From Candidatus Fraserbacteria bacterium (GTDB lineage Bacteria > Bipolaricaulota > Bipolaricaulia > RBG-16-55-9): DNA of 64,000 nt. The stretch's first letter is position 1; each line of letters starts with the position of its first letter. The stretch lies in the NCBI GenBank assembly GCA_037442925.1, contig JBBIPG010000002.1:1-64000 (forward strand). The letters are read 5' to 3'. Positions 1 to 64,000 of the stretch are shown piece after piece. The notes beneath the pieces are model-generated. The model saw only the letters and a program-made list of their open reading frames with translations, was not told the DNA's origin and ran no database searches. The position numbers were made by a program, and so were the translations under genes.

Positions 1-67
1 AGCATGATCGTGCACCTCCGTCCGAGATTGTGGCTCCTCTTCTACTGCGGTGCACAACCATTTTCAT
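1..67 (-). CDS. Possible N-terminus of a CDS running off the window edge (MKMVVHRSRRG...)
   Basis: ATG at 67 follows a purine-rich AAAGAAAGGTAGC just after the cupredoxin stop; frame is open to base 1; too short to identify. Confidence 0.3.
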   Translation of the reverse strand, partial: MKMVVHRSRRGATISDGGARSC

Positions 68-78
68 GCTACCTTTCT

Positions 79-576
79 TTACTTTGTCACGACAATCGTG
101 CCCTTCATGCCAGCCTGGTAGTGGCCGGGCAAGAAACAACCAACCTCAAATTCAACCTGTCCGCCCTTCTCGTCGAGGACCTTGCTGCTGAGAGTAGGCT
201 TTACTTTGAAAGTGACTTGCTTGCCTGCATCTAGATCCATATCGCGGATGCCGACCGTCTCGACCTCGCCGACGCCTTCGATCTCCACATCGAACTGGAA
301 GAGCCGGAACAAGTCACTGCGCAGTTCGTGCGGAATCTGGCCCTTGTTTACCAGGATGACCTCCGTCTCTACGTTGTTCTGTAGGACCAACTTGTCAATC
401 GGCTTGCCATCCTTGTCCAAGAAACTGAAGGTCATCTCACCCTTAGCAGGATCTCCCATGATGATCGTCGGTTTTGCGGCTTCTTGGCCGGATAGAGTGC
501 TCAAGAACCCCCAAGTGCCCAGTAACGCGAGCATCACCACTGTGACTGCTACTGCTATGGACTTCTTATTACTCAT
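79..576 (-). CDS. Exported or membrane-anchored cupredoxin (type-1 copper protein)
   Basis: Hydrophobic N-terminal helix; HEL...CFLPGHYQAGM ligand set; AGGAG at 590-586 favours ATG 576 over 585. Confidence 0.85.
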   Translation of the reverse strand: MSNKKSIAVAVTVVMLALLGTWGFLSTLSGQEAAKPTIIMGDPAKGEMTFSFLDKDGKPIDKLVLQNNVETEVILVNKGQIPHELRSDLFRLFQFDVEIEGVGEVETVGIRDMDLDAGKQVTFKVKPTLSSKVLDEKGGQVEFEVGCFLPGHYQAGMKGTIVVTK

Positions 577-709
577 GTTTGTCATCTCCTTTTCTCAAGT
601 TATGAGTCTCTTGCTTACTCTAACGCTCACACAAATCCGTGGGTAGATGAAAACGTCCCGGATAGCGTGGGCTATTTGTCCCTAGCGGCAAAGTTCACGA
701 TGCTCTAGG

Positions 710-1666
710 ATGGAACCACATGGTTCACTCCATGAGGTGCACATGGTTGCGATACGACAAGCCTGGCAACGCTGGCGAACGTTGAGCATCCGCGAGCAGA
801 TCACATGGACGCGGCGCCTTTTGCCAGTAGGGATCTTCCTCACAGTCACTGTGGTCCAGATCTGGCTCAATCTGGCTCATCCCAGTGAAGGGTCGCGTTG
901 GTTCCATTTGGGGGTTGAAGTCTTGGTGTACGCACTGGTGGGACCTCTGGTCACCTGGTATGTATTGCTCTGGATCGAACGCCAGTTGATGGAGAAAGAA
1001 CGGGTCGAGCGCCGCTTGCGCGAACAAGAGCGGCGCATGCTCCAGATCGCCGATGACGTCCGAGCGCAGATCGCAAGTGACCTGCACGACAGCTTGGGGC
1101 CGAAACTCTTCGCTACAGGGCTTAAAGCAGAAGTCTGTCGCAAGCTCCTTAGGACCGATCCCTGCCAGGTCGAACAGGAGCTAAACGTCATTAATGAGGC
1201 TCTGCAGCAGAGCATCCGCGAGGTACGCCGGGCAGTCTACGCCTTGCGACCACTCGAACTCGAACGCCTGGGTCTATTTCAGACGCTGCGCAAATTGGCA
1301 GCTGATTTCGACGAGGTGAACCAGACTCGGTTGCAGCTCGCGATCAATGGCCAAGAGAGACGCTTACCTACCGAAGTAGAAGTGGGCCTCTTTCACATTG
1401 TGCAGGAAGCCTTGCACAATGTGGGACGACACGCCCAGGCGCAGAACGTATCGATCCAGCTGGACGTGAAGCCACAGCTTCTTTGTATGCGTATCGTTGA
1501 TGACGGACGAGGTTTCGATCCCGCAAAGACGCCCGAAGGTGTAGGGCGGCGCCATATGCGGGAGCGCACCGAAGCGTTAGGCGGGACGTTCTCCCTGCAA
1601 ACGGCACTGGGCCGTGGTGTAGAAATTCTGGCGTGTGTGCCCATTCCTGAGGGAGGACGGCAATGA
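710..1666 (+). CDS. Sensor histidine kinase, NarX/UhpB (HisKA_3) type, two TM helices
   Basis: IASDLHDSLG H-box, QEALHNVGRHA N-box, DDGRGFD G-box. Confidence 0.9.
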   Translation: MEPHGSLHEVHMVAIRQAWQRWRTLSIREQITWTRRLLPVGIFLTVTVVQIWLNLAHPSEGSRWFHLGVEVLVYALVGPLVTWYVLLWIERQLMEKERVERRLREQERRMLQIADDVRAQIASDLHDSLGPKLFATGLKAEVCRKLLRTDPCQVEQELNVINEALQQSIREVRRAVYALRPLELERLGLFQTLRKLAADFDEVNQTRLQLAINGQERRLPTEVEVGLFHIVQEALHNVGRHAQAQNVSIQLDVKPQLLCMRIVDDGRGFDPAKTPEGVGRRHMRERTEALGGTFSLQTALGRGVEILACVPIPEGGRQ

Positions 1667-2337
1667 TTCGCGTTTTGATCGCCGATGACCACAACTTGGT
1701 GCGACAGGCGCTGGCTCAGATGCTACAGACCGAGCCGGACATGACGGTCGTAGAGCAAGCTTCGAACGCCGAAGAGGCCTTTGAACGGTGCCGACTGCTC
1801 GCTCCCGATATCGTGCTGATGGACATCCACATGCCTCATGGCAAAGAAGGGATTGAGGCTACGCGCCGCATCGCTGAGCACTGCCCGCGCACCAAGGTCA
1901 TCATGTTGACCATGGAGCGCCAAGATGAGTACCTTTTTGAGGCCATCAAAGCCGGAGCGAAAGGATATCTCCTCAAGAATGCCAACTCGGGCGAACTTCT
2001 CTCCGCGATCCGTGCCGTGGCTTCCGGCGAAGCCACCCTGAATCCCGCGATAGCCCGTAGGGTGCTCGATGAATTCCGGCGGCTCACCGAGCGTGAGTCG
2101 CAAGAGAGCCCCTATGAGTATCTGACGGAGCGAGAGAAAGATATTCTGAGTCTGTTGGCTCAGGGAGCGAGCAATCACGAGATTGCCCAGCAGCTGGGTC
2201 TTTCAGAAAAGACCGTGCGGAATAGGCTTTCTGTGATCTTCGATAAGCTGCACATCAACAACCGCACACAAGCCGCACTCTATGCCCTCAAGCGAGGACT
2301 GTCGATGCCGGCCAAAGCAGACGAGGACCAGAGCTAG
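1663..2337 (+). CDS. NarL/LuxR-family response regulator
   Basis: IADDH, LMDIHMP receiver domain; LTEREKDIL...KTVRNRLS HTH; ATGA overlap with kinase. Confidence 0.93.
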   Translation: MIRVLIADDHNLVRQALAQMLQTEPDMTVVEQASNAEEAFERCRLLAPDIVLMDIHMPHGKEGIEATRRIAEHCPRTKVIMLTMERQDEYLFEAIKAGAKGYLLKNANSGELLSAIRAVASGEATLNPAIARRVLDEFRRLTERESQESPYEYLTEREKDILSLLAQGASNHEIAQQLGLSEKTVRNRLSVIFDKLHINNRTQAALYALKRGLSMPAKADEDQS

Positions 2338-3080
2338 GATGCCCATTTCCGTGGGGGCCGGGCGAATCTGACCAAGCAATCCTCATCCAGGATGATGAGT
2401 CTTCGGCCTTGCACCATCAAGATTCCCTGGGCGCGCCAACGACTCAGAATCCGGCTGGTGGTCTCCGGTCGCAGGCCGAGAAACTCCGCCAGCTCGATCC
2501 GACTCAGACCCAGATCAATGACACGAGATTGACCTTCGTGGATTCCATACTTACGTCCTAGCTTGAGCAGCGCCCGGGCGAGACGCCCCTCCGCTCCTTC
2601 GTAGACGATTTCGACCAGCGCCATCTGTAACGCTTTGATTTCGCGCGACAGTTTCTCGAGGATCTTCAGGGTTACCGAGTGGTGTCTATGGAGCAGACTC
2701 AAAAAGTCCGCACGCTCGAAGAAGCAGAGTTCCGTCGGTTCCAGGGCTCGTGCATCCACGTTGTACTCGATGTTGGCAAAGAACGCTTCTTCGCCGAGCA
2801 ACTCACCGGGGCCCAGGATCTCCAAGATGTATGTCTTACGCCGGTCGGGCGTCTGGCCCACGAGTTTCACTTTCCCGCTGCAGATGAGATAAATGCCTTC
2901 AGCAGGCATTCCCTCCCGGTAGATGAGCTCTCCCTTCTCGCGGTGGAACCGCTGAGCTGTAGCCAGGAATTCTGCATGCTCTGCTGGTTTCAGTTCGGAA
3001 AACAGCGGGGAGGTACACGTCTCTTTGTCGCTCTTGAGCTCCGGCTTCTTTGCTGTGGTGAGGAAATTCTCTACAGACAT
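2334..3080 (-). CDS. Crp/Fnr-family regulator, DNR/DnrT-like (no Cys cluster)
   Basis: cNMP-type domain (GPGELLGE); HTH LAEFLGLRPETTSRIL with the FNR-type ExxSR recognition helix. Confidence 0.9.
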   Translation of the reverse strand: MSVENFLTTAKKPELKSDKETCTSPLFSELKPAEHAEFLATAQRFHREKGELIYREGMPAEGIYLICSGKVKLVGQTPDRRKTYILEILGPGELLGEEAFFANIEYNVDARALEPTELCFFERADFLSLLHRHHSVTLKILEKLSREIKALQMALVEIVYEGAEGRLARALLKLGRKYGIHEGQSRVIDLGLSRIELAEFLGLRPETTSRILSRWRAQGILMVQGRRLIILDEDCLVRFARPPRKWAS

Positions 3081-3106
3081 GCTTCCTCCTTCACGACGGC
3101 TCGCCG

Positions 3107-3457
3107 CTACCGTGAGCTTTCCTTGAGGTACTGCTGCAAGTGGCCCTCTGCCTCCGGGGGAACCCTCATGGGCGTTTCTAACTCTTCCAAGTCCCGCAAG
3201 ATCGACTCGAGCGAGGCTTCCACGACCCGGGCCGAGGCTTCCAGAGGAAGATGTAGGCGAATGAATTCATCGAAGAGATCGAGTGCCAAGAGTTGAAGAT
3301 GGTGAGTTGCCAACGCCTTCTTCAATGCCGGTACCATCTTCTGGCGTGTGCCCATAGGGTGCCTCTCGTTTAATGCGTACACGATCTCAAGAGAAGCCCC
3401 ATCGGGTCCAACGCCCACGCGACATCGCTCTCGCACGAGATGATATTTGAGGGCCAT
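3107..3457 (-). CDS. Hypothetical protein (MALKYHLVRERC...)
   Basis: AAAGGGAG RBS before ATG 3457; packed between the upstream small ORF and the Crp gene. Confidence 0.65.
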   Translation of the reverse strand: MALKYHLVRERCRVGVGPDGASLEIVYALNERHPMGTRQKMVPALKKALATHHLQLLALDLFDEFIRLHLPLEASARVVEASLESILRDLEELETPMRVPPEAEGHLQQYLKESSR

Positions 3458-3459
3458 AT

Positions 3460-3753
3460 CTACTCCCTTTCCAGCGAGGGATCGGCTAGCGTCACCAATC
3501 CCCACGCCGCCGCCTGGCTTGACCAGGGCTTGACGCGCCCCTCCTCGCTTGGTCGGCAGAGTGAGCTGGTCCCACAGGCCGGTGAGGCGTACATATCTTC
3601 ATTCACGACGCGCTTTAGAGCTCGTAGAAGCTTCTCGCGAGTCTCCTGCGATACCTGGCTTCCTTCGCGTTGCAGTTCCTTGAGCACCGCTTGATGAAGA
3701 TGATTCAGGAAATCTTCGATCGATACCTGCTCCCACAGCCGGAAGCCTGCCAT
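3460..3753 (-). CDS. Hypothetical protein with C-x5-C motif
   Basis: GAGGAG RBS; first gene behind an FNR-box promoter. Confidence 0.65.
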   Translation of the reverse strand: MAGFRLWEQVSIEDFLNHLHQAVLKELQREGSQVSQETREKLLRALKRVVNEDMYASPACGTSSLCRPSEEGRVKPWSSQAAAWGLVTLADPSLERE

Positions 3754-3812
3754 GGCACATCACTCCTCTTGTTGAGGCGCTTGCTGTATACCTCTCATTC
3801 TATACCACAATG

Positions 3813-3876
3813 AGAATAAGATGTAACGATTCTGTATGTTATGATGATCATCATGTCCAGAGGTGATGTTCATCAG
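3813..3876 (-). promoter_or_regulatory. FNR/DNR-type promoter: boxes ATGAT-GATC-ATCAT (3841-3854) and GTGAT-GTTC-ATCAG (3863-3876), -10 TATTCT (3818-3813)
   Basis: Palindromes matching TTGAT-N4-ATCAA; proximal box centred about -41.5 from the inferred start. Confidence 0.7.
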
Positions 3877-3884
3877 CGAAAGAG

Positions 3885-5375
3885 CTACTTTCTCACTCCT
3901 TCTTGAAAGATGGCTGGGTTTGGCGATCCTCCCACAATGAGGAACCCGACCAAGCCTCGCTCGAGACGCGTCAGAGCGTGATCGACCAAGATGTAACGCC
4001 CAGGCACCTCCAGCTTGAACTCGACGACGGCTGCTCCGCCCGCAGGCACCACTGTCGTCTGAACATCCGTGAGAGGAGCGGCTGTGAGTGCTGCTTGATC
4101 AAAGACCTTATCAAAGATCTCTCCGATCACGTGGAACGAAGAAGTATAGTTCGGGCCGCCGACGCCGAAGAAGATCCTGACCGTCTCTCCCACCTTCGCT
4201 GACAGCGGATGTGTCTTGCTCAGTCCGCCTACGGCCCCATTAAAGACGAAATACTCTGGACTCTCAGCAAGGAGTTTCTCCACGCTGAACTCCTGGTGTC
4301 CTTGCTGTCCGAAAGGCGCTTGCGTATAGATTTCGCCTTGCATCACGTAGAACTCGCGATCGACACGGGGCAGCCCCCCTTCTGGCTCGACCAGAATCAG
4401 GCCGTACATGCCGCTCGCGATGTGTTCGGCCACCATGGGCGTCGCACAATGATACACGTAGAGACCCGGATTGATTGCCTTGAAAGTGAAGACTCTTTCT
4501 TCACCGGGGGGAACTTGCATGACCGCCGCGCCCCCACCGGGTCCGGTCACGGCGTGCAGGTCAATCGAGTGGATCATGCGGCTGTCGGCCCGATTCTTAA
4601 GATGCAGTTCCACGGTGTCCCCTACGCGCACGCGGAGGAAGGGGCCAGGCACTTTGCCGTTGTATGTCCAGTACGTGTAGGTAGCACCATCAGCCAACTG
4701 CCCGTCTATCTCCACCGTCTCGAGATCCACGCGCAAGAACTGTGGTCCACGACTGCCGATGGGCCCAGGTAACTCCGTGGGGTCACGGACGATGTCTACA
4801 CCTGCAGGAGTCGCAGCAGCCACAGCCTCGCCGACGACGATCTTCCCTTCCATGCCGGCCTGACGATGCCCCGGCACGGTGCAGAAATAGAAGAATTCGC
4901 CCTTCTTGTCCGCACGGAAGACGATCGTGCTGCTCGCTCCCTTGCCCACGATCTGATCTGACGTGGCACTGAAGTCTGGAAAGGAAATGTCGTGCAGGGC
5001 GCCATCCCCGTTGATCAGCGTCACTTGTACTACAGTATCCAACTTGACCTGCAAGGTGGGATTGACCATCCCCTCAATGGTGCCTCCCACGCCCACGAAG
5101 GCAAACTTGCCCTCTGCGATGGCCGTCCTTAGGGTGAACGTCACATCCGGTGTATAGGTGACCTGGCCCTTCTCTTGGGAAGTGGATGTTGTGCTCGCTG
5201 TACTTGTGGTGGGCGTAGAGGCGACAGCGGACGGTATGGGCTGCTTGCTTGAAGTTGAGGAACTCGCCTGCTGTGATGGCTGAGTGTTCCCTGAACAACC
5301 TATGAGCAATACGATGAGGAAGATTCCTAGCATCATGACAGCAAGACGGCGCGACAAGTCCTGTGTATTCATCAT
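3885..5375 (-). CDS. nirK: Copper nitrite reductase with an extra N-terminal cupredoxin domain, lipoprotein
   Basis: HSIDLHAV, YHCATPMVAEHIASGMYG, SFHVIGEIFD, LVDHAL core motifs; extra HDISF...CTVPGHRQAGM domain; LLIGC lipobox and Ser/Thr linker. Confidence 0.93.
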   Translation of the reverse strand: MMNTQDLSRRLAVMMLGIFLIVLLIGCSGNTQPSQQASSSTSSKQPIPSAVASTPTTSTASTTSTSQEKGQVTYTPDVTFTLRTAIAEGKFAFVGVGGTIEGMVNPTLQVKLDTVVQVTLINGDGALHDISFPDFSATSDQIVGKGASSTIVFRADKKGEFFYFCTVPGHRQAGMEGKIVVGEAVAAATPAGVDIVRDPTELPGPIGSRGPQFLRVDLETVEIDGQLADGATYTYWTYNGKVPGPFLRVRVGDTVELHLKNRADSRMIHSIDLHAVTGPGGGAAVMQVPPGEERVFTFKAINPGLYVYHCATPMVAEHIASGMYGLILVEPEGGLPRVDREFYVMQGEIYTQAPFGQQGHQEFSVEKLLAESPEYFVFNGAVGGLSKTHPLSAKVGETVRIFFGVGGPNYTSSFHVIGEIFDKVFDQAALTAAPLTDVQTTVVPAGGAAVVEFKLEVPGRYILVDHALTRLERGLVGFLIVGGSPNPAIFQEGVRK

Positions 5376-5439
5376 GTCATGCGCTCCTTATTTGTCTCAG
5401 TATTCTCGGGTGACTCCAAACGCATTGTGAGTCGCGGGC

Positions 5440-5503
5440 ATTTTAAGACCTGCACATCTTGTATACAATGATTCGCATCATTAGGCTGGCTGATCTACAT
5501 CAG
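5440..5503 (-). promoter_or_regulatory. nirK promoter: boxes ATGAT-TCGC-ATCAT (5468-5481) and CTGAT-CTAC-ATCAG (5490-5503), -10 TAAAAT (5445-5440)
   Basis: Class II FNR geometry (box centre about -41.5); second box 22 bp upstream. Confidence 0.78.
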
Positions 5504-5523
5504 GGGCTGCAAGCGTGCCCCTG

Positions 5524-6936
5524 CTACCCCTTCGGGGTGGTCGTTCTCCCTCTGGCATCCCACCACGTTCCCCACCTGGCGCCGAAGTCCCAGCGCTCCT
5601 TGCCGGGCCGTGTGTAGAACCAGAAGTTGATGGCCGAGGCCACGACCCAGAAGGCGATGGCGCCCCAGAAGAAGGGCACCGCAGAGCCTATGGTAGCAAT
5701 GGATGTGCCAATGAGACCGGAGAAGATGAAGGGTCCGTAGGCCGCAATGGCCGCCGAGAATCCGATGACACCCGCGCCCTGCCGGGGCGAGTGGGCGAAG
5801 ATAATGGGGAACTGCCTGAAGGTGGAGGCGTTGCCCATGCCGGAGAAGAAGAAGAGGAGCAGCATGAGCACCACAAAGACCGGGAACTGATCCAGCGAGG
5901 TCGGCGCGAGATATCCGCCGATGATGAGCAACAAGCTACAGATGATGAGCCCGGCGCCCGCGAGCTGGGTGAAGATGCTCCCACCCCAGCGGTCGCTGGG
6001 CCAGCCCATGACAACCCGGGTCAAGGACCCCACAAGAGGGCCCAGGAAGGCGTAGGTGAGGGGATCGGGCGCGTTGGGGAAGTCGCCGTAGAGGGCCCGT
6101 ATCATCATCGGAAACGCTGCCGACAGCCCAGAGAAGGAGCCAAAGGTCATGATGTAGGTGATGGTGCAGAAGTAGGTATGCCTATCCTTGAAGATGTCCA
6201 GTTGCTCCCGCAAGGTTGCCCGCACCGGGACGCTGCGCAGGAAGACCCAAGCGATGATTCCTAACGCCAGTAGGAAAGGCACGAACCAGAAAGCAGCGTT
6301 CTGGAGCCAGATGTCGGTCGCGGGGCGGCCTGCCCGCTGGTAGACCTGGGAGCCGCCCAGAAGGCCCCCGAAGAGGGCGAAGCCGATGATCCAGGGTGCC
6401 ACGAACTGGGTCAGGCTGACACCAAAGTTGCCGATCCCGGCCTGAATGCCCAGGGCAGTCCCCTGGAGTCTCCGGGGAAAGAAGAGGCTAGTGCTAGGCA
6501 TATAGGAGGAGAAGTCTCCACCCCCGAGGCCCAAGCTGAGGGCCAGGACCATGAAGACCCAGAAGGGGGTTGTCGGGTTCATGACGGCCAGGCCCAGTCC
6601 CACGCAGGGGAAGATCTTCAAAAGGGTCGCCACGGCGATGACATGCCGGGTGCCGAATAGAGGAATGAGGAACGTGTGGATGATGCGAAGCGTGCCCCCC
6701 GCCAGACCCGGCATGGCCCCCAGCCAGAAGAGTTGCAAGGTGGTGAACTGGAACCCTACCTGCGGCAGGCGCACCACCACGGCGCTCATCACGAACCACG
6801 TGGCAAAGGAGAAGATGAGGCTGAGGGTAGTGATGGTGAGCGTCGTGAAGGCAATCCGGCGGCCGGTTTCCCGCCAGAATGCAGCGTCTTCCGGCTGCCA
6901 CACCGTGAGCCACGTGGATGGTCTGCTCATGCTCAT
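5524..6936 (-). CDS. narK: Nitrate/nitrite MFS transporter, NarK2 type
   Basis: WQPEDAAFW...GRRIA N-terminus, GIQAGIGNFGVS, GMGNASTFRQ. Confidence 0.9.
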   Translation of the reverse strand: MSMSRPSTWLTVWQPEDAAFWRETGRRIAFTTLTITTLSLIFSFATWFVMSAVVVRLPQVGFQFTTLQLFWLGAMPGLAGGTLRIIHTFLIPLFGTRHVIAVATLLKIFPCVGLGLAVMNPTTPFWVFMVLALSLGLGGGDFSSYMPSTSLFFPRRLQGTALGIQAGIGNFGVSLTQFVAPWIIGFALFGGLLGGSQVYQRAGRPATDIWLQNAAFWFVPFLLALGIIAWVFLRSVPVRATLREQLDIFKDRHTYFCTITYIMTFGSFSGLSAAFPMMIRALYGDFPNAPDPLTYAFLGPLVGSLTRVVMGWPSDRWGGSIFTQLAGAGLIICSLLLIIGGYLAPTSLDQFPVFVVLMLLLFFFSGMGNASTFRQFPIIFAHSPRQGAGVIGFSAAIAAYGPFIFSGLIGTSIATIGSAVPFFWGAIAFWVVASAINFWFYTRPGKERWDFGARWGTWWDARGRTTTPKG

Positions 6937-8192
6937 GGTACGGGTACCCGAGAAGCCTCTGCGCAGCCGGTAAACAAACGCCCTTCCTCCTCCGCTCTCC
7001 TATCCCTCCTAGCAGCTAGGAGCTGCCAGGCGGAGCAAGAGACGGAGACGAACAGTAGGACCATCCACGTCGTCTCCGGTATGCCGGTAGCCGTTAGAGC
7101 GTAGGCCCAGATGGGCGGGAAGATAAAGCCCCCGAATGCGCCAATCTGTCCCACTAGGCCTCCCACGGCACCCACGTCCCTGGGGAAGAAATCATATACG
7201 TAGCGGTAGACAGAGGCCTTCCCCGCCCCCATCCCGCACCCGAAGATGAAGACAATGCCTGCGAATACATACGGCGACCTTATAAGACCTGGGATGGAAA
7301 CCACGATGCCTGTCGCTATCATGATGAGTAGGAACGTGTTGGTGGCACGGCGTGCCCCCCATAGGTCCGATAACCAACCGCCCACCGGGCGCATCAGGCT
7401 GGCGGGAAAGATAAAGCTCGCCGTGAGCAACGCCGCCGTTGCCAGACCCACTCCGAAGGTGTCTACGTAGTATTTCGGCAGCCAAAGGGAGAGGGCAACA
7501 TAGGCACCGAACACAATGTTATAGTAATAGGAGAATCGCCAGGCGGCTATCGAGCGAAGGGGTCGATGCATATCGATAAAGCTTCGCGTGGCTGCCGGTT
7601 TCCGGTCAGGGGTGGGGGCTCGAATCCACAGTGTAAGGGCCATGACGACCAGCATCACGGCATACAGCATGGGAATAAACCGCCACCCACCCGGCAGCAA
7701 ACCTGCGATATTGCCCGCTGGCATGAGCGCGATCACAGGAGGGGCTATGAACTTGGTCAACGAAGCCCCCACGTTACCCGCCCCGAAGAAGCCCAGGGAA
7801 AACCCCTGGCGCTCCTTTGGGAACCAAGCAGAGTTCCAGGCTATACCCACGACGAAAGTGTTGCCGGCAAGGCCCGTCCAAACCGCCAAGCCTACCAGTT
7901 GCTCGTAGGTCTGGGCATAACTGACTATGATCGCACTCGGCGCGACTATCAGGAGTAGCGCCGTGAGAACGACCCGTCCTCCATATTTGTCGCTCAGCAG
8001 ACCTATGGGCCCCCTGGGCAGCGCGCCGCCCAGGGCGCTGGCTGCCAGAAGCCATGCAAGTTGGGTGTCACTCAGTCCCAGCTCCTTACGAATGGGTATC
8101 CCCATAACTCCATACATCATCCAGACTGCAAATGCTATCGTGAATCCGGTAAAGGAGAGAGCCAGGACTCTGTTCTCTGGACGGCTAAACAT
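6933..8192 (-). CDS. narK: Nitrate/nitrite MFS transporter, NarK1 type
   Basis: FAVWMMYG, LGFFGAGNVGAS, GMGAGKASVYR, GAVGGLVG motifs. Confidence 0.9.
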   Translation of the reverse strand: MFSRPENRVLALSFTGFTIAFAVWMMYGVMGIPIRKELGLSDTQLAWLLAASALGGALPRGPIGLLSDKYGGRVVLTALLLIVAPSAIIVSYAQTYEQLVGLAVWTGLAGNTFVVGIAWNSAWFPKERQGFSLGFFGAGNVGASLTKFIAPPVIALMPAGNIAGLLPGGWRFIPMLYAVMLVVMALTLWIRAPTPDRKPAATRSFIDMHRPLRSIAAWRFSYYYNIVFGAYVALSLWLPKYYVDTFGVGLATAALLTASFIFPASLMRPVGGWLSDLWGARRATNTFLLIMIATGIVVSIPGLIRSPYVFAGIVFIFGCGMGAGKASVYRYVYDFFPRDVGAVGGLVGQIGAFGGFIFPPIWAYALTATGIPETTWMVLLFVSVSCSAWQLLAARRDRRAEEEGRLFTGCAEASRVPVP

Positions 8193-8201
8193 GGACGTGA
8201 A

Positions 8202-8900
8202 CTACCTCTTCAGCCCCACATACCTTCTCATGGAGATGTAGGGCCGGTTGATGTACGCAAAGGGATAACTGAAGACATGCACCAGTTTGGTAAAGGGCAA
8301 GTAGGCCAAGAAGATGAGGGCCACAATCATGTGCAGCTTAACGATGAAGGGGGCTCCTGCAATCAACCCGGCATTAGGCTGTAAAGTGAATAGGCTTGCA
8401 AACCAGGGGCCCACGGCATACGAGACGCCCCAGGCCAATTGGACGGTCGAGTGGTACATGCCGAGCCCGGCGATGACCATCAAGAAGAGAAGCACGATAT
8501 AATCTTCCCGGGTGCTCATCGCGCGCAGCTGGCGTGAGACGAGTCGGCGCACGAACGCCCACGATGCGCCGTACAAGAGCAGCATACCCCCAAGCATTCC
8601 AGCCCATCTAAAAAAGTCGACCCATGAGGACCAACCTCTCGCGCCTCCGATAAACCCCAATAGGTGAGTCACAATCACAATGACGAGTCCCCAGTGCAAG
8701 CTGAGCACCGCAGGCCCAATGGAGGCACGCCCGAAAAAGCCTGTCGACCGCGTCGTCCAGAGAAGGTCCCCCCGCGCACTCCAGTCCAACCTACCCCTGA
8801 ACGCGGTCTTGATGCCGGTAAAGGCTCGATAGATCGAGCCTCCGATGAACAGCAGCAAGGCGATATACGGCAGGGCGACGAAGAAGAAGTTGTCAACCAT
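8202..8900 (-). CDS. narI: Respiratory nitrate reductase gamma subunit (cytochrome b)
   Basis: Several TM helices, His heme ligands, LPFTKLVHVFSYP motif; operon position. Confidence 0.9.
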   Translation of the reverse strand: MVDNFFFVALPYIALLLFIGGSIYRAFTGIKTAFRGRLDWSARGDLLWTTRSTGFFGRASIGPAVLSLHWGLVIVIVTHLLGFIGGARGWSSWVDFFRWAGMLGGMLLLYGASWAFVRRLVSRQLRAMSTREDYIVLLFLMVIAGLGMYHSTVQLAWGVSYAVGPWFASLFTLQPNAGLIAGAPFIVKLHMIVALIFLAYLPFTKLVHVFSYPFAYINRPYISMRRYVGLKR

Positions 8901-9486
8901 GGCTTACCCCCTTCGTTCCAGCTCCCAAGTCCAACTTCAACACCCGCTCCAGTGCCTCCAGAAGATCAAGATATGGGGTCTTCAATTTCTCCAGCCGATA
9001 GCGGATGGGTGGCAAAAAGGGAAGGATATACTCGTCAATGAGTCTCTGCCGGATAGGGTCTTCCAACTCGGCCGTTAAAGAAAGAAACTCCACCATCAAC
9101 GGCAGGTAATCCGGCAACTCTTTCCCGTTCGGCGTCAACCCTAGATGCCTGTAAACACCGAGCAGCTCAATCATATACCCATTTCTGTCGGAAACGGCGG
9201 CCTGGGCACAGGTTCTGGGCTCCTCAAAGACGTGACTCCCCAGATAAAGAGGGCATTGGGGGTCCAGCTCGAAGAGCTCCACGTACTCCTCCTCGGATAT
9301 GCGGTTTTTCAAGAATCGGGAGAGCAAGGCAGCAGCCTCTTTGTCCATGCCGTTCAACTCTGTGATCGCTTCTTCTGCGCCCCTCTTTACGTCTTCCATA
9401 TCGACATCCTGTGGGCTGCACCACAGCTCCGCCATAACAGCATAAACATCCCGCAACGCTTGCTTAGAACCTTGAACTTTATTCAT
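8893..9486 (-). CDS. narJ: Nitrate reductase molybdenum-cofactor chaperone
   Basis: YVELFE...CPLYL and ELPDYLPLMVEF motifs. Confidence 0.88.
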   Translation of the reverse strand: MNKVQGSKQALRDVYAVMAELWCSPQDVDMEDVKRGAEEAITELNGMDKEAAALLSRFLKNRISEEEYVELFELDPQCPLYLGSHVFEEPRTCAQAAVSDRNGYMIELLGVYRHLGLTPNGKELPDYLPLMVEFLSLTAELEDPIRQRLIDEYILPFLPPIRYRLEKLKTPYLDLLEALERVLKLDLGAGTKGVSHG

Positions 9487-19038: not shown

Positions 19039-19728
19039 GTGGTCGTCTCGGAGCGTTGCAAGTATTGCCTTAACGAGGCGTGCATCTTCCTCAACGTGAG
19101 TCGAGATGAGATATCGTTCCACCCGGAGGACTTCACGCGATCCCTCGAATACCAGCCGGGTCAGACGCTCTTCCCCGAGGGCGCGCCCCTGTACGGGTAC
19201 TCGATCATCTGTGAAGGTGCCGTGAAGCTGGTGCGGCGTCTCAAGGAGGGCAGAAGAGTCATCGTCGCAGTGCTGGGACCAGGCGATATCCTGGGCTTGT
19301 CAGCGACTCGTGAAGGGCATTTCGCTTTGGAGGCGGAGGCGTTGGATAGGACGCAGGTGGGTTTCATAGATAAAGGGGACTTCATCCGGCTTCTTGAGAG
19401 ATACCCGCGCTTGGCTGCCGCGCTCGTGCAGAAACTATCGGAAGAAGTGTCTCAGCTTCAGGAGCGTCTCTTTGCGACCGCTCGGCAGAGTGCGAGGGGC
19501 AAGTTGGCCTATCTGCTCCTGCAATTGGTTGCCTCCTATGGTCGAAAACATCCGCAGGGAACCCTTATTGATCTGGAACTCACTCGGTCAGAACTGGCGG
19601 AGATGATTGGGGTGGCCCGCGAGACGGTCAGCTTGACTCTCGGTCAGTTGAAGTCCAGAGGGTTAATTGCCCTAGAAGGCCACAAGATTGTGATCCTCAA
19701 TGAGATGGGTCTTGAGAACCTTTTCTGA
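19039..19728 (+). CDS. Crp/Fnr-family regulator with N-terminal C-x2-C-x4-C motif
   Basis: ERCKYCLNEAC; GPGDILG; HTH LAEMIGVARETVSL with CRP-like RE. Confidence 0.88.
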   Translation: MVVSERCKYCLNEACIFLNVSRDEISFHPEDFTRSLEYQPGQTLFPEGAPLYGYSIICEGAVKLVRRLKEGRRVIVAVLGPGDILGLSATREGHFALEAEALDRTQVGFIDKGDFIRLLERYPRLAAALVQKLSEEVSQLQERLFATARQSARGKLAYLLLQLVASYGRKHPQGTLIDLELTRSELAEMIGVARETVSLTLGQLKSRGLIALEGHKIVILNEMGLENLF

Positions 19729-19834
19729 CTGCACCGCGTGGCATAGATCTCAATGGTGACCGGTCATTGATAGCGAACAGGAAGGTTTGCCATCGCGCTC
19801 ACGGGCCATTTATGTGAGAAGACCAACGCTATTT

Positions 19835-19850
19835 TGTGAGAATTCTCACA
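19835..19850. promoter_or_regulatory. Perfect 16-bp palindrome TGTGAGAATTCTCACA (CRP-box form TGTGA-N6-TCACA)
   Basis: Read directly; extra half-site TGTGAGAA at 19813; lies upstream of the 19.9-29 kb operon. Confidence 0.75.
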
Positions 19851-19927
19851 GCACAACTTCCGCAAAAGAGCTAATCTAAGCTGTCGGTAGCCGCTAGTGG
19901 TTACCACTGAACAGGCAGGTGAACCAC

Positions 19928-22075
19928 ATGGCGAAGGCAGCAGAGCTACAACAGCCTATAGAATCAGAGATTCTCGCCATTCTAAGAGAAGCCAAGGCCG
20001 AAGTCCACACCGAACAGCTCGCCTCACAGCTTGGCATCACACGACACACGGCCGCAAAATATCTGGAGATCCTCCAGGCCAAGGGGCAAGTCAGCTGTCG
20101 CAAACTGGGCAACGCCAAGCTGTGGCGCGAGGCCTCTACCGAGATCGTGATTCGGCTCCTCACTTCCGCAGACCTAAATGCCATAGTAGCCATCCAAAAG
20201 CAACTACAGTCGGAGCCCGAATATGCACAGCTCAAGCTCAGTGACTTCGAGGACGAGGCGGCACTGAACAACTTCCGGCGGATGGTCGAACATCAGCTGG
20301 CGAGCAGCGATCCCGCGTGGATGTTGGGCGCGGAAGTGCAGGGACAACTCGTGGGCTTCATTCTGGGAGAGATTCGTCTCTGGGAGCGTGGCAGCGGGGA
20401 GCAGACGGGCTGGATCCGGGCGCTTGCAGTTGACCCGCGCTATCACGGACGCCACATCGGACGCCGCCTCGCGGAAGAGCTGCTGGCTCGTTTTCAAGCC
20501 CACGGAGTCCGACGTGTGAGAACGCTCATCGACTGGCAAGCCGGAAAACTCATGGCCTACTTCCAAGACCTTGGCTTCTCCATTTTAAGCATGTTGCCAC
20601 TCGAAAAGGACTTGCTCGAGTCAGCTAGTGAGCCGAAGAGCATAGAAAACGGAGAGACTGTGAGTTCTCCCATACTCGGCGAAGCGAATTTAACAGAAGG
20701 AGCAGAGATGAGCGTAAGAACCCCTGCGATCACAGAAGGAGCGTGTAGCACATTCGCAGAACTTCACCCACCATTGACAGATGGGGAAGCCGTCATGGAA
20801 GCCTATCGGTGCCTGGAATGCGGTGGGCCCTATGCTCCGGCTCCCTGCACGGTGGCGTGCCCCACGCACATTGACATCCCCAAGTTCATTCGCGAGATCC
20901 GCGAAGGTCGACCGTTGGATTCAGCCCGCACGATCTTTGAGGCAAATGTCTTGGGAGGCAGTTGTGCCCGCGTCTGTCCCGTGGAAGTCCTCTGCCAAGG
21001 GGCCTGCGTTCTGACGAAAGAAGGGCGACGTGCCGTGGAGATCGGTCGGCTGCAACGCTATGCGACCGATTGGGCTCTCACACGACATGAGCGGGTCATG
21101 CCAGCCAAAACGAAGACAAAGCACAACCGCCGAGTGGCCGTTCTCGGTGCAGGGCCAGCAGGGTTGGCTTGCGCAGCCGAACTGGCTCGCCTTGGTTACT
21201 CCGTGACGCTATATGAGAGTAAGACGATGCCGGGCGGACTCATCACTCATGCAATTGCCCCTTATAAGCAGCTGGTGGAGCCTCTGCCTCACGAGGTAGA
21301 GGAGATCCAGAAGCTGGGGGTCGAATTCCGGTTCGGTGTGGCCGTGGGGCGGGATCTCTCGCTTGAGGAGCTCGAGGGCGTGTACGATGCGATCTTCTTG
21401 GGGATCGGCCTCGGCGAAGATCAGTCAGCCGAGGTGCGCGGCGAGGATCTAGAAGGCGTTTACAACTCACTGGATTTTGTGGATGAACTCAAGTTGGGCG
21501 ACTGGCGCAAGCTTAAGCAGCGCTTGGGAGAGAGGATAGCAGTGCTTGGCGGTGGCAATACAGCGATTGACGTGGCTCGTGAGGCGGTGCGCCTGGGAGC
21601 CAAAGAAGTGACCGTGCTCTATCGGCGCACCGAAAAGGACATGCCGGCATACGCCCATGAATACGAGGCAGCACGCAAGGAAGGTGTGCGGTTCTTGTGG
21701 CTGACGGCTCCCAGACGCTTCGTCGGCAACGGAAGAATCCGGGCTGTCGAGTGTGTGCACTTGCGCATGGTCCAGCCGGAAGCCGGTCGCAGCTCGCCTC
21801 TGGAGCCTGTGGCGGGAACGGAGTTTCTCCTCGAAGTCGATGGTGTCATTAAAGCGATCGGCCAGCGGAAGCGTACGGCCTTTCTGCAGCAGATTCGCGG
21901 CTTACAGCTCGAGCGCGGGCTTGTCAAGGTCGACGAGTGGGGCCAGACGGCTGGAAAATACTTTGCCGGCGGAGATTGCGTCAATGGCGGCGACACGGCC
22001 GTGCGTGCGGTAGCCGAAGGCCGACGAGCCGCTCAAGGCATTCATCGCTTCCTAAGTGGGGAGGCCATGTCATGA
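19928..22075 (+). CDS. HTH + GNAT + GltD/PreT-like FAD/Fe-S NAD(P)-oxidoreductase in one ORF
   Basis: N-terminal HTH (EQLASQLGITRHTAAKYL); GNAT (LAVDPRYHGRHIG); from Met 20708 RCLEC..APCTVACP, GAGPAG, GGGNTAID, AGGDC. Confidence 0.8.
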   Translation: MAKAAELQQPIESEILAILREAKAEVHTEQLASQLGITRHTAAKYLEILQAKGQVSCRKLGNAKLWREASTEIVIRLLTSADLNAIVAIQKQLQSEPEYAQLKLSDFEDEAALNNFRRMVEHQLASSDPAWMLGAEVQGQLVGFILGEIRLWERGSGEQTGWIRALAVDPRYHGRHIGRRLAEELLARFQAHGVRRVRTLIDWQAGKLMAYFQDLGFSILSMLPLEKDLLESASEPKSIENGETVSSPILGEANLTEGAEMSVRTPAITEGACSTFAELHPPLTDGEAVMEAYRCLECGGPYAPAPCTVACPTHIDIPKFIREIREGRPLDSARTIFEANVLGGSCARVCPVEVLCQGACVLTKEGRRAVEIGRLQRYATDWALTRHERVMPAKTKTKHNRRVAVLGAGPAGLACAAELARLGYSVTLYESKTMPGGLITHAIAPYKQLVEPLPHEVEEIQKLGVEFRFGVAVGRDLSLEELEGVYDAIFLGIGLGEDQSAEVRGEDLEGVYNSLDFVDELKLGDWRKLKQRLGERIAVLGGGNTAIDVAREAVRLGAKEVTVLYRRTEKDMPAYAHEYEAARKEGVRFLWLTAPRRFVGNGRIRAVECVHLRMVQPEAGRSSPLEPVAGTEFLLEVDGVIKAIGQRKRTAFLQQIRGLQLERGLVKVDEWGQTAGKYFAGGDCVNGGDTAVRAVAEGRRAAQGIHRFLSGEAMS

Positions 22076-22665
22076 TGATCGAAATCCGTTGGCACGCTCG
22101 CGGCGGTCAAGGAGCCATCACGGTTGCGGAGATCCTCGCTGCCGTCGCGCTTTGTCAGGGTCTCTACGTGCAATCGTTTCCCGAGTACGGACCAGAGCGC
22201 AGCGGCGCACCACTTCATGCGTATAATCGCATCTCCGATGAACCCATCAAACTCCATAGTGGCGTCTACGAGCCAGATATCGTCGTCGTGCTCGACCCGA
22301 CGCTGCTCCATGCCGAGCCCGTGGCAGAGGGACTCAAAACCGAGGGGCTTCTGCTCGTAAATACGTCAGATGCTGCAAAAGAGATGGCAAAGCGCACGGG
22401 CTTTCGCGGCAGAGTCTTGGCAATTCCCGCCGTTCAACTGGCCGAACAGGCAAAGATCCGCTTCGCCAATGTGCCCATGTTGGGTGTGCTGTTGAGACTT
22501 CTGAACTTCCCGCTCGAAGCGGGACAAGAAGAATTCCAAACTGTCTTTAGCGAAAAGCTCAGTCCTGCTGTGCTCGAAGCGAATCTGGAGGCTTTGCGCC
22601 TCGGGTACGAAGCCGTTTCGCAGGAGAGCGTCGTAGATATGAAACGAGGTGTCATCGCATCATGA
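22072..22665 (+). CDS. porC: 2-oxoacid (pyruvate-type):ferredoxin oxidoreductase gamma subunit
   Basis: IEIRWHARGGQGA, YGPERSGAP. Confidence 0.88.
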   Translation: MMIEIRWHARGGQGAITVAEILAAVALCQGLYVQSFPEYGPERSGAPLHAYNRISDEPIKLHSGVYEPDIVVVLDPTLLHAEPVAEGLKTEGLLLVNTSDAAKEMAKRTGFRGRVLAIPAVQLAEQAKIRFANVPMLGVLLRLLNFPLEAGQEEFQTVFSEKLSPAVLEANLEALRLGYEAVSQESVVDMKRGVIAS

Positions 22666-22985
22666 TGGCGAAAGGAAAACTGAAAGCGTGGCAAGAACTG
22701 GAGGTTGGGGCTGTCGTTCTCGAAGGCGGGAGCACCCAAGCCATTCTCACCGGCGGATGGCGCACAGGCAAGAAGCCCATCGTCGACGCCCAGAAGTGCG
22801 TCAACTGCCTGCTCTGCTGGATCCACTGCCCGGAGCCTGCTATCGTCACGGAGAAGGCTCAGATGCGCGGGTACAACTACGAACATTGCAAGGGCTGCGG
22901 CATTTGCGCCGAAGCCTGTCCTTCCGGTGCGATTTCCATGGTCCCCGAAGAAAGGGTCGTCCCCGAGAGAGGGTGGATCGAATGA
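22662..22985 (+). CDS. porD: Delta subunit (2x[4Fe-4S])
   Basis: TGGWRT..P, CVNCLLCWIHCP, CKGCGICAEACP. Confidence 0.9.
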   Translation: MMAKGKLKAWQELEVGAVVLEGGSTQAILTGGWRTGKKPIVDAQKCVNCLLCWIHCPEPAIVTEKAQMRGYNYEHCKGCGICAEACPSGAISMVPEERVVPERGWIE

Positions 22986-24193
22986 CTGTTGCCATGAAGC
23001 AGAAGCAATTACTCACAGGTGCTGAGGCAGTGGCTCAAGCGTGGCGCCAGATCGATCCGGATGTCGTGCCCGTCTACCCCATCACACCCCAGACGCCGAT
23101 CATCACGGCCTTCTCCGAGATGGTCGCTGAGGGACTTGCGAGCACAGAGATCATCAATGTGGAGAGTGAGCACTCGGCGATGAGCGCGGCCGTCGGTGCC
23201 GCAGCGGCTGGAGCCCGTGTGGCCACGGCCACAAGCTCGCAAGGGCTGGCTCTCATGCTCGAGATCTGTTACATTGCTGCATCCCTTCGGCTGCCCATCT
23301 TGATGAACGTGGGAGCGCGGGCACTTTCGGGTCCTATCAATATTCACTGCGACCACTCCGATGCCTATATGGCTCGCGATGCCGGATGGGTGCAGATCTT
23401 CACAGAGAATGCCCAGGAGGCTTACGACTACACGCTTATGGCACAGCGTCTCGCGGAACACGACCGCGTACGCCTGCCGGTGATGGTGATGCTCGATGGG
23501 TTCACTACCACACACTCCGCGGATGTGGCTGAGATCTTACCCGACGACCTGGCAAGACAGTTCATCGGCGAGTATGAGCCGCCCTTCTCGTTGCTCACGC
23601 AGGTCGCGACTGTCGGCCCCTTTGACATGCCGGACTACTACTTCGAGCACAGACGAGCTCAGCAGCATGCCTTAGAACAGGTGCGTGAGGCCTTCGAGCA
23701 GATTCAAAGAATGTTCAAAGAGCAGAGTGAACGTCCGTATGAAGGGCCTTTCGAGGCGTATCAGATGGACGATGCGCGAACGGCTCTCGTGGTGATGGGT
23801 TCAGCCGCAGGCACCGCTAAGGCCGTTGTGGATATGCTGCGCCGCGAAGGTCGGCGTGTTGGTCTCATTAAACTGTGGCTCTTTCGCCCCTTCCCGCGCG
23901 CAGCCATCGCCCGGGTTTTGGGATACGTCGACAGTGTAGCTGTGTTCGATCGGGGCCTAAGCTACGGTAGCTTCGGCCCGCTGTATCTTGAGGTCACTTC
24001 AGCACTCTACAGTCGAGTCTGGGGTGTGGAGAATTCCAGGCGACCCAAACTAGCCAACATCATCTATGGACTGGGCGGACGGGATTTACGACCCGATCAG
24101 ATTCGAAAAGCCTTCGATGATCTGGAGGCTGGGCGCTTGCGAGCTGATCAACTCTACTATGCCGGTTTGCGGGAAGAAGGAGACCAGCGATGA
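22982..24193 (+). CDS. porA: Alpha subunit
   Basis: VYPITPQT, VESEHSAM, ATSSQGL; start at ATG 22982. Confidence 0.9.
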   Translation: MTVAMKQKQLLTGAEAVAQAWRQIDPDVVPVYPITPQTPIITAFSEMVAEGLASTEIINVESEHSAMSAAVGAAAAGARVATATSSQGLALMLEICYIAASLRLPILMNVGARALSGPINIHCDHSDAYMARDAGWVQIFTENAQEAYDYTLMAQRLAEHDRVRLPVMVMLDGFTTTHSADVAEILPDDLARQFIGEYEPPFSLLTQVATVGPFDMPDYYFEHRRAQQHALEQVREAFEQIQRMFKEQSERPYEGPFEAYQMDDARTALVVMGSAAGTAKAVVDMLRREGRRVGLIKLWLFRPFPRAAIARVLGYVDSVAVFDRGLSYGSFGPLYLEVTSALYSRVWGVENSRRPKLANIIYGLGGRDLRPDQIRKAFDDLEAGRLRADQLYYAGLREEGDQR

Positions 24194-25200
24194 TCCACCT
24201 CAAAGAACTGGCGCGGCGCGAGGAGAAGACGCAGAAGTTCTTCGGAGGACATGGCCTATGCGCGGGCTGCGGAGCCCCCATCGTGGTGCGCACCGTGCTC
24301 AACGCGATTGACAGGCCCATGGTCGTCATTAACGCTACAGGGTGTCTTGAGGTCGCCACGACGCGCTTCCCCTACACGGCATGGAGTGTCCCATGGATTC
24401 ACGTGGCTTTCGAGAATGCTGCCGCCGTGGCCAGTGGAATTGAAACGGCTTATCGCGTCTTGCGGCGCAAGGGCAAGATCTCCCAGGACATGGTGTTTGT
24501 GGTCTTTGCTGGCGATGGGGGCACGTATGATATCGGGTTTCAGGCCCTCTCCGGAGCCCTGGAGCGCGGCCATCGCCTTATCTACATCTGTTACGACAAC
24601 GAAGCGTACATGAATACGGGTAATCAGCGATCCGGAGCTACACCACGGGGCGCATATACTGCCACCACGCCGATTGGCAGTCGAGGCTCCGGCAAACCCC
24701 AGCGCCGCAAGGACTTGACCGAGATTGTCGTGGCCCACCACATCCCCTATGCTGCCCAGGCATCCATCTCCGACTGGCAAGATATCGTGATGAAGATCGA
24801 GCGAGCCGTGGCCGCGGACGGTCCAAGTTTCCTCAACGTCTTGTCCACGTGCACACGTGGTTGGGGGTTCCCAGCGGAGAAAGCCGTGAAGATGGCGCAT
24901 CTTGCGGTCCAGAGCTGTTACTGGCCGCTCTATGAGGTCATTGACGGCGCGTGGCGCCTGAGCTACGAGCCGGAGCCGCGTACGGCCGAGGAGCGTGCCA
25001 AGTGGGGGCGCTACGGGCTCGACATCACGGAATGGCTCAAGCTCCAGGGGCGCTTCGCCCATCTCTTCCAGAAGAAGCAGGAAGGGATCTTCGTAAGGCC
25101 AGAGCACAGGGAACTGATAGCCGAGATTCAGCGTCAGGTCGAGCGCGACTGGGAGAAGCTCCTCGCCAAGTGTGGCCGCGCCATACCGGTGCTCGCCTGA
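24190..25200 (+). CDS. porB: Beta subunit (TPP-binding)
   Basis: GHGLCAGCG, TGCLEV, GDGGTYDIG, YDNEAYMNTG. Confidence 0.9.
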   Translation: MIHLKELARREEKTQKFFGGHGLCAGCGAPIVVRTVLNAIDRPMVVINATGCLEVATTRFPYTAWSVPWIHVAFENAAAVASGIETAYRVLRRKGKISQDMVFVVFAGDGGTYDIGFQALSGALERGHRLIYICYDNEAYMNTGNQRSGATPRGAYTATTPIGSRGSGKPQRRKDLTEIVVAHHIPYAAQASISDWQDIVMKIERAVAADGPSFLNVLSTCTRGWGFPAEKAVKMAHLAVQSCYWPLYEVIDGAWRLSYEPEPRTAEERAKWGRYGLDITEWLKLQGRFAHLFQKKQEGIFVRPEHRELIAEIQRQVERDWEKLLAKCGRAIPVLA

Positions 25201-25213
25201 GGGAGAGACGCCT

Positions 25214-25468
25214 ATGGAACGCTTTCATCAAGGGGAGTTTCAGCTGATTCTAGAGCCAACCTTCTGCAAGGGCTGCAGTCTCTGCGTGAAGAGTTGCCCG
25301 ACGGGCATTCTCTATTTGAACGGGCAAGGGAAGATCGCAACGCGCTCGGAGGACGTTGCGGAGAAGTGCATCTTTTGTGGATTATGCGAGGCGCGGTGTC
25401 CCGATTTCGCCATCTGGGTCGTGAAACCTGCTCGGGTTGTGCGCAAACAGAAGGCAGGGGTTATCTGA
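25214..25468 (+). CDS. korD: 2x[4Fe-4S] ferredoxin (KorD-like delta subunit)
   Basis: CKGCSLCVKSCP, CIFCGLCEARCPDFAI; GGGAG RBS before ATG 25214. Confidence 0.8.
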   Translation: MERFHQGEFQLILEPTFCKGCSLCVKSCPTGILYLNGQGKIATRSEDVAEKCIFCGLCEARCPDFAIWVVKPARVVRKQKAGVI

Positions 25469-25483
25469 GGCAGTGAAGGGAAT

Positions 25484-26671
25484 ATGAAGATGGCCGATAG
25501 CGGAGCCAACAATAAGAAGAAGCCACGGCTCATCCAAGGCAACGAAGCGTGCGCCTACGGTGCGCTCTACGCGGGCTGTCGCTTCTATGCGGGTTATCCG
25601 ATCACGCCCAGCTCCGAGATCATGGAGATCATGTCGAGAGAGCTGCCTAAGATCGGCGGAGTCTTCATCCAGATGGAAGATGAGATCGCATCGATATCGG
25701 CCGTGATTGGAGCTGCTTGGGCGGGAGCTAAGGCGATGGCGGCCACCAGCGGCCCGGGTTTTTCACTCATGCAAGAAGGCATAGGCTACGCGGCGATCAC
25801 CGAGACCCCGTGCGTGATTGTGGACTCGCAACGCTGGGGGCCATCGACAGGCCAACCCACAAAAACGGCCCAAGGCGATGTGATGCAGGCCATCTGGGGC
25901 ACCCACGGCGATCACCCCGTGATTGTGCTCACGGCCTCGCATGTGCGAGAGGTCTTCGAAATGACCGTTACGGCGTTCAACTACGCTGAGCAATACCGGG
26001 TTCCCGTGATCTTACTGTTGGATGAAGTCCTGTCCCACATGCGGGAGAACGTGTTCATCCCCGAGCCAGGGGAGATCGAGATCATCGAGCGGAAACGACC
26101 GCCTTCCCTGAGCGACTTCCGGCCGTTCAAAGACCTCAGTTTCTTGCCGTTTGGAGATGGTGCCCGCTTCAACGTGACGGGAATGGCCCACGATGAGTGG
26201 GGTTTCCCTGCACAAGGACCAGAGGCGGAACGCCAGCTACGCCGCATCATCGACAAGATTCACGTCGATGTCGAATCCCTCGCGCTCTTTGAAGAACTGC
26301 ATCTTGATGATGCTGACAGCGTGATCGCAAGCTATGGCATCACAAGTCGCGCGGCCGAGAGCGCCGTCGAGCAGTTGCGTGCTGAGGGCCTACGAATCGG
26401 GTTCTTGAATTTGAAGACGCTTTGGCCATTCCCAGATTTCCTCTTCGAGCGGCTTCCAGCACACATCGAATATATTCTAGTCCCGGAGTTGAACCTGGGC
26501 CAGCTGGTGCGTGAGGTGCGGCGGGCCGTGCAGGGACAGCGCGGGCAATCTCTTAGAGTCGAACACCTGGGGCGGGTGGACGGCAGCTTGATCACACCGC
26601 AACAGATCATCGAAACCGTTCACGCCTTCCCCGGCTCTAGGGTTTCAACGGGAGGAGCCCCACGATGCTGA
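25484..26671 (+). CDS. korA: 2-oxoglutarate-type 2-oxoacid:ferredoxin oxidoreductase alpha subunit
   Basis: AGYPITPSSE, QMEDEIAS, TSGPGFSLMQE, GPSTGQPT. Confidence 0.85.
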   Translation: MKMADSGANNKKKPRLIQGNEACAYGALYAGCRFYAGYPITPSSEIMEIMSRELPKIGGVFIQMEDEIASISAVIGAAWAGAKAMAATSGPGFSLMQEGIGYAAITETPCVIVDSQRWGPSTGQPTKTAQGDVMQAIWGTHGDHPVIVLTASHVREVFEMTVTAFNYAEQYRVPVILLLDEVLSHMRENVFIPEPGEIEIIERKRPPSLSDFRPFKDLSFLPFGDGARFNVTGMAHDEWGFPAQGPEAERQLRRIIDKIHVDVESLALFEELHLDDADSVIASYGITSRAAESAVEQLRAEGLRIGFLNLKTLWPFPDFLFERLPAHIEYILVPELNLGQLVREVRRAVQGQRGQSLRVEHLGRVDGSLITPQQIIETVHAFPGSRVSTGGAPRC

Positions 26672-27504
26672 AAGAACCATATAGAGAGTACCTACGCTCC
26701 GATGAGTTGCCAAGCGTCTGGTGTCCGGGCTGCGGCAACGGAGTCATCGTCAAAGCTCTCGTCAACGCTATAGACAGTCTGAAGCTGAAGAAAGACGATG
26801 TGGTGGTCGTGGGAGGCATCGGGTGTTCGGGACGTACACCGTTCATTTTGGATTTCAATACCATGCATACGACTCATGGTCGTGCGCTGGCTTTCGCTAC
26901 AGGGATCAAGCTCACACGACCGGAACTTAAGGTGATCGTCGCGATGGGCGATGGCGATGCCTCGGCCATCGGCGGCAATCACTTCATCCACGCCTGTCGC
27001 CGCAACATTGATCTCACAGCCCTCATCTTTAACAACGCCATCTATGGCCAGACGGGAGGGCAACTGGCCCCCACCACACCCCAAGGCAAACGAAGCGCAA
27101 CCTCACAATGGGGGAGCATCGAGCCGAACTTTGATCTATGTCAGCTGGCGCTGGGTGCCGGAGCCGGTTTTGTGGCACGCACGACGGTCTTCGACTTTCA
27201 AGAACTGAAGGGATTTCTCGAAAGGGCTCTCTGGCACAAGGGGTTTTCGGTGGTGGAGATCATGACTTCGTGTCCAACCTACTTTGGCCGGATGAACGAC
27301 ATCCGCGAACCCTACGAGATGCTGCACTATCTCAAAGACTTGACGATTCCCCAAGATGCGGCCGCCATGGAAGAGGAACGAGAACGGATGAGAAGGCTTC
27401 CGACGGGGGTTTTCAAGGACGAAGAACGAACGGAGTACACGCAGCTCTATCGAGAACTCTGTGAGACGGCCAAGGCGGCCACAGACGGTTCCCGTGGAGA
27501 ATGA
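26665..27504 (+). CDS. korB: Beta subunit
   Basis: WCPGCGNG, GIGCSGR, HTTHGRA, GDGDASAIGGNH. Confidence 0.87.
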   Translation: MLKEPYREYLRSDELPSVWCPGCGNGVIVKALVNAIDSLKLKKDDVVVVGGIGCSGRTPFILDFNTMHTTHGRALAFATGIKLTRPELKVIVAMGDGDASAIGGNHFIHACRRNIDLTALIFNNAIYGQTGGQLAPTTPQGKRSATSQWGSIEPNFDLCQLALGAGAGFVARTTVFDFQELKGFLERALWHKGFSVVEIMTSCPTYFGRMNDIREPYEMLHYLKDLTIPQDAAAMEEERERMRRLPTGVFKDEERTEYTQLYRELCETAKAATDGSRGE

Positions 27505-28094
27505 ACAGCAAGAGAAGCCGTAGAGGCAGAAAGAGCAAAGATCCTGTGCAGATTCGTCTGAGCGGCTCAGGCGGCCAAGGCTTGATCACAGCCGGTGTCA
27601 TCTTGGCGGAAGCCGCGTTACTCGATGGCAAGAACGTCGTGCAGACGCAAAGCTATGGCCCTGAGGCGCGGCTGGGCGCGAGCAAATCCGAAGTGATCAT
27701 CTCCAAAGGGAAGATTGCCTATCCCCAAGTCATGAATCCAGACATCCTTCTTTGCTTATCGCAAGACTCCTTCGACAAGTACATCTCGCAGACCAACGCG
27801 GAGGCCATGATCATTGTGGATTCTGACTTTGTGGAGCATGGGTCATCCACGAACAAGCGGATCTATGCACTTCCGATCACCAAGACAGCTACCGCCGTCG
27901 GCAGCAAGGTGGTGGCGAACGTTGTCGCCTTGGGAGTGATGAATGCTCTGGCAGGCTTGGTTGCTTCCACGAGTTTGCACGAAGCGGTAGTCAAGCGCGT
28001 GCCAGAGCGATTCCGTGCACTCAATGAGCGAGCGGTAGAAGCCGGTGAGAAGCTCATCGAAGAATCTCCGGATTCCGAAAGGAGGGCCATATGA
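27501..28094 (+). CDS. korC: Gamma subunit
   Basis: SGSGGQG, QSYGPEARLG. Confidence 0.87.
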   Translation: MNSKRSRRGRKSKDPVQIRLSGSGGQGLITAGVILAEAALLDGKNVVQTQSYGPEARLGASKSEVIISKGKIAYPQVMNPDILLCLSQDSFDKYISQTNAEAMIIVDSDFVEHGSSTNKRIYALPITKTATAVGSKVVANVVALGVMNALAGLVASTSLHEAVVKRVPERFRALNERAVEAGEKLIEESPDSERRAI

Positions 28095-28399
28095 AACGCC
28101 GTTGGGATGATGAAGAGGAAGCATTGGGACAGACGGCAGGTCTACTCGCGGAATGTGGCGAGAAGGGAAAGAACTGTTGGGCACTCTACGTCGTGATGGA
28201 TGAAGTGATCGAGACGGTAGGACCTTCGTGGCTCGCTCATTTCATCGCCACTACCAAGAACAAAGTGGCTGCCGTTGAACTGCAGAGCTACTTGCAAGCT
28301 CACTGGCCCGCTTACGCAGAACTGGTTGAACAGCTCCTCGCTGGCACCAACTGGACGAGAGAGACCGACGGCCTCGAAAAAGACTTCGGCGACGACTGA
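28091..28399 (+). CDS. Hypothetical protein
   Basis: AGGAGG RBS, ATGA overlap with korC. Confidence 0.65.
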   Translation: MKRRWDDEEEALGQTAGLLAECGEKGKNCWALYVVMDEVIETVGPSWLAHFIATTKNKVAAVELQSYLQAHWPAYAELVEQLLAGTNWTRETDGLEKDFGDD

Positions 28400-28400
28400 G

Positions 28401-29342
28401 GTGTTGTCAACGCAAGTGAAGAGTGCCTCGTACCCAAGTTACCTGGCGCTCCATGAACGCGGTATACTGCACGAGCGGGTCGAAGAAGTCCGCAAGCGCC
28501 TAGAAGCCTGTACGCTTTGTCCACGCGTCTGCCGAGCGAATCGCGTAGAGGGTGAGATCGGTCAGTGCAATGGGAGTCGTTATGCGCTCGTGAGTTCGTT
28601 CGGCCCACACTTCGGCGAAGAGCGCGTTCTACGGGGGACACGGGGCTCAGGCACAGTTTTCTTTGCTGGCTGCAATGTACGGTGCGTTTACTGCCAAAAC
28701 TACCAGATCAGTCAATTGCTCGATGGCTCTCGCGTCACAGCAGAGCAGTTGGCAGAGATCTTCTTACGAGTGCAACAAATGGGATGCCATAATTTGAATC
28801 TTGTCACCCCCAGCCACGTTGTAGCTCAAATTCTCGAAGCGCTTGAGATCGCCATCCCGCAGGGCTTTCGGCTGCCTCTTGTGTACAACACGAGCGCGTA
28901 TGATTCCGTTCAATCTCTAAAGCTTCTGGATGGCGTTGTGGATATCTACATGCCCGATTTGAAATACAGCGACTCTCAGATCGCTCACAAATACTCCGGC
29001 ATCGCTCACTACTGGGACGTCGCGCGGGTGGCATTCATAGAGATGCACCGTCAAGTGGGTGATTTGGCTGTTGAAGATGGCTTGGCCAAGCGCGGACTGC
29101 TCATTCGGCATCTGGTCTTACCCTCCGGCCTAGCGGGCTCTCAAGCAGTCTTGAGCTTCATCGCTGAAACACTCTCGCGCGATTCATGGGTCAACATCAT
29201 GGCGCAATATCATCCAGCTTACAAAGCCTTCGAGTATCCCGAGCTGTCGCGTAGAATCACACCCAAAGAATATGGGGAAGTCGTCGAATACGCGCACTCG
29301 CTGGGGTTGCATCGCGGAATCCCACTGGAATATGCAGACTAG
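28401..29342 (+). CDS. Radical SAM protein, PflX-like
   Basis: CTLCPRVC, HFGEE, GCNVRCVYCQNYQIS, DIYMPDLKY; start approximate (GTG 28401 or 28416). Confidence 0.85.
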   Translation: MLSTQVKSASYPSYLALHERGILHERVEEVRKRLEACTLCPRVCRANRVEGEIGQCNGSRYALVSSFGPHFGEERVLRGTRGSGTVFFAGCNVRCVYCQNYQISQLLDGSRVTAEQLAEIFLRVQQMGCHNLNLVTPSHVVAQILEALEIAIPQGFRLPLVYNTSAYDSVQSLKLLDGVVDIYMPDLKYSDSQIAHKYSGIAHYWDVARVAFIEMHRQVGDLAVEDGLAKRGLLIRHLVLPSGLAGSQAVLSFIAETLSRDSWVNIMAQYHPAYKAFEYPELSRRITPKEYGEVVEYAHSLGLHRGIPLEYAD

Positions 29343-29444
29343 CCGCTCTGCCTGACAAAGACCGCTTAGAGCAAGAGGTCTTAGCCACAAGTTGTCAATT
29401 GCAGACGAGCCCGACTATATTTATATTTGGATAGGGTGACGCGC

Positions 29445-30017
29445 ATGCCCAAGGGGCAGAGAATCTTACTCGTCTGTGTTCTGATCGGTGTGTTGCTCCT
29501 GGCCACTTGTGGAGGAAAAGAGACGGCTTCCAAGAAAGGAGATGAATCTATGGCAACTTCATTCATGCTGACAAGTCCTGCTTTTTCAGAGGGTGGACGC
29601 ATTCCAGACCGCCACACTTGCGCGGCAGAAGATCTCTCGCCCCCGCTCAACTGGAGTGGAGTTCCTTCGGGGACGCAAAGTTTCGCGCTCGTCGTCGAAG
29701 ATCCAGACGCCCCCAGTGGAACCTTCATTCATTGGGTGATCTACAATCTGCCACCCACGCTTACAAGCCTAAGCGAAGGATTGCCGCAAAGCGAGCAGTT
29801 GACAAACGGAGCCGCTCAAGGGATCAGCGATTTTGGGAGCATAGGCTATCGAGGCCCCTGTCCGCCGCGGGGAAAGCCTCATCGTTACTTCTTCATCTTG
29901 AGGGCGCTGGATACCCAACTGACACCGAAGCCCAAGATGACAAGAGTTCAATTGGAGAAGGAGATACAAGGCCATGTACTGGCAGAAGCCCGTCTGATGG
30001 GAACGTACAGTCGCTGA
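29445..30017 (+). CDS. YbhB/YbcL-family (PEBP/RKIP-like) protein with N-terminal export or lipoprotein-like signal
   Basis: EDPDAP, FIHWV, YRGPCPP, HRYFF. Confidence 0.88.
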   Translation: MPKGQRILLVCVLIGVLLLATCGGKETASKKGDESMATSFMLTSPAFSEGGRIPDRHTCAAEDLSPPLNWSGVPSGTQSFALVVEDPDAPSGTFIHWVIYNLPPTLTSLSEGLPQSEQLTNGAAQGISDFGSIGYRGPCPPRGKPHRYFFILRALDTQLTPKPKMTRVQLEKEIQGHVLAEARLMGTYSR

Positions 30018-30022
30018 TTGTT

Positions 30023-30721
30023 ATGACGATCCGAGCGGTTCTACTCGATGTGGGTAACGTGCTCGTGGACGAGACAGAACTCTATGAGATGTATCAGAAC
30101 CAACTCTTGGAGCTCCTGCAAGATGATGGTATTGACGTGTCCCAAGACGAGATGAAAGAATATTTGCAGCAATTCTGGCAACGTGGCTTGTCCAACTACC
30201 GTGCAGCAATCCTCTGGCACTTCGTGAAGCCAGATATCGAGAAGTTTCGGCGATTGCGGAAGGATCTCAAACCTCTGCTGGCGTTCTATGAAGCTTGGAA
30301 GCCAAAGCTGATCTCTGGTGCCAAGGAAGCCGTCGCCTCGTTGAGTCAGAAGTACCAACTCGCACTGGCGGGAAACCAACCGACCCAGATCAAGAGATTT
30401 CTACAATCTCAAGACATCTTGCAATACTTTGAGTATCATCTTGTTTCCGAGGAAATGGGGCTGGCCAAGCCCGACCCACTCTTCTTTCAGATCATCTTGG
30501 ATCGGCTGGGTGTAAGTCCCCAAGAAGCCGTGATGGTGGGGGATCGAGTGGACAATGATATCGCGCCAGCAAAACGACTGGGGCTGAAGACGATTCGCTT
30601 TTTGTTCTGGCCCTTTTCGCTCCAGAACGTGCACACGCCTCTAGAGATGCCGGACTGGACAATTGAGAATCTTGGAGAACTTCCTGAGACGATCACGGCC
30701 CTCAGCGTAGAGCCAGCATAG
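30023..30721 (+). CDS. HAD-family hydrolase
   Basis: LLDVGNVLVD, KPDP, VGDRVDNDI; start at ATG 30023. Confidence 0.88.
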   Translation: MTIRAVLLDVGNVLVDETELYEMYQNQLLELLQDDGIDVSQDEMKEYLQQFWQRGLSNYRAAILWHFVKPDIEKFRRLRKDLKPLLAFYEAWKPKLISGAKEAVASLSQKYQLALAGNQPTQIKRFLQSQDILQYFEYHLVSEEMGLAKPDPLFFQIILDRLGVSPQEAVMVGDRVDNDIAPAKRLGLKTIRFLFWPFSLQNVHTPLEMPDWTIENLGELPETITALSVEPA

Positions 30722-30731
30722 CTGAAAAACC

Positions 30732-30765
30732 AAGATCCCCGGAGCTTAGGAAGTCCGGGGATCTT
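30732..30765. terminator. Bidirectional intrinsic terminator
   Basis: 12-bp stem AAGATCCCCGGA/TCCGGGGATCTT between convergent genes, A-run on the left and T-rich on the right. Confidence 0.8.
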
Positions 30766-30796
30766 TGTGCTGCTACGACCGTAGAGTGATAACGAC

Positions 30797-31507
30797 CTAC
30801 CTCTTGACTTCGATCTTGTAGATCGTCTTGTTGGCGTCGAACTTGATCTCGACGCTTCTGCCGAGGTAGTTCGGTAGCTGATCGAATGAGATGCGACCTT
30901 CTTCCTCAACCTCGACTTCTACGTTGTTCCTAACGGAGTAGACTCTGCCATCAACTGTGATCTTCAAGCCGGATACGTCGACAGCATCCAGCCGCCCCGT
31001 CGCTTCCCATTGGACCTCGATCTGGTAGACTGTCGTGCTGGAACTGAGCTTTAGTTCGACAATCCTGCCGATGTAGTCCGCCAGTTGGGCAAAAGAGATA
31101 TGCCCTTGATCCTCGATTTTGACCTCTACGCTAGATGTGACGGAGTAGATTCGACCGTCAACGGTGATCGTCCATCCTGCCACATCTACGGCATCGAGTC
31201 TACCGCGCGTCTCCAGTTTGACTTCGATCTCGCGGACCGTGTTGTCTGTAGTGAGTTTCAGCTCAACGATCCTGCCCACGTAGTTGGGCAACTGGCTGAA
31301 TAAGATGTGCCCTTGTTCCTCCACTTCGATCTCCACGTTGGGGCTGACGGAGTAGATCTGACCGTTGACGGTCACTTTCAGCGCTGGCACATCTACAGCA
31401 TCGAGCCGCCCCTTGGCTTCGACTTCTCCATCCGAGCTGGCCCAAGCCCCTACCGCCAGTGCGGCCAGAACGATCACCACGAACATGAGTGAGTTGAACG
31501 CCTTCAT
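30797..31507 (-). CDS. Secreted protein of three 69-aa beta-rich repeats (DUF5666-like)
   Basis: Signal peptide (AWA-S); GGAGGTGA RBS before ATG 31507; GRLDAVDV...TV.G..YSV repeated three times. Confidence 0.8.
   Translation of the reverse strand: MKAFNSLMFVVIVLAALAVGAWASSDGEVEAKGRLDAVDVPALKVTVNGQIYSVSPNVEIEVEEQGHILFSQLPNYVGRIVELKLTTDNTVREIEVKLETRGRLDAVDVAGWTITVDGRIYSVTSSVEVKIEDQGHISFAQLADYIGRIVELKLSSSTTVYQIEVQWEATGRLDAVDVSGLKITVDGRVYSVRNNVEVEVEEEGRISFDQLPNYLGRSVEIKFDANKTIYKIEVKR
30800..31420 (-). repeat. Three tandem in-frame 207-bp repeat units
   Basis: Units 31420-31214, 31213-31007 and 31006-30800 align without gaps at protein level. Confidence 0.9.
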
Positions 31508-31528
31508 AGGGATCACCTCCTTTCTGTT

Positions 31529-32011
31529 TCACTCATCAGCTGAGCTCTGCTTTTCAATGGGCTGAGTGAGTTTGACGCCTGCACCATGCTCATAGACGAG
31601 TTGGCCTCCGCGATAGCCTGTGACAGTGAGTAGACCCAAGCCGACGACTCCGGCGATCACATAGACTGCCAAAGCTACCCTAGACACCAGCGGTCGCTTG
31701 ATCCAAGTCGTCGCCAGAAGAATTCGCAAAATCGCCACTGCCATCAGCAGATACGCCGTGAGTTGGCCAAGCTGAGCGTGGTTGTCCAAGACCGCTTCGC
31801 CAGCCTCACTCAAACCCGCTTCTACCGTCTCTTCCACGCTGAGTCCCGTGAGCATCGCTGCTAAGGCACCCAGCGCACCCAAGACCACGAGTACGAGCCC
31901 CATCTTCTTCAGCGTTTCTCGTTCGGCTAGATGCCCCATCACGTCAACCACCAAGCCCGTGATGAAGAGCGCGATGGGGAAGTGGACTACAATCGGATGT
32001 ACATTCGGCAT
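31529..32011 (-). CDS. DUF2231-like membrane protein
   Basis: HPIVVHFPIAL N-terminus, conserved His, GYRGGQLVYEHGAGV. Confidence 0.8.
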   Translation of the reverse strand: MPNVHPIVVHFPIALFITGLVVDVMGHLAERETLKKMGLVLVVLGALGALAAMLTGLSVEETVEAGLSEAGEAVLDNHAQLGQLTAYLLMAVAILRILLATTWIKRPLVSRVALAVYVIAGVVGLGLLTVTGYRGGQLVYEHGAGVKLTQPIEKQSSADE

Positions 32012-32058
32012 ATACTCATGCTCCTCTCTGGATCACAGCCCCAGCTTACGCCATTGCC

Positions 32059-32121
32059 GGTGAAGGACCCATAGCAGGGAGAGGAAAACCCTCTGAAAGG
32101 TGGGTGAAAAATCGGTGAAAA
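32059..32121 (-). promoter_or_regulatory. 11-bp-period direct repeats (GGTGAAAA-like), probable OmpR-family operator
   Basis: GGTGAAGG 32059, GAGGAAAA 32081, TCTGAAAG 32092, GGTGAAAA 32103 and 32114; -10 TAAGCT at 32048-32043. Confidence 0.6.
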
Positions 32122-32139
32122 CGCTGGACGTGGGTCTGG

Positions 32140-32802
32140 CTACGCTGCCAGCTTGTACCCGAAGCCGGCCACTGTCTGAATCAGTTTGGGTCTTTTAGCA
32201 TTCTGTTCCACTTTACGTCGCAAGAGATAGATATAGCGCTTGACATCGGTGGAAGAAGCCAGGCTCCCTTCCGGCCAGATGCTCTTGATGATCTCTGCAT
32301 CCGAGAAGACGCGGCCGGGTTGCGAAGCCAGGAGCTTCAAGAGATCGTACTCTTTAGGCGAAAGCCTCACTTCATGCCCTCGCCGCCTGACGATCTTGCG
32401 CACATCGTCGATCTCAAGTTCCCCAACTCTAAAGAGGGCCACCGGCCCCAGGCGACGTATTACGGCCTCCAGGCGCGCCTCAACCTCGCGCAGCTTGAAG
32501 GGTTTTACAATATAATCGTCTGCCCCAGCCTGCAGGGCTTGCACGACATCGTCCGTGGCATCTCTTGCCGTGATCATGAGCACGGGAGTTTGCCCCGATG
32601 CGCGGATGTAATGCAAGACTTCCCAGCCGTCCAGCTTGGGCATCATGATGTCCAGCAAGACTATGTCTGGCTTGAGTTCGGAGTACTGCTTGATGGCTTC
32701 CATGCCGTCGGCAGCCGTGATGATCTCATACTCTTTGGCAGCCAGAAATGTCTTCAGAATCTCGCGGGCATCGGCATCGTCCTCGGCAATCAGAATCTTC
32801 AT
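32140..32802 (-). CDS. OmpR-family response regulator
   Basis: LLDIMMP, GADDYIVKPF, LSPKEYDLL, TVAGFGY. Confidence 0.93.
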   Translation of the reverse strand: MKILIAEDDADAREILKTFLAAKEYEIITAADGMEAIKQYSELKPDIVLLDIMMPKLDGWEVLHYIRASGQTPVLMITARDATDDVVQALQAGADDYIVKPFKLREVEARLEAVIRRLGPVALFRVGELEIDDVRKIVRRRGHEVRLSPKEYDLLKLLASQPGRVFSDAEIIKSIWPEGSLASSTDVKRYIYLLRRKVEQNAKRPKLIQTVAGFGYKLAA

Positions 32803-34187
32803 CGCTCGCTCCTTCGCGGGAGGGATATGTAAAAGGTGCTTCCCTGATGGAGTTGGCTCTCGACCCAGACGCGTCCACCGTGCATTTCCACGTAACGCTT
32901 GACGATAGCCAATCCCAGCCCCAAGCCTTCCGTTTCACGTGTCGTCGAAGCGTCCAGTTGGGTAAAGGGCTCGAAGATCCGCTTCTGATCTTCCTCTTTG
33001 ATCCCGATCCCACTGTCATGCACCGCGAAGAGCACTGTATCTCTCTTCTGTTGAAGTCGAATCTCCACAGATCCCTGTTCGGTGTACTTGATGGCATTGC
33101 TCAACAAGTTAATGAGAATCTGCTTGAGTTTTGTGCGATCGGCTTGCAATGGCAGAGCGCTCTTTCGCCCGAAACGAAGGGTGACCTTCTTGGCAAGTGC
33201 CAGCGCTTCTACACTGTGCATCGCTTCCTCAACGACGTGCTTGGCATCGACCTGCTCCATGTGGAGTTTCTCCTCACCCATCTCCAGCTTGGAGAACCGC
33301 AGCACATTCTCGATCAACTCCGAGAGATGTTCTCCCGATCTCATGATGGCATCCAGGCGCTTCTTCTGAGCCTGGTTGAGGCGACCCTCGACCTCCTCCT
33401 TCAGCAGTTGTGCGGAGCCGAGCAGTGTGTGAAGTGGGGTGCGCAGTTCGTGACCCATGATGGTGAGAAACTCCGACTTGGCGCGATTGGATTTCTCCAG
33501 CTCTTGCTTTGTGTGAACGATCGAGTCTGCCATGTGATTGAATTCTTCTGATAGCGTCTCCAGCTCGTCCCCGCTTTTGACAGAAGACCGCGCCTCGAAC
33601 ATCCCTCGGCCAAACGCCCGCACGGATGCCATCAACTGTTCCACCGGCCGCAAGATGACTCGATAAAGCCCGAATGCCACCAGTGTCCCTAGCAGTATAA
33701 AGCCGACGCTGGCACCCGAGACGATCAGAATGTCCTGCCCAATCTCGTACTGGATATACGTAATCGAAAGCCCCAAACGGACATAGCCTGAGCTGCTGCG
33801 TTGTTTGATGTCTAGATATGGCGTGCCGTCGAGCAGACGACCGCGACGGATCTCAAACTCTGCTGTCACCGCTTCCGTTGGCAGATCGACCGCAACACGC
33901 TTTTCTTCAGCGAGAACTCTTTGGTCTTGGACGATCTGCGCGTAGATGACGGGTTCTTCGAGGAGGTTCCGCAGCAGCCCTGGCAGCCTATTCTCCTCAC
34001 CTAACGAGAGCAGGTGGGCCGTTTCTGTGACGGTATGTTTCGCTAACTGTCGGCCTCGTTCCACAAACTGTTCTTCGAGCTCGTAGGCCATGCGATAGGC
34101 AGCAATTGCCCCAAACAGAATCGAAAGCAGGATCGTAAAGGCAACGAACGCAACGATGAATTTGCCCTTCAGGCCAAAACGTCGCAT
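32799..34187 (-). CDS. HAMP-domain sensor histidine kinase
   Basis: Two TM helices, HAMP, GHELRTPL, NLLSNAIKY, DSGIGI, GLGLGL. Confidence 0.93.
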   Translation of the reverse strand: MRRFGLKGKFIVAFVAFTILLSILFGAIAAYRMAYELEEQFVERGRQLAKHTVTETAHLLSLGEENRLPGLLRNLLEEPVIYAQIVQDQRVLAEEKRVAVDLPTEAVTAEFEIRRGRLLDGTPYLDIKQRSSSGYVRLGLSITYIQYEIGQDILIVSGASVGFILLGTLVAFGLYRVILRPVEQLMASVRAFGRGMFEARSSVKSGDELETLSEEFNHMADSIVHTKQELEKSNRAKSEFLTIMGHELRTPLHTLLGSAQLLKEEVEGRLNQAQKKRLDAIMRSGEHLSELIENVLRFSKLEMGEEKLHMEQVDAKHVVEEAMHSVEALALAKKVTLRFGRKSALPLQADRTKLKQILINLLSNAIKYTEQGSVEIRLQQKRDTVLFAVHDSGIGIKEEDQKRIFEPFTQLDASTTRETEGLGLGLAIVKRYVEMHGGRVWVESQLHQGSTFYISLPRRSER

Positions 34188-34214
34188 GGCACGCCGTAAG
34201 TCTAGAGCCTGCCT

Positions 34215-34652
34215 TCAGGATTTTCCGCGAGCTTTGCGGTTTTTCTTCCTCTCCACGGCATAGGCCATCTCAGACAACGTTGTCGATTGCAGATATTCCT
34301 TGATCTGCTGGCGCAGTGGCTTGAACGTCTCATGGAGCGGACAGGGCATCTTGTCGTTGCACCGGGAGAGTCCTACGGCACACTCGTCCAAGTCAGCCAC
34401 GCCATCCACGGCTTTCTTGATCTCGTAGAGGGTGAACCTCTCTGCGGCCTTGGCCAGCTGGAAACCGCCTCCGGGTCCCTTGGTGGATCGTAGGAGCCCA
34501 TCTCGAGCCAGATCTTGTAAGATCTTGCTTAAGAAATAGTGTGGGATCTTCTCGCTCTGGGAGATCTCCTTGGTGAGACAGAGCCTATCCGGATGCCGCG
34601 CCAAGTATGTCAAGGCCCGAATGGCATACTCGCAAGCGTTCGAATAGATCAT
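34215..34652 (-). CDS. Rrf2-family regulator with Cys/His Fe-S ligands
   Basis: EYAIRAL, KGPGGGF, CAVGLSRC....CPLH. Confidence 0.9.
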   Translation of the reverse strand: MIYSNACEYAIRALTYLARHPDRLCLTKEISQSEKIPHYFLSKILQDLARDGLLRSTKGPGGGFQLAKAAERFTLYEIKKAVDGVADLDECAVGLSRCNDKMPCPLHETFKPLRQQIKEYLQSTTLSEMAYAVERKKNRKARGKS

Positions 34653-34694
34653 AATGAGAACCAGAAATCTTTATAACACAATTCGGTCGTTGTT

Positions 34695-37163
34695 TCAAGT
34701 TTTATGGCGCTTCGGAGGAGTTGGTGGCTTTCTTTTCGTCACTTTTGCCTGCTTCTTGCGTGCTGGCTCTTCTTCCGGGGCTTCTTGGAGGCACTCGGCC
34801 AGCTCTTTCAATCGTTCCTGGATGCGATAGTTTACCGTGTCCTTAGGAAACGTTCCATCGGAGGCACGCTCCCCCGCGGGGACGCCGGTCAGGATCTCTA
34901 TGCCCTCGTCGATTGTCTTTACGGCCCACACATGGAATCTGCCTGCTTGCACCGCATCGATCACTTCTTCGCGCAACATCAAGTTCCGCACGTTGCTCGC
35001 GGGGATCATCACTCCCTGCTCCCCCGTCAGCCCTTGGATTTGACAGATCTCGAAGAAACCTTCGATCTTCTCGTTCACGCCACCGATGGCCTGGATCTCG
35101 CCATGCTGGTTGACCGAGCCCGTTACGGCAATGCTCTGTTTGAGAGGGAGTCCCGCAAGCGACGAGAGGAGGGCGTAGAGTTCCGCGCTGGAAGCGCTAT
35201 CGCCCTCGATGCCTTCGTAGCTCTGCTCAAATACCAATCGCGCTGCCAGCGTGATCGGCATTCCTTGCGCGTACTTGTGAGAGAGGTAGCCGCTTAAGAT
35301 CATGACCCCCTTGCTGTGAATGGGGCCACCCAGCTCGACTTCACGCTCGATGTCGATGATCCCTTCTCGTCCCGGTGCTACGCTGGCTGTGATGCGAACC
35401 GGTCGTCCAAACTCATAATCGCCCAGATGGATCACGGAAAGACCATTCACTTGACCCAGGGCATAATCGCGGGTATCGATCAAGAGGGTTCCTTTGGCAA
35501 TGAGCTCCTGAATGCGATCCCGCAGCAAGCTCTCACGATAGACTTTCTCTCGTAAGGCGCGGTGGACGTGCTCGGCGGTCACATACAAGGAATTCTCTTG
35601 AGTCGCCCAGAAGTGGGCTTCTCGTACGAGATCGGCAATCGCGCCGAAGTGGGTGGAGAGTTTTCCTTGATCTTCCGCTCGGCGCGCGGCATACTCCAGC
35701 ATCTTGGCCATAGCGCTGGCATCCAAGTGTTTGAGCTTCTCCTTCTGGCAGAGGGTACACAAGAAGGAGAGGAAATTCCGCACGTTCTCTTGGGTGCAGT
35801 CCATGTGGGTATCGAAGTCGGCTTTGACCTTGAAGAGCTCGGCAAACTCATCATCGTAGGTGTGCAACAGATAATACAAGATAGGCTCTCCTACGAGGAG
35901 CACTTTCACATCCAGGGGGATGGGTTGCGGTCGCAGGCTCTTGGTGCTCAGAAATCCCAGACGTTCCCCCAGCTCCTCGATCTGGATCTCCTGACTGCGC
36001 AGTGCCCGCTTCAGCCCATCCCAACTGAAGAGATTGCTTAAGAGGTCTTCGACCGGCAGGACTAAATAGCCCCCATTCGCCCGATGGAGCGCGCCCGCTT
36101 TGATCATCGTGAAATCGGTGTAGAGAGCACCGAAGACCGTCTCCTTCTCGATGCGCCCGAAGAGATTGCTGTGGCTGGGATTGAACTCCACGACGACCGG
36201 CGCTCCCTGCTGCTCACTGTTGTCCACCAGCACGTTGACCTGGTATTTCCGAAAGGGGAGATCCGACAGCCATGGCGTGGGAGGGCCCGCTTCCGCAGGA
36301 GGCGGAGAGTCCGTCGGTTTCGCCTTGAAAGAGTCTATATTTTCGAGAATGTCTTGGGACACGGCTTCGAGATGATCTATTACTTGCGGTAGGTCTTGGT
36401 ATTTCTCCAGAAGCTCTTCGATCAAGCCACCGACGATGTAGAGGGCTACTTGCTGATCCAATTCTTGGATTTCCCCTTGGGCGGCGCGTTCCAGTTCGCG
36501 CGCTTGCTTCATCATGACCTTTAGTTCCTCCTGCAGCTGCTCGCGGCGCCGTTGCAGATCCTCGCGTACGGTCGCGGGCAAAGCGAGAAATTCCGCATCA
36601 CTTAAGGGTTTGCCTCCCACCACAGGCACCATCATGACGCCCAAGGGTGTGGCCTGTAGGGTGAAGCCTGCTTCCGCCGCTTGTGCACCCAAGCGTTGCA
36701 GCATCGCTTCTCGCTGTTGGTTCACTGCTTTGACGATCTCGTCACGACGGGCGTTGTATTCATCGCTCTCAAAGACTTTGGGGATCTCTCGGCGCGCATG
36801 CTCGAGGAAGTTCTTCATGTCCCGCTGGAGCTCTTTACCGCGACCTGGAGGAAGCTTCATCACTTGGGGTTGATCAGGATCCGCGAAGTCATTCACATAG
36901 CACCAGTCCGGCGGAGTCTCTTTCTGTTTCGCAAGCTTCTCCAAGAACGCCTTGATGGCCGTCATTTTGCCGATGCCCGGCAGTCCAGCGACATACGTGT
37001 TGAAGCCGATCGCTTGGATGCCCAAGCCAAATCGCAGGGCATTGACCGCGCGTTCCTGGCCGATGATGCCCTCCAGCAATGGGAGATTCTCCGTGGTTTC
37101 GCAGTCAAGTTCTTTGGGATCAAACACGCGTCGAAGTTGCGTGGGTGACAGTTTCTGACTCAT
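34695..37163 (-). CDS. Lon-like protease (LonC/LonB-related, Ser-Lys dyad)
   Basis: GLPGIGK, GALHRANGGYL, EGDSASSAE, GGVNEKIEGF. Confidence 0.9.
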   Translation of the reverse strand: MSQKLSPTQLRRVFDPKELDCETTENLPLLEGIIGQERAVNALRFGLGIQAIGFNTYVAGLPGIGKMTAIKAFLEKLAKQKETPPDWCYVNDFADPDQPQVMKLPPGRGKELQRDMKNFLEHARREIPKVFESDEYNARRDEIVKAVNQQREAMLQRLGAQAAEAGFTLQATPLGVMMVPVVGGKPLSDAEFLALPATVREDLQRRREQLQEELKVMMKQARELERAAQGEIQELDQQVALYIVGGLIEELLEKYQDLPQVIDHLEAVSQDILENIDSFKAKPTDSPPPAEAGPPTPWLSDLPFRKYQVNVLVDNSEQQGAPVVVEFNPSHSNLFGRIEKETVFGALYTDFTMIKAGALHRANGGYLVLPVEDLLSNLFSWDGLKRALRSQEIQIEELGERLGFLSTKSLRPQPIPLDVKVLLVGEPILYYLLHTYDDEFAELFKVKADFDTHMDCTQENVRNFLSFLCTLCQKEKLKHLDASAMAKMLEYAARRAEDQGKLSTHFGAIADLVREAHFWATQENSLYVTAEHVHRALREKVYRESLLRDRIQELIAKGTLLIDTRDYALGQVNGLSVIHLGDYEFGRPVRITASVAPGREGIIDIEREVELGGPIHSKGVMILSGYLSHKYAQGMPITLAARLVFEQSYEGIEGDSASSAELYALLSSLAGLPLKQSIAVTGSVNQHGEIQAIGGVNEKIEGFFEICQIQGLTGEQGVMIPASNVRNLMLREEVIDAVQAGRFHVWAVKTIDEGIEILTGVPAGERASDGTFPKDTVNYRIQERLKELAECLQEAPEEEPARKKQAKVTKRKPPTPPKRHKT

Positions 37164-37206
37164 CGATAGCCTCCCCTGCGATGATTAAAGCAAAAGAGTT
37201 TGGACC

Positions 37207-38262
37207 TTAGCAAATCCTCGGTAATTGCTCACCACTCAGCATATCCAGAATGCGATTGGCACCAATGTGACTCTGTAGCCTCACGAGGCCACCGCGATCC
37301 TCGGTAACCCGACCGATCAGAGACGCATTTCGACCCAAGTCGTCCGCTCGCATCAGCTCAAGAGCGCGCTCTACATCCGACGGGGAGACAAATGCGATGA
37401 ATCGACCCTCGTTCGCGACGTAGAGGGGATCAAGCCCCAACAGCTCACAGGCGCCCTGCACATCGTCTCTTACGGGAATCGCACTCTCCTCCACGGCGAT
37501 GCCAGTTCCCGCGGCCTGCGCGATTTCATTCAAGGCACTGGCCAAGCCGCCGCGTGTGAGGTCTCGCAGACAGTGAATCGCAATGCCTGCGTCGAGCAGC
37601 CTGAGCACCAGGCGGTTCATGGGTGCAGAATCGCTCTCGATCTCGCTTTCAAACGCCAAGCCTTCGCGTACCGCCATGACCGCGATCCCATGGCGTCCAA
37701 TATCCCCATTTAGCAAGATGAGATCACCAGGCTTCACATTCTTGGGAAGGATGGAGACGCCATGCTCGATGCTTCCGATGCCTGCTGTATTGATAAACAC
37801 GCCATCTCCCTTCCCTTTATCGACGACTTTCGTGTCGCCGGTGACCAGCTGCACTCCGGCGAGTTCTGCTGCCTGTTGCATCGAGCGCACCACACGCCAG
37901 AGTGTTTCCATCGGCAATCCCTCTTCCAAAATCAAACCGGCACTCAAGAATAGAGGCCGTGCGCCACACATAGCCAGATCGTTCACCGTGCCGTAGATAG
38001 CCAATTTCCCGATGTCTCCGCCGGGGAAGAAGAGCGGGCGCACCACATACGAGTCCGTCGTGAAGGCCAACTTTGCCCCATTGAAATTGACAATAGCTCC
38101 GTCGTGGCGTTCGTCGAGATAGGGGTTCTTGAAGGCCGGTCCGAAGATCTTCTCGATGAGTTGATGCATGAGTCTTCCTCCACCCCCGTGCGCGAGCAGC
38201 ACCTGAGGGTACTCCGAGATGGGAATCGGACAACTGAGCATGAAATCTTCTCTTTCGGCCAT
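37207..38262 (-). CDS. hypE: Hydrogenase maturation carbamoyl dehydratase
   Basis: [22 protein letters not shown]-terminal PRIC; start ATG 38262 overlaps the hypD stop. Confidence 0.93.
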
Positions 38263-39377
38263 CAAGACCCCTTGATTACACGGGCTGTCGCGGGCATGCG
38301 CCGGTAACGGTAGTAAGCAGCACAAGCTCCTTCCGAAGAGACCATCGTTGCTCCTAAAGGGTGTTCGGGAGTACAGCGTGTCCCGAAGGTGGGACACTCG
38401 TGCGGCTTCTTGATGCCCTGCAAGATGAGGCCACTGATGCATTCCGAAGATTCCTCGACCGTGTGCGCGGCGACGCCAAAGCGCCGCTCGGCATCGTATT
38501 CGGCGAATCTCGGCTGCAATCCTAATCCACTCTGAGGGATCTCCCCCATGCCGCGCCACTTGCGCGGGATAACTCGAAAGACCTCGCGAATGAGCTGCTG
38601 AGCTACTCGATTGCCCTCTCGGCGAACGGATCGCGTGTACTGGTTCTCCACTTCGGCTCGGCCCTCTTCGAGTTGCCGGACACACATGTAGACGCCCTGG
38701 AGAATGTCCAACGGCTCAAAGCCGGTGACCACAATGGGGACTCTGTATTTCTTCGCGATCGGTTCGTATTCCGTGTAGCCCATCACCGTGCAGACGTGAC
38801 CAGCAGCTAAGAAACCCTGCACACGGTTGTGGGGTGAGGAGAGCAGAGCCTCCATCGCCGGAGGGACCAAGACGTGCGATACCAGCATCGAGAAATTTCT
38901 GATGTTCTGTTGATACGCTTGATAGACGGCCATCGCATTCGCGGGGGCTGTGGTTTCAAAACCCACGGCGAAGAAGACGACCTCTTTGCTGGGATTCTCT
39001 TGTGCGATCCGGAGGGCATCGAGTGGGGAGTAAACGATGCGAACGTCGCCTCCATTGGCTTTCGCACTCAGCAAGTCTTTCTTAGTGCCCGGCACGCGCA
39101 GCATGTCTCCGAACGAACAGAAGATGACATCGGGGCGTGAGGCGATCTCGATGGCTTTATCAATCAATTCCACGGATGTGACGCACACCGGGCATCCGGG
39201 GCCGTGCACCAGCGTGAGCGCTTCGGGCAGGAATTCATCGATGCCAAACTTGACAATGGCGTGGGTCTGTCCGCCACACACTTCCATGAGCGTCCAGGGT
39301 CTGGTTGCGATGCGCTGAATCAGACGTGCGTAGCGCTGTGCTGCCTGGGCATCGCGGTATTCACTGATGAATCTCAT
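38262..39377 (-). CDS. hypD: Hydrogenase maturation protein
   Basis: [32 protein letters not shown]. Confidence 0.95.
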
Positions 39378-39628
39378 GTTGTTCCTGACTCCAGCTCTTT
39401 CAGTTCATCCATCTGCCGTAAGTACTCGAAAACGCGCTCGGCTTCTTGCTCATCGAGTGTGCTGATGGCAAAGCCCACATGCACGATGACGTAGTCGCCG
39501 ACGTTGGCCTCGGGCACATAGGCGAGATGGACTTCTTTGATGATGCCGCCGAAGTTGACTCTGCCAGTGCGCCACAGTGGGTCATCACTACTGATGCTTT
39601 CGATGCGACCGGGAACGGCAAGGCACAT
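39374..39628 (-). CDS. hypC: Hydrogenase maturation chaperone
   Basis: [18 protein letters not shown]. Confidence 0.95.
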
Positions 39629-39633
39629 GGCGA

Positions 39634-41940
39634 TCACTCCCTCGAGTTTGCCGCTGCCACAACCTGCCCTAGCGCGATGCCACCATCGTTGGGCGGCACG
39701 CGTTGATGCCAGTACACCCGAAATCCTTCCCCACGCAGCCGCTCCACCGCTCGCTCTGTGAGATAAATGTTCTGGAAACAGCCTCCCGTAAGCACTACTC
39801 GTTCCTCTCCTACTCTCTTTGCCATTACGACCATCATCTCAACAAGCGTGTTGTGAAACTTCGCCGATATCTTACTCACAGAGATGTGACTCTGCATATC
39901 CGCGAGTACCCCATGCACCAAGGGCTCCCAGTCAAGGAGAATGGCCTCCCCCTCATCGCCGAGTTGGGCTCTCGCAATCTGGAAATCATAAACTTCATCG
40001 GTCTTGACGCCATGGAGCGCGAATTCCAACTCCATCGCTGCTTGTCCCTCGAACTTCGTCTCTTGCCGAAGTCCGATAATGGACGCTACGGCATCGACAA
40101 GGCGCCCCGCGCTCGATGTGCGCGGTGTATTGAGCTTCTGCTGAAGCATCCTCTGTAAGAGCTTGCGCTCTGCGAGCGAGAAGGCCTCTAGCGGTGGAAG
40201 CTCGCGCAGGGAAAAGAGTGTATCCCCGAAGATCTCATAGAGAAGTCCAAGAGCTGTGCGTCGTGGCTCTTTAATCGCCTGTTCGCCCCCCGGCAGGGGA
40301 AACGTGCGCAGATGCCCCACCCTACGGAAAGAAGTTTGCGTGGCCCACAAGAACTCCCCGCCCCAGACTGTGCCGTCGAGTCCGTAGCCCGTCCCATCCC
40401 ACGAGACGCCCAGCACAGGCTCCTTGGTAAGTTCGTTTTCGGCCATGCACGAGAGGACGTGGGCGTAATGGTGCTGCACACGGGTCAAGGGCAAGCCACG
40501 CTGTCGGGCATACTTACTGGAGAGATAATCAGGGTGGGCATCACAAGCGATGCTCTGGGGCTTCAAGTCGTAGAGGCGCTCGCAATCTGCAATGACACGA
40601 CAGAAGGCTCCGAAAGCCTCTGCCGTCTCCAAGTCTCCAACGTGTTGACTGATAAAGACATCCTGACCCAAGGAGATGGCGATGCTATTCTTGAGATGCG
40701 CTCCCACAGCCAGTAGGGGCGACCGGCCGGTCGCCTCTACGAGATGGATCGGCAAGGGCGCATACCCACGAGCGCGGCGCAGTACGAGCTCTCGCCCCAT
40801 TACGATGCGCACGATGGAATCGTCGACATGGCGAGCAATCGGACGATCATGAACGAGAAAGAGATCCGCGATCTTCCCAAGGCGTGTCAGGGCGTCGCGC
40901 TCATCAATGCAGATGGGCTCATCGGAGAGATTGCCGCTGGTGGCGACCACGGGGAAGTCCAATTCGGCCATGAGCAGATGATGCAAGGGCGTATAGGGCA
41001 GCATGATGCCAAGATAGGGATTACGCGGGGCGACAGAGGGCGCGAGCTCGGCGCGCTCAGATCGGCGCTTGAGCAGCACAATGGGCGACTCCGGTGAGGT
41101 GAGGAGTCGCGCCTCCAACTCTGAGACCTCACAATGAGCCTTGACCCATTGCAGATGGGGATACATGAGAGCCAAGGGTTTTTCCTCGCGGTGCTTGCGC
41201 TGGCGCAGGCGCTCTACGGCTTCTTCATGGCGTGCATCTACCATGAGATGAAATCCGCCCAGGCCTTTGACGGCAACAATCTTCCCTTCTTGAATGGCAT
41301 ATGCAGCTTGCAGGAGGGCGTCGTCATGGGAAGCTAAGATCTTGCCCGCGCTATCCCACAGTTCCAAGTGTGGTCCACATTCAGGGCAGGCGTTGGGTTG
41401 GGCATGAAAGCGTCTATCCATGGGATTTTCATACTCTGCTTGGCACATGCGGCACATGGGGAACACCTTCATCGTTGTATGGGGGCGGTCATACGGCAGG
41501 GTCTCGATGATGCTGAAGCGCGGGCCGCAATTGGTGCAATTGGTGAAGGGGTAGCGAAAGCGGCGATTATTGGGGCCGAAGGTGTCCTGAAGGCAATCTG
41601 CACATGTGGCGATGTCCGGCAGGATAAGGACGCTCTTTTCTCCCGAGTCGTCGCTGTGCCGAATCTCAAACGTCTCATAGCCGACGGCCTCGAGAAAGGA
41701 AGACTCTAAACTTTGAATGAAGGATCGTGGAGGTCTTTCTCGTTCGATGCGCAGCAGGAATCTCTCTAACTGTTCGCGGCCACCCTCCACTTCGATGAAG
41801 ACACCTTTGGTGGAATTCTGTACCCAGCCTGTGAGCCCCAAGTCAGTAGCCAGGCGATAGATGAAGGGGCGAAAGCCGACGCCCTGCACGGCACCGCGGA
41901 TTACAACACGCAAACGTTGCAATTGCTTATCATTCGCCAC
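39634..41940 (-). CDS. hypF: Carbamoyltransferase
   Basis: VQGVGFRP acylphosphatase domain, Zn fingers (NCTNCGPR), QHHYAH, PPNDGGIALGQ. Confidence 0.95.
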   Translation of the reverse strand: MANDKQLQRLRVVIRGAVQGVGFRPFIYRLATDLGLTGWVQNSTKGVFIEVEGGREQLERFLLRIERERPPRSFIQSLESSFLEAVGYETFEIRHSDDSGEKSVLILPDIATCADCLQDTFGPNNRRFRYPFTNCTNCGPRFSIIETLPYDRPHTTMKVFPMCRMCQAEYENPMDRRFHAQPNACPECGPHLELWDSAGKILASHDDALLQAAYAIQEGKIVAVKGLGGFHLMVDARHEEAVERLRQRKHREEKPLALMYPHLQWVKAHCEVSELEARLLTSPESPIVLLKRRSERAELAPSVAPRNPYLGIMLPYTPLHHLLMAELDFPVVATSGNLSDEPICIDERDALTRLGKIADLFLVHDRPIARHVDDSIVRIVMGRELVLRRARGYAPLPIHLVEATGRSPLLAVGAHLKNSIAISLGQDVFISQHVGDLETAEAFGAFCRVIADCERLYDLKPQSIACDAHPDYLSSKYARQRGLPLTRVQHHYAHVLSCMAENELTKEPVLGVSWDGTGYGLDGTVWGGEFLWATQTSFRRVGHLRTFPLPGGEQAIKEPRRTALGLLYEIFGDTLFSLRELPPLEAFSLAERKLLQRMLQQKLNTPRTSSAGRLVDAVASIIGLRQETKFEGQAAMELEFALHGVKTDEVYDFQIARAQLGDEGEAILLDWEPLVHGVLADMQSHISVSKISAKFHNTLVEMMVVMAKRVGEERVVLTGGCFQNIYLTERAVERLRGEGFRVYWHQRVPPNDGGIALGQVVAAANSRE

Positions 41941-41998
41941 AACTTACAGGCTACAAAAAGCCTACGTCGTTGACCAGCGCAGGGAGGACAACAGCAAA

Positions 41999-42889
41999 CT
42001 ACATATGGTCCCGGCACTTGGCGAGTAATCTCTCCCATTCTGTGTCCACGATCTTCTGGATACGCTCGGTGTCCTCTTCACGGAGATGGCTGAAGCGTCC
42101 CTGCTGCGTGAAGTACTCACGTGCGGGGATTCCATCAGGCATCACGCTGATTGTGTAATGGGTGCCTTCCTCGATTTCATAGAGAGGGAAGACTTTCGTC
42201 TGCACGGCGAGCCGGGCGAGCTTTACCGAAAGCTCGGAAGAGATCTTCCAGCCGGGTGGACAAGGCGATAGCAGATGGATGAACTTCATTCCGCGAATGC
42301 TCTTGGCCTTTTCGATCTTGCGTACCAGATCATCGGGATAGGCAATCGACGCCGTCGCGGCATAGGGAATCCTGTGCGCGGCCATAATCCCCATCATGTC
42401 CTTCTTGGGTTCGCCCTTGGGAGATAGTTTTGGAGTGGTCGTGGTCCACGCAAGATAAGGCGTTGCAGAGCTTCGTTGAATCCCGGTGTTCATATACGCT
42501 TCATTGTCATAGCAGACATAGAGGATGTTTTCGTTGCGTTCAGCAGCACCGGAGAGGGATTGCAGCCCGATATCAAACGTCCCGCCATCGCCGGCCCAAG
42601 CCAGCACTGTCGTTTCGGTATCCCCTTGCACGTCCAAGGCGGCTCGCACACCCGAAGCAGCTACAGCTGCTGTCTCGAAAGCCGTATGCAACAGCGGCAC
42701 CTTAAGCGATGAGTACGGGAAAGGCCCGGCAATGATCGTCCAGCAACAAGCGGGCAGCACGACAATCGTCTTGGGGCCGAGAGCCTTGAGCACATAGCGC
42801 ATGCCCAGCGTCGCCCCGCACCCCTGGCAACCCAGATGCCCCGAACCCATCAACTCCACTTCGGGCACAGTAAAATTCACGTGGCTCAT
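41999..42889 (-). CDS. 2-oxoacid:acceptor oxidoreductase beta subunit (third set)
   Basis: GHLGCQGCG, ACCW, GDGGTFDIG, YDNEAYMNTG; ATG 42889. Confidence 0.87.
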   Translation of the reverse strand: MSHVNFTVPEVELMGSGHLGCQGCGATLGMRYVLKALGPKTIVVLPACCWTIIAGPFPYSSLKVPLLHTAFETAAVAASGVRAALDVQGDTETTVLAWAGDGGTFDIGLQSLSGAAERNENILYVCYDNEAYMNTGIQRSSATPYLAWTTTTPKLSPKGEPKKDMMGIMAAHRIPYAATASIAYPDDLVRKIEKAKSIRGMKFIHLLSPCPPGWKISSELSVKLARLAVQTKVFPLYEIEEGTHYTISVMPDGIPAREYFTQQGRFSHLREEDTERIQKIVDTEWERLLAKCRDHM

Positions 42890-44055
42890 CGTTTCACCCC
42901 AATCCAAACGAGATCTTCTGGTTCATCGTGAGCCTGTGCATACTGAATGATCTCCTGAATCGTGGCAGGCGTGATGTCACGCCCGCCCAGCCCTGCCACA
43001 AAGCCGAAGATGGGCACGCCCCGATGATTGTGCAAGGCTGACTTGATCTCTTGAGCGAAGATTCCCCCTGCACCGAAGCTGATGTTGCGATCGATCACGG
43101 CCACTTTGCGCGCACCCCGGAGCGCGTGACGGACGGCTTCGGACGGGAAGGGTCGGAAGAGTCGAATCTTCAAAAGTCCAACTCTTTGTCCCTGCTCCCG
43201 CAATTCATCGATCACGACGCGAGCTGTGCTGGTCACCGTGCTCGATGTGACAAGTACCAAATCAGCATCTTCTGTGTGATACGGCTCGATGAGTCCGTAG
43301 CGACGTCCGAAGAGTTCTCCGTACTCTTCGTCAGCGCGCTCCCACTCCGAGAGCGCTTGTTCCATTGATTGTTGCATCTGGTAGCGCAGCTCCATGTAGG
43401 TTTCCGGAGGTGCCAAGCCACCGAAGGCATGGGGGTTGTTTACGTCAAGTCTGTAAAGAGGTCGAAATGGAGGCAGATAGCGATCCACAAGTTCCTGATC
43501 GGGAATCTCCACCGGTTCCGCCGTGTGCGAGAGCACGAACGCATCCAGCACCAACATCACGGGAAGAAGAACCTTTTCGGCTACTTTATAGGCACAGATC
43601 ACGCTATCTAGGACTTCTTGATTGCTCTCACAGTAGAGCTGCATCCAGCCGGTGTCCCTTTGAGAGAGGCTGTCATTCTGATCGGTCCAGACCGACCAGG
43701 GTGGTCCCATGGCGCGGTTGACATCGGCCATCACAATCGGCAAGCGGGCACCCGCTGCCCAGTGGAGCATCTCGTGCATCAACGCCAGACCGTGGGAACT
43801 GGTTGCCGTGAAAGCCCGTGCTCCTGCGGACGAAGCTCCAATCAGGGCTGCCATGGCTGAGTGCTCCGACTCCACTTTGATGAATCTCGCGCTGAGAGTC
43901 CCATTGGCACAGAACTCGCTCAGCAATTCGACGATCTGGGTTTGAGGCGTGATAGGATAGGCGGAGATCACCTGCACCCGGGAGAGCATGGCCCCATACG
44001 AGACGGCATGGTTGCCGGTGATCACTTTCTTCGTGCTGGTTGCGATAGCCTTCAT
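42886..44055 (-). CDS. Alpha subunit (third set)
   Basis: AYPITPQT, VESEHSAM, TSSHGL; GAGGAGG RBS before ATG 44055. Confidence 0.87.
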   Translation of the reverse strand: MKAIATSTKKVITGNHAVSYGAMLSRVQVISAYPITPQTQIVELLSEFCANGTLSARFIKVESEHSAMAALIGASSAGARAFTATSSHGLALMHEMLHWAAGARLPIVMADVNRAMGPPWSVWTDQNDSLSQRDTGWMQLYCESNQEVLDSVICAYKVAEKVLLPVMLVLDAFVLSHTAEPVEIPDQELVDRYLPPFRPLYRLDVNNPHAFGGLAPPETYMELRYQMQQSMEQALSEWERADEEYGELFGRRYGLIEPYHTEDADLVLVTSSTVTSTARVVIDELREQGQRVGLLKIRLFRPFPSEAVRHALRGARKVAVIDRNISFGAGGIFAQEIKSALHNHRGVPIFGFVAGLGGRDITPATIQEIIQYAQAHDEPEDLVWIGVKR

Positions 44056-45737
44056 CGTTCCTCCTCGACTAAGGAGATCACACCCCGCGGGCACTCTTCG
44101 GCACAGATCCCACAGCCCTTGCAGAACTCAGCGTTGACTGCGTATGCGCTATCCACCCGCGAGATGGCCACATCTGGACAGAAGACGCGACAGTTATCGC
44201 AGAAGTTGCAGACCCCGCAGGAGAAACAGCGCTGGGCTTCTGCTATGGCCTGCTCTCGGGATATAGCTCCTTTGACTTCCGAAAAGCTTGCTGTTCGGGT
44301 GGAGGGGACAAGATGCGGAGCATCGGCTCGTGGCGCGGGCGTGAAATAGTCAGGGTTGAGGTGTTCAAAAGCAATCTCTTCGGTGAGGCTTCGCTTGTCT
44401 CTTCTCTTGGGAGGACGGACGTGCCCGTGTTGCAGGTAGAGTTGAATTGCCTTAGCTGCTTGTTTTCCCGATGCGATGGCGTCGATGACGGTGCTCGGTC
44501 CGCTTTGAGCATCCCCACCGATGAAGATGCCTTCGCGTTCCAGAAGACCCTTGGGATTATGGATCACAAGCCCAGCACTCGTCTCCATGCTCTCTGAGAG
44601 GAATGGGAGTTCAGGCTCCTCGCCGACGGCTTTGAGTACACAGTCGGTCTCGATCACAAATTCGGAGTTCGGAATGGGCACAGGATGCCGCCGCCCGCTC
44701 GCATCCGGGGCCCCCAGCTCCACGCGGATGCACTCGACTTCCAATGTGTTGCCCACTCGTCGGATCTGCCGGGGTGCCGCGAGAAAGATAAACTCAATTC
44801 CCTCTTGTTCTGCTTCCTCAATCTCTTCCGCAATGGCAGGCATCTCTGCTCGCGTGCGACGATAGACAACGGTGGGATGGGCACCCAGCCGAAGAGCGGT
44901 CCTGGCCGCATCCATGGCCGTGTTGCCGCCACCGATGACGATAACTCGCTTGCCAATCTCGATGTCGTGGTCTGCGTTCACCGACCTCAGAAACTCCAAG
45001 CCCGTCATGACTCCCGCGTTATCTTCGCCGGGGATCTTAAGCGGACGGCTGTGATGAGCGCCTGTGGCGATAAACAGGGCATCAAAACTCTGCCAGAGCT
45101 CTTCCAGTTCGACATGCGAGCTGATCCGCGTCCCAGGCTGGAACTTTACTCCCAACGCGGCAATGTCTTCAATCTCCTTATCGAGAATATCGCGTGGCAA
45201 GCGATAGGATGGAATCGCAAGCCGTAGCATTCCACCCGGTTCCCTTGCCGCCTCCAGAACGGTGACGCCCACTCCTTGACGAGCGAGAAAATACGCACAC
45301 GCAAGCCCAGCCGGCCCGCTGCCTACCACGGCCACTCGCTCGGATCTTGGCTCTCTCTGGTGAGTCTCAGGCCGTAGATCCAAACACGCGTCGGCAATGA
45401 ACCGTTCCAGGGCCTGAATCGAAACGGCTCCATCAAAGTGCTCGCGATTGCAGGCAGCCTCGCACGGATGGTAACAGACCCGGCCACAGATTCCCGGCAG
45501 TGGGTTCTCTGCTCGGATCAGTCTCCAAGCATCGATGAACTGGCCCTCAGCAGCGAGGGTCAGCACGCGAGGCCAGTCTGTGCCCGCGGGACAGCTTACG
45601 CGACACGGGGCGAGCTTCTCCAGATAGACAGGCTTCAAGTAGCGCCAGCCGCCGGTCTTGTTGAACCCCATATCGTTCAGGGAGATGGCCATCGGTGGCA
45701 TCTCTCGCGCGCTCTGAAAGACAACTTGTTTGCTCAT
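44052..45737 (-). CDS. Delta subunit with an inserted GltD-like FAD/NAD(P) oxidoreductase domain
   Basis: N-terminal KTGGWRYLKP; GSGPAG and GGGNTAMD core; C-terminal CNFCDNCRVFCP...CKGCGICAEECP. Confidence 0.85.
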   Translation of the reverse strand: MSKQVVFQSAREMPPMAISLNDMGFNKTGGWRYLKPVYLEKLAPCRVSCPAGTDWPRVLTLAAEGQFIDAWRLIRAENPLPGICGRVCYHPCEAACNREHFDGAVSIQALERFIADACLDLRPETHQREPRSERVAVVGSGPAGLACAYFLARQGVGVTVLEAAREPGGMLRLAIPSYRLPRDILDKEIEDIAALGVKFQPGTRISSHVELEELWQSFDALFIATGAHHSRPLKIPGEDNAGVMTGLEFLRSVNADHDIEIGKRVIVIGGGNTAMDAARTALRLGAHPTVVYRRTRAEMPAIAEEIEEAEQEGIEFIFLAAPRQIRRVGNTLEVECIRVELGAPDASGRRHPVPIPNSEFVIETDCVLKAVGEEPELPFLSESMETSAGLVIHNPKGLLEREGIFIGGDAQSGPSTVIDAIASGKQAAKAIQLYLQHGHVRPPKRRDKRSLTEEIAFEHLNPDYFTPAPRADAPHLVPSTRTASFSEVKGAISREQAIAEAQRCFSCGVCNFCDNCRVFCPDVAISRVDSAYAVNAEFCKGCGICAEECPRGVISLVEEER

Positions 45738-45742
45738 TGTCT

Positions 45743-46327
45743 CTACCTCCCTGCTGCCGCTCCTTCCCTGAGTGCGATCCGGACCTGGTTGTAGGCCGCG
45801 TGCGCCGCCGCGCTGTTCTCTTGAGGGCGAATCGGCACTCCTTCAGAGATGGCCTCGATCACAGCTTCCACACCCACCAGCCCGGTGACGCGCGCAAACG
45901 CTCCTAGAATCGCTGTGTTCACGATGGGGTTGGTTCGCGATCCCAATCGGTGTTGCACCGCGATGGCACTGGCATCGACGGTGGCAACTCGCCAGCCGCC
46001 CTGAATGAAAGCGGAGAACGACTCTGGCTCACGGTCACTGTTGATGAGAATCCAGCCTCCGGGCTTTAGTCCTGCCGTGACCTCCACGACGGGGAGAAGC
46101 GTGGGTTCTAGAACGATGACGTGGTCGGGTTGATAGATCTGACAGCGAAGCCGAATGGGAGCCGAATCGATGCGAAGAAAAGCCATCACAGGTGCGCCGC
46201 GCCGTTCCACGCCGAAGGCCGGAAATGCTTGGACGAACTGGCCCTCCTTAAATGAAGCCACTGCCAACAGTTCTGAAGCTACCACGGCTCCTTGGCCGCC
46301 ACGCCCATGGAAGCGAATCTCAATCAT
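45743..46327 (-). CDS. Gamma subunit (third set)
   Basis: [31 protein letters not shown]. Confidence 0.87.
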
Positions 46328-46390
46328 CCTGCACTCCCTTTCGGCCAATTGCGTTCGTTTCATCGTATCCGTGCCTAGCATGGAAAAACC

Positions 46391-46455
46391 ATGATCTAGG
46401 CTAGCCCCATGGATGATCTTCGTCATTTTACATCGCTATACGCAACACATACAAT
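46391..46455 (+). promoter_or_regulatory. Promoter of the coo/acs operon: TTTACA-17-TACAAT with upstream FNR-like box ATGAT-CTTC-GTCAT (46413-46426) and a half-site at 46391
   Basis: -35 at 46427-46432, -10 at 46450-46455, 17-nt spacer. Confidence 0.7.
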
Positions 46456-46465
46456 ACAGACACGT

Positions 46466-47233
46466 ATGAAGATCGTTATATCTGGCAAGGGTGGTGTGGG
46501 CAAGACAACCGTGTGTGCACTCCTTGCCAAAGAGGCGGCGAGCAAGGGCTATCACGTGCTGGCTGTGGATGCTGATCCCAGCCCCACGCTGGCAGCGACC
46601 TTGGGAGTCTGTCAGGAACCCACGCCGCTCATCGAGTTCCGCGATCTGATTGAGGAACGCTTAGGCTCACTCGAGGGGTTCCTCCGGCTCAACCCGAAAG
46701 TGGACGACATCCCGGAGCGGTTTGCCATGGAGAAGGACGGAGTCAAGATCCTCGTCATGGGATCGATTCAGCAGGGTGGAGAAGGATGTGCCTGCCCTCA
46801 GAACACGTTCCTAAAGAGCCTCCTACAGCATATAGCTTTCGAGCGGGAGGATTGGGTCTTCATGGATCTGGAGGCCGGTTTGGAGCCCTTAGGCCGGGCC
46901 ACCGTGCGTGGCTTCGATGTGCTACTCGTGGTCGTAGAGCCAGATAGCCGCAGTCTCACCACGGCCGGCCGAATCCACAACTTGGCTCATGACCTGGGGC
47001 TAACACACATCTATGCCATAAACAACAAGATTCGGGAAGCGGCGGATGTAGCGTTCGTTGAAGATCGGCTGCCTCGAGGAGTCACCTTACTCGGTGCCCT
47101 GCCCTATAGCGAACCGATTCGCCGAGCTGGCCGTGATGGGTCACTCCATAAGGACCCACTGGTTCAACAAGAAATCAGAAGAATCCTGGAGCAGCTGGAA
47201 GCTTCACACGGCATGGAGAGAGTTTCAGCCTAG
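46466..47233 (+). CDS. cooC: CooC-family nickel insertion ATPase
   Basis: GKGGVGKT, DADP, GCACP, DLEAGLE. Confidence 0.9.
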   Translation: MKIVISGKGGVGKTTVCALLAKEAASKGYHVLAVDADPSPTLAATLGVCQEPTPLIEFRDLIEERLGSLEGFLRLNPKVDDIPERFAMEKDGVKILVMGSIQQGGEGCACPQNTFLKSLLQHIAFEREDWVFMDLEAGLEPLGRATVRGFDVLLVVVEPDSRSLTTAGRIHNLAHDLGLTHIYAINNKIREAADVAFVEDRLPRGVTLLGALPYSEPIRRAGRDGSLHKDPLVQQEIRRILEQLEASHGMERVSA

Positions 47234-47251
47234 CCAAGAAAGGAACGGAAC

Positions 47252-47767
47252 ATGGAGCGACTCTTCTGTGACCCACGAAAGTGCGTGGGCTGCCATTCGT
47301 GCGAACTGGCCTGCGCGCTGGAGCATACCCCCTCCAAAGATCTATTCCGGGCCGTCCTCACCGGGGAGTCGGGTCCGCCGCGTCGGCGCGTCCAGACGGT
47401 AGGGGACCGGCCCTATCGGGTAGCGATTGGTGGCGTTGTTCTCTCACTGGGCTGCCATCACTGCGATCCTGCCCCTTGTGTCGATGCGTGCATCGCTGGG
47501 GCGATGCATAAAGAAAACGGCGAGACGATCTGCGATCTGGACAAGTGCGTAGGTTGCTGGATGTGCGTGATGAGCTGCCCGTATGGGGCCATCACGCCTC
47601 ACGTCAAAGCACTGAAGTGTGATCTCTGCCCCGATCGTCGAGACAAGACCGGGCGATCTCGCTACGCTTGCATCGAGGCCTGCCCTACGGAGGCCCTCTT
47701 TGCCGGGACGTTTGAAGCATTCGAGAAGACCCTATCTCAGCCAATTGTTCAGGGGGTGGCCCGATGA
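47252..47767 (+). CDS. cooF: CooF-like 4x[4Fe-4S] electron-transfer protein
   Basis: CVGCHSCELAC, CHHCDPAPCVDAC, CVGCWMCVMSCP, KCDLC...ACIEACP. Confidence 0.8.
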   Translation: MERLFCDPRKCVGCHSCELACALEHTPSKDLFRAVLTGESGPPRRRVQTVGDRPYRVAIGGVVLSLGCHHCDPAPCVDACIAGAMHKENGETICDLDKCVGCWMCVMSCPYGAITPHVKALKCDLCPDRRDKTGRSRYACIEACPTEALFAGTFEAFEKTLSQPIVQGVAR

Positions 47768-49092
47768 GATACGTCATCATCGGTGCTTCCGCGGCAGGAG
47801 TCAGTGCGGCAGAGACGCTGCGAAAGCATGAGCCCGCTGCTGAGATCGTCATGATCTCCGATGAACAACTCATATATTCCAAGCCGCTTCTCTCGTACTA
47901 CTTGGCCGGGAAGCTAAAGGAAGAGCAACTGCTCTGGCGCGCGCCGGATTTCTTCGAGCGCAACCAGATTGAAGCGTTGCTGGGAGTCCGCGCCAGCGAA
48001 TTAGCACCCCAGCAGAGCAAAGTTGTGCTCAAAGATGGCCGCGAGGTTTCGTACGATAGGCTTCTCTTGGCAAACGGGGCTTCTCCGAGATTTGCGGCGC
48101 TCGAAGGCCGCGAGAAGGCCGGGCTTTTTGGTCTGCGCAAGCTCGAAGATGCGAGGAGCATTTTGGCGCTACTGGCACGATCCCGGCGGGCGGTCGTGCT
48201 CGGCGGGGGCTTAGTCGGTCTTAAGGTCGCGGCGGCTCTCAAAGAGCGGGGTGTTGAAGTGACTGTCTTGGTGGATTCGCCTCATGTCCTCTCGCAAATG
48301 CTTGACGAGACCTCTGCGCGTATCTTCGAAACAGTGTTCGAGCAGAACGGTGTGCGCATCTTGTGCAAAGCTCGGCCAGTAGCGCTTACCGGAGGCGAGC
48401 GGGTTACCGGTGTCAAGCTAGCATCTGGCGAAGAATACCCGGCAGATCTGGTCGTTGCCGGTAAGGGCGTGGATGCTAACCTCGATCTGGCCAAAAGTGC
48501 TGGCATCGCCTGCGATTATGCGATCTTGGTGGATGAGTATTGCCGCACGAATGTCGAGAATATCTACGCAGCGGGTGACGTGGCGCAAACGCGCGATGTG
48601 CTTCGGGGTGAACCGTGGGTGAACGCGCTCTGGCCCTGTGCCGTCGAGCAAGGGCGCATCGCTGCTCTCAACATGTTAGGTCAGAAGACGGCGTATCGGG
48701 GTTCCATGCGCATGAACAGCGTCCAGTTCTTTGAGTTGCCTGTGATCTCAGCGGGATTGGCTGTCTTGACGCCGGGCCCGCTGGGAGGGCGATCCGGCGA
48801 GCATGACAAGACGATCGAGACGCGACCCGCTCCAGCAGTCTACCGCAAGATCTTCTTAAAAGACGACACCATCGTGGGGTTCGTCCTCATCGGCGGTGAG
48901 CGGGACCTGGAAGCCGCAGGACTGCTGCGCATCTTGATGGAGCGTCGCATGGGGGTCGCAGGAATGGAGGAGGAGTTACTGGAGATAGGACCGGACCTGG
49001 GGCGCTTATTGCCACGGATCGTGCAAGACCGTGAGCGATTCGTCGAGCGAGAATTTCAAGAACTCATCCAAACGGTGAAGGTGGGGGTGTGA
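47764..49092 (+). CDS. FAD-dependent NAD(P) oxidoreductase (CooF-associated FNOR type)
   Basis: IIGASAAG, GGGLVG, YAAGDV. Confidence 0.85.
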   Translation: MRYVIIGASAAGVSAAETLRKHEPAAEIVMISDEQLIYSKPLLSYYLAGKLKEEQLLWRAPDFFERNQIEALLGVRASELAPQQSKVVLKDGREVSYDRLLLANGASPRFAALEGREKAGLFGLRKLEDARSILALLARSRRAVVLGGGLVGLKVAAALKERGVEVTVLVDSPHVLSQMLDETSARIFETVFEQNGVRILCKARPVALTGGERVTGVKLASGEEYPADLVVAGKGVDANLDLAKSAGIACDYAILVDEYCRTNVENIYAAGDVAQTRDVLRGEPWVNALWPCAVEQGRIAALNMLGQKTAYRGSMRMNSVQFFELPVISAGLAVLTPGPLGGRSGEHDKTIETRPAPAVYRKIFLKDDTIVGFVLIGGERDLEAAGLLRILMERRMGVAGMEEELLEIGPDLGRLLPRIVQDRERFVEREFQELIQTVKVGV

Positions 49093-49096
49093 CGAT

Positions 49097-52000
49097 ATGT
49101 CAAAAATCATCGCGTCGGCGGCCATCCGCGGTGCACAACACTACTTCTCGGAGGCGGAGACCCAACTCAAACAAGCCATAGCGACCTACAAACCGGAGAA
49201 GAAGATCGCCTTTCCCAACACGGCGTATCATTTGCCTCTCATTTTTGCACTCACAGGACTTAAGGTCGAGACTCTTAAAGACTGTGAAGAAGCATTGAAC
49301 CATGCCCGCTCTTTGCTTCCGCCATTGCCGGCGGATTCCCTGTGGCTGCCGTATTTGGGTGATGCACTGGATGCGGGCATTGCCACACTGATCGCGGAAG
49401 AGATCATTGAAGCGCTCAAGTATCTCGACCCGAGCTACAAGCCGGATCCGCCGTGGCTGGGCTTCACGGACGACTCGATCCTGAGAACTCAGGGAATTAA
49501 GTTGGTAGATGGGAGGATGCCGGGCTTCGCGGCCTGCGTGGGGGCGCTTCCCACCAATGGAGACGCTGTGGAACTGATTCGAGCCCTGCAGGAGCGAAGC
49601 ATTCTTGTCTTCATTGCAGGCAGCTCCAATGGGCGCTCGATGGCCGAGCAATTGAACGAGGAGGGCATCGAGTTGGGCTGGGACACCTACGTCGTCCCCT
49701 ATGGCAAGGAGATGAGCGCTGCAGTCTATGCTCTCAATTTCGCCGCTCGTGCGGCCATGACCTTCGGCGGGATCAAACCCGGCAGCTTTGAAGCGGCAAG
49801 AAAAATCTTGCTCTACAACAAAGAGCGCGTCTTTGCGTTTGTGCTCGCACTGGGAGCTGACCCGAACGTCAATGGGAACGGCCAGCTGCTAACGGACGAG
49901 AAATATGCGACGGCTGCGGGTGCGATCAACTTTGGCTTTCCTGTCATTGCCGATGTGAACATTCCTCAGATCCTTCCCCGAGGCATCTGCACGTATGAGC
50001 ACGTCGTCTCGGGAGTCTCGCTGGACAAGATCATCCAGAAGGCCGTCGAGGTGCGTGGCCTCAAACTCAAGCTGGCTCAGATTCCCATTCCGGTGCCCTA
50101 CGGCGCAGGCTTCGAGGGCGAGCGCGTGCGCAAGGAGAATCTCTATGTCGAGTTCGGAGGCAAGTACAGCACAGCGTTTGAGCTCCTGCGAGCGCGACCG
50201 ATGGATGAAGTGGAAGATGGGAAGATCGAACTCATCGGACCCGATTTGGATCAAGCCGAAGAAGGTGGGGCCATGCCCCTAGCCGTACTGGTCGATGTTG
50301 CTGGGCGCAACCTCAAGGCGGACTTTGAGCCCGTGCTGGAGAGAAGAATCCATCACTTCATCAGTTGCATCAATGGTGTGATGCACATCGGACAGCGAGA
50401 CATCCCCTGGGTGCGCCTGAGCAAAGAAGCGTACGAGAAAGGCTTTCGCTTGAAGCATTACGGCGAAGTCCTCGTTGCCAAATTCAAAGACGACTTTGGT
50501 GCCATCGTCGACAAAGTGCAGGTGAAGCTCGTGACAGATCAGGCACAAGTCGATCAACTGCTGAAAGAAGCGCGAGAGATCTACCGACAACGCGACGAGC
50601 GCGTCATGGGTATGAAGGACGAAGACGTAGATACCTTCTACAGCTGCATCTTGTGTCAGAGCTACGCGCCCAATCACGTCTGCATCGTGACGCCTCAACG
50701 CTTGGGCCTTTGTGGTGCGTATACCTGGCTCGACTGCGGCGCGTCCTACGAGATGGACCCGCACGGCCCCAACAAGCCGGTCACTAAGGGCATCTGTCTC
50801 GATCCTGTCTTAGGGGAGTGGCAAGGGGTCAACGAGTACGTGCGCGTTGCCTCCAACGGCAATCTCGAAAGGGTCTCGATGTACTCGATCATGCAGGACC
50901 CCCAAACGTCGTGCGTTGTTGGGGAGACCGAACTGATCATCGACGGCGTTCCCACACCCCTTGGGGAGTTCATCGAGCAGCACCGGGGGGGCGAGCGCTA
51001 CAGAGATTCAGCGGCCTTGACGCTGCGCGAAGGCAAAGCCCGCCTGGAGCCGCTGGTAGCTCTGCAGCGCTTCGATGCTCCTGAGGAACTGATTCGATTA
51101 GAAACGAAGTCCGGTGCTCAGCTGGTCTTGACGAAAGATCACGAGCTGGCAGTCGATCGGCCGGACGGCATGCGATGGGTTCGCGCGGACCAAATCAAAG
51201 CGGGCGAGCGCCTGATCGCGCTCAAGCACTTGCGTCTGCCGGGACAGCTTCCCGCCGTGGTTGAGCTTTTGCCTAAGGACTTCCGATCTCGGAGGCAGCT
51301 GCCGAAGTCTTTAAGCCCTGAACTCTTCTATCTGCTGGGCTTGATCGCCAGTGACGGCTGCATCACACCGCGCGGCCGCTATGAGCGCATCATCCATTTC
51401 GTCAACACTGATGAAGAGCTTGTCCAGCAATTCACCGGGATTCATAAAGAGCTCTTCCCCGACTGCCATCTGGCGAGAAAGGTCAAATCGGCCAAGCCGA
51501 CGACGCTGCGGGGACGCACGATCAAGCCTACTAGGCCCTGCTTCCAGCTTTCTAGCAACAATTCAGTGTTGGGTTTGCTGGCAGAGCGCTTGGGGCTTCG
51601 CGTCGGTAGTCAAGGGCACTGGGAGCTGGGACGGCTGGCGAGCTTACCGGAGGCTCACATCGCAGCCTTCTTGGCAGGGGTCTTCGACGGCGACGGCAGC
51701 GTCCGCTTACGTCAATATGCGGGAAAGTGGGACATTGCTGAGGGGTATGTGTGCATCGCCGACGAGCGGGCCGCGCGCCATCTGCAGCTCCTGTTGCGGC
51801 GGCTGGGCATTATAGGAAACCTCAACAAATCGGGATCGGTCTGGAAGATCGTGATGCACGGGGCGAATCTCCGAAAGTTCGCTGAGGTCATCCCGGCCAA
51901 GCACCCGGAGAAGCAGGCGGTCTTGGCGAGCGTTCGTCAGCTGCCGGGCAACGGCAGGCTCGACAAGACGCAAGAAGAAGTGCTGCCGTATTATGTGGGG

Positions 52001-52696
52001 CAGGCCTTGGCCCAGCTGCCCGCCTGCCACGAGGTTCTTAGCCCCAGCACGCTCTATTACTACCAGTCAGGCCGCTCGCGACCTGTAGCAGCCAATGTCC
52101 AGAAAGTGCTCGAAGCTGCTCCGGAGACTGGGCTGCTACGAGCCGCTCTGGAGACAGACTACTTCCTGGACACCGTGGTGACAGTGGAGACGGTGAGCAA
52201 CACTGGGAAAGATCGCTATGAGCGCGTCTATTGCTTGACTCTTGCTGACATCCACTGCTTCTTCGCCAACACCATCCTGATCAAGAACTGCGGGTGCTTC
52301 GAGTGCATCGTTGCTGTGTTGCCTGAGACCAACGGGGTGATGGTCGCCAGCCGCGAATATCAGGGTGAGACGCCCATCGGCATGACCTTCTCGACGATGG
52401 CCGGCGAGGTCGGCGGCGGGGTGCAGACGCCGGGCTTTTTGGGCGTGGGCAAGCTCTATCTGACGAGCGAAAAATTTATCAGCGCTGAGGGCGGGATCAG
52501 GAGATTAGTGTGGATGCCTAGCGAGCTTAAAGAAGAGATCAAAGAGAGACTCCAAAAGCGCTTGGAGGAGATCGGGATGCCCGAACTCTTCGACAAGATC
52601 GCCACTGAAAAAGACGCCACGACGACGGACGAGTTGATGGCATTCTTGCAGAAAGTGGGACACCCGGTGCTCGAGATGGAAGCGATCATCGCCTAA
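49097..52696 (+). CDS. acsB: Acetyl-CoA synthase (bacterial AcsB) precursor containing an intein
   Basis: FPNTAYHLP, CILCQSYAPNHVC...GLCGA [4Fe-4S] ligands, TS|CGCFE Ni motif; 740 aa after removing the insert. Confidence 0.95.
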   Translation: MSKIIASAAIRGAQHYFSEAETQLKQAIATYKPEKKIAFPNTAYHLPLIFALTGLKVETLKDCEEALNHARSLLPPLPADSLWLPYLGDALDAGIATLIAEEIIEALKYLDPSYKPDPPWLGFTDDSILRTQGIKLVDGRMPGFAACVGALPTNGDAVELIRALQERSILVFIAGSSNGRSMAEQLNEEGIELGWDTYVVPYGKEMSAAVYALNFAARAAMTFGGIKPGSFEAARKILLYNKERVFAFVLALGADPNVNGNGQLLTDEKYATAAGAINFGFPVIADVNIPQILPRGICTYEHVVSGVSLDKIIQKAVEVRGLKLKLAQIPIPVPYGAGFEGERVRKENLYVEFGGKYSTAFELLRARPMDEVEDGKIELIGPDLDQAEEGGAMPLAVLVDVAGRNLKADFEPVLERRIHHFISCINGVMHIGQRDIPWVRLSKEAYEKGFRLKHYGEVLVAKFKDDFGAIVDKVQVKLVTDQAQVDQLLKEAREIYRQRDERVMGMKDEDVDTFYSCILCQSYAPNHVCIVTPQRLGLCGAYTWLDCGASYEMDPHGPNKPVTKGICLDPVLGEWQGVNEYVRVASNGNLERVSMYSIMQDPQTSCVVGETELIIDGVPTPLGEFIEQHRGGERYRDSAALTLREGKARLEPLVALQRFDAPEELIRLETKSGAQLVLTKDHELAVDRPDGMRWVRADQIKAGERLIALKHLRLPGQLPAVVELLPKDFRSRRQLPKSLSPELFYLLGLIASDGCITPRGRYERIIHFVNTDEELVQQFTGIHKELFPDCHLARKVKSAKPTTLRGRTIKPTRPCFQLSSNNSVLGLLAERLGLRVGSQGHWELGRLASLPEAHIAAFLAGVFDGDGSVRLRQYAGKWDIAEGYVCIADERAARHLQLLLRRLGIIGNLNKSGSVWKIVMHGANLRKFAEVIPAKHPEKQAVLASVRQLPGNGRLDKTQEEVLPYYVGQALAQLPACHEVLSPSTLYYYQSGRSRPVAANVQKVLEAAPETGLLRAALETDYFLDTVVTVETVSNTGKDRYERVYCLTLADIHCFFANTILIKNCGCFECIVAVLPETNGVMVASREYQGETPIGMTFSTMAGEVGGGVQTPGFLGVGKLYLTSEKFISAEGGIRRLVWMPSELKEEIKERLQKRLEEIGMPELFDKIATEKDATTTDELMAFLQKVGHPVLEMEAIIA
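50912..52288 (+). mobile_element. 459-aa intein with LAGLIDADG homing endonuclease
   Basis: Block A CVVGET, block B TKDHEL, YLLGLIASDG and FLAGVFDGDG, block F VYCLT..IHCFFAN, block G ILIKN followed by Cys+1. Confidence 0.95.
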
Positions 52697-52704
52697 AGGA
52701 GCTT

Positions 52705-54045
52705 GTGATGGCCAAACTCACGGGAATAGAGATCTATAAACACCTGCCCAAGACTAACTGTGGTGACTGTAATTTCCCTACGTGTATGGCCTTCGCCATG
52801 CAAGTGGCCGCCAAGAAAGTGGGTCTCGAGCAGTGCCCACATGTCTCAGCCGAGGCGAAAGCGGCCCTTTCCGAAGCCCAAGCCCCACCGATGCGTGTGG
52901 TCACGATCGGGGCGGGAGATCGTGCGCTCAAAGTCGGCGGCGAGACGGTGTTGTTCCGACACGACGAGAAATTCCATCGCCCGACGGTCATTGCCATTCG
53001 CGTGCGGGATGATCTGCCGGAAGCGGAGCTGGCTCAGCGTATCGAGAAGATCAATCAGATCCAGTTCGTGCGCGTCGGACAGAAGATCGCCGTCAATGCC
53101 ATCGCCGTCGAGCAAACGAACAGTGGGAAGTTTGTGCCCTCCGTGAAGCTTGTCAGCGAAAGATCCCCACTCGTGCTCATCTTGATCAGCTCTGATCCTC
53201 GGGCTCTCACGGCTGCTCTTGAGATCTGTGCGGATCGACGCCCATTGATCCACGCGGCGACAAAAGAGAACTGTAAAGAACTGGCAGCGCTGGCAAAGCA
53301 GTTCAACTGCCCGTTGGCCGTCCGTGCCACATCTCTTGAAGAGCTGGCTGAACTTACTCACGAGATGAAAGCCTCAGGCGTCGAGGATCTCGTCCTGGAC
53401 CCGAACGTACAGGGAATGGCTGAGGGACTGACCAAACTGACACAACTCCGTCGTCTGGCCCTAGAGAAGACGTTTAGACCCTTAGGATTTCCCACCATGA
53501 CGATCGTTCCTGGCAGTGACCCGTTCATGGATACGGCTCAGGCGGCGGCGTACATCTGCAAGTACGCCAGCATCATCGTGATGGATGGCTGCGAACGCTG
53601 GCAGCTGTTGCCCATTTTGACAGCGCGCCAGAACATCTACACCGACCCGCAAGTGCCCAACGCTGTCGAGGCCAAGCTCTACAAAGTGGGCGAGCCAGGA
53701 TCTCAATCACCCGTACTGGTTACCACAAACTTCGCGCTCACCTACTTCACCGTCGAAGGCGAAGTGGAGAACAGCCGCGTCCCGGCCTACATCGCCGTGG
53801 TGGATACCGGGGGATTGGGTGTGCTCAATGCCTACGCAGACGACAAGCTCACAGCGGAGGGAATCGTCAAGACCGTCAAGGCCTCTGGAATCATGGATCA
53901 AGTTTCCCATAAGAAACTCGTCATCCCCGGATTAGTCGCCGTGCTCAAGGGCGAGATCGAGGACGAAGGAGGCTGGGAAGTGTTAGTTGGTCCGGAGGAA
54001 GCAGCGGGCTTGCCCGCCTACTTGCGAAACGATTGGAAAGCGTAA
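52705..54045 (+). CDS. acsC: Corrinoid Fe-S protein large subunit
   Basis: LPKTNCGDCNFPTCMAFA, GETVLFRH, RQNIYTDPQ, TTNFALTY. Confidence 0.95.
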   Translation: MMAKLTGIEIYKHLPKTNCGDCNFPTCMAFAMQVAAKKVGLEQCPHVSAEAKAALSEAQAPPMRVVTIGAGDRALKVGGETVLFRHDEKFHRPTVIAIRVRDDLPEAELAQRIEKINQIQFVRVGQKIAVNAIAVEQTNSGKFVPSVKLVSERSPLVLILISSDPRALTAALEICADRRPLIHAATKENCKELAALAKQFNCPLAVRATSLEELAELTHEMKASGVEDLVLDPNVQGMAEGLTKLTQLRRLALEKTFRPLGFPTMTIVPGSDPFMDTAQAAAYICKYASIIVMDGCERWQLLPILTARQNIYTDPQVPNAVEAKLYKVGEPGSQSPVLVTTNFALTYFTVEGEVENSRVPAYIAVVDTGGLGVLNAYADDKLTAEGIVKTVKASGIMDQVSHKKLVIPGLVAVLKGEIEDEGGWEVLVGPEEAAGLPAYLRNDWKA

Positions 54046-54061
54046 AGGCAGGGGACTCGAG

Positions 54062-55972
54062 ATGCCCAAAGTCGTCTTTCACCCAGATGACGTGAGCGTC
54101 GAAGTCGAGCGCGGGGTGACGCTGCAAGCCGCCGCGAAGGCAGCCGGTGTTGAGCTGGCCAGCATCTGCGGCGGGGATGGCATCTGCGGTCGCTGCCGAG
54201 TGATCGTGCGAGACGGCAACATCCAGGCTTCTCCCACTACCTTGCTCAGCCGCGACGAGATCCAAAGAGGGTATGTACTCGCGTGCCAGACGAAGATCAC
54301 CGGAGACGTCGAAATCGAAGTGCCCCCAGAAACACGCACGGAAGAGGGGCAGATTCTCATCGACATCGACGCCCAACGCTTCCGGGCCCTCTATCAGGAG
54401 GAGAAGATCTCTTTTCGGCATGAGCCCTTGGTGCAAAAGCTCTACGCGGAGTTGCCTCGGCCCACGCTGCAAGATAATCTGGCGGACCACCAGCGGCTCT
54501 ACCGCGAAATCCGCCGCCACAAGAACTACCAGATCATGCAGACGGGCCTCAAGGTCTTACAGACTCATCCCAAGCTCTTTCGCACGAGTCGCTGGAAGAT
54601 CACGGCTACCCTGGGTATGCGCGGCGGGACCATCGAAGTGCTCCAAGTCGAGGGCGGCAATACCGCAGAGCGCAACTACGGCATCGCCGTGGACGTGGGA
54701 ACTTCCACCGTCGTCGCTCACTTGCTCGATCTGAATACGGGCAAGACGGTGGATGCCGAAGCCATGTACAACTCACAGCGTGCGTACGGCGAAGAAGTGA
54801 CACGGCGCATCATCTATGCAGAACGCGGCGGACTGGACCAGCTGCAAAAGACAGTCGTCAACGATATCAACAACTTGATCACGGCACTTGTGGCGCGCAA
54901 CCAGATTGCACAACACGACTGTCTCACGGTTCTTTGCGCCGGCAACACGACGATGATGCATCTCGTATTGGGTCTGGACCCCACCTACATCCGCCGCGAT
55001 CCCTACGTTTCCTGTTCGACGGCGCCTCCGCCGGTGCGAGCGGCCGAAGTGGGAATTCAGATCAACCCTCGCGGGCTTCTGTACTGCCTGCCGGCCATCG
55101 GGGGCTGGGTGGGCGGAGATGTGACTGGTGGGATTCTGGCGACGGGACTTCACGAGTCGGATGAGACCGTGATGCTGATCGATGTCGGCACCAACGGAGA
55201 GATCGTCATCGGCAATAGAGAGTGGATGGTGGCCTGTTCGGCCTCCGCCGGTCCGGCCTTTGAGGGCTCGGGAGTGCAGTGCGGCATGAAAGCAAGCCGC
55301 GGCGCGATTGAGCGCGTACAGATCTCATCGGACGGAAACGTGCTCTATAAGAGTGTGGGCAACGTCAAACCCAAAGGCATCTGTGGCTCGGGGCTCATCG
55401 ATCTGGTCGCGGCGCTTTTCACAGCTGATCTCATTGATCGGTCCGGAGCGCTGCAGCCGGAAGCCAGCCCCAGAGTCCGTGAGCGCAACGGCTTGCTCGA
55501 GTTCGTTGTCGTTCCCACCCAGCGCTCTGGCACCGGCAAGGATATCGTCATCACTCAAGCCGACATCGAGAATCTACTGAGTGCCAAAGCCGCCATCTAC
55601 GCCGGGGCACACATCTTAATCAAATCGCTCGATCTCGACTTCAACGATATCGAAAGAGTCTTTTTAGCCGGAGGCTTCGGGAACTATCTGGACCGCGAGA
55701 AGGCGATCACGATTGGCCTGATTCCCGATCTACCCCTGGAAAAGATTCGATTTGTCGGTAACACGTCCATCATCGGGGCCAAACTGGCGCTGCTCTCTCA
55801 AGAAGCGTTCGAGCGCAGCTACGAGATCGCGAGGAACGTGACGTATTATGATCTCATTAGCTTTCCGCACTATTACGAGGAGTTTCTCGCGGCGAAATTC
55901 CTGCCGCATACGGAGCTGGAACGTTTTCCATCTGTGCAGGAGAGACTGAAATCAAAAGCGAGGATCTTCTAG
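54062..55972 (+). CDS. acsV: Reductive activator of CoFeSP (RACo/AcsV; [2Fe-2S] + ASKHA ATPase)
   Basis: CGGDGICGRC, DVGTST, DVGTNGE, AGPAFEG, GICGSG. Confidence 0.88.
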   Translation: MPKVVFHPDDVSVEVERGVTLQAAAKAAGVELASICGGDGICGRCRVIVRDGNIQASPTTLLSRDEIQRGYVLACQTKITGDVEIEVPPETRTEEGQILIDIDAQRFRALYQEEKISFRHEPLVQKLYAELPRPTLQDNLADHQRLYREIRRHKNYQIMQTGLKVLQTHPKLFRTSRWKITATLGMRGGTIEVLQVEGGNTAERNYGIAVDVGTSTVVAHLLDLNTGKTVDAEAMYNSQRAYGEEVTRRIIYAERGGLDQLQKTVVNDINNLITALVARNQIAQHDCLTVLCAGNTTMMHLVLGLDPTYIRRDPYVSCSTAPPPVRAAEVGIQINPRGLLYCLPAIGGWVGGDVTGGILATGLHESDETVMLIDVGTNGEIVIGNREWMVACSASAGPAFEGSGVQCGMKASRGAIERVQISSDGNVLYKSVGNVKPKGICGSGLIDLVAALFTADLIDRSGALQPEASPRVRERNGLLEFVVVPTQRSGTGKDIVITQADIENLLSAKAAIYAGAHILIKSLDLDFNDIERVFLAGGFGNYLDREKAITIGLIPDLPLEKIRFVGNTSIIGAKLALLSQEAFERSYEIARNVTYYDLISFPHYYEEFLAAKFLPHTELERFPSVQERLKSKARIF

Positions 55973-56755
55973 ATGGCTTTCACCATTGGGGTTGCCGGTA
56001 AAGGCGGCGTGGGGAAGACGACCCTGGCAGGTTTGATCGCACGATTGCTGTTGGAGCGCGGCGATGGGCCCGTTTTGGCGATTGACGCCGATCCCAACAC
56101 CAACTTTCATCAAGTTCTGGGGCTCCACGTGGAACAGACCATCGGCGAACTGCGCGAAGAGACTCTCAAGAAAATAAAAGACTTACCAGCTGGCATCTCC
56201 AAGGATCAGTATCTCGAGTACGGCCTGCACCAGTGTCTCGTCGAGGACAATGGCATCGATCTATTGGCCATGGGACGAGGCGAGGGTCCCTTCTGCTACT
56301 GTGCCGTCAACCACGTACTGCGACGCTACATGGATCTTCTGGCCAAGAACTACAAGTACATCGTCATGGACAACGAGGCTGGCCTGGAACATCTCTCACG
56401 ACGAACCACACAAGATGTTGATGTCTTGCTCATAGTGAGCGAATGCTTTCCCGTGGCACTTCAGGCTGCCGCCAGAATCAGCAAGATCGCCGATGAACTC
56501 AAATTACGCATCGGTCAGAGATTCCTCGTGCTAAACCATGTGAACGACGGAACCCTGTCTGGGCCGGCCCAGGAAGCTCTACAAGAGAGCATTGGGCAGG
56601 CGGGGCTCATGCTCATCGGGGAGATCCCCCGCGATGAGGCGATTCGGCGCCTCAGCGTGGAAGGCAAACCGCTGAGCGAACTACCCGCCTCCTCGCCGGC
56701 CAAGTCAGCCGTGAAGGCGATTCTTGAAAGAGTGCTGGAGAAAGGAGGCCCCTGA
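55973..56755 (+). CDS. acsF: Second CooC-family ATPase (AcsF/CooC2)
   Basis: GKGGVGKT, DADPN, CYC, DNEAGLEHLSR. Confidence 0.82.
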   Translation: MAFTIGVAGKGGVGKTTLAGLIARLLLERGDGPVLAIDADPNTNFHQVLGLHVEQTIGELREETLKKIKDLPAGISKDQYLEYGLHQCLVEDNGIDLLAMGRGEGPFCYCAVNHVLRRYMDLLAKNYKYIVMDNEAGLEHLSRRTTQDVDVLLIVSECFPVALQAAARISKIADELKLRIGQRFLVLNHVNDGTLSGPAQEALQESIGQAGLMLIGEIPRDEAIRRLSVEGKPLSELPASSPAKSAVKAILERVLEKGGP

Positions 56756-57735
56756 TGCCGGTAGCCATTCCCGATGTGAAGAAGACTTGGACGAACGCGA
56801 TCAACGTGGTGACACTGGGGGCCACGCGCGAAGAGGGGGGGACCCGCACGTCGAAGGTGACGGTAGGCGGCGCGACTTCGCTCTCCTTCCATCATTTTGA
56901 GGGCACGATGCCCCACCCACCTGCGATCGCCATGGAGGTCTGGGATATTGCCCCCACCGACTGGCCCCAGATTCTGACAGAACCCTTCGCGGATGTGCTG
57001 AACGACCCCGGGCTCTGGGCCAAAAAGTGCGTCGAGCAGTACGGTGCCGAGTTGATCTGTCTGCGTCTTATGGGGTGTGATCCCATTCGTGGCAATCGCG
57101 GCCCTCAAGAGGCCGTGCCAGCGGTGAAGCGAGTACTCGCGTCCGTGGGTGTGCCACTCATCATTTGGGGTACGGGCAACGATGAGAAAGATAATGAGAT
57201 CTTCCCCGCTGTGGCGGAAGCCGCAGCGGGTGAGAATTGCTTATTAGGCACGATCACGGAAGACAACTACAAGACGCTCGTTGCCGTCTGCACGGCGTAC
57301 AAACATAAGCTGATCGCCGAGTCGCCTTGTGATGTCAACATTGCGAAGCAAGTGAACATCCTTGCCACAGATATGGGCTTCAAGCCGGAAGACATAGTGA
57401 TCTATCCCACGAGCGCGGCATTGGGCTATGGACTCGAATACGTCTATTCCATCATGGAGCGGGCCAGGCTCGCGGCGTTACGCGGCGACAAGATGCTCTC
57501 GCAACCCATGATCTGTGATATTGGCATTGAGACATGGGGCGTGAAAGAAGCCAAGGCAAGTGAGCAAGAACTGCCCGAATGGGGTGAGCAGAAGGAGCGC
57601 GCGCCGCTGTGGGAAGCGACAACGGCATACATCTATTTGCTGACGGGGGCAGATCTTCTTGTGCTGCGCCATCCACGGGCTGTCGCCAGCGTGCGGCAAG
57701 CGATCCAGCAACTCATGGGAGCCGGAGGCGGTTAG
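56755..57735 (+). CDS. acsD: Corrinoid Fe-S protein small subunit
   Basis: DVNIAKQVN, LGYGLEYVYSIMER, LRHP. Confidence 0.93.
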   Translation: MPVAIPDVKKTWTNAINVVTLGATREEGGTRTSKVTVGGATSLSFHHFEGTMPHPPAIAMEVWDIAPTDWPQILTEPFADVLNDPGLWAKKCVEQYGAELICLRLMGCDPIRGNRGPQEAVPAVKRVLASVGVPLIIWGTGNDEKDNEIFPAVAEAAAGENCLLGTITEDNYKTLVAVCTAYKHKLIAESPCDVNIAKQVNILATDMGFKPEDIVIYPTSAALGYGLEYVYSIMERARLAALRGDKMLSQPMICDIGIETWGVKEAKASEQELPEWGEQKERAPLWEATTAYIYLLTGADLLVLRHPRAVASVRQAIQQLMGAGGG

Positions 57736-57736
57736 C

Positions 57737-58540
57737 ATGATCCTCATTGGCGAGCGAATCAACGGCTCTTTCAAAGACGTCGGGGCTGCCATCAAAGAGA
57801 GGAACAAAGAACCCATTCAAGACTGGGCAAAGAAGCAGACCGAAGCGGGAGCGGATTATCTCGATGTCAACTTGGGCGCGGTATCGAAGAATCCCGCTGA
57901 CTTCGCCTGGCTCATTCAGACCGTTTGTGAAGCTGTGCCCACGCCGCTTTCGATCGATTCGCTCAAGCTCGATCTGGTGCGCGCGGGACTGGAAGCTTAT
58001 AGAGAATTCGGAGGCAGGCGACCTGTCATTATCAACAGCACGACCGCCGAAGAGAGCAAACTGATGCCGTTAGTCGAGTTGGCGGTTCAGTACAACTCAG
58101 GTCTCATTGGCGTCGTGATGGATGAGCGTGGCAGCCCGCAAGATATTGACCGACGAGTTGAGCTGGGAGCGAAGATCTTTGCCATCGCGAGCGAAGCGGG
58201 TCTACCTCCGGAACGAGTCTATCTCGACCCCATCGTCATGCCGGTCAAGTTTATGCAAGAGCAGGGCAAGAACGTCCTAGAAGCCATAAGGCAGTTCGCG
58301 ATGATCTCCGACCCTCCGCCGCATATCTCTATCGGGCTCAGTAATATCTGCTCCAAAGCCCAAGAACGCTCGCTCATCACTCGGACGTTTCTCGTCATGG
58401 CCATGGCGGCTGGCTGCGATGCCGCAATCTGCAATGTGATGGACGCGGAACTCGTAAACGCTGTAGCCACAGCGGAGTTGATTCTCAACAAAGAAATATA
58501 CAGCGACAGCTACTTGAAGGCATATCGAAAGCGGGGCTGA
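57737..58540 (+). CDS. acsE: Methyltetrahydrofolate:CoFeSP methyltransferase
   Basis: MILIGERING, YLDVN, SIDS, IINS, GLSN. Confidence 0.92.
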   Translation: MILIGERINGSFKDVGAAIKERNKEPIQDWAKKQTEAGADYLDVNLGAVSKNPADFAWLIQTVCEAVPTPLSIDSLKLDLVRAGLEAYREFGGRRPVIINSTTAEESKLMPLVELAVQYNSGLIGVVMDERGSPQDIDRRVELGAKIFAIASEAGLPPERVYLDPIVMPVKFMQEQGKNVLEAIRQFAMISDPPPHISIGLSNICSKAQERSLITRTFLVMAMAAGCDAAICNVMDAELVNAVATAELILNKEIYSDSYLKAYRKRG

Positions 58541-58541
58541 A

Positions 58542-59441
58542 ATGAGACTTACAGGTGTACATCTGCTCCTGACGTACGAGTGCAATCTCGAGTGCGATCA
58601 TTGCTTCGTCTGGGGCAGTCCCTGGCAACGTGGCACGATGACTCTCAAGACCATCCGTGAGATCCTACAGCAAGCTAAGGATCTTGGAACGGTAGAGTGG
58701 ATCTACTTTGAGGGTGGCGAACCCTTTCTCTACTACGCCACTCTGCTCAAAGGGGTGCAAGTGGCTGCACGCCTGGGCTTTCAAGTGGGGATCGTATCGA
58801 ATGGCTACTGGGCCACCGATGCGCAAGATGCTCTAGAGTGGCTAAGACCCTTCGCGGGTCTTGTGCAAGACTTATCGATCAGTAGCGACCTCTATCACTG
58901 GAAGGAGAGCCTCAGCCAGCAAGCCAAGCACATCTGCTCCGCGGCGGGAAAGCTAGACATCCCCATGCAAATCCTCCACATCGCGGCACCCGAAGTCGCG
59001 GATGCCCCATCCGCGGTGGGACAACTTCCGCCGGGTACGTCGAAGGTCATGTATCGTGGGCGTGCGGCAGAGAAGTTGGCAAACAAGACTCCACGCCGAC
59101 CTTGGACAGAGTTCACGGCTTGTACGCATGAGGACCTCCGTGAGCCAGGGCGGGTACACATCGACCCCTTTGGGAATGTCCACATCTGCCAGGGGATCGC
59201 GCTGGGTAACGTCTACCAAACACCGCTGAGGAGCATGTGCAGGAAGTACGATCCGGATACTCACCCGATTGCCGGTCCGTTGCTTTCGGGCGGTCCCGCA
59301 GAGCTTGTGCGCCGCTACAAGCTGGCTCACGAAGCACGATGTGCCGATTCATGCCATCTGTGCTATGAGGCCCGTCGGGCTCTGCGCAGTCGCTTTCCGG
59401 ATGTCCTAAAACCGGATCAGATGTATGGAGTGGTGCCGTGA
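58542..59441 (+). CDS. Radical SAM protein with Cys-rich C-terminus
   Basis: CNLECDHC, GGEPF, CQG...CADSCHLC. Confidence 0.85.
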   Translation: MRLTGVHLLLTYECNLECDHCFVWGSPWQRGTMTLKTIREILQQAKDLGTVEWIYFEGGEPFLYYATLLKGVQVAARLGFQVGIVSNGYWATDAQDALEWLRPFAGLVQDLSISSDLYHWKESLSQQAKHICSAAGKLDIPMQILHIAAPEVADAPSAVGQLPPGTSKVMYRGRAAEKLANKTPRRPWTEFTACTHEDLREPGRVHIDPFGNVHICQGIALGNVYQTPLRSMCRKYDPDTHPIAGPLLSGGPAELVRRYKLAHEARCADSCHLCYEARRALRSRFPDVLKPDQMYGVVP

Positions 59442-59499
59442 ACGTGCTAGGTACAGCAGTCGAAAGACTCGCGTTGACCATCTTGGGGAAGGGGGAGTC

Positions 59500-61407
59500 A
59501 TGAAAGAAAAAAGCGTAGATCGAGCCTCACAAGAGATGCTCGAGCACGCAAAGCAAGAGCATCTGGAGACAGCTTGGGATCGCTGGGAACTTCAACAACC
59601 CCAGTGCGGCTTCGGACAACTGGGTTTATGTTGCCGGATCTGCAATATGGGTCCGTGTCGCATTGACCCGTTTGGGAGCGGACCCAAGCGCGGCGTATGT
59701 GGTGCTGACGCCGATACGTTCGTTGCTCGCCATCTAACCCGCATGATCGCTGCCGGGACGGCAGCGCACTCGGACCACGGGCGCGATGTGGCACATACGC
59801 TGCTGCTGGCTGCGGAGGGCCATCGCGGCTATCGCATCAAAGATCCACGGAAGCTGCGTAAAGTCGCTGCCGAGTTTGGCATTGGGGCAGACACGAAGAG
59901 CGATGCAGAGATTGCCAAGGCGTTGGCAGAAAAGGCGTTGGCGGAGTTCGGCCAACAAGAGGGAGAACTGACACTAACTCGACGTGCTCCCAAGGCGCGG
60001 CAAGAGCTCTGGCGCAAGCTAGGAATCATGCCGCGCGGGATCGACCGCGAAGTCGTGGAGATGATGCACCGCACGACGATGGGGGTAGACACAGATTATA
60101 AGAACATCTTGCTCCAAGGCATGAGGACATCGTTGGCTGATGGCTGGGGTGGCTCGATGCTCGCCACAGACATTCAAGACATTCTCTTTGGGACTCCAAT
60201 GCCTCTACGTTCCCGCGTGAATCTGGGAGTGCTAAAGAAGGACGAGGTCAACGTCGTCGTTCATGGCCACGAACCCATCTTGTCAGAGATGCTCGTGGTA
60301 GCCAGCCGTGACCCAGAGCTGGTGAAGTTAGCTCAGCAAAAGGGCGCTCGCGGAATCAATATCACCGGCATCTGCTGCACGGCCAATGAGATTCTCATGC
60401 GCCACGGCATCCCGATTGCAGGCAACTTCTTGCAGCAGGAGCTGGCACTGGCCACGGGAGCCGTGGATGCCATGATTGTGGACGTGCAATGTGTCATGCC
60501 CGCTCTGGCGAGTCTCGCTCAGTGCTTCCACACAAAGCTCATTGCCACCTCACCCAAGGCGAAATTCCCCAATACAGACTTTGTGGAGTTCCGCGAGGAA
60601 CGCGCCATTGAGGCAGCGAAAGAGATCATCCAGCGCGCGATAGAGAACTACCCGAATCGCGAGCCGCGTCGCATGCAGATCCCGGATGCCTCGATGGATC
60701 TGATCGCTGGCTTCACTTCTGAGTCTGTATTTCGATTCTTAGGCGGACGCTATCGAGCTACCTACCGGCCGCTTAACGATGCCATCATGGACGGGAGGCT
60801 CCGCGGAGCCGTCGGCGTCGTCGGCTGCAACAACCCCAATATCACCCATGACTGGGGGCACCTGACGCTCACCAAAGAACTCCTGAAGAACGATGTACTA
60901 GTCGTGTCAAGTGGCTGCTCAGCCATCGCGGATGCCAAGTTCGGCCTGCTTAGGCCGGAGGCGGCCCACAATTACGCCGGACCCGGCTTGCGTGAGATCT
61001 GCGAGACGGTAGGCATACCGCCGGTGCTCCACGTGGGAGCCTGCGTGGATAACTCACGCATCTTGACGACGCTGATTGAGATCGTGGGTGAGGGTGGCTT
61101 AGGAGACGACTTCGCGAAACTGCCTGTGGCGGGATCTGCACCTGAGTGGATGAGCGAAAAGGCCGTGGCCATCGGGTTCTATTTCGTCGCTTCCGGAGCT
61201 CTGGTGCACTTTGGGACACCCCAGCCGATCTACGGCAGCAAGAACGTGACAGAGTTCTTGACGAAAGATGTCGAGACGCTTGTGGGTGGCAAGTTCGCCT
61301 TCGAGCCTGATCCACAAAAGGCGGCCAAACTGATCCTCGAGCATCTAGATCGCAAGCGGGCCGACTTGAAGCTTCGAGAACCGATGTATACTCCTGTGTA
61401 CGCGTAG
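59500..61407 (+). CDS. cooS: Anaerobic Ni-CO dehydrogenase catalytic subunit
   Basis: CGFG..GLCCRICNMGPC, HSDH, HGHEP, GICCT, GCNN, GACVDN; GGGGAG RBS before ATG 59500. Confidence 0.95.
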   Translation: MKEKSVDRASQEMLEHAKQEHLETAWDRWELQQPQCGFGQLGLCCRICNMGPCRIDPFGSGPKRGVCGADADTFVARHLTRMIAAGTAAHSDHGRDVAHTLLLAAEGHRGYRIKDPRKLRKVAAEFGIGADTKSDAEIAKALAEKALAEFGQQEGELTLTRRAPKARQELWRKLGIMPRGIDREVVEMMHRTTMGVDTDYKNILLQGMRTSLADGWGGSMLATDIQDILFGTPMPLRSRVNLGVLKKDEVNVVVHGHEPILSEMLVVASRDPELVKLAQQKGARGINITGICCTANEILMRHGIPIAGNFLQQELALATGAVDAMIVDVQCVMPALASLAQCFHTKLIATSPKAKFPNTDFVEFREERAIEAAKEIIQRAIENYPNREPRRMQIPDASMDLIAGFTSESVFRFLGGRYRATYRPLNDAIMDGRLRGAVGVVGCNNPNITHDWGHLTLTKELLKNDVLVVSSGCSAIADAKFGLLRPEAAHNYAGPGLREICETVGIPPVLHVGACVDNSRILTTLIEIVGEGGLGDDFAKLPVAGSAPEWMSEKAVAIGFYFVASGALVHFGTPQPIYGSKNVTEFLTKDVETLVGGKFAFEPDPQKAAKLILEHLDRKRADLKLREPMYTPVYA

Positions 61408-61409
61408 CT

Positions 61410-62048
61410 ATGAAGCCCAACCCGACATGGGAGAAGAGCCTGGAGCCGCAGATCCAGCGGGCGCGGGAGGAACTGCGCCGCCGCGACCCCCACATAATAG
61501 CCGATCTCAGTGGGGGGGAGTACATTGAGAGTACATCAGGCAGCGGCGAGATGCGTCTGCAATTCTTTGGGCGCATCTACAAGATCGACTGGCCGGAGTT
61601 GGAGACTGTGGATCCCCAAGGACGCCCTTGCTCGAATCCCATGCAAGCATCGCTCTTGCAGTATCTTCTTCTGGCTGACGGGTCGCCGCTTGCGGACCAG
61701 TGGGTTTCGCTGCGAGAGCTGCCCAATGGGGCCTTCTACGAGCGAGCCTTTCAGAGCTATTCTGGAAATCTGGTTGCACGTACGTTCAAGAGCGACGTGC
61801 AAGCCTTTCGCAATGCCGCGCTCAAGCTGGGCGGTGAGCTCCTATCGCTCGGAGATGCTTCGTTTCGCTTCTGGGCGCTTCCCAAGATCCCGCTGGCTCT
61901 TGTCTACTGGTCCGGTGGCGATGAATTCCCCGCAAGTGCACAAGTCTTGTTTGACGCTTCTGCAGGACACTATCACCACTTGGAGATGCTGGCACATCTG
62001 GGGGCGTTGCTCTGCGATAGGGTCATCGCGGCGCACGAAGCGTGCTAG
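61410..62048 (+). CDS. DUF3786-like protein
   Basis: WVSLRELPNG.FY, LPKIPL...W.G.DEFP....LFD; family commonly found in Wood-Ljungdahl clusters. Confidence 0.78.
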   Translation: MKPNPTWEKSLEPQIQRAREELRRRDPHIIADLSGGEYIESTSGSGEMRLQFFGRIYKIDWPELETVDPQGRPCSNPMQASLLQYLLLADGSPLADQWVSLRELPNGAFYERAFQSYSGNLVARTFKSDVQAFRNAALKLGGELLSLGDASFRFWALPKIPLALVYWSGGDEFPASAQVLFDASAGHYHHLEMLAHLGALLCDRVIAAHEAC

Positions 62049-62062
62049 GAGAGATCGTCACG

Positions 62063-62292
62063 ATGGGCAAGAAGAAGTAGGTATTACGCCAATGAATCTC
62101 GATTTCTACGCACCAGATTTGCGAGAGCAGTTGGGCAAACTTGACCGAGAGAAGACGTATGTCGTCTACTGTCGAACGGGAAATCGCTCTGCGCAGACTG
62201 TGGCCCTGATGAAGGAGTTGGAGTTCCGCCGGATCTATAACTTAGAGAGCGGGATTGTGGCATGGCAGAGTGAGGGCCTACCACTCAAGTAA
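62063..62292 (+). pseudogene. Truncated rhodanese-domain remnant
   Basis: C-terminal half only (NLDF...YVVYCRTGNRS...GIVAW) from 62092; no DVR..E...GHI.GA segment; stub MGKKK* at 62063 with RBS. Confidence 0.55.
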
Positions 62293-62310
62293 GCGAGGGG
62301 AGGGAGTTCT

Positions 62311-63477
62311 ATGCGAGACGTTGTGATCGTTGGAGCCGCCCGCTGCGCCGTAGGCAGAGCGGTCAAGGGCATCTTGAGAAATACGCGGCCAGATGAGATG
62401 GCGGCGGAAGTGTTGAAGGGTTTGATTCAAAAGACGGGCGTTAACCCCGCCGAACTCGATGACCTTCGTCTGGGTTGTGCTATACCGGAGGCAGAGCAGG
62501 GCCTTAACGTCGCCCGCATCACACAGTTTTTGGCCAAGATTCCCGAGAGGGTTCCCGCCTGCACGATCAATCGCTTCTGCGCCTCAGGGCTGGAGTCCAT
62601 TGTCAATGCTTGCTATCAGATTGCGTATGGCGACGCGGATTTGATCATGGCGGGTGGTGTGGAGAGCATGAGCAAGGTCCCCATGACGGGGCACACGCCG
62701 CGGCCCAATCCCAAGCTGGCCGTAGAGTATCCCGAGGTCTACACTCCCATGGGAATCACAGCGGAGAATCTCGTCGAACGATACAAGATCTCTCGTGAAG
62801 CCCAAGACCAGTTCGCGTACGAGTCGCACAGGAAAGCAGCCCAAGCGACCAGAGAGGGCCGCTTCAAAGAGGAGATTGTCCCGCTCGAGGTACAAGTCGA
62901 CGGCAAGCGAGTCTTGCACGAAATCGATGAGACCATTCGCCCAGATACGACGGTAGAAGCCTTGGCAACGCTTAAACCTTCCTTCAAAGAGGGGGGAACG
63001 GTCACGCCGGGGAACTCTTCTCCCCTGACCGACGGAGCCTCGGCGGTGTTGATCGCATCCAAGAAGAAGGCCCGCAGCTTGGGTTTGAAGCCATTCGCTC
63101 GATTCGTCTGTGCCGCGACCTCGGGTGTCGCTCCGGAGATCATGGGGATCGGCCCGGTCTACGCCATCCCCAAAGCTCTTGCGAAGGCGAATCTCTCACT
63201 CAAAGACATCGACTTGATTGAGCTGAACGAGGCGTTTGCTGCCCAATCGCTGGCCGTCATTCAAGAGCTGGATCTGCCAATGAGAAAACTTAACGTCAAC
63301 GGCGGGGCAATCGCACTGGGCCATGCCCTTGGCTCTTCGGGAGCTCGCCTGACGACAACGTTGGTCTATGAGATGGCCCGGCGAGAGGTGGCTCTTGGGT
63401 TGGTCTCGATGTGCGTGGGAGGCGGCCAAGGGATGGCTGCCATCTTCGAGCGCGTGTGGGAAGGGAGCAGAAGGTGA
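62311..63477 (+). CDS. fadA: Acetyl-CoA acyltransferase (thiolase)
   Basis: NRFCASG, NEAFA, GAIALGH, SMCVGGGQG. Confidence 0.9.
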   Translation: MRDVVIVGAARCAVGRAVKGILRNTRPDEMAAEVLKGLIQKTGVNPAELDDLRLGCAIPEAEQGLNVARITQFLAKIPERVPACTINRFCASGLESIVNACYQIAYGDADLIMAGGVESMSKVPMTGHTPRPNPKLAVEYPEVYTPMGITAENLVERYKISREAQDQFAYESHRKAAQATREGRFKEEIVPLEVQVDGKRVLHEIDETIRPDTTVEALATLKPSFKEGGTVTPGNSSPLTDGASAVLIASKKKARSLGLKPFARFVCAATSGVAPEIMGIGPVYAIPKALAKANLSLKDIDLIELNEAFAAQSLAVIQELDLPMRKLNVNGGAIALGHALGSSGARLTTTLVYEMARREVALGLVSMCVGGGQGMAAIFERVWEGSRR

Positions 63478-64000
63478 TGCGAAAAATCAAGACAGCGGTG
63501 GTGTTGGGTGCCGGAACCATGGGAGCAGGCATCGCGGCCCTTTTGGCAAGCGTGGGCATCAAGACGTATCTACTGGACATCGTACCCAAGGAATTGACGC
63601 CGGAAGAGAAAGCGAAAGGCTTGAGTCTCCGTGAGCCCGTCGTCCGCAATAGAATTGTAAACTCCGGTCTTCAGCGGGCCCTCAAGGCAAGCCCGGCCCT
63701 CTTCTATGATCCGGCCGATGCACAACTCATCACAGTGGGAAACATCGAGGACAATCTCGACTGGCTGAGAGAAGCCGACTGGATCGTCGAGGCGGTCTTT
63801 GAAAGACTCGATGTCAAACAAGACATCTTTGCCAAGATCGAGAAGTTCAGGAACCCGCATTCCATCGTCAGCTCCAATACTTCGGGGATTGCACTCAAAG
63901 CGATCACTCAAAAGTCCTCACCGGAGCTCAAGAAGCACACACTCATCACGCACTTCTTCAACCCCGTTCGCTACATGAAACTTCTGGAAGTCGTCGCCGG
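63477..64000 (+). CDS. 3-hydroxyacyl-CoA dehydrogenase (FadN-like), running off the window end; not in the ORF track
   Basis: TGATG overlap; MRKIKTAVVLGAGTMGAGIA, DWIVEAVFE, SSNTSG, THFFNPVRYMKL. Confidence 0.9.
   Translation, partial: MRKIKTAVVLGAGTMGAGIAALLASVGIKTYLLDIVPKELTPEEKAKGLSLREPVVRNRIVNSGLQRALKASPALFYDPADAQLITVGNIEDNLDWLREADWIVEAVFERLDVKQDIFAKIEKFRNPHSIVSSNTSGIALKAITQKSSPELKKHTLITHFFNPVRYMKLLEVVA

Follow-up and report, generated by a model that had tools for sequence, protein, structure and literature searches.

The sole acsB gene of a Candidatus Fraserbacteria genome, located in the 64,000-nucleotide stretch of DNA analysed here (the window), is interrupted by a LAGLIDADG intein of 459 amino acids. 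We consider it very probable that this element splices itself out of a 1199-residue precursor to yield a 740-residue acetyl-CoA synthase (AcsB), and that it likely persists as a selfish homing element. Most known inteins reside in ATPases or in proteins of replication and repair. Acetyl-CoA synthase is the key enzyme of the Wood-Ljungdahl pathway, the oldest known route of carbon fixation.

The precursor gene (49097..52696, forward strand, as are all features below) is an open reading frame of 1199 codons plus stop, with the Pfam domains CODH_A_N, CdhC and ACS_CODH_B_C and a PDB match to the Moorella enzyme at E=2.5e-203. It is present as a single copy in a genome that is 94% complete, both PF19436 matches being the two halves of this one gene. 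The frame reads ...MQDPQTS up to the intein, CVVGETEL...FANTILIKN through it and CGCFECIV beyond it. The 605-residue N-extein (49097..50911) ends with QDPQTS, whose Ser codon (50909-50911) is followed by Cys1 of the intein (50912-50914), while the terminal Asn of the intein (52286-52288) is followed by Cys+1 (52289-52291), the first residue of the 135-residue C-extein (52289..52693). An earlier note on this DNA had placed a 1377-nt insert (459 amino acids) at 50912..52288, and this proved accurate to the base: conceptual joining of the exteins gives a 740-residue AcsB with TSCGCFEC (...MQDPQTSCGCFECIVAV).

The insertion point coincides with the catalytic centre of the enzyme. By phmmer against the PDB, precursor residues 12-606 align with residues 28-595 of Moorella thermoacetica acetyl-CoA synthase (1oao_C), and residues 1064-1197 with residues 594-728. 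Therefore, the Cys-Gly-Cys that opens the C-extein (52289-52297) corresponds to Moorella Cys595, Gly596 and Cys597, and the in-frame insert falls between the equivalents of Ser594 and Cys595. The cysteines aligned with Moorella Cys506, Cys509, Cys518 and Cys528 are all present in addition to Cys-Gly-Cys; the latter three residues follow the intein, and the A-cluster ligand set becomes contiguous only after conceptual splicing. Cys506, Cys518 and Cys528 have Fe-S roles. Cys509, Cys595 and Cys597 are the nickel ligands of the A-cluster in the parts of the source from which we take the ligand roles (PMC10299331), and of these, Cys595 and Cys597 coordinate the proximal as well as the distal nickel. 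The intein thus sits directly before Cys-Gly-Cys with a nickel ligand as its Cys+1, as had been proposed, and the assignment of this motif to the distal nickel holds, but not to the distal nickel alone. The operon around acsB is otherwise complete, with acsC, acsV, acsD, acsE and cooS intact, and the exteins show a dN/dS of 0.04-0.05 between intein-bearing genomes. Together with the single gene copy and the retention of the splicing domain in mini-inteins (see below), these sequence features indicate that the host acsB must still work.

Residues, Pfam and a structural model agree with the initial reading of the insert as an intein with blocks A, B, F and G and two LAGLIDADG motifs. The N-terminal lobe of the Hint (splicing) domain comprises intein residues 1-104 (50912..51223) and contains the block A Cys1 (50912-50914) as well as Thr74 (51131-51133) and His77 (51140-51142) of the block B TxxH. 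The endonuclease core (residues 136-326; 51317..51889) is matched by Pfam LAGLIDADG_3 in two stretches (E=4e-18, above the family cut-off) and forms two helix-plus-sheet repeats in the model. Its first motif, LGLIASDG, holds Asp148 (51353-51355), which is at least 90% conserved, and its second, FLAGVFDGDG, holds Asp259-Gly-Asp261-Gly (51686-51697), of which D259, G260, D261 and G262 are all invariant. The helices modelled beyond the core (residues 332-413; 51905..52150) are probably an extra DNA-binding module. The C-terminal Hint lobe, supported by sequence and model (residues 417-459; 52160..52288), contains block F (VYCLTLADIHCFF; position F:4 is Cys441, 52232-52234) and block G (ILIKN), which ends with the penultimate Lys458 and Asn459 (52286-52288). 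All 44 aligned homologues share C1, T74, H77 and N459, and no cysteine inside the intein besides Cys1 is invariant among them. In the AlphaFold model of the intein (pLDDT 94.2, pTM 0.93), beta strands at residues 7-104 and 417-458 build a split Hint domain with both termini in one domain. The best Foldseek matches are intein homing endonucleases, namely TliVMA (7qss; E=2e-23, TMq 0.73), PI-PkoII (2cw7), PI-PfuI (1dq3), PhoVMA (7qst) and PI-SceI.

The AcsB intein family is large and is not described in the searched literature. When databases were checked for inserts between TS and CGC, as suggested in the earlier note, 101 of 120 proteins among the matches listed carried an intein at this site with both junctions exact, and their hosts, again among the matches listed, belong to Bipolaricaulota, Chloroflexota, Omnitrophota and Actinomycetota. 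This agreement far exceeds what chance would produce. Cys1, TxxH, the terminal Asn and Cys+1 occur in all 101 of these listed inteins. The same site also harbours nine mini-inteins of 145-224 aa, which have lost the endonuclease and retained the splicing domain. A second insertion site, which we call site a (site b being that of the window intein), lies between IL and CQS at the codon of Cys520 (50654..50656), the equivalent of Moorella Cys509 (scilcq at 516-521 versus scvlcq at 505-510). Site a is empty in the window, and in relatives such as P0001 and P0108 it is filled by an intein of about 544 amino acids, located 85 residues upstream of the window insertion. From about residue 360 onwards, this precise 544-residue insertion is the only difference between P0001 and the window protein. 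The site-a inteins are related to the window intein (about 24-28% identity for P0108-P0112), are likewise of LAGLIDADG type with an A-cluster ligand as the +1 cysteine of the same host protein, and share the signature VYN...H...KN, which ends at the junction and in which the penultimate residue is Lys in 24 of 26 sequences, Arg in one and Gln in one. The earlier note was not aware of an AcsB intein at this site. This stands for the searched literature, where the portions covered, including a 2015 census of inteins with two of its three supplements, contain no link between inteins and acetyl-CoA synthase; the window intein is, however, no singleton.

The window intein has the hallmarks of class 1, including Cys as first residue (44 of 44 aligned homologues and 101 of 101 same-site inteins), the block B TxxH and a terminal Asn followed by Cys+1 (each 101 of 101), and the Hint fold. 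Its active site differs in the assisting residues. A penultimate His is usual, but not universal, in this role. At this position (G:6), the window intein has Lys458, and the same-site family has Lys in 86, Ala in 13, Glu in one and His in one (n=101). Position F:4 is Cys in the window and Asn in 95, Cys in six and Asp in none of the 101; position F:13 is His in the window, with 67 His, 33 Asn and one Tyr in the family. Asp and His, respectively, are the commonest residues at these block F positions in inteins, according to the sections used of PMC4031507. The combination of Asn at F:4 and penultimate Lys is common to the site-b (101) and site-a (26) AcsB inteins across phyla and is absent from their nearest non-AcsB relatives; for its conservation in more than 100 sequences, we found no description in the searched literature. 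The non-canonical Lys and the Cys or Asn at F:4 suggest that Asn cyclisation in AcsB inteins is not the textbook reaction. We also considered class 3, members of which have no N-terminal nucleophile, use Cys at F:4 as the nucleophile instead and carry a conserved Trp/Cys/Thr triplet at set positions. This assignment was rejected: the window intein has Cys at F:4 but Cys1 is present, 95 of the 101 relatives have Asn at F:4, and Leu and Ile are found two residues past His77 and directly before Lys458, respectively. PMC4031507 describes class 3 by Cys at F:4 plus "two other positions".

The absence of the penultimate His and of the block F Asp, together with a Pfam Intein_splicing score slightly below the cut-off (E=1.4e-8; 35.1 versus 35.8 bits), could mean that the intein is unable to splice and that acsB is a disrupted pseudogene in a decaying operon. 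We regard this as extremely unlikely, as the frame is open over all 1199 codons, the neighbouring acs genes are intact, the exteins evolve at the low dN/dS given above, and the Asn/Lys signature is conserved at both sites and across phyla. Splicing without a penultimate His has reportedly been described by Chen, Benner and Perler in 2000 and, for Ssp DnaE, by Sun et al. in 2005 (both cited in PMC4031507), and a missing His would hence be compatible with splicing.

A splicing-competent intein would follow the standard class 1 route. Cys1 (precursor residue 606) would form a thioester with Ser605, the N-extein would be transferred to Cys+1 (residue 1065), Asn459 would cyclise to release the intein, and an S-to-N shift would restore the Ser-Cys peptide bond. 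Judging by the insertion site, the precursor would lack an intact A-cluster loop; binding of the two nickels by Cys+1 and Cys+3 would be possible only after splicing and the precursor would therefore be inactive. The free intein, in turn, would cut intein-free acsB within the conserved sequence ...CAGACGTCG/TGCGGNTGCTTCGAG..., and repair would copy the intein into the gene.

The presence/absence pattern of the intein fits such a selfish homing element. Among 26 relatives with a readable site, the intein is present in four and absent from 22, the latter including members of the same genus with the same operon. Within one genus of 14 genomes, two carry this intein, two carry the site-a intein and ten are uninterrupted at this site, and phylum-wide 4 of 184 genomes match the intein. 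The three intein rows require three changes on a tree built from the flanking exteins, although the tree has 219 columns only and its starred branches force only at least two. Metagenome contigs from run X1 and its study-mate X6 skip exactly from 50911 to 52289, that is 1377 nt, and stem from relatives that are about 10% diverged rather than from the same strain, the two runs belonging to one study. They also give independent confirmation of the insert boundaries at the DNA level. In run X1, the intein-free contigs have summed depths of 176 and 117, and the intein-bearing contig has a depth of 17.

The intein might instead be a resident that is inherited only vertically, its endonuclease being inactive in this copy and the element being tolerated as precise loss is rare. 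Homologues whose flanks are more similar to those of the window also tend to have a more similar intein (Spearman 0.38 between the two identities, n=88), which suggests that much of the inheritance is vertical; the GC content (59.8% versus 56.5 and 57.8%) does not indicate recent import and fits the host, and the nine mini-inteins document that endonucleases are lost at this site. However, both LAGLIDADG motifs retain their acidic residues, with D259 and D261 invariant, and the endonuclease part (precursor residues 731-1030) has a dN/dS of 0.08-0.11 and is constrained as strongly as the splicing lobes. The patchy distribution within one genus and the changes on the extein tree also speak against strict residence, as does P0016, whose intein is nearer to that of the window (60% identity) than its exteins are (55%). 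We therefore consider an immobile intein quite unlikely and favour continued homing. The dS of the intein (1.0-1.5) is lower than that of the N-extein (1.7-2.4) in the pairs G000-G021 and G000-G016 (G000 being this genome), the two genome pairs with enough extein; the contrast is weak because the values are near saturation.

Among solved inteins, the closest in architecture are TliVMA (7qss/7qsu), PhoVMA (7qst), PI-PkoII (2cw7), PI-PfuI (1dq3) and yeast PI-SceI (1vde), in all of which the same Hint domain is split by a single-chain endonuclease with two LAGLIDADG motifs. Sequence identity to these is only 13-19%, the best match is weak (7qsu, E=1.3e-4), and their hosts are an ATPase, polymerase or reductase, whereas AcsB is a carbon-fixation metalloenzyme. 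The penultimate Lys and the Cys or Asn at F:4 further set the AcsB inteins apart from the usual His and Asp (PMC4031507, in the sections used). The SufB intein of Mycobacterium tuberculosis likewise resides in a host from metal-cluster biology and has a Cys+1 (PMC8891592, in part). Unlike AcsB, SufB is a scaffold for cluster assembly. To our knowledge, its intein is not inserted at a catalytic metal ligand. A SufB intein is also encoded in the genome studied here (L004) and has Asn at F:4 and a canonical His-Asn end.

The earlier note proposed that oxidation, nitrosation or metal binding could gate the pathway. In such a conditional switch, splicing would stall when Cys1, Cys+1 or Cys+3 is modified or binds metal, production of active acetyl-CoA synthase would be confined to reducing, metal-balanced conditions, and the host would keep the intein for that benefit. 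The three cysteines, two of which are metal ligands, are close to one another, the mini-inteins retain the splicing domain, and the derived Asn/Lys signature of both AcsB inteins, not seen in their nearest non-AcsB relatives, points to adaptation to the host context. Precedent comes from the Mycobacterium smegmatis DnaB intein, in which zinc reversibly blocks splicing via the initiating, catalytic cysteine (PMC7360933, in the part consulted), and from further examples of conditional splicing in SufB and DnaB described in the portions of the literature covered. The DnaB effect is experimental and concerns a replicative helicase, whereas gating of AcsB would be an analogy to it. Against a switch, 22 of the 26 readable relatives have the same operon without the intein, and this patchiness implies that the intein is not needed to regulate the pathway in this lineage. 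In addition, the intein has no invariant cysteine other than Cys1, purifying selection acts on the endonuclease as expected of a mobile element, and the signature drops a carboxylate and an imidazole beside Cys+1, which, if anything, may lower metal sensitivity. We consider a switch retained for the host's benefit rather unlikely. Unlikely, too, though conceivable, is that the AcsB inteins form a specialised lineage with splicing coupled to cofactor loading and with an active site rebuilt to suit insertion at metal ligands (at both sites, Asn in place of Asp at F:4 and Lys in place of the penultimate His). These changes could keep Ni, Zn or Fe away from the +1 cysteine and thereby let splicing outrun metal capture, or metal or redox state at Cys1, Cys+1 and Cys+3 could time maturation.

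Acetyl-CoA synthase thus hosts a large intein family, both insertion points of which are catalytic-nickel cysteines. Several database records label these genes as "LAGLIDADG family homing endonuclease" or "hypothetical protein", so that a capacity for the Wood-Ljungdahl pathway can be overlooked among uncultured Bipolaricaulota, Chloroflexota and Omnitrophota. For biotechnology, the family offers putative homing endonucleases aimed at highly conserved acsB sequence. The conserved Asn/Lys pair provides a natural test of Asn cyclisation without the usual Asp and His, and it becomes possible to test directly whether a nickel enzyme matures conditionally on metal or redox state. If such gating were true, the intein would provide the Wood-Ljungdahl pathway with a checkpoint that acts after translation.

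The acsB precursor is encoded on the forward strand by an open reading frame of 1199 residues (49097..52696), and codon positions resolve both ends of its insert. The last N-extein codon (Ser, 50909-50911) is followed directly by the first intein codon (Cys, 50912-50914), and the last intein codon (Asn, 52286-52288) by the Cys-Gly-Cys codons of the host protein (52289-52297; all +). The 1377-nt (459-aa) insert at TS-CGC (the hyphen marks the insertion point) described in the earlier note is therefore exact to the base, and scripted joining of the flanks reproduced the 740-residue AcsB containing TSCGCFE that it had predicted, reading ...QDPQTSCGCFECIV... across the junction. When compared with the PDB by phmmer, precursor residues 12-606 align to residues 28-595 of Moorella thermoacetica acetyl-CoA synthase (1oao_C; E=2.5e-203) and residues 1064-1197 align, in the same match, to residues 594-728. 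The aligned flanks thus meet at 594/595, placing the insertion between Ser594 and Cys595. According to the available sections of one structural account, the proximal nickel is bound by Cys595, Cys597, and the bridging Cys509, and the distal nickel by the Cys595 and Cys597 thiolates plus the backbone nitrogens of Cys595-Gly596-Cys597 (PMC10299331). The proposal that the splicing nucleophile, Cys+1 (the first C-extein residue), is itself a nickel ligand holds, given that it aligns with Cys595; its restriction to the distal nickel does not, since Cys595 binds both metals and the nucleophile is consequently a ligand of each (PMC10299331, sections available).

Domain searches, predicted fold, structural matches, and conserved residues agree that the insert is an intein with a LAGLIDADG homing endonuclease, as first suggested from its motifs. 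Pfam detects LAGLIDADG_3 (4e-18) and Intein_splicing (1.4e-8; at 35.1 bits slightly below the curated cut-off of 35.8). An AlphaFold model built with 44 homologues as input is confident (mean pLDDT 94.2, pTM 0.93) and shows one beta-rich domain formed by residues 1-104 and 417-459, an alpha/beta core (residues 136-326), and a helical region (residues 332-413). Its first Foldseek matches in the PDB are intein endonucleases, namely TliVMA (7qss; E=2e-23, TMq 0.73), PI-PkoII (2cw7), PI-PfuI (1dq3), PhoVMA (7qst), and PI-SceI; by sequence alone, the closest solved chain is marginal (7qsu, E=1.3e-4). Residues invariant in the 44-sequence alignment include Cys1, Thr74, His77, Asp259-Gly-Asp261-Gly, and Asn459, and Asp148 is conserved in at least 90%. 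A group I intron or other DNA-level insertion is ruled out by the in-frame insert, the Hint fold, and the splice-junction residues. The Cys at block position F:4 raised a class 3 mechanism, which is ruled out by Cys1 and by the Asn that 95 of 101 relatives carry at F:4.

To place this element, precursor residues 590-1080 were searched against 5.8 billion proteins, which gave 129 matches among 8000 scored candidates; the best 120 of the 129 were classified. Among these 120 matches listed, 101 (the window's own protein included) carry a complete intein at exactly the same position, hereafter site b, comprising 92 full-length inteins (447-571 aa) and nine mini-inteins (145-224 aa). Five have an uninterrupted TS/A-CGC with an intein elsewhere in AcsB, six are truncated AcsB fragments (four ending ...KN-CGCFEC, one starting the intein, one unresolved), and eight are other host proteins. 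P0095-P0097 are three short CdhC proteins of the archaeal type. The junction occurs in named genome records of Candidatus Bipolaricaulota/Acetothermia, Chloroflexota (Anaerolineae, Caldilineaceae, Chloroflexia), Omnitrophota, and one Actinomycetota MAG; the first of these are closest (78-81%) and therefore name the window's lineage. Six intein-bearing AcsB proteins of 1535-1839 aa (P0066, P0071, P0074, P0076, P0077, P0103) also contain the CdhD/AcsD domain PF03599 and look like AcsB-AcsD fusions. Two records titled 'subunit delta' (P0087, P0092) start inside the intein.

The inserts at TS-CGC for which the earlier note had advised a search are thus numerous in protein databases, and the literature searched on inteins together with acetyl-CoA synthase, the Wood-Ljungdahl pathway, carbon monoxide dehydrogenase, or decarbonylase links no intein to acetyl-CoA synthase. 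No AcsB intein was found in literature on inteins in MAGs and on insertion sites, and the accessible sections of PMC6390638 and PMC3087415 make no link to acetyl-CoA synthase. Among the papers listed for Acetothermia, Bipolaricaulota, or Acetothermum, none mentions an intein. The main text and two of the three supplements of a 2015 intein census contain no acetyl-CoA, CO dehydrogenase, carbon monoxide, CdhC, or decarbonylase entry (PMC4760082).

Local alignment of all matches to the conceptually spliced protein revealed another insertion point, directly behind extein residue 519. This site a (IL-CQS) precedes Cys520, which aligns with the bridging Moorella Cys509; in the window it is empty, and the Cys520 codon lies at 50654-50656. 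Site a is occupied in 26 among the 120 matches listed, by a LAGLIDADG-type intein of ~544 aa (for example P0001, P0013-P0015, P0108-P0112, and loci L029 in genome G015 and L011/L040 in G025). Many of these proteins, 1650-1840 aa long, have inteins at both sites. From about residue 360 to its end, P0001 matches the window protein without a difference except for a precise 544-residue site-a intein; over its first ~340 residues, identity is only about 85%. The mosaic has arisen either through recombination between alleles or through chimeric assembly.

Inteins at the two sites share an unusual active site. Splicing is assisted by Thr B:7, His B:10, and a penultimate His (G:6), and F:4 is most commonly Asp, next Cys, and next Trp, with mostly His at F:13 (PMC4031507, available sections). 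In contrast to these usual residues, AcsB inteins have Asn and Lys instead of Asp and His at F:4 and G:6. The 101 site-b inteins carry Asn (95) or Cys (6, the window clade) and never Asp at F:4, His (67), Asn (33), or Tyr (1) at F:13, and Lys (86), Ala (13), Glu (1), or His (1) at G:6. All 26 site-a inteins read VYNF.., with Asn at F:4, His at F:13, and Lys (24), Arg (1), or Gln (1) at G:6. The inteins matched in seven of the eight nearest non-AcsB hosts have Asp at F:4 and His or Ser at G:6. The 2.07-Mb genome itself holds at least four further LAGLIDADG inteins, in MutS, DnaB, SufB, and the catalytic subunit A of an A/V-type ATPase (L002 on C67, L003 on C33, L004 on C29, L005 on C6), with Asp, Asp, Asn, and Asp, respectively, at F:4 and a canonical His-Asn end in all four. 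To judge from these sequences, the Asn/Lys signature is specific to AcsB inteins, derived, and common to both sites. It may strip metal-binding side chains from the surroundings of a metal-ligand cysteine. In the Ssp DnaE intein, zinc is reportedly bound by Cys+1 together with the His of block B and the Asp of block F.

The distribution of the intein is patchy. acsB is present in 28 of 60 relatives' genomes and site b is readable in 26, four of which have a window-type intein (G013, G016, G021, G026) and 22 of which, same-genus G001 among them, are uninterrupted. One genus is represented by 14 genomes, every one with acsB; two have a site-b intein, two a site-a intein, and ten are uninterrupted at site b. 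At E<=1e-40, the phylum yields only four matching genomes out of 184, the window's own counted. A maximum-likelihood tree of 22 rows, built on 219 flanking extein columns, requires three changes to account for its three intein rows, of which starred branches force at least two. Discordant identities occur as well: the intein of P0016 is 60% identical to the window's and its flanks 55%, and in P0018-P0025 the inteins are 55-58% and the flanks 72-74% identical. GC content and codon usage of the intein are like the host's and so cannot date an import. The host-like GC and the correlation of intein with flank identity (Spearman 0.38, n=88) count against recent import. Between intein-bearing genomes, Nei-Gojobori dN/dS is 0.08-0.12 for the whole intein, 0.08-0.11 for its endonuclease part, and 0.04-0.05 for the N-extein; for the two genome pairs whose N-extein is long, dS is near saturation (intein 0.99 and 1.15 versus N-extein 1.72 and 2.41). 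Contigs of four metagenome runs were placed on acsB. Run X1 has contigs skipping exactly 50911->52289 (summed depth 176 and 117) and an intein-bearing contig of depth 17 with zero differences, and the interval is likewise skipped by a 9345-nt contig of X6, a run of that study. The flanks of the skipping contigs are about 10% diverged; contigs cannot show strain-level polymorphism. Short contigs in hot springs runs X2 and X3 cover 51166-52291 and differ from the window's intein at 0-1 positions; these runs belong to studies other than that of the best-matching run, and their rows, similar in size, may be duplicate filings of a single data set.

acsB is single-copy in this 94%-complete genome and is flanked by genes for two CooC-like ATPases, acsC, acsV, acsD, acsE, and cooS. 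Together with the strong purifying selection on the exteins, this indicates a functional host gene, from which we infer that the intein splices; no RNA run carrying acsB was found among the sequencing runs listed. The acs operon spans 46409-61407. Within the window's family, acsB occurs in one of eight other genomes (G001-G008), hence in the window's genus only, and the AcsB flanks nest within another family's clade (95% identity to G023); either lateral acquisition of the whole cluster or its loss from sister genera may explain this. In G001 (L033), acsB aligns in pieces, suggestive of frameshifts, and its C-terminal domain has an in-frame TGA in G010 (L030) and TAG in G056 (L032), any of which may reflect an assembly error, a pseudogene, or recoding. 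The listed start of acsV (corrinoid activase, 53987-55972) overlaps the acsC end by 59 nt; its NCBIfam match begins at residue 28, and the true start is therefore probably further downstream.

It has been proposed that redox- or metal-dependent splicing acts as a regulatory switch for AcsB. Conditional splicing has experimental precedents in other inteins, such as mycobacterial DnaB, where zinc binds the initiating cysteine (PMC7360933, available sections). However, the patchy distribution, the maintained endonuclease, and the fact that Cys1 is the only invariant cysteine within the intein (44-sequence alignment) all count against a required role, and we consider such a switch improbable. The evidence instead points to a mobile, selfish element. 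The intein in the window is real and its placement exact; as an element it is of a standard type, but its host and insertion site are unusual. It belongs to a large AcsB family, which has a sister intein at another nickel-ligand cysteine and an active-site variant (Asn/Lys) of its own.
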